Of a stretch of DNA of 20,000 bases, positions 1-20,000 are shown piece by piece; positions within the stretch are counted from its first letter, which is position 1, and each line of letters starts with the position of its first letter. The stretch is taken from the IMG/VR virus record IMGVR_UViG_3300020395_001275; one strand, 5' to 3'. The notes below the pieces were generated by a model. The model had not been told where the DNA came from, made no database searches, and was given only the letters and a program-made list of their open reading frames with translations. Origin of the DNA: an uncultured virus (IMG/VR IMGVR_UViG_3300020395_001275) (Duplodnaviria > Heunggongvirae > Uroviricota > Caudoviricetes). Both the position numbers and the translations under genes were made by a program.

Positions 1-366
1 TGCACCTGCCTTAGCAGATAATATTGCCTGTGATGGTGAGAAGATAAGAGTTACGTTTACCTTGATAGATGGTCTTAACTGTTTGCAAACCCATAGACCC
101 TCTGGTGTACAGGGTACTTTGATCGTTGCATTCTTACCAAACTTATTAGCAAGTCTTCTACCTTCATGGAGCATGATCTCATCATTGCCTACCACTTCCA
201 TGGATACATCTGTGATGCCCATGTCAATTAGTTCTTGGTAAACATCCTCTGGATCTCTACCACTCTTTCGTATGAGGGTGGGGTTGGTTGTGACCCCATC
301 AATTAAACCAGTTTCAAATGCAGAACGTATTACATTTACATCTGCGGAATCAATAAAAATTTTCAT
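1..366 (-). CDS. talC: Transaldolase (TalC/FSA-type), 5' part; continues beyond the window start
   Basis: Manual translation from ATG at 366: MKIFIDSADVNVIRSAFETGLIDGVTTNPTLIRKSGRDP...ATIKVPCTPEGL...VNVTLIFSPSQAILSAKAGA. The GVTTNP, IKVP (Schiff-base Lys) and NVTLIFS motifs are present, and the gene is adjacent to cp12. Confidence 0.96.
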   Translation of the reverse strand, partial: MKIFIDSADVNVIRSAFETGLIDGVTTNPTLIRKSGRDPEDVYQELIDMGITDVSMEVVGNDEIMLHEGRRLANKFGKNATIKVPCTPEGLWVCKQLRPSIKVNVTLIFSPSQAILSAKAGA

Positions 367-369
367 TAG

Positions 370-597
370 TTAGTCGTCATATACTAAACACTCTGGTTCT
401 TCTGGATGCTGATCGCACCATAGTTCCAATGCGTTAGGGTCGTGGTGATCACCACTTTCAATTTCATCTTTGTGATGCTCGACATACTCCTCAAGATCAT
501 GGAGTTCCTCTTTAACATGTCTGCGTGCTGCAGGATTAGTTGTTGGATCTGAGAGGATGTCTTTATCTTTTTCGATATGGTCTTCTATAGTTTTCAT
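370..597 (-). CDS. cp12: CP12 Calvin-cycle inhibitor (Prochlorococcus/cyanophage type)
   Basis: C-terminal LELWCDQHPEEPECLVYDD signature, no N-terminal Cys pair, GGAGG RBS upstream, directly upstream of talC. Confidence 0.95.
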   Translation of the reverse strand: MKTIEDHIEKDKDILSDPTTNPAARRHVKEELHDLEEYVEHHKDEIESGDHHDPNALELWCDQHPEEPECLVYDD

Positions 598-623
598 CGT
601 AGTACCTCCGTTGTGATACAGAA

Positions 624-770
624 CTATTTATCTTCTACATCATATTCTACCACAAGTTTCTTGGATTGGCGACCCATAGAACTTGCTGTGGTGATTTTCT
701 GACAAGAACCACCTAATAATGTAGCGAGTTCTTCTATTCTTTTTATAATACGGTCTTTACTTTCAGTCAT
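624..770 (-). CDS. Small hypothetical protein (48 aa)
   Basis: Manual ORF MTESKDRIIKRIEELATLLGGSCQKITTASSMGRQSKKLVVEYDVEDK; fills the gap and overlaps the upstream gene's stop. Confidence 0.65.
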   Translation of the reverse strand: MTESKDRIIKRIEELATLLGGSCQKITTASSMGRQSKKLVVEYDVEDK

Positions 771-1071
771 TTTCAAAATAGTCTGCTAGTGCACTATCTA
801 TTGCATCATTAGGTTGGGTCATGTTCTGCTCTATCTTTTCTCGCCTAGCATTTCTCATCCAAAAGTATTGCATCATGTGCCAATGATTTGGATCATAGAC
901 ATCTAAGTCACCTCTTACCTCTTCTCTTGGTAATAATACCTCATCAAGTTTTGGACAATAAGTAGGTTTACCATCCAGACGAGGACTGCATGCATGTGCA
1001 GGTGGATCAGTGATCGGTGCTGTGCACGCAACCAGTGTCATCGGTAAGAGTATTAGGATACCACGTATCAT
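763..1071 (-). CDS. Hypothetical protein, possible lipoprotein
   Basis: ORF track 102 aa; hydrophobic N-terminus ending in a lipobox-like LVAC. Confidence 0.6.
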   Translation of the reverse strand: MIRGILILLPMTLVACTAPITDPPAHACSPRLDGKPTYCPKLDEVLLPREEVRGDLDVYDPNHWHMMQYFWMRNARREKIEQNMTQPNDAIDSALADYFEND

Positions 1072-1153
1072 ACATAAAAATCCAATAAATTACTATCGCT
1101 ACAAAGACTAGTAGGATAGCTATCATAATAATTATAGACCATACTACTTCCAT
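1007..1153 (-). CDS. Small membrane hypothetical protein (48 aa)
   Basis: Manual ORF MEVVWSIIIMIAILLVFVAIVIYWIFMYDTWYPN...; one hydrophobic helix. Confidence 0.55.
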   Translation of the reverse strand: MEVVWSIIIMIAILLVFVAIVIYWIFMYDTWYPNTLTDDTGCVHSTDH

Positions 1154-1156
1154 AAG

Positions 1157-1255
1157 TCAAGTTGCGTATGCAACCTGAGGTCCTAGAATAATACTTAGAC
1201 AGATGAAAAACAACCACCAACCTTGAAGTAAATACCTAAACTTAAATACTTTCAT
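1157..1255 (-). CDS. Small membrane hypothetical protein (32 aa)
   Basis: Manual ORF MKVFKFRYLLQGWWLFFICLSIILGPQVAYAT; strong AAGGAGG RBS just upstream. Confidence 0.6.
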   Translation of the reverse strand: MKVFKFRYLLQGWWLFFICLSIILGPQVAYAT

Positions 1256-1258
1256 TAT

Positions 1259-1420
1259 TTATTCCTCCTTGATACATTTGTCAATAAAATGAGGATGTTC
1301 CTTTAGATAGGAAACATCCTCTTTACTGTGTTCTATTGCTGAGTATGCATCCTCTGCGTACTCACAAATTTCTTTTCGATGCATGTCTGCATCATGATAA
1401 CTGATTGTATAGTGTGACAT
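1259..1420 (-). CDS. Small His/Cys-rich protein (53 aa), resembling a conserved Prochlorococcus micro-protein
   Basis: Manual ORF MSHYTISYHDADMHRKEICEYAEDAYSAIEHSKEDVSYLKEHPHFIDKCIKEE; preceded by two TATAAATA boxes. Confidence 0.7.
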   Translation of the reverse strand: MSHYTISYHDADMHRKEICEYAEDAYSAIEHSKEDVSYLKEHPHFIDKCIKEE

Positions 1421-1443
1421 TACGATCTTTCGAGTGTCACTTA

Positions 1444-1470
1444 TATTTATAGCACAAACTGGTATTTATA
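1444..1470 (-). promoter_or_regulatory. Two tandem T4-type late promoter boxes (TATAAATA)
   Basis: Plus-strand tatttata at 1444-1451 and 1463-1470 reads TATAAATA on the minus strand, in the intergenic space before the ORF starting at 1420. Confidence 0.7.
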
Positions 1471-1487
1471 CCTAGTAATGTATGGAC

Positions 1488-1640
1488 TCACTGACGGTTC
1501 TCTTTTGCTCTTCTACGTCTGAAGCGTTCGTCTATACTTTTCTTCCCCCAATACATTCCATACAACCACGCTGTGAATATAGCACCTTCAACCCATCCTA
1601 GAGTTTCCCATGCCCATTGTAAAAATTCCCAGAAGTTCAT
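1488..1640 (-). CDS. Small Trp-rich membrane protein (50 aa)
   Basis: Manual ORF MNFWEFLQWAWETLGWVEGAIFTAWLYGMYWGKKSIDERFRRRRAKENRQ; ATGA overlap with the upstream gene. Confidence 0.6.
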   Translation of the reverse strand: MNFWEFLQWAWETLGWVEGAIFTAWLYGMYWGKKSIDERFRRRRAKENRQ

Positions 1641-1810
1641 AATAGTATTGCTCCAATAACAAATCCTTTAGCAAATGCAAGGCAAAGCATCTGATAATCA
1701 GACAATTTAAACTTGTCTTGTATTTTCTTTGCCATCTTCTTATCCCATTCTTTCACATGATATAAAGCATGTGTAACTGGGTTCATCTTTCCATGATCGT
1801 CACAAGACAT
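1637..1810 (-). CDS. Small hypothetical protein with C-terminal hydrophobic helix
   Basis: ORF track 1637..1852; the likely start is MSCDDH at 1810 (TAATG coupling, GGAG RBS). Confidence 0.65.
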   Translation of the reverse strand: MSCDDHGKMNPVTHALYHVKEWDKKMAKKIQDKFKLSDYQMLCLAFAKGFVIGAILL

Positions 1811-2016
1811 TAGAATTCCTCTCCTTTTAAAAATAGTCTTCGTTGCTCCCACGTCTGACCAGACGTAGAACCCTTACAAGGATTTATACAAGCATCATCT
1901 TTAATATCATTACATAGTAATCCTGCAAGGTCATGAGGACATCCCTCCTTACCTGTAGCCCAATACAGTTGACCAGCTAACCAACGTGATTGGCATACTG
2001 GACACTCTTTAATCAT
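1810..2016 (-). CDS. Cys-rich hypothetical protein (CxxC...C...C), marine cyanobacteria/cyanophage type
   Basis: Likely start MIKECPVCQSRW at 2016; motif DLAGLLCN...CINPCKG. Confidence 0.65.
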   Translation of the reverse strand: MIKECPVCQSRWLAGQLYWATGKEGCPHDLAGLLCNDIKDDACINPCKGSTSGQTWEQRRLFLKGEEF

Positions 2017-2578
2017 GGTATCTCCATATACATTCACCTCGACCCACCTTCTCAGAGTATGCTGATACATTATCCTCTGGTCTGTGGTATGATCGCAACA
2101 TAATATTACCTGCCACGATCAATCTGTCAACTCCCTCCTCTTTTACTGGATCAACACCATGTAATCTCCATGGAGGGAAGGCAAAGATGTCTCCACTCTC
2201 TTGATGTGTGTGGTATATCTTATTTTTATCATCGTCTATGAAGTAGAAGCAACTCTGTTTAGTTGCGTCAATGATATGTGTGAAGGATATGATCTCATTG
2301 CTAGTGAAGTGTGCATGAAGTGGGTGACTATCGGTGTCTGAGTTATACATCTGACACCACAAACTAAAATCATACTGAGATCTCTTGTACATCCCTAAGT
2401 CTGACATCATATCCTTGACGACCCCAGAATAGTAAGGAATTAATAAGTTAGAGAACTTATCTCCCGAATGGAAAGAAGAATAAAATCTAGTCTTGTACAG
2501 ATGATCTTCCGCTATTGCGTGCTTTATTTTATCCTTCAGATCAGAAGGCATTATATAATTTGAATTCCAAATCAACAT
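2009..2578 (-). CDS. Putative 2OG-Fe(II) oxygenase (cupin/DSBH fold)
   Basis: WCQMY...HPLHAH, FPPWRLHGV and R-x-I-V-A-G-N motifs typical of cyanophage 2OG-Fe(II) oxygenases. Confidence 0.75.
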   Translation of the reverse strand: MLIWNSNYIMPSDLKDKIKHAIAEDHLYKTRFYSSFHSGDKFSNLLIPYYSGVVKDMMSDLGMYKRSQYDFSLWCQMYNSDTDSHPLHAHFTSNEIISFTHIIDATKQSCFYFIDDDKNKIYHTHQESGDIFAFPPWRLHGVDPVKEEGVDRLIVAGNIMLRSYHRPEDNVSAYSEKVGRGECIWRYHD

Positions 2579-2622
2579 AAAAATCTAAAGGGCAAAAAAT
2601 TACCCGAATTTTTTTTCCGACT

Positions 2623-2811
2623 TTATGGTAACTGACATTGCGATTCTGGATCCCAACAGTCAGGACACTCCATCTCTTGCTCATAGTTATGGAGCTTACG
2701 GATAGTCTTATCGTATTGATAACCTAGGTTACCATCTTGTGTACGTACTACAGCAGCGTAGTACTCACAGGCATGGATCATACGTTGTATGTCTTTGTTA
2801 TGAAACTGCAT
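2623..2811 (-). CDS. Hypothetical protein
   Basis: ORF track 2623..2826; likely start MQFHNKD at 2811 (TAATG coupling); C-terminal CPDC. Confidence 0.6.
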   Translation of the reverse strand: MQFHNKDIQRMIHACEYYAAVVRTQDGNLGYQYDKTIRKLHNYEQEMECPDCWDPESQCQLP

Positions 2812-3056
2812 TAGTATGTCCCCCACTCACCTTCGCCATCTTCAAAGACATCATAAGGACCATTGAGTTTCTTCTCAAGTTCTCTCTCATCTAGTACCTC
2901 ATTGATAAGATCTTTGAGTTCTATCTTAAGTTCATCAGTAATGATGTTAAGTTTAGGAGGATTAAAGGGAGGGATCTTAGCACGTTGTTCTTCTAAAGTT
3001 AAACCGCCATCACCTTTCCCAGTGTCGTAAGACATTCCCTGTGTATCTATCTTCAT
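2811..3056 (-). CDS. Hypothetical protein
   Basis: ORF track; likely start MKIDTQG at 3056 (ATGA overlap). Confidence 0.6.
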   Translation of the reverse strand: MKIDTQGMSYDTGKGDGGLTLEEQRAKIPPFNPPKLNIITDELKIELKDLINEVLDERELEKKLNGPYDVFEDGEGEWGTY

Positions 3057-3340
3057 ATTCCATTCCAAAATGTATCTGATGGTGTCTGCTGATTTCTTAG
3101 TATCATCCAGATACCTATGTTACATAGGAACCAAAACAGATTGGTCACCCATGCTTGTCTCCAACAGTATCTTCTATTACTCTGAACGATATACATGTGT
3201 CTTTCGTTCAGTGTTGAGTCAACAGTGAGTGGTCTAAACTTCAACCACTGCTCTAGTACTAGTGAGATTATAAATCCAATCCCAAAGATATAGAACATCA
3301 TGTTCAAGAAACCTGCATTAAAAAGTAAAAGATTAATCAT
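3053..3340 (-). CDS. Hypothetical membrane protein (2 predicted TM helices)
   Basis: ORF track; likely start MINLLLF at 3340; two hydrophobic segments. Confidence 0.6.
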   Translation of the reverse strand: MINLLLFNAGFLNMMFYIFGIGFIISLVLEQWLKFRPLTVDSTLNERHMYIVQSNRRYCWRQAWVTNLFWFLCNIGIWMILRNQQTPSDTFWNGI

Positions 3341-3659
3341 GGTTGTGTCGCATTGTATCCCAATCACCACCTTCATGACCATGAGCAATACCTAGCTCAT
3401 GCATACGAGCATGTTCTTTAATCTCATCTCTGAGACCTTTACCTCCAGTACCAAAGGTCATGTATATTCCATAACCTAGAAGTACTAACACACATACTCC
3501 TATGAATACAGCAAACGCTGCACCACCTACTAAGTGAGCATGAGGAATAATATATCCTTTACATGTTTCTACGTCAAATTTTTGCCAAGTACCAGGTAAA
3601 TGATACACAGGAGGGCAAGAGAGAAACAAATCTCTTATCGCTAACATTTCAGTTCCCAT
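3333..3659 (-). CDS. psbN: PsbN-like protein with N- and C-terminal extensions
   Basis: A hydrophobic helix followed by GYGIYMTFGTGGKGLRDEIKEH resembles the PsbN pattern GYALYTAFG-x4-LRDPFEEH; His-rich tail HARMHELGIAHGH. Confidence 0.6.
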   Translation of the reverse strand: MGTEMLAIRDLFLSCPPVYHLPGTWQKFDVETCKGYIIPHAHLVGGAAFAVFIGVCVLVLLGYGIYMTFGTGGKGLRDEIKEHARMHELGIAHGHEGGDWDTMRHNHD

Positions 3660-3661
3660 TA

Positions 3662-4024
3662 TTATCTCCTTGGAATATAGTTGGATGCTTTTTGTATAAG
3701 TGGAAGTAAATCCTCTTCTATCCTAGATCTTACATCATCTATCACGTTAACGTCAAGTCCTAAGAAGGGTGGGATAATACCCAAGACACGTAGTAGTCCG
3801 TCAAGAAAGAGTGCAAGGACAGTGAACCCAAGTATCATAGAGATAACTGTTGCGTCTCTATTATGCTTACGCATTGATTCCTCATCAATTCTTCTTGCTT
3901 CTTCTAGTGCATTCGCAATGAGAGCATCCACCTCTGCCTTAGTGTAACTGTCAGTTCCTAAGGTTGAGAATGGAAACTCAGCAATAAAATTTCTTTTTTC
4001 TGTTTGTGATGTAGGCGATTTCAT
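3662..4024 (-). CDS. Hypothetical membrane protein
   Basis: ORF track 120 aa; one TM segment (VISMILGFTVLALFLDGLLRVLGIIPPF). Confidence 0.7.
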   Translation of the reverse strand: MKSPTSQTEKRNFIAEFPFSTLGTDSYTKAEVDALIANALEEARRIDEESMRKHNRDATVISMILGFTVLALFLDGLLRVLGIIPPFLGLDVNVIDDVRSRIEEDLLPLIQKASNYIPRR

Positions 4025-4197
4025 CTCCCCTCCCTTGATTTGTTTCTAATAGTAATATGATTGCCTTCAATATTAAACTCTAGATAATCTCTATGATCCC
4101 ATTGTAATTTCTCATAGAGTTGGTTTAACTTGTTCATATCATCCCAAAGATCAGTAGGAGTTGGTTCTCCCCAAAATGGATTGTCGTCTGGGTTCAT
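4021..4197 (-). CDS. Small hypothetical protein (58 aa)
   Basis: Manual ORF MNPDDNPFWGEPTPTDLWDDMNKLNQLYEKLQWDHRDYLEFNIEGNHITIRNKSREGR; ATAAATA box at 4204-4210; ATGA overlap with the next gene. Confidence 0.7.
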   Translation of the reverse strand: MNPDDNPFWGEPTPTDLWDDMNKLNQLYEKLQWDHRDYLEFNIEGNHITIRNKSREGR

Positions 4198-4229
4198 TCT
4201 TAATATTTATTTGTACTATTTAATCTCAT

Positions 4230-4258
4230 AAAAAAATGAGGGGAGTATTCCCCTCATT
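4230..4258 (-). terminator. Rho-independent terminator of psbA
   Basis: 10-bp stem AATGAGGGGA/TCCCCTCATT (4235-4244/4249-4258) with a 4-nt loop, followed by a U-run on the minus strand. Confidence 0.85.
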
Positions 4259-4287
4259 ATATCTGAATTTGATAACAGTGTCAACCC

Positions 4288-5370
4288 TTAACCGATTGAT
4301 GGTGCTGTTAAAGCAACTTGAGTACTCTCAGCAGATGCTAAGTCAAGTGGGAAGTTGTGAGCGTTACGCTCGTGCATTACTTCCATACCAAGGTTTGCTC
4401 TGTTTAGGATGTCACCCCATGTAGGAACAACTTTACCGTTAGCATCAACAACTGATTGGTTAAAGTTGAAACCGTTCAAGTTGAATGCCATTGTGCAGAT
4501 ACCCATAGAGGTTAACCATACACATACAACAGGGAAAACTGCTAGGAAGAAGTGAAGACTTCTTGAGTTGTTGAATGAAGCATACTGGAAGATAAGACGA
4601 CCAAAGTAACCGTGTGCAGCTACTATGTTGTATGTTTCTTCTTCTTGTCCAAACTTGTAACCATAGTTCTGAGAAGTAAGACCTGATGTTTCTCTGATAA
4701 GAGAAGATGTTACTAATGAACCATGCATTGCTGAGAATAAAGATCCTCCGAACATACCTGCTACACCTGCCATGTGGAAGGGGTGCATTAATATGTTGTG
4801 CTCTGCTTGGAATACAAACATGAAGTTGAATGTACCTGAGATACCTAGTGGCATACCATCAGAGAAAGATCCCTGACCGAATGGGTATACTAAGAATACA
4901 GCGAATGCAGCAGATACTGGTGCAGAGTATGCAACACAGATCCAAGGACGCATTCCTAATCTGTATGATAGTTCCCACTGTCTTCCCATGTATGCTGAGA
5001 TACCAATAAGGAAGTGGAAGATTACCAACTGATAAGGACCACCATTATACAACCATTCATCAACAGTTGCTGCTTCCCAGATTGGGTAGAAGTGTAGTCC
5101 GATAGCGTTTGATGAAGGAACAACTGCACCAGAGATGATGTTGTTACCATACATGAAAGAACCCGCTACTGGTTCTCTGATCCCGTCGATATCGACAGGA
5201 GGTGCTGCTATGAAAGCAACGATAAAACATGTTGCTGCTGCGAGCAAGCATGGGATCATGAGTACTCCGAACCAACCAACATAGATTCTGTTGTTTGTTG
5301 AAGTTACCCACTCACAGAACTGAGGCCATCCTTGTAATAAGGAGCCTTGCCTTTTTGAGATTGTTGTCAT
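4288..5370 (-). CDS. psbA: Photosystem II D1 protein
   Basis: Unambiguous 360-aa D1 sequence ([34 protein letters not shown]); no intron; Gln at position 130. Confidence 0.99.
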
Positions 5371-5374
5371 GAGG

Positions 5375-5490
5375 ACATTTGAATAGTAGGGCTCAAAGGG
5401 TAGAGCGAAACTATATTTCCACCAATCCCTTCACTGGTGGATATGAGAGACGTACTTTATACTCCCATAGGTCTCGGTTAAACGGGAGTC
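5375..5490 (-). ncRNA. Structured psbA 5' UTR, PhotoRC-II-like cis-regulatory RNA
   Basis: Stem ACUCCC/GGGAGU whose loop GAGAC is complementary to a downstream GUCUC, and stem UCCACCAGU/AUUGGUGGA whose loop GAAGGG is complementary to a downstream CCCUUU. The position upstream of cyanophage psbA matches the described PhotoRC-II motif. Confidence 0.7.
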
Positions 5491-5516
5491 TGTGTCGAAA
5501 ACCGAACACATTACCT

Positions 5517-5546
5517 ATTATATAGGCAATTGTTAAGTTTTGTCAA
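5517..5546 (-). promoter_or_regulatory. Sigma70-type promoter for psbA
   Basis: TTGACA (5541-5546) - 18 nt - TATAAT (5517-5522) on the minus strand. Confidence 0.75.
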
Positions 5547-6177
5547 GCTGGTGGACAGTTTTAAAATTGACATTCCAACTGATGCTGATGCGTTTACTTT
5601 CTGTGCGATTGGTACTGACACCATGCGTTAACCAACCAGGAAATAATATCATGAGACCCACTCTAGGTGGGATGTTAAACCTTTCGTTCAATTGTATCCA
5701 TGCAGGTGTACAACCTGCCTGTGCTACTGGACTTTCAAAGTAGATACTACCATCATCTCCACTCGTCTGATAATAATATACTCCAGATATATCTGCAGTG
5801 GAGTGGTGATGTGCATGAGCATAACTTCCTTTGCGAAACTCATTGATCCATGACTTCCTATTGTATACTAATCTGTCTGGATCATACATGTCTGTGGCAG
5901 GAAACCCAGTGTGTTGACAGTACCTTTCCACTGCACCATTGAGTGCTGAAATGAAAGAGATACATGCTTTCTCCTTCAACCAGTCACCATCAAACTCTCC
6001 TTGACATATGTTATGTCCTAGTTGTTCAGAGAATTTATGTGAACCTGGTTCATTAAATTTTGTTGTTGTTATCCCTAGACTTATCTCATCCTGTATCAAA
6101 TCAATATTAGAACGTGGTTCAAACTGTTCGATATAAATTGGTGTTTGGAATAGGGGTTGTATTGCAAACTGTCCCAT
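5533..6177 (-). CDS. Putative 2OG-Fe(II) oxygenase (TIGR02466-like)
   Basis: SWINEF...AHAHHH...ISGVYY, LFPGWLTHGV and RISISWN motifs; start MGQF at 6177 is coupled to the upstream stop. Confidence 0.85.
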   Translation of the reverse strand: MGQFAIQPLFQTPIYIEQFEPRSNIDLIQDEISLGITTTKFNEPGSHKFSEQLGHNICQGEFDGDWLKEKACISFISALNGAVERYCQHTGFPATDMYDPDRLVYNRKSWINEFRKGSYAHAHHHSTADISGVYYYQTSGDDGSIYFESPVAQAGCTPAWIQLNERFNIPPRVGLMILFPGWLTHGVSTNRTESKRISISWNVNFKTVHQLDKT

Positions 6178-6344
6178 TAACAACTGTGCTCTTCTAATGC
6201 TAGTTCTTGGTCTTCCACAGTAACGTATGTTAAATCTTCTGTGAAGTATGACCTGTATATCCTACTCCATATTACATCAAACTCTTCTTGATTTAAGTCC
6301 TTGAATAGACATTCCTCTTTAAGATAGATGTGATATGTATTCAT
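6177..6344 (-). CDS. Small acidic hypothetical protein (55 aa)
   Basis: Manual ORF MNTYHIYLKEECLFKDLNQEEFDV...EEHSC; ATGA overlap with ho1; GGAGG RBS. Confidence 0.65.
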   Translation of the reverse strand: MNTYHIYLKEECLFKDLNQEEFDVIWSRIYRSYFTEDLTYVTVEDQELALEEHSC

Positions 6345-7036
6345 TTTCCTCCAGTCAATGCACCAAACATGGTTTTAACAAAGACTTTTAATGCTGAGTT
6401 CCATGCATCCTTGGTATCTCCTGATAAACCATCAAACATATACATGTTCAATCGGAATGCATAGTTTGCTTCAGCAATGATGTCATTAATCTCATGACTA
6501 TCTGTGGTCACTAGATCTAATGCTTCTCTATACTTGGTCTTGAATTCTTTCTTGTCCTCTATCTTAGGGAAGTCATAGAAGTGAAGACCCTCACCCTTCG
6601 GTAGATCTAGTGCCTTCTCTGCTATACCTTTCAGTATCTGTCCACCTGATAGATCTCCAAGATACCTAGTGTAATGATGTCCTACTAATAAGTAAGGGTC
6701 TTTGTCTGCAACCTCATGTATTCTCTCAACGTATTGAATACATGCTTCGGATGGTTTGACCTCCATCATCCAGTTAGGACCATAGTAGTATCTGAGATCC
6801 CACTTTAAGAAACTCAAACGATTTAATTCTGTGAAGTAAATAAATCTAAGATACTTATCATGCTTCAACCTCTCCATCTCCTCTTCTAATGCAGAGTAGA
6901 CAAAGTAAAAGTCTTTAATAAGTTCCCTATAATTCTCTTCACTTACGACACCACGAAGAAAAGACCCCACAAACTTAGTGTTCTCTGCTGCTGTGTGAGA
7001 TCTTTTGGTTCCTGTTTTTAATTCTGTTGCTAACAT
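6341..7036 (-). CDS. ho1: Heme oxygenase (ferredoxin-dependent, cyanobacterial type)
   Basis: LKTGTKRSHTAAEN (proximal His), LVGHHYTRYLGDLSGGQIL signature and EANYAFRLNM. Confidence 0.95.
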   Translation of the reverse strand: MLATELKTGTKRSHTAAENTKFVGSFLRGVVSEENYRELIKDFYFVYSALEEEMERLKHDKYLRFIYFTELNRLSFLKWDLRYYYGPNWMMEVKPSEACIQYVERIHEVADKDPYLLVGHHYTRYLGDLSGGQILKGIAEKALDLPKGEGLHFYDFPKIEDKKEFKTKYREALDLVTTDSHEINDIIAEANYAFRLNMYMFDGLSGDTKDAWNSALKVFVKTMFGALTGGK

Positions 7037-7040
7037 AATA

Positions 7041-7250
7041 TTAATCCTTCATCTGAAAATGTTTTTTGATGACTGATACTTGATCTTCATACTTAGCAAT
7101 TATATCCAATTCCTTTTCAATTGATTCTAATATATCAGTATGTTCGCCAACACCTGCGGGGTTGGAAAGGTATACCTCTACATTCATCTTATGTTTCTGG
7201 ATGTCTCCTTGAGCATGTGCTAGGAGTGCTGAGATTATTTGGTTTCTCAT
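7041..7250 (-). CDS. Conserved phage hypothetical protein
   Basis: ORF track 69 aa with NPAGVGEH motif, directly downstream of a strong promoter. Confidence 0.75.
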   Translation of the reverse strand: MRNQIISALLAHAQGDIQKHKMNVEVYLSNPAGVGEHTDILESIEKELDIIAKYEDQVSVIKKHFQMKD

Positions 7251-7273
7251 CTGTAACTGTACACTACGAAAAT

Positions 7274-7302
7274 ATTATACAGTATTTAGAGAGAGTTGTC
7301 AA
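7274..7302 (-). promoter_or_regulatory. Consensus sigma70 promoter with an embedded late box
   Basis: TTGACA (7297-7302) - 17 nt - TATAAT (7274-7279) with TG just upstream of the -10; CTAAATA lies inside the spacer. Confidence 0.8.
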
Positions 7303-7409
7303 TCCTCCATCATATAATACATGGCTGTCATCCACATAATAGTAACCATGCTGACCCCACCAAGGATCATCATTACCATTTGTGCTACGTGGAGATAAGA
7401 GAGGGGCAT
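7299..7409 (-). CDS. Met-rich membrane micro-protein (36 aa)
   Basis: Manual ORF MPLSYLHVAQMVMMILGGVSMVTIMWMTAMYMMMED; TAATG-coupled to the upstream ORF. Confidence 0.5.
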   Translation of the reverse strand: MPLSYLHVAQMVMMILGGVSMVTIMWMTAMYYMMED

Positions 7410-7510
7410 TAGATTAGTCCAAGAGATCCACAGGTGATCCCTACAGTTAAAAAGAATATAAACTCAAACACAGACATGTAGCCTGCGTTCTCTAGTAAAA
7501 ATTGAGTCAT
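7409..7510 (-). CDS. Membrane micro-protein (33 aa)
   Basis: Manual ORF MTQFLLENAGYMSVFEFIFFLTVGITCGSLGLI; GAGGAG RBS upstream. Confidence 0.65.
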   Translation of the reverse strand: MTQFLLENAGYMSVFEFIFFLTVGITCGSLGLI

Positions 7511-7536
7511 TTATGCTTGTGCTCCTCAGCGTATGT

Positions 7537-7611
7537 TTATGCAAATGCGATGTTACCAACACCTGTTACGATGTAAAGTGCAACAACTGATGTAAATAGA
7601 ATGTGATACAT
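7537..7611 (-). CDS. Membrane micro-protein (24 aa)
   Basis: Manual ORF MYHILFTSVVALYIVTGVGNIAFA; first ORF after the promoter at 7634-7662. Confidence 0.5.
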   Translation of the reverse strand: MYHILFTSVVALYIVTGVGNIAFA

Positions 7612-7633
7612 GATAGGTAAAAATACTTACAGT

Positions 7634-7662
7634 AGTATATAGGTATTTTTACTCTTTGTCAA
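7634..7662 (-). promoter_or_regulatory. Sigma70-type promoter
   Basis: TTGACA (7657-7662) - 17 nt - TATACT (7634-7639). Confidence 0.7.
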
Positions 7663-7847
7663 GCACCCGAAGGTAAGTGTTGTAATTGAAACACACGGAC
7701 TGCCTTCCCACCACCAGTGTCATCGTCATCATCGTCATTAAATGCACGAAGAATGAGTTCGATCAACACCAAAGAAGCCATTGGGTAAAAGACCCATAAA
7801 ATGGCTGTAAAAGGTGTTATTGAGTTGTCAGCGATGAGTTCGCCCAT
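7659..7847 (-). CDS. Small membrane protein with poly-Asp tract, hli-cluster associated
   Basis: TM helix followed by NDDDDDDTGGG; lies directly downstream of the hli genes. Confidence 0.7.
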   Translation of the reverse strand: MGELIADNSITPFTAILWVFYPMASLVLIELILRAFNDDDDDDTGGGKAVRVFQLQHLPSGA

Positions 7848-7892
7848 GTGTATTAAGAATTGTTACGAATAATTATTTAGTTTTGTAAAGTT

Positions 7893-8030
7893 TTAGACTA
7901 AACCAGGAATGAGTTGCCCAGTGAAACTGTAGCTAGCGAAAGCTGCGACACAGCCAACGATAGCAGCAATACCATTCCACTTTTCAGCGATGGAGAAGTC
8001 AACTTGATCGTTTCTTTTTTCATTTTTCAT
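7893..8030 (-). CDS. hli: High-light inducible protein (45 aa)
   Basis: Manual ORF MKNEKRNDQVDFSIAEKWNGIAAIVGCVAAFASYSFTGQLIPGLV; AExxNG and TGQxIPG motifs. Confidence 0.9.
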   Translation of the reverse strand: MKNEKRNDQVDFSIAEKWNGIAAIVGCVAAFASYSFTGQLIPGLV

Positions 8031-8143
8031 TAGTAGATACCTGGTACGAGGTGACCTGTAAATGCATAGGTTCCACAGATAACTAGGAAACCCATCATTG
8101 CTGCACGACCTTGTGCTTTTAGGAAAATATTTTGGTTTTTCAT
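8030..8143 (-). CDS. hli: Divergent high-light inducible protein (37 aa)
   Basis: Manual ORF MKNQNIFLKAQGRAAMMGFLVICGTYAFTGHLVPGIY; GRxAM and TGxxxPG are retained, but ExxN is replaced by LxxQ. Confidence 0.8.
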   Translation of the reverse strand: MKNQNIFLKAQGRAAMMGFLVICGTYAFTGHLVPGIY

Positions 8144-8144
8144 T

Positions 8145-8252
8145 TTAGAAAATACCTGGTATGATTTGTCCTGTTGTTGCGTATGCACCGACTGCTGCTA
8201 CGAAACCGAGCATTGCTGCCCAACCATTAAATTTTTCTGCTTCTGGAGTCAT
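8145..8252 (-). CDS. hli: High-light inducible protein (35 aa)
   Basis: Manual ORF MTPEAEKFNGWAAMLGFVAAVGAYATTGQIIPGIF, the canonical multicopy Prochlorococcus/phage Hli. Confidence 0.95.
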   Translation of the reverse strand: MTPEAEKFNGWAAMLGFVAAVGAYATTGQIIPGIF

Positions 8253-8300
8253 TGTTCTTAGATTTGTAAAGGAATAGAATTAATAGAGACCTGTCTATGC

Positions 8301-8516
8301 TTACGCAAAGCCAGGTATGATCCACCCGAAAAAGGTGTAATTAGTAACTGCTGCTACTAGTCCGATCATTGCTAGACGACCGTTAAGTAATTCAGCACGT
8401 TGCCAGTAGGTACCGTCTTGGTCAACCACTTGGATTTGAGGTTCGATAGAAAAGATATTCTGTCTACCACCAGATTCTGTGGTCATACCTTTGTACTTGG
8501 CATTTGTCGTAGTCAT
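8301..8516 (-). CDS. hli: High-light inducible protein (71 aa)
   Basis: TTESGGRQNIF N-terminal motif, AELLNGRLAMIG and GWIIPGF. Confidence 0.95.
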   Translation of the reverse strand: MTTTNAKYKGMTTESGGRQNIFSIEPQIQVVDQDGTYWQRAELLNGRLAMIGLVAAVTNYTFFGWIIPGFA

Positions 8517-8542
8517 AAAACTTCATTAAGTTATGTAACATT

Positions 8543-8572
8543 ATTATATAGCAAATATTAAATTTATGTCAA
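8543..8572 (-). promoter_or_regulatory. Sigma70-type promoter for the hli cluster
   Basis: TTGACA (8567-8572) - 18 nt - TATAAT (8543-8548); same CTATATAAT context as the psbA promoter. Confidence 0.7.
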
Positions 8573-8699
8573 GCCCCCTATGTGTGGAGAACCGAATGTA
8601 CATAATCTGTACCAATAGTGGGTATAAGTACCTCTTATACTGTTCTTTATGATACAAATATAAAACTGCTACATAATACTAGGGTAAGTTGTATCAAAA

Positions 8700-9200
8700 A
8701 TGAAAAAACTTTTATTGATATCAGCAGTGGTTGGGAGCATGGGATCTCCTGCATTTGCTGACATCACTCATAGAATGCAGTCATCGGTCTCATTGACTAC
8801 GAATGCGGCTGCAACACAGGTAGAGAGAATAGGTTCGACCTATAGCGTCTCTGGATCAGGTCTCACCATGGACGTTGCTGGTGGTAACACTGCTGATAAT
8901 ATGGTTGGTGGCATCGGTAGTCTCTCATCAGGCGTTGGTCAAGGTAGTATTGCTACAGGGACTACGACTACTGCAGGTGGGGCGTTCAGCTTTAGCCAGT
9001 CATTCATTCAAGGTGACGTAATAGAAACTACTGCTCCCGCAGTTGGTGCAGTTAGTGACTACTCTAGTCAGGTATCTACTGGCGTAGGTAGTGGAACTGG
9101 TACAGGTACTGTGACCTCAGCACATACTGTAACAGCAGTTGGTGGTGGATCAGGAACCTCAACCATAGGACAGTTCGTAACTGAATTAAATATCAACTAG
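8700..9200 (+). CDS. Putative exported Gly/Ser/Thr-rich protein
   Basis: Signal-peptide-like MKKLLLISAVVGSMGSPAFA; low-complexity, beta-rich body. Confidence 0.8.
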   Translation: MKKLLLISAVVGSMGSPAFADITHRMQSSVSLTTNAAATQVERIGSTYSVSGSGLTMDVAGGNTADNMVGGIGSLSSGVGQGSIATGTTTTAGGAFSFSQSFIQGDVIETTAPAVGAVSDYSSQVSTGVGSGTGTGTVTSAHTVTAVGGGSGTSTIGQFVTELNIN

Positions 9201-9202
9201 AG

Positions 9203-9655
9203 ATGAAGTATAGGCTTCTGCTATGTACATTATGTGCTATGGGTGGTGTAACCCCAGTGATAGCAGTGCCTGTGGTCCCCAATTTTACACAAGGCTCGAT
9301 GACGAGCCACACGGAAACGACTTCTACCGTGGTGGAGACCATAAATTCGATGGATTATGCCACAGGCTGGACCTATTCGGTAAGTGGCACAGGGGTAGAA
9401 CTTGAAGCAGGTAGTACTAACGTAGCACCTGATGCGACAACAACACAGAACAATACCATTAACGGTGTGACTTCAACATGGACTGGATTAGACTTATCAA
9501 CTCAACAAAAACCAAACTTCGTGCAGACGACACCAGGAGCAGCGTTCCAATTCACGGAACATTACAGTGGCCCAGGGCTTCAGACGCACACAATAATACA
9601 AAGAACCCAAACCGTAACAAGCGTCACAGACACAACCTCAATATTCCAACAATAG
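9203..9655 (+). CDS. Putative exported Thr-rich protein
   Basis: Signal-peptide-like N-terminus ending VIA-VPVVPNF; starts 2 nt after the previous stop. Confidence 0.8.
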   Translation: MKYRLLLCTLCAMGGVTPVIAVPVVPNFTQGSMTSHTETTSTVVETINSMDYATGWTYSVSGTGVELEAGSTNVAPDATTTQNNTINGVTSTWTGLDLSTQQKPNFVQTTPGAAFQFTEHYSGPGLQTHTIIQRTQTVTSVTDTTSIFQQ

Positions 9656-10476
9656 CGTTGGCACTGTTCACATGTGTACCTACGTACGCACAGACAGATG
9701 TTGGAGGTGTATCTGCTACAGCAAACCCGATCGCCAATTCTTCAGGCTCAGTCACCAACCAGGCAATACAAGTTTTACAAGGACCATATGTAACATCTCA
9801 GATGGGAGATGGTATCTCATGTCAAGGTGCTACCTTTAATTTTACACCATACATCACTGGAAATATTTCACAACAGCATCCTTACGAACCGATCTATCAA
9901 GATCCTGTGTACAACAACGTGGATGCAGATGATGACGGTGTACCAGACAATCCTGGCCAAATTCTCTACTATGTTCCTACTCGTACAGGTCAGAAGAACA
10001 ATACTAATGTGTCAGTAGGTATGTCTGCTACATGGTCACGTCCATTAGATAAAGAACAGATAGAACTATGTAAAACAGCAGCCTCACTGCACAATGAATA
10101 CCGTGCACAGTTGACTGCCAATAAAAGATTAGATTTTGAGATAGCTCGTTTGAAAAATTGCGGGGAGTTGATGAAAGCTGGTATAGTATTCCATCCAAGT
10201 TCACCATATCATGCTGTATGTGCTGACGTTATGTTAATCAATCCACCTGGTGTGGTAGGTCAACACACACATTCTATCGACGTTTCTTCACAGGACCTAG
10301 ACCTTTCTTCTTCCGATATTCATCAGCAACAATCTCAGAACGTGTCGGTCGAACAGTCTTCCGACCGAGGATGGCGTTGGCCTTGGTCAACCCCTGCTTT
10401 ATCGCAGGACGAAACACCCTCAGGAGCAGATCAGCTAGGGGTTTTGCAAGTAGGGCAGATGCACCCGCAACCGTAG
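9478..10476 (+). CDS. Putative exported/outer-membrane-associated protein (true start uncertain)
   Basis: ORF track 332 aa; a signal-like segment KRHRHNLNIPTIALALFTCVPTYA lies about 47-70 codons in; acidic DADDDGVPD motif; several Cys. Confidence 0.7.
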   Translation: MDWIRLINSTKTKLRADDTRSSVPIHGTLQWPRASDAHNNTKNPNRNKRHRHNLNIPTIALALFTCVPTYAQTDVGGVSATANPIANSSGSVTNQAIQVLQGPYVTSQMGDGISCQGATFNFTPYITGNISQQHPYEPIYQDPVYNNVDADDDGVPDNPGQILYYVPTRTGQKNNTNVSVGMSATWSRPLDKEQIELCKTAASLHNEYRAQLTANKRLDFEIARLKNCGELMKAGIVFHPSSPYHAVCADVMLINPPGVVGQHTHSIDVSSQDLDLSSSDIHQQQSQNVSVEQSSDRGWRWPWSTPALSQDETPSGADQLGVLQVGQMHPQP

Positions 10477-11056
10477 CTATCACTGCGGTGGTCGTTGCTA
10501 CCTGAGTGCTTGGTAGGTACTGTTCAACAGGTCCAATATTCTCATACAATATTACACAAATTTTTTGTCCTTGATTATTAGGGTCAGGTTGGAGTTCATA
10601 TCCACTGACCTTTTCTTTTTGGTTTTGTGCTATGTCTCCTATGCGTGGTTGATTAGGACCAGGACACTCTGGATCTTTTGGTACTGCTCCAGTAGTATCG
10701 GGTGTCTCAGGGGCACCTGGTGGGTCTGGTGGAGGTACAACATCAGGTGGTGGTAACTCTCTTACTATGGTTAACTGCTCTGGTTCATAGTTCATCGCAT
10801 CATACGATGGAACCTCACCATCACATAAGGTCATAACCTTAGAGGAATCATCCTCTGGTAAATTCTGTGCGTTCCTATCATCTGGATGTGCCTCAACACA
10901 ACCAGGAATATTTACTATAGGTCTTCCAATATATTCTGTAATTCTAGGATGACCTGGTGCTAGAGGTGTTGGTACATCATAATTAAAAACGTTAACATTA
11001 GGAATTTTTATGTTCCTAACATTAACGTCATTAATAGTTTGAGTTGGTATAGTCAT
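10274..11056 (-). CDS. Pro-rich hypothetical protein with a C-terminal hydrophobic segment and basic tail
   Basis: ORF track 10274..11062; likely start MTIPTQ at 11056 (ATGA overlap); CTAAATA box at 11087-11093. Confidence 0.75.
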   Translation of the reverse strand: MTIPTQTINDVNVRNIKIPNVNVFNYDVPTPLAPGHPRITEYIGRPIVNIPGCVEAHPDDRNAQNLPEDDSSKVMTLCDGEVPSYDAMNYEPEQLTIVRELPPPDVVPPPDPPGAPETPDTTGAVPKDPECPGPNQPRIGDIAQNQKEKVSGYELQPDPNNQGQKICVILYENIGPVEQYLPSTQVATTTAVIATVAGASALLAKPLADLLLRVFRPAIKQGLTKANAILGRKTVRPTRSEIVADEYRKKKGLGPVKKRR

Positions 11057-11205
11057 TGCCAATACTCATCAAGTACATCAAGTACTCTATTTAGATAATC
11101 ATTTGCTCCTTGGCAGTACCCTTGACCCTTCTCTCCGATCTCACATTTATAATGTATTTCTCTTTTGAGTTGCATGAGTTTGTTGATCATAGCAACTTTA
11201 TTCAC
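11053..11205 (-). CDS. Small hypothetical protein (50 aa, GTG start)
   Basis: Manual ORF (V/M)NKVAMINKLMQLKREIHYKCEIGEKGQGYCQGANDYLNRVLDVLDEYWQ; fills the gap between its neighbours. Confidence 0.6.
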   Translation of the reverse strand: MNKVAMINKLMQLKREIHYKCEIGEKGQGYCQGANDYLNRVLDVLDEYWQ

Positions 11206-11428
11206 TCGTCCATTCACGATAGAATTCACCTTCTTTCATGCTATGTAGGTATTCTAATACGTGTTCTCGGATTTGCATCAGCTCATGATAACATTTCTGG
11301 TTATGAGCACAACCTCTTAACTTGTGGTCAGGTGCCAGAACCGATTCACAAAATAGATCTAGTGCTCTATTAAGTTTCTCGGCTCGGGTCTCCTCACCAT
11401 CAATGGAGTTCTGATCTTTAGAAGCCAC
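11198..11428 (-). CDS. Conserved cyanophage hypothetical protein
   Basis: ORF track 76 aa; LRGCAHNQKCYHELM motif. Confidence 0.7.
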   Translation of the reverse strand: MASKDQNSIDGEETRAEKLNRALDLFCESVLAPDHKLRGCAHNQKCYHELMQIREHVLEYLHSMKEGEFYREWTSE

Positions 11429-11675
11429 TAGGAGGTGTTGCAGGAACTGCTATGGGATTCATGGGTGCTGCAGGTCCAGTTGTGTCTGGAACCAAACCAC
11501 CAAGTGATGAACCCAGTCCGCTAGTGACTTGCTCCAAGACTTGAGACTTGACGTTATCAATAATTTTTCCTCGATTGGCATATAGAGATACCCCACCAAC
11601 AACAATGGCAAGAGATACAACACCAGACGATATTGCGATGACATTTACAATTTTTTGCATTGAATTAAATAACAA
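11418..11675 (-). CDS. Hypothetical membrane-anchored protein
   Basis: N-terminal TM helix and Pro-rich C-terminus. Confidence 0.7.
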   Translation of the reverse strand: MLFNSMQKIVNVIAISSGVVSLAIVVGGVSLYANRGKIIDNVKSQVLEQVTSGLGSSLGGLVPDTTGPAAPMNPIAVPATPPSGF

Positions 11676-11677
11676 AT

Positions 11678-12073
11678 TTACTTTGTGTCAGGAACTATTT
11701 TTACAGGACCTGATTCAATCCTGATAGTTTGTGCAGGGGCAGTTTCAGATGCTTTAGCAATAAGAAACTCCATATCTTTTTTAGATATGTTGGGACTACT
11801 ACCATCACCATTCTTTTTCTTACCTCCCGCTTGGACTCCAAAAGTAGCTAAAGTTCCTGTAAAGACCGAAGCTATAAAGGTTGGATCAATTCTCTCTCCT
11901 CTCTCGTAGCCTGGTATTTTAACGTAATTTAACGTCAAGATTCCTGCGGACCACACAAGGACTATCACTCTTATGAGTGTAGCTAAGTATTGAAGTTGTT
12001 CCTCCTTATCTTCTGCTACTTCTTTAAGTTTACCAAGAGGACCTTTCCTTTCCTCTTTCTTTACATCAGTCAT
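11678..12073 (-). CDS. Hypothetical membrane protein (2 TM)
   Basis: Two hydrophobic segments (LIRVIVLVWSAGILTLNY; FIASVFTGTLATFGV) with charged termini. Confidence 0.75.
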   Translation of the reverse strand: MTDVKKEERKGPLGKLKEVAEDKEEQLQYLATLIRVIVLVWSAGILTLNYVKIPGYERGERIDPTFIASVFTGTLATFGVQAGGKKKNGDGSSPNISKKDMEFLIAKASETAPAQTIRIESGPVKIVPDTK

Positions 12074-12100
12074 TATATTATTGTGACTGATATTATGTAG

Positions 12101-12919
12101 CTACTTTAGCACGTAATCCTTCAAACTGTCAAGGCTTGTCTTCATAATTCCCTTGAGATCATCATAATTCTCATTGAGTGCAGAGTTAATACCACCCATG
12201 ACTAATGCTTCTTGCTCTGGCATAGTCTCTAGTGTACTATGTACTGTTGATACACTGTTACCATACAGTATAGTCTCATAATTGTCAAAGGTTGCCTTGT
12301 TAAACTTAGAGAACACCTTTGGATCCCACTGATATATCATGTTGAAGAAACCACTCTCTTGTTGGTACACTTCACCATCCATTACTATAGTCTGACCATC
12401 CCACTTCTTAGCACCTGATGCTTCAGTTCCTACGTCTGGTCTATCCCACTTAGTAATCTCATTCACAAGGTTGATTGCCTTGATAGGTTCTCCACAGAAT
12501 ATAATAGTTTTATCTACTGCTGATAATCTAATTAATTTTTTCTTATCGTTGATTGGTTGAGCAGCATATGATGGCCAAATATATCCACCAAATATTTTAC
12601 CCTTAGATAATGAGTACCCACTCATGTCACCATAAAAAACTGCTGTACCTCTGATGAGTACAACAGGAAGTCTACTACTCTTAACAATAGCGTAGTGTAA
12701 TCTGGATTGTCTTATCTTATTATCATATGCAACGAACTTATGTCCACCTTCCTTACACCATTTCTCACAGAAAGTTTTTACTGCAGGAGATGTACCGACA
12801 TAGTGTACCGTTGCAGTATGCTCTGGAAATCCTATACTAAATGTTTTTAATGCTGATGCAGCAGTAGAAGGTACAGCATCCTGATCTGCCTTTACTACTA
12901 TATGTGGTAACCAATCCAT
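12101..12919 (-). CDS. Hypothetical protein (272 aa)
   Basis: Long ORF preceded by an ATAAATA box (12937-12943); no confident family. Confidence 0.8.
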   Translation of the reverse strand: MDWLPHIVVKADQDAVPSTAASALKTFSIGFPEHTATVHYVGTSPAVKTFCEKWCKEGGHKFVAYDNKIRQSRLHYAIVKSSRLPVVLIRGTAVFYGDMSGYSLSKGKIFGGYIWPSYAAQPINDKKKLIRLSAVDKTIIFCGEPIKAINLVNEITKWDRPDVGTEASGAKKWDGQTIVMDGEVYQQESGFFNMIYQWDPKVFSKFNKATFDNYETILYGNSVSTVHSTLETMPEQEALVMGGINSALNENYDDLKGIMKTSLDSLKDYVLK

Positions 12920-12939
12920 TGCACAACGTTTTTAGTTAT

Positions 12940-13110
12940 TTATGCTCCGTCGTCATGATCCCATAGATGTCTCATGTCATCTGGTTTCTGAGGAACCATC
13001 AGATATTTATTACCATCTGGTTTGACAACCAATATAGGTTCACCACCCTCTGCTAATGCAGCATAGTGATCTTCCTTTTTCTTAAGTTCTTCTTCTTTAA
13101 TTTCAATCAT
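12940..13110 (-). CDS. Small protein, possibly Phd/YefM-like fold
   Basis: Likely start MIEIKEEEL at 13110; ...AEGGEPILVVKPDGNKYLMVP resembles the Phd N-terminal domain. Confidence 0.55.
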   Translation of the reverse strand: MIEIKEEELKKKEDHYAALAEGGEPILVVKPDGNKYLMVPQKPDDMRHLWDHDDGA

Positions 13111-13853
13111 TGGATTACACTCCAAAAATCTCCGTAGTTCGTTGCATTCTCAGGATGCTTGAATGTAATATGTCTCATCCAATTAGGACCAAACAGTTTG
13201 ACACTAGTGTCTACTGTATTACCTAACCACTTGGTTGGTTCTTTACTCTCTCCTTTCATAAAGAAGTGAGATGACATATCACTTGCCCATGTCCGTTTAT
13301 CCACACGGTTCAATCCTTTGGGTCTATAGTCCCAGATATTATACATGAGAGTAATCCTACCCTCACTGTGTGGTAACACTCCGTGTATATATCTTGGATT
13401 AAAGGTGAGCATCCTTCCTTCCTCAGGGATCGAAAACACAACCTCAGTGGGTGGTATATTTCGATACTCCTTTTGGTTATTCCCAGTCGAAGTATCCCAA
13501 ACGATCGTTGGTGAATTGTGATTGTTGAGATAAGTGACTGTGGATAGGAGAGGATATTTCATCTCACCTTCATTCTCCCTCCTAACCATTTCATCATGGT
13601 CAGAGTGGAACGCTATCATTCTATCACACTTTTCAATAAAATGGAACCACCATTCAAATCCTGTAACATTTGGGTAGTCATCCTTGAAGTACATGTCATA
13701 TGAATCTAAGACATATTTCTCCAAAGCATTTTCTGGAGTATCATGCAGTCCTATCCAACAATTACCTGGTAGAGGGTTGAACATGTGCACTTCCCTAGTC
13801 AGTCTCCAAATGGATGTTGATGTAATAAGTCGAGGGTACTGTGCTATATCCAT
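13107..13853 (-). CDS. Putative 2OG-Fe(II) oxygenase (prolyl-hydroxylase-like)
   Basis: GFEWW, FHSD (HxD), STVTYL, YIHGV and RITLMYNIW motifs. Confidence 0.8.
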   Translation of the reverse strand: MDIAQYPRLITSTSIWRLTREVHMFNPLPGNCWIGLHDTPENALEKYVLDSYDMYFKDDYPNVTGFEWWFHFIEKCDRMIAFHSDHDEMVRRENEGEMKYPLLSTVTYLNNHNSPTIVWDTSTGNNQKEYRNIPPTEVVFSIPEEGRMLTFNPRYIHGVLPHSEGRITLMYNIWDYRPKGLNRVDKRTWASDMSSHFFMKGESKEPTKWLGNTVDTSVKLFGPNWMRHITFKHPENATNYGDFWSVIQ

Positions 13854-14086
13854 TATCTAATATCTACGTCAGTCATTCTAGTTGTTCTTCTTCGTGGTGA
13901 TTCTGTTCCCAATCTAATTTCTTTCTCTTCTCTAGGTTCTATTAATCCTATTACATACTGCATGTTCAGTCCACCATAGGTGTTACCACAAACATAGGTT
14001 TGATTGTCACAACCACACATCCTGTAATCATGTTCATGTTTAGATTGTATTGTGTTGTTGCATTTAGTGCAAGTTACTGTTGTCAT
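13853..14086 (-). CDS. Small Zn-ribbon-like protein
   Basis: CTKC...HDYRMCGCDN motif. Confidence 0.7.
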   Translation of the reverse strand: MTTVTCTKCNNTIQSKHEHDYRMCGCDNQTYVCGNTYGGLNMQYVIGLIEPREEKEIRLGTESPRRRTTRMTDVDIR

Positions 14087-14555
14087 TGGTCTTTAAAATA
14101 TCAACGAATAAAAATAACATATCATCGTCCGAATAATTATACCCTTCGTGAACATGATCCATGACATCATAGATCTGAGGTACTCCCTCTTCCCAGAAGA
14201 CTTTCTCTCCTTTCCATACCATGTAGCAACATTTGTTGCATGGTATGTATAATGGTATTTGTATTCGTCTGTAATGTATTCCGTAAACTGGAGGATCCTT
14301 ATGGGGTCCTAATTCTGTGCCTGGTTCAAAGCAAGATACTGTAGCAAAAACAATTTCCTCATTGTTTAATATCTCTGCTGCCTTCTCGTCTTCAACAACA
14401 GAACGTCTTACCCCGCCACCATTTTTGTTCTGTGCTTTTAACCAGCAGAAATATATATCCTTGTTAGAATAACCAACAGCAGTTGGAGCTCTCCTAAGGG
14501 GAAAATCTGTTCTTGTTGCCCATCCATAAAGATAATCTAAATCATTTCGTTTCAT
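14064..14555 (-). CDS. Aspartyl/asparaginyl beta-hydroxylase-like 2OG-Fe(II) oxygenase
   Basis: PGTELGPHKD (HxD), RIQIPL, WEEG...YD..HVHEGYN...LFVD motifs. Confidence 0.8.
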   Translation of the reverse strand: MKRNDLDYLYGWATRTDFPLRRAPTAVGYSNKDIYFCWLKAQNKNGGGVRRSVVEDEKAAEILNNEEIVFATVSCFEPGTELGPHKDPPVYGIHYRRIQIPLYIPCNKCCYMVWKGEKVFWEEGVPQIYDVMDHVHEGYNYSDDDMLFLFVDILKTNDNSNLH

Positions 14556-14563
14556 TCTGTTTG

Positions 14564-14815
14564 TTATACATCCAATATTGCATCCATTATAAACTGTTTT
14601 GTTAGGTCAGGTTTTCCAAATAGATCTAACTGAACACCATCAGCATCAACAAAAAGATCATCGTCAAGACGTTTGCGACTGTGTTGCCAGTAGTATGTGT
14701 TATCTTCCCTCTTCCAAAAGTAACTGGTGTTATGTGAGTCCAGTAGAAACACACTGATTAGTTCTTGATGTCTTTGCCAACAAGGATCTTCTAATCGTTT
14801 TTGATATTCATCCAA
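14564..14815 (-). CDS. Hypothetical protein
   Basis: ORF track 83 aa; fills the space between ndhI and the hydroxylase gene. Confidence 0.6.
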
Positions 14816-15375
14816 TCGAGTACCTCAGATGGTAATTTACCAACTCTAGGGTCACTGTCCTTGACTGTGTGTGGATCCATCTCACCCTTGGGTAGATAAG
14901 TAAGTTCACGCAATGATCTAACTGAGGGATCAGTTGTAACATTAGTGGGAAGTCGTCCAAGAGCGACATTATCATAGTTAAGTTGATGCCTGTCAAATAC
15001 TGATAGTTCATATTCTTCTGTATGTGATAGACAGTTAGTGGGACAATACTCTACGCAGTTACCGCAGAATATACATGCTCCAAAGTCTATCGAATAATTT
15101 CTTAGTTCTTTTTTCTTTGTCTGTTTGTTCATCACCCAGTCAACGACTGGTAGATTGATAGGGCATACTCTAACACATACTTCACAAGCAATACACTTGT
15201 CAAACTCGTAGTGTATGCGACCACGATACCTTTCGGATGGTATGAGTTTCTCATAAGGATACTGTACCGTTACAGGTCTACGACCCATATGGTCAAGAGT
15301 TACAGATAAACCTTGCAGCATATATTTTGCTGCCTGACTTATCTCTTTGATGTAACTAACTATCCCCTTGATCAT
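14791..15375 (-). CDS. ndhI: NAD(P)H-quinone oxidoreductase (NDH-1) subunit I, 2x[4Fe-4S]
   Basis: [41 protein letters not shown] and [12 protein letters not shown]; cyanobacterial NdhI signature. Confidence 0.96.
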
Positions 15376-15553
15376 CCCACTTACCTAGCACCATAACACT
15401 TGGGTTGTCTTCTTCAATCCATTCATGCCACTCCATATACAATGCAAACATATCTTCGTACTGTTTATCTAAGCACAGTTCATCACTACGATCCTGCATC
15501 CACTCTAGAAGTCTGTCAAGTTCATGCTTTAGTTTTGGAGGTGTGTTGTTCAT
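15356..15553 (-). CDS. Hypothetical protein
   Basis: ORF track 65 aa, acidic. Confidence 0.6.
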
Positions 15554-15962
15554 TGAAGTAGTCTTTTTTCATATAGCGTCCTAAGATGTTTGAGTTGTAA
15601 TAGTTCTCATCCTCACTTAGAACATTGTTGAGGAAGAGTTGTTTGGTTTCTTCATAATTCACCCAACCTTTAGTGATATGTAGTGATATTATTTCTCGTT
15701 TGAAACTGGAATTTCCAAGAGACTTTCTATCGGTATTAAGTTCGTCACTAGATCCATAGTATTTTTTCCAGTCACTCTCACTGCGAACCTTCCTGCTTTT
15801 ACCTCTAGGCTTTCTAAATTGGTAGAAGTATTTACGTCCGATGTATTTCCTACCCGTGATGAGATTTGTAATACAGTAGACGAAACCGAAGAAGCCGTCA
15901 ATGTCAGCAGAAGTAAAAGTTGTACCCTGATAGGTCCAGGGGTTCTCATAATCTCCTTCCAA
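15522..15962 (-). CDS. denA: GIY-YIG endonuclease, T4 endonuclease II (DenA)-like
   Basis: GFVYCITNLITGRKYIGRK, ESDWKKYYGSS and YYNSNI motifs; CTAAATA box at 15984-15990. Confidence 0.8.
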   Translation of the reverse strand: MEGDYENPWTYQGTTFTSADIDGFFGFVYCITNLITGRKYIGRKYFYQFRKPRGKSRKVRSESDWKKYYGSSDELNTDRKSLGNSSFKREIISLHITKGWVNYEETKQLFLNNVLSEDENYYNSNILGRYMKKDYFNEQHTSKTKA

Positions 15963-15969
15963 AGTTTTT

Positions 15970-17061
15970 TCATAATCTTTCTTTATTTAGGGTCATGCCT
16001 TCATACCAATACTTGAAACTAAATGGTGGCCACTGTGCATAACCATAGTCAGTGTTACCAATTGCTTTGTCCCAACTCATACTAACTGAAGCATCTCGAA
16101 ATTTATTAAAGGTTTCGTCAGTAGAGATCAAACTCTTAGCATAGTCCCAAAAAGGTGTATCGTATTTAGATCCAAACTGGTAGTGCCAGAGTATAAAATT
16201 TTGAACTCTTCTAAGATACTTCTTAATATTAGGTCTTGTACCAGTTATTATAGCACTATAAATCTCTCTTGTCCAGTGGAGGTATGCTTCGATGGCGGTA
16301 CTTTCTAATGGTTCTAAGAAAAATAATTTATTACCCTGTAAAAATATCCTATCATCTATGATAGGTTCACGTGCAACGTATGATTCAAATGTCAAATGTC
16401 TAGTGACCTCTACATCAAATTTTTCCCCGAAATTTTTTTCTGCTTCAAATGTATTTGTAATTTCATTATTGTAAATGTAACCAACTGAACCTTCATGCGA
16501 TGGGGATGATGGATCCATGGGTATAACAAATGTCCAACCATCAGGTGTTGCAACACACCTAGTGTACAGTACATCTTTAGTATTCCATTTTGGTTTACCG
16601 AGAACAGCAGCGTTAACAGGGCTGATTAATTTAACCCGATCATCTGGTGTACCACCTCTAGCATCAATAACATAATCAGCATCCACATCTTTAGGATTTA
16701 CATCAGCTTCAGTAACTTTAAATCTTCCAGACTTTAAAATATAATCTTGCATTTCATGGGGACAAAAATGCATAGCCATATTCTCTGCAGGAAATGGTGA
16801 CATAACAAAATCATTTACCTTACCCCACCCCTCATATAAAAAACCTGTCTTGGGTGTGGCATGTACTGGATTGTTATACCAATTAAATTGTCTAGTATTA
16901 TGTAATAGTTGTAATGCACCAGGTATGGTGGCTTGTCCTACAGTTACTGGTGGTATGTGGGGATTATATATTAACTCTACGTCTAATTCTTTTGCATACC
17001 ATGATAAGTATAGGGCGGTGAAACAACCTGCATTACCTGCACCTATGATGCTAACTTTCAA
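15970..17061 (-). CDS. Flavin-dependent halogenase-like protein (tryptophan halogenase/PrnA family)
   Basis: IIGAGNAG Rossmann motif, VGQATIP, ATPKTG (candidate catalytic Lys), GWTFVIP (WxWxIP-like) and FLEPLEST; TTG start coupled to the upstream stop. Confidence 0.85.
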   Translation of the reverse strand: MKVSIIGAGNAGCFTALYLSWYAKELDVELIYNPHIPPVTVGQATIPGALQLLHNTRQFNWYNNPVHATPKTGFLYEGWGKVNDFVMSPFPAENMAMHFCPHEMQDYILKSGRFKVTEADVNPKDVDADYVIDARGGTPDDRVKLISPVNAAVLGKPKWNTKDVLYTRCVATPDGWTFVIPMDPSSPSHEGSVGYIYNNEITNTFEAEKNFGEKFDVEVTRHLTFESYVAREPIIDDRIFLQGNKLFFLEPLESTAIEAYLHWTREIYSAIITGTRPNIKKYLRRVQNFILWHYQFGSKYDTPFWDYAKSLISTDETFNKFRDASVSMSWDKAIGNTDYGYAQWPPFSFKYWYEGMTLNKERL

Positions 17062-17210
17062 TCTGCGTATCCATCATCATCGTCACCACTATACCACTGC
17101 TCTCCATTACTGTCAATATATGCACTCGTGTCTGCGTATACTTCTGACTTTAACTCAGACAGAAGGTCTTCTAAATCTTGTATTAATGTTTTTAATCTCG
17201 TTCTCTGCAT
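17058..17210 (-). CDS. Small acidic hypothetical protein (50 aa)
   Basis: Manual ORF MQRTRLKTLIQDLEDLLSELKSEVYADTSAYIDSNGEQWYSGDDDDGYAD. Confidence 0.7.
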   Translation of the reverse strand: MQRTRLKTLIQDLEDLLSELKSEVYADTSAYIDSNGEQWYSGDDDDGYAD

Positions 17211-17243
17211 AAAAAATCCCCGATTACATTATGTAGTCGGGGA
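17211..17243 (-). terminator. Rho-independent terminator after the DUF4278-like gene
   Basis: Minus strand TCCCCGACTACAT-A-ATGTAATCGGGGA followed by TTTTTT. Confidence 0.75.
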
Positions 17244-17259
17244 ATAAATTAGAGTACCG

Positions 17260-17400
17260 TTAACTCTTTGAAGCGAACTTACGTTTTACTTTGATACCAC
17301 GATACATTAGATCGAAGTTTCTCTGTTGTGCTTCCGCTTGTACCATTTTACGGTACTCTTCAGTGTCATACTGGACACCACGGTATGTGACGTTTGCCAT
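17260..17400 (-). CDS. DUF4278-like small protein (46 aa, two YRG motifs)
   Basis: Manual ORF MANVTYRGVQYDTEEYRKMVQAEAQQRNFDLMYRGIKVKRKFASKS; AGGAG RBS; lies downstream of glutamine-riboswitch-like RNA, the known context of DUF4278. Confidence 0.85.
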   Translation of the reverse strand: MANVTYRGVQYDTEEYRKMVQAEAQQRNFDLMYRGIKVKRKFASKS

Positions 17401-17435
17401 TTGCTTTGCTCCTGTTGGAATTGGGTTGATTAGAC

Positions 17436-17654
17436 CGTTCCTTCAGTCGGCTTTTGCGTCCTCAAAACATCCTTCTTCTTCTACTTTTGTAGCAAAATAG
17501 TTAATCAGATCTGACTTGCTTCTGTCATCAAGATGTTCATCTTGCATAACTTGAACAGCGAGCTCTGACCACTGAACACATTTAATAGTCCAATGGACTG
17601 GTTCATGTGATGCTAATAAAGATAGGTAAAAAAGAAAGGGCATGAGGATGAACG
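17436..17654 (-). ncRNA. Second glutamine-riboswitch-like aptamer, split by a 180-nt P2 insert
   Basis: 5' half CGTTCATCCTC (17654-17644) and 3' half GAGGACGCAAAAGCCGACTGAAGGAACG (17463-17436); P1 CGTTC/GAACG and P2 TCCTC/GAGGA. Confidence 0.7.
17443..17643 (-). CDS. 66-aa hypothetical protein nested in the riboswitch aptamer
   Basis: ORF track MPFLFYLSLLASHEP...EEEGCFEDAKAD; hydrophobic N-terminus and two Cys; the last codons and the stop are encoded by the aptamer 3' half. Confidence 0.7.
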   Translation of the reverse strand: MPFLFYLSLLASHEPVHWTIKCVQWSELAVQVMQDEHLDDRSKSDLINYFATKVEEEGCFEDAKAD

Positions 17655-17658
17655 AACC

Positions 17659-17699
17659 CGTTCCGAGTCGGCTTACTTGCGTCCCATGTGGGATGAACG
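17659..17699 (-). ncRNA. Glutamine-riboswitch-like aptamer (glnA/Downstream-peptide family), compact unit
   Basis: CGTTC-A-TCCC-ACAT-GGGA-CGCAAGTAAGCCGACTC-G-GAACG: P1 CGTTC/GAACG, a P2 hairpin, and a CGCA...CGAC/AGTA junction. Confidence 0.75.
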
Positions 17700-17704
17700 T
17701 AAAG

Positions 17705-17732
17705 GTATGTTAGCATACCCACATGTATTTAG
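17705..17732 (-). promoter_or_regulatory. Promoter region of the riboswitch leader: late box CTAAATA and NtcA-like palindrome
   Basis: CTAAATA at 17726-17732; GTATGTTAGCATAC (GTA-N8-TAC) at 17705-17718. Confidence 0.5.
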
Positions 17733-17739
17733 TCAAGCT

Positions 17740-17973
17740 CTACTTATAATTCTGCAACCATTCCTTTAAAGATGTCTGGTATCCTGACTCTCTACTAGGA
17801 GGTTCCTTAATCCCTTTCATCTTCTTGTAATCGTTGTGCATTGCTCCCAGTAACCATGCCTGTGCTAGTTGCTGAGGACCCTCTTTCAACAATCGGATTT
17901 GATATTTCGAGAGACCAGCCTTCATCTCCAAATACTCCTCTCTCCACGATGTGTGGGGTTGTTGGTTCGTCAT
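17740..17973 (-). CDS. Conserved cyanophage hypothetical protein
   Basis: ORF track 77 aa (WREEY...LLKEGP...QAWLLGAM). Confidence 0.75.
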   Translation of the reverse strand: MTNQQPHTSWREEYLEMKAGLSKYQIRLLKEGPQQLAQAWLLGAMHNDYKKMKGIKEPPSRESGYQTSLKEWLQNYK

Positions 17974-18199
17974 GTTCTTCCCAATGTTTCTTGAGTGCCT
18001 CTGCCTGACGGTCTACGTCACGCATGTTATTATATATTTTAACATCAATCCAAAAATTTTTCAACCACTCGATAACACCAAGCAATAAAAAAGAGATGGG
18101 AAACTTTTGTTTCTTAGCCCATCTCTGTGCCTTCATGTACCATGTGATTTTACCTGATCCAATTAGTAATGTCTTTTCAAATTTAATCTTAGGCATCAT
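17807..18199 (-). CDS. Hypothetical protein
   Basis: ORF track 130 aa; ATGA-coupled to the upstream ORF; its 3' 167 nt overlap the next gene in another frame. Confidence 0.6.
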   Translation of the reverse strand: MMPKIKFEKTLLIGSGKITWYMKAQRWAKKQKFPISFLLLGVIEWLKNFWIDVKIYNNMRDVDRQAEALKKHWEEHDEPTTPHIVERGVFGDEGWSLEISNPIVERGSSATSTGMVTGSNAQRLQEDERD

Positions 18200-18423
18200 C
18201 CACCTGCCATATCATTATAGTCAATGTCTTCAGCATCAACGATTGCTTGCATCATCTCTGCTATGTCCTCCTCTGGTCTAGGATTTTCATAGTCAACTAA
18301 ACCTTCCTTTTTTAATTCATTATAATTATAACATTTTTCAAAAGTTAGTTTAATTTTAGGTTCAGAGTGAGAATCCTTTAAAGGTTTCTTTGGTGACATC
18401 TTGTTTGATTCCTCCGACGACAT
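18196..18423 (-). CDS. Hypothetical protein (start uncertain)
   Basis: ORF track 75 aa; fills the gap after nrdB; its N-terminus overlaps the end of nrdB. Confidence 0.55.
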   Translation of the reverse strand: MSSEESNKMSPKKPLKDSHSEPKIKLTFEKCYNYNELKKEGLVDYENPRPEEDIAEMMQAIVDAEDIDYNDMAGG

Positions 18424-19528
18424 AAGATTCGATCTCCGTTTCTTGTGGTGCGTTCTGTTGTCCCTTACTATTTAACCAGTACTGTGTCCATGGTAAAGGA
18501 TTGTTTCGCATACCAATGTCATACAATGGATCGAAACCAATAGCACGTAGTCTACGGTTAGCAGTAAACTCTACGTACTGTGATAATAACTTTTCATTTA
18601 GTCCTATCATACTACCATCTTTGAAAAGGTATGATGCCCATGCCTTCTCTTCTTCGACAGTGTTCTTAAACATCTCTATGATGTTGGATTTTTCTTCTGC
18701 AGCGATGCCCACCATTTCTTCATCGTCACCATCTTGCCAGGCTTTGATGATCTGTTGAGTAAGGACAAGATGTTGGCTTTCATCTCTGGCGATAAGAGAG
18801 ATAATTTTAGCGGATCCTTCCATAAGCTTGAGTTCACCAAACGCAAACGAGCAAGCGAAGGAGACATAGAACCTAATGCCTTCAAGAATGTTGACGTTGA
18901 GGACTGCTCTGTATAATTTTCTTTTGAGTTCTTTCCTGTCATAAGTGCCTGTGGTGTGTCCTTCTACTGCTAGTCTCCATGCGTTACCACTATCATATTC
19001 ATGTCCATGATTTATTAGTTCATCGTATGATGATGTTACTGAGTTTGCACGACTTAATATCTTATCATCACCAAGGATAGTATCAAACACTTCACTTGGA
19101 TCAGGGTATATATTTTTTATTATATATGTGTATGATCTACTATGGATCATCTCCATGAGTTGCCATACATTCATTGCTCCCTCCAGTTCTGGAAGAGAGC
19201 AATAGGGCATGAATGCCATACCAGGTGCTCGACCTTGTACACTGTCAAGCATGATCTGGTACTTCAGATTTGAAGTATATATATGCTTTTGTTCTGGGGT
19301 AAGCAATTTATAATCTGCTCTATCCTTTTGGAGTGATACCTCCTCAGGTCTCCAGAAATAACCTAACTGTTGTGTGGTTAGTTTATCAAATACAGGATAC
19401 TTATACTCATCATATCTTTGGAGACCAAGGGGTTGTCCAAAGAACATAGGTTGACTTTTAACATCAACATAGTTGGTATTGAATACCGTTACCCCATCAA
19501 ATTTTTCTTCGTTAGAATATCCGTTCAT
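18362..19528 (-). CDS. nrdB: Ribonucleotide reductase class Ia, beta subunit
   Basis: YFWRPEEVSL, LDSVQG, EMIHSRSY, LEGIRFYVSF, RDESQH and APQETEIESY motifs. Confidence 0.98.
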   Translation of the reverse strand: MNGYSNEEKFDGVTVFNTNYVDVKSQPMFFGQPLGLQRYDEYKYPVFDKLTTQQLGYFWRPEEVSLQKDRADYKLLTPEQKHIYTSNLKYQIMLDSVQGRAPGMAFMPYCSLPELEGAMNVWQLMEMIHSRSYTYIIKNIYPDPSEVFDTILGDDKILSRANSVTSSYDELINHGHEYDSGNAWRLAVEGHTTGTYDRKELKRKLYRAVLNVNILEGIRFYVSFACSFAFGELKLMEGSAKIISLIARDESQHLVLTQQIIKAWQDGDDEEMVGIAAEEKSNIIEMFKNTVEEEKAWASYLFKDGSMIGLNEKLLSQYVEFTANRRLRAIGFDPLYDIGMRNNPLPWTQYWLNSKGQQNAPQETEIESYVVGGIKQDVTKETFKGFSL

Positions 19529-20000
19529 TATATTTTACAAGATTCGCAATCGTCATCTGCTGTTTCTACCTCAGCAATTAAACTCTCTAGTTTACTCTTC
19601 TTATCTTCTATGATATCATCACCATCTTTCTTAGCATCATATGTATTCTGATAGTAAGAAGTCTTCCAACCATATTTGTATGTGGTCAATAGATCCTTTG
19701 CCATTTCAGACGTAGGTACTTCATTACCCTCATAGTTCTCTGGATTATAACTCCAGTTACCTGAGATTGCTTGGTCAAAGAACTTTTGTATGACTGCCGT
19801 AACTTTTATATATCCATCGTTACTTGGCATATCCCACAGTAATGTGTAAGCATTTTTTAGATGCGGATAGCCTGGTACAATTTGCTTAAGAGGTCCTTTC
19901 TTAGACTTCTTAATAGATAGATAATCTCTTGGTGGTTCAATACCATTAGTAGCATTTGAAACAACTGAAGAAGACTCTGATGGCATCTGTGCAGACAGTG
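19528..20000 (-). CDS. nrdA: Ribonucleotide reductase class Ia, alpha subunit (3' end; starts beyond the window)
   Basis: TLSAQMPSESSSVVSNATNGIEPP, QKFFDQAISGN, GWKTSYY and C-terminal CESCKI. Confidence 0.98.
   Translation of the reverse strand, partial: LSAQMPSESSSVVSNATNGIEPPRDYLSIKKSKKGPLKQIVPGYPHLKNAYTLLWDMPSNDGYIKVTAVIQKFFDQAISGNWSYNPENYEGNEVPTSEMAKDLLTTYKYGWKTSYYQNTYDAKKDGDDIIEDKKSKLESLIAEVETADDDCESCKI

Follow-up and report, generated by a model that had tools for sequence, protein, structure and literature searches.

The window, that is, the whole 20,000-nt stretch of viral DNA that was analysed, carried on its minus strand a group of features probably best explained as the leader of a small transcription unit in an ocean cyanophage, with a promoter, tandem glutamine-riboswitch-like units, a DUF4278 gene and a terminator. 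It was confirmed that one aptamer hairpin of this glutamine-riboswitch-like leader closes around a complete, conserved 66-codon gene. The features are given below in 5' to 3' order on the minus strand.

17707..17736, minus strand: promoter-like site (TTGACT, 18-nt spacer, TAACAT, with TG preceding the second hexamer)
17659..17699, minus strand: unit 1, a compact glutamine-riboswitch-like aptamer (Rfam and custom model R1)
17655..17658, minus strand: linker GGUU of 4 nt, joining unit 1 (end of its P1 3' strand) to unit 2 (start of its P1 5' strand)
17643..17654, minus strand: 5' half of unit 2, with the P1 5' strand CGUUC (17654-17650), an A and the P2 5' arm UCCUCA (17648-17643)
17443..17643, minus strand: nested 66-aa ORF (PHROG 6471), which fills the P2 loop of unit 2
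17436..17464, minus strand: 3' half of unit 2, with the P2 3' arm UGAGGA (17464-17459), the core CGCAAAAGCCGACUGAAG (17458-17441) and the P1 3' strand GAACG (17440-17436)
17401..17435, minus strand: spacer with the Shine-Dalgarno motif AGGAG (17413-17409), 8 nt 5' of the DUF4278 start; presumed expression platform
17260..17400, minus strand: DUF4278 (IF17-like) gene of 46 aa (Pfam PF14105, PHROG 5049)
17211..17242, minus strand: terminator-like hairpin CCCCGA...UCGGGG followed by a U run (sequence inspection)

The promoter-like site agreed with the consensus at 9 of 12 positions, and it was weak evidence alone because 1.4 such sites were expected and one was found. Transcription from it would begin a few bases 5' of unit 1. 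TATAAT-like boxes were seen at equal spacing 5' of CGTTCA in S-SSM7, S-PM2 and P-TIM68. The consensus terminator scan called no site, while the hairpin and U run at 17211..17242 were visible by eye; the hairpin was not called because its loop is longer than 8 nt. The same hairpin was the source of sub-threshold Rfam matches to NsiR1 and anti-hemB. The DUF4278 ORF reached the gathering cut-off of PF14105 at the border (25.4 bits against 25.3), matched PHROG 5049 (E 4.6e-20) and carried the YRG-Y motif twice. Metatranscriptome contigs spanned the nested ORF and both junctions, and some of their pieces agreed with the window letter for letter (17492-17642, 17361-17461 and 17657-17848); these contigs were uninformative on transcript ends, strand and level, and DNA carry-over is possible. 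Their cover was absent at 17100-17261, to which no evidential weight was given.

Unit 1 read CGTTCA-TCCC-ACAT-GGGA-CGCAAGTAAGCCGACTCGGAACG (17699-17659) and consisted of P1 (CGUUC/GAACG), P2 (UCCC-ACAU-GGGA) and the core CGCAAGUAAGCCGACUCG. Its scores were just under the gathering thresholds of both glutamine riboswitch models, with 31.2 bits for RF01739 (threshold 35) and 30.7 bits for RF01704 (threshold 33), the second hairpin of the latter match containing two non-standard pairs. The custom model R1 gave 35.2 bits (E 5e-8). The Rfam scan at gathering thresholds showed no match in the region, and at E<=10 only unit 1 was found. Split unit 2 gave no RF01739 match at E<=10 because the model cannot span the 180-nt insert. 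Compact copies of unit 2 with the same arms in other phages scored 32.9-38.6 bits with RF01739, and 5 of 12 loci were at or above the threshold of 35. Copies of unit 1 in other phages scored 40.1, 39.3 and 34.3 bits with RF01704. Set against the two Rfam types, the phage units lay in between, with scores close to or under each threshold.

A sequence-only reading had described a compact aptamer, a second 5' arm, an ATG, a 66-aa ORF and finally the 3' arm with the core, and all of these were found on the minus strand where it had placed them. The 5' arm of unit 2, CGTTCATCCTC (17654-17644), was followed by the ATG (17643-17641) of the ORF (17643..17443). The 3' arm and core, GAGGACGCAAAAGCCGACTGAAGGAACG (17463-17436), encoded E-D-A-K-A-D, with the TGA stop at 17445-17443. 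P2 could be extended to 6 bp (UCCUCA/UGAGGA), taking in the A of the AUG. Unit 2 contained the CGUUC/GAACG strands of the P1 helix, including the ligand-contacting C1-G pair, and the CGCA strand (ACGCAA, 17459-17454), as aligned by R1. The duplicated motifs in the leader exceeded chance. CGTTCATCC occurred twice in 20 kb, both times in this leader (0.07 expected; 0 of 200 shuffles reached two), and GGACGCAA-N12-GGAACGG also occurred twice, again only here (0.01 expected). The training set of R1 comprised 26 compact and 10 split units, all from other contigs, and the window was left out of it. This model matched split unit 2 with 58.9 bits (E 1e-14) over 17654-17435 and model positions 1-44 of 44, the ORF being treated as a P2-loop insert. 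With R1, split units scored 48-60 bits and compact units 61-70 bits. Once the ORF is counted as a loop insert, the second unit thus fits an aptamer model built from natural units of other phages. Every refuting condition set by the earlier reading that is open to computation turned out in its favour.

For comparison with other phages, the first 120 viral contigs from one DNA pattern scan were taken together with the window. The loci were gathered with an exact 3'-arm pattern, so that conservation of the 3' half was given by construction and the sample was biased to that arm type. Among the matches listed, 77 of the 117 resolvable second units and 30 of 105 first units carried an ORF. The layout was common in cyanomyoviruses and also present in the first unit, which the earlier reading had missed. 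Among isolates, P-TIM40, S-SSM7 and P-SSM7 had the ORF in unit 2, and P-HM2 had one in both units.

The earlier reading also missed that the two units may not be independent. Neither had the full type-I core alone, because unit 2 lacked the GUA of the E-loop 5' strand and unit 1 lacked the UGAAG strand. Unit 2 had CUGAAG, with CGCAAAAG where type I has GAAGUAA; unit 1 had AAGUAAG, with CUCG where type I has UGAAG. P3 was reduced to AG/CU around CCGA. An interlocked double aptamer is a possible, though less likely, arrangement. Its outer P1 would arise from pairing of unit 1 (5' strand) with unit 2 (3' strand), and the adjacent GAACG/CGUUC would form an inner hairpin. In this arrangement AAGUAAG of unit 1 and CUGAAG of unit 2 might complete the E-loop, with the ORF hairpin as a side arm of a composite sensor; alternatively, the interlocked fold might form when ligand is absent, in competition with the side-by-side fold. 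A modelling group that worked on the glutamine-I crystal construct paired GAAGUAA with UGAAGC as an E-loop (PMC5393176); of these two strands, unit 1 carries just the former and unit 2 just the latter. In one compact tandem (L074), the best Rfam match joined the 5' half of unit 1 to the 3' half of unit 2, with 43 bits against 33-38 bits for single units. By nearest-neighbour energies the interlocked fold came out lower in every one of 24 natural compact tandems (−21.2 kcal/mol on average, against −15.9 for the side-by-side fold, a gap of about 5 kcal/mol) and in the window (−73.7 against −70.0 kcal/mol), and the unconstrained minimum free energy structure of the window contained the outer helix. 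These energy gaps were small, however, and ignored tertiary and ligand contacts. The linker was always short (G plus 2-5 nt in all 114 loci in which both units were seen, among the matches listed), and GGUU in the window would be the loop of the alternative GAACG/CGUUC hairpin. Against interlocking, the P1 strands were invariant (95 of 95 identical in the alignment A4), and covariation offers no choice of pairing. In addition, one contig (L119) kept a single split unit right behind a promoter-like site with no unit 1, which argues that a core of the unit-2 type can persist by itself, and type-II aptamers are described as functioning without a canonical E-loop (PMC6698751). Interlocking alters the wiring and leaves the nesting of the gene intact.

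The evidence that the hairpin of unit 2 closes around the gene came from the P2 arms. In 78 unique split units, P2 positions 3-5 were paired in 97.4% of cases, compared with 66.4% (sd 2.6) when partners were permuted, and 0 of 10,000 permutations reached the observed pairing. In A4, which was fitted to the structure of the model, 110 cells were changed on both sides, compared with 33.8 in shuffles (0 of 500). Slid partners were paired in 41-66%, compared with 99.8% at the true P2 register. Of the five P2 pairs that span the ORF, three showed compensatory changes, and neither permuted nor slid partners attained the observed values. Arms of the TCCTC/GAGGA type therefore covary over the insert in relatives, as expected if the proposed P2 forms. 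The arms were kept complementary over 138-195 nt of coding sequence by compensatory changes. The coding sequence itself was biased toward folds that join the P2 arms. The mean P2 pair probability was 0.765 for native sequences, compared with 0.18 for shuffled interiors (native higher in 77 of 78) and 0.30 for shuffled codon order (native higher in 76 of 78). The mean P1 pair probability was 0.92 over the 78 split units among the matches listed. P2 was present in both the minimum free energy and the centroid structures of the window, whose fold z-score was only −2.2.

The nested ORF behaved as a protein gene. Among the matches listed, 76 of 80 split units had an ORF that runs in frame into the core UGA; these ORFs encode 71 unique proteins, which share two invariant Cys. 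The ATG lay 3-7 nt 3' of CGUUCA in 80 of 80 split units and was often paired in P2, and the stop lay within the core or the 3' arm in 79 of 80 (among the matches listed). The start had been described as lacking an obvious Shine-Dalgarno motif, which held in the window: GGAG, GAGG and AGGA were absent from the preceding 16 nt, whereas the DUF4278 start had AGGAG. The same difference was seen among the matches listed, where an SD-like motif preceded 2 of 77 nested starts and 82 of 84 recognised DUF4278 starts, the latter with a spacer of 30-39 nt in 75 of 84. Purifying selection was judged from close pairs only. The window ORF gave dN/dS of about 0.1 against its closest relatives (L069: dN 0.023, dS 0.211; L119: dN 0.040, dS 0.457), consistent with a conserved gene under purifying selection. 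Over 789 pairs with dS 0.1-1.5 the median was 0.77 and only 76% were below 1; this all-pair value was uninformative and probably reflects saturation and misalignment between subfamilies.

Homologues of the nested ORF formed 208 clusters. In family B two Cys were invariant in 69 sequences, and in family A H13, W18, C22 and C59 were invariant in 33. The two families were related (hhalign probability 95.6%, E 1.2e-8). A third nested family (MTKALLLL..., in unit 1) showed no tie to A or B by hhalign (8-12%), though its two Cys align. The window protein matched PHROG 6471, a phage small protein, with E 4.3e-14, its residues 9-59 aligning to positions 9-61 of the 66 in the profile, and Pfam had no family for it. 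AlphaFold gave a two-helix core with pLDDT 92-95 over residues 21-50. Foldseek against the PDB gave nothing at E<=0.001 (best E 3), and the ESM Atlas gave viral hypothetical clusters only, with scores up to 0.88. These results showed that the nested ORFs are a diverged family of phage small proteins of 49-69 aa.

The C-terminal tails of 120 homologues were GRK in 84, DAKxD in 17 and other in 19. The ORF body of the window was identical at 155 of 174 positions to an ORF inside unit 1 of another contig (L050). A different contig (L023) had the same arms and tail as the window, and its ORF body was identical at only 91 of 174. The usual place of the window-type body in other phages was the first unit, and the tail alone differed with the host aptamer. 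These results showed that one ORF body can be housed by unit 1 or by unit 2, and that its tail is set by the aptamer core that it enters.

An unlikely alternative is that the P2 loop simply tolerates extra RNA. The gene would then borrow the upstream promoter, its own expression would be independent of glutamine, and P2 would be kept for DUF4278 control. The peripheral hairpin ranged from 12 to 48 nt among compact units, and a short hairpin replaced it for crystallography (PMC6698751). The presence of the ORF differed among close relatives (unit 1 carries it in P-HM2 and lacks it in the window), and compact variants were found at the same joints in metatranscriptome contigs. However, the whole loop was always filled by the ORF, with the ATG directly past CGUUCA and the stop in the core or 3' arm at the frequencies given above, 75 of 77 nested starts among the matches listed had no SD of their own, and the ORF interior was biased to close P2. 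Given this geometry, folding and translation cannot be independent. It was very improbable that the insertion destroyed unit 2 and left sensing to unit 1, as the absence of a second Rfam aptamer in the window might suggest; the supposed decaying remnants are two intact halves with arms that covary by compensatory change in 78 unique split units, the R1 scores of split units are near those of compact ones, and most second units are split (77 of 117 among the matches listed). Least probable of all was a long structured P2 extension with an incidental ORF; the 180 nt do fold as a long irregular hairpin and the start lacks an SD, but 76 of 80 frames among the matches listed stay open as far as that one core UGA, aligned sequences that differ in length preserve the frame, and the invariant residues of both families, the low dN/dS among the nearest relatives and the confident two-helix core stand against it.

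The reading that we prefer is that the P2 hairpin of unit 2 is stretched around a real small-protein gene, with a toggle and homology arms as proposed below; we gave it a probability of roughly 0.6 as the best explanation. The leader would bind glutamine, and this would be coupled to regulation through masking of the nested start codon and an effect on DUF4278 expression. When glutamine is high and the 3' half has been made, the P1 helix would be stabilised, the AUG would be buried in or against P2 and the extended helix, and the nested gene would be silent. In that state the DUF4278 gene, which has its SD, would be expected to be translated, as with the ON-type leaders of gifB and of DUF4278 in MED4 (Klähn et al. 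2018); the ON direction of control is borrowed from these cellular leaders. When glutamine is low, or the 3' half is not yet transcribed, ribosomes would be able to initiate on the ORF, whose 5' end is U-rich and open. It had been suggested that a translating ribosome melts the second aptamer, and the geometry agrees, as reading to the core UGA unwinds the 3' sides of both P2 and P1. Every ribosome reaching this UGA would hold unit 2 unfolded. A single mRNA would thus express two small proteins reciprocally, with glutamine setting the balance. The conserved aptamer halves may also serve as short homology arms for the exchange of ORF bodies among units and phages.

A broader reading was held more tentatively, at less than even odds as a whole. 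Here the aptamer would be sensor, translational gate and recombination frame for its own nested gene. Within it, glutamine-driven closure around the ORF would toggle between the nested Cys-pair protein (low glutamine) and DUF4278 (high), ribosomes would reset the sensor, and the aptamer halves would be universal homology arms for ORF swaps in cyanophages. The pairing might also shape the protein, with U-rich codons for a hydrophobic N-terminus set against GAA/GAG-rich codons for an acidic C-terminus.

In the literature, no paper was found that describes a protein gene nested in a riboswitch aptamer hairpin of this kind. In the Mg2+-sensing mgtA leader of Salmonella with mgtL, and in the mgtCBR leader with two ORFs, translation of an embedded ORF sets the RNA structure. 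The phage leader likewise has an ORF within a ligand-sensing leader, and here the relation is known from geometry alone (start in P2, stop in the core). To our knowledge, ORFs of the mgtL type encode very short peptides that have no known role apart from regulation, and lie outside aptamer hairpins, whereas the phage ORFs encode a conserved family of 49-69 aa that is exchanged as a cassette. Group I introns carry protein genes in peripheral loops, such as the homing endonuclease ORFs of T4 introns, and there the ORF promotes mobility. As in these introns, an entire ORF is accommodated by a peripheral loop of a structured RNA that retains its long-range pairing; unlike the self-splicing, mobile introns, the phage RNA is a metabolite sensor with an ORF too small for an endonuclease. 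Promoter-stem-loop cassettes, which Arbiol and colleagues are said to have described in 2010, reportedly shuffle small genes in T4-type phages. They share with the phage units short conserved flanks at small genes in hyperplastic regions as apparent recombination anchors, but the flanks here are riboswitch aptamer halves and not promoter hairpins.

Glutamine riboswitches of types I and II 5' of DUF4278 genes are reported as ON switches (Klähn et al. 2018, PMC6212724), and tandem copies are reported for glnA RNAs (Klähn et al. 2018, PMC6212724; Weinberg et al. 2010, PMC2864571). The cyanobacterial RF01739/RF01704 leaders (gifB/IF17, DUF4278), as these sources describe them, have the same CGUUCA ... 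CGCA ... GGAACG core, the same downstream DUF4278 family and the same position about 35 nt 5' of an SD-led start. In contrast, the phage hairpin loop holds a full conserved gene with its stop codon in the aptamer core, and the phage units, near or below both Rfam thresholds, have one type-I E-loop strand each. A two-piece glutamine-II aptamer is described as assembling on glutamine, with a replaceable hairpin (Huang et al. 2019, PMC6698751). As in that construct, the phage pocket would be built, in a glutamine-dependent way, from RNA strands without local connection. The artificial construct was cut in the linker after CGCA, whereas the phage break is natural and falls within the hairpin loop, where mRNA read by ribosomes spans it over about 180 nt.

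Riboswitches are taught as non-coding leaders. In this phage the nucleotides of a putative metabolite sensor are also those of a protein gene, and ribosome traffic and ligand sensing would therefore be physically coupled. This would be a new route to a two-output switch from a short mRNA, and a natural aptamer folding over about 180 nt. Scans with covariance models overlook split aptamers. By the account of a 2017 survey, only two glutamine aptamers occur in cyanophage genomes (PMC5473149), whereas a resolvable unit was present in 117 of the first 120 viral contigs among the matches listed, two thirds of them split; the use of riboswitches by phages has therefore probably been underestimated. 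For cyanophage biology, the finding would point to a nitrogen-status circuit, with glutamine as the signal and an IF17-like protein as the output, together with a family of small Cys-pair proteins.

The gene nested in an aptamer was located in a leader on the minus strand of the window. The sequence-only reading had claimed a layout of an aptamer, a second arm, an ATG, an ORF and a core containing the stop. This layout was accurate, and all elements were located:

17736-17707, minus strand: promoter-like TTGACT-18-TAACAT, weak on its own
17699-17659, minus strand: unit 1, a compact glutamine-riboswitch-like aptamer, followed by a 4-nt linker
17654-17643, minus strand: 5' half of unit 2 (CGTTCA + TCCTCA); the last base of TCCTCA is the A of the ATG
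17643 (ATG) to 17445-17443 (TGA), minus strand: nested 66-aa ORF in the P2 loop of unit 2
17464-17436, minus strand: 3' half of unit 2 (TGAGGA-CGCAAAAGCCGACTGAAG-GAACG), overlapping the 3' end of the nested ORF
17400-17260, minus strand: DUF4278 gene of 46 aa, AGGAG-led, 35 nt after unit 2 (Pfam 25.4 bits against a cut-off of 25.3)
17209-17259, minus strand: terminator hairpin and U run after the DUF4278 gene, assigned from sequence

Exactly two copies of the 5' motif (9 nt; 0.07 expected in 20 kb) and two of the 3' motif (27 nt; 0.01 expected) were counted, all in the leader. The terminator hairpin gave a sub-threshold match to the cyanobacterial sRNA NsiR1 (26 bits, GA 39), consisting of the hairpin plus U run only.

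At gathering thresholds, Rfam gave no glutamine aptamer in this region. At relaxed thresholds, unit 1 scored 31.2 bits on Glutamine (RF01739, GA 35) and 30.7 bits on Glutamine-II (RF01704, GA 33), and split unit 2 matched neither model. Compact unit-2 copies with the same arms in 12 related loci scored 32.9-38.6 bits on RF01739, of which 5 reached threshold, and unit-1 copies in related loci scored up to 40.1 bits on RF01704. A custom covariance model was trained on 26 compact and 10 split copies of unit 2 taken from other viral contigs, excluding the window and its closest relatives, the IMG/VR loci L069 and L119. It gave exactly two matches in the window, split unit 2 and unit 1 (35.2 bits). 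The split unit 2 match (17654-17435, 58.9 bits, E ~1e-14) spanned the model end to end (44 of 44 positions) and placed the ORF as a P2-loop insertion; the long insert is tolerated by design, and the agreement of the arms and core was not built in.

P2 pairs were counted in 78 unique split units, anchored on CGTTCA and ACGCAAA without alignment. Pair 1 was U-A in all 78, and pair 2 was C-G in 77 and U-G in 1. Pair 3 was C-G in 60, U-A in 11, U-G in 6 and A-U in 1. Pair 4 was paired in 74 units (C-G 26, U-A 22, U-G 17, A-U 9) and pair 5 in 76 (A-U 38, U-A 24, C-G 8, U-G 6). Pairs 3-5 were 97.4% paired, compared to 66.4% (sd 2.6) when 3' arms were permuted among loci, and none of 10,000 permutations was as high. 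In a model-fitted alignment (95 distinct rows), which is biased toward the structure and whose counts are inflated by kinship, 99.8% of cells were paired against 90.2% in shuffles, and 110 cells were changed on both sides against 33.8 (0 of 500 as high). Sliding the partner by 1-3 columns left 41-66% paired and at most 8 cells changed on both sides. Covariation of the P2 arms across the insert, a test set beforehand, was present beyond the permutation, shuffle and slide controls. Protein constraint was ruled out as the cause of the compensatory changes, since these fall within the untranslated 5' arm and the codon preceding Asp. Unit 1 showed the same pattern, with pairs 1-5 paired at 95% vs 85% in 29 split copies and 93% vs 64% in 54 compact copies. 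P1, the CGUUC/GAACG helix, did not vary among relatives and was therefore uninformative for covariation.

Thermodynamic folding of the 78 units gave a mean P2 pair probability of 0.765. It was 0.18 when the interior was shuffled (native higher in 77/78) and 0.30 when codon order was shuffled (native higher in 76/78). The folding model says that the ORF interior promotes P2 closure. In the window, P2 was present in the MFE and centroid structures, and the overall fold z-score was only -2.2. The MFE extended P2 by pairing U-rich N-terminal codons (PFLFYLSLL, 17643-17600) with GAA/GAG-rich acidic C-terminal codons (KVEEEG, 17500-17465). RNA pairing may shape the composition of the nested protein.

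Conservation of the ORF, also set as a test beforehand, was evident in 80 split copies of unit 2, a total that takes in the isolates and the window. The ORF was intact in 76, from an ATG 3-7 nt past CGUUCA to the UGA of GACUGAAGG. Loci L044, L089 and L098 stop one codon earlier (TAA/TAG), in the P2 3' arm ahead of the DAKAD codons, so the aptamer-encoded tail is dispensable. In one copy (L101), the ORF and the core UGA were in different frames. The 71 unique products (49-66 aa) begin with hydrophobic residues and have two invariant Cys; their shared tail, C-x-(W/E/K)-D-A-K-x-D, is mere translation of the aptamer. The window ORF matched PHROG 6471 (E 4e-14) and 208 metagenomic clusters, none named. 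In its subfamily A1 (33 sequences), H13, W18, C22 and C59 were invariant, and A1 was related to the main unit-2 family (hhalign probability 95.6%, E 1.2e-8). Purifying selection was supported against the nearest relatives, with dN/dS of 0.11 (L069) and 0.09 (L119), but not by the median of 0.77 over all 789 usable pairs, which we took to reflect saturation and poor alignment and to be uninformative. AlphaFold modelled the core as two helices with confidence and the aptamer-encoded tail as disordered. Pfam, Foldseek against PDB and the ESM Atlas gave no fold or family match pointing to function. Gene callers often extended unit-1 nested ORFs upstream by MLTYLYVHP (proteins P0011-P0013, P0015, P0016 and others). 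The extra residues are translated from the promoter-proximal hairpin and the CGTTCATCC arm, and this extension is probably a start-choice artefact. We hold it about 90% probable that the architecture is a genuine module of RNA plus gene under selection.

Six isolates were inspected. P-TIM40, S-SSM7 and P-SSM7 carried an annotated hypothetical gene within unit 2, P-HM2 carried one nested gene in each unit, and both units were compact in P-TIM68 and S-PM2. An IMG/VR pattern scan with the unit-2 3' arm gave at least 120 loci, and 121 were counted with the window. Among these listed loci, unit 2 held a 138-195-nt insert in 77, was compact in 40 and was cut off in 4. Unit 1 was fully visible in 105 listed loci and held a 190-224-nt insert in 30. 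The unit 1/unit 2 states of these 105 were compact/ORF in 51, compact/compact in 24, ORF/ORF in 16 and ORF/compact in 14. In further listed loci, the unit-1 5' arm was off the locus in 9, 2 were unresolved, and unit 1 was absent in L119. The same pattern occurred three times in 185,579 species genomes, once on a 189-kb phage contig within a Prochlorococcus single-cell assembly, so the form is essentially viral.

ORF bodies, arms and tails were combined differently among loci. Of 120 homologues of the window ORF, 84 ended in GRK, a reading of the unit-1 core stopping at the UAA of AAGUAAG, and 17 in DAKxD, a reading of the unit-2 core; the other 19 included a form stopping in the P2 arm. The window ORF body (17643-17470) was identical at 155/174 positions to an ORF lying within unit 1 of L050. 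The arms and last codons of the window were shared with L023, a locus with an unrelated ORF body (91/174). L119:1-625 has one split unit directly behind a promoter-like TTGCAT...TATAAT-like site, with a unit-1-type 5' arm (TCCCATG), a window-type ORF body, a unit-2 tail and an imperfect P2 of 3 contiguous pairs. It resembles a hybrid left by deletion within an ORF/ORF tandem. It follows that the aptamer frames are fixed and ORF bodies are exchanged among them, breaking at the ATG and at the last Cys codon. Metatranscriptome contigs skipping 179-197 nt exactly between the arms were compact variants of other phages. RNA-library contigs were identical to the window across the ORF and both junctions, which is compatible with transcription but not proof.

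The window was assigned to a T4-like cyanomyovirus. The nearest isolates were P-HM1, MED4-213 and P-HM2 (~80% identity over one third of the 10 kb compared). Its further genes included heme oxygenase, 2OG-Fe(II) oxygenase, tryptophan-halogenase-like, nrdB and nrdA, and the following features:

4288-5370, minus strand: psbA, downstream of the PhotoRC-II RNA
5405-5501, minus strand: PhotoRC-II RNA (RF01717, 77.5 bits), directly upstream of psbA
15522-15962, minus strand: gene for a homing endonuclease of SegE-type GIY-YIG class (Pfam E 8e-49); the cassette lies 1.3 kb upstream
17058-17210, minus strand: 50-aa phage ORF (PHROG 878) flanking the cassette, conserved, no assigned function
17740-17973, minus strand: 77-aa phage ORF (PHROG 16908) flanking the cassette, conserved, no assigned function

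The endonuclease could drive local gene conversion in the variable region around the cassette. On another phage contig (L082:1167-1439), a manA RNA (RF01745, 167.8 bits) and a tRNA lay ~240 nt past the DUF4278 cassette.

The two units were consistently unlike in the window and in loci L007-L126. Unit 1 (CGCAAGUAAG...CUCGGAACG) had the E-loop 5' strand only, with AAGUAAG and without UGAAG. Unit 2 (CGCAAAAG...CUGAAGGAACG) had the 3' strand only, with UGAAG and without AAGUAAG. Both 3' halves were equal in length (GGACGCAA-N12-GGAACGG). The type-I E-loop pairing used here is one modelling group's reading of a crystal construct (PMC5393176). A possible alternative to two side-by-side units is an interlocked fold, in which the first and last strands would form an outer helix around an inner GAACG-loop-CGUUC hairpin. 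The best Rfam match in a compact tandem joined halves across units (43 bits). The interlocked fold was more stable than side-by-side units by ~5 kcal/mol in 24/24 natural compact tandems and by 3.7 kcal/mol in the window, as judged by energies only, since invariant P1 gives no comparative handle. L119, which lacks unit 1, argues for a unit-2 core able to stand alone.

Earlier work has described glutamine riboswitches, including tandem arrangements and examples in a few phages (Weinberg 2010, Klähn 2018, Huang 2019, McCown 2017, the methylophage paper PMC9004378, the S-CREM1 paper), and McCown 2017 gives only two glutamine aptamers in cyanophage genomes. The passages of this literature that were searched made no mention of a gene inside an aptamer.

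The nested start codon lay in or against P2, and a Shine-Dalgarno-like motif was absent in 75/77, consistent with the claim of a start at P2 lacking one. DUF4278 starts had such a motif in 82 of the 84 recognised, a count outside which lie 33 loci whose start the pattern did not recognise. The nested stop codon lay within the conserved aptamer core. Ribosome geometry dictates that the P1 3' strand is occupied when a ribosome sits at this stop, which makes a folded unit 2 incompatible with translation of the nested gene. The CGUUC/GAACG helix is stabilised by glutamine (Huang 2019, PMC6698751), and both glutamine riboswitch types are ON switches ahead of DUF4278 genes (Klähn 2018, PMC6212724). 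By analogy with these, high glutamine would shut the loop around a concealed AUG and permit synthesis of DUF4278. At low glutamine, or in the seconds before the 3' half is transcribed, the nested gene would be readable. We give about even odds that, as this literature would suggest, glutamine controls the nested gene and DUF4278 reciprocally.
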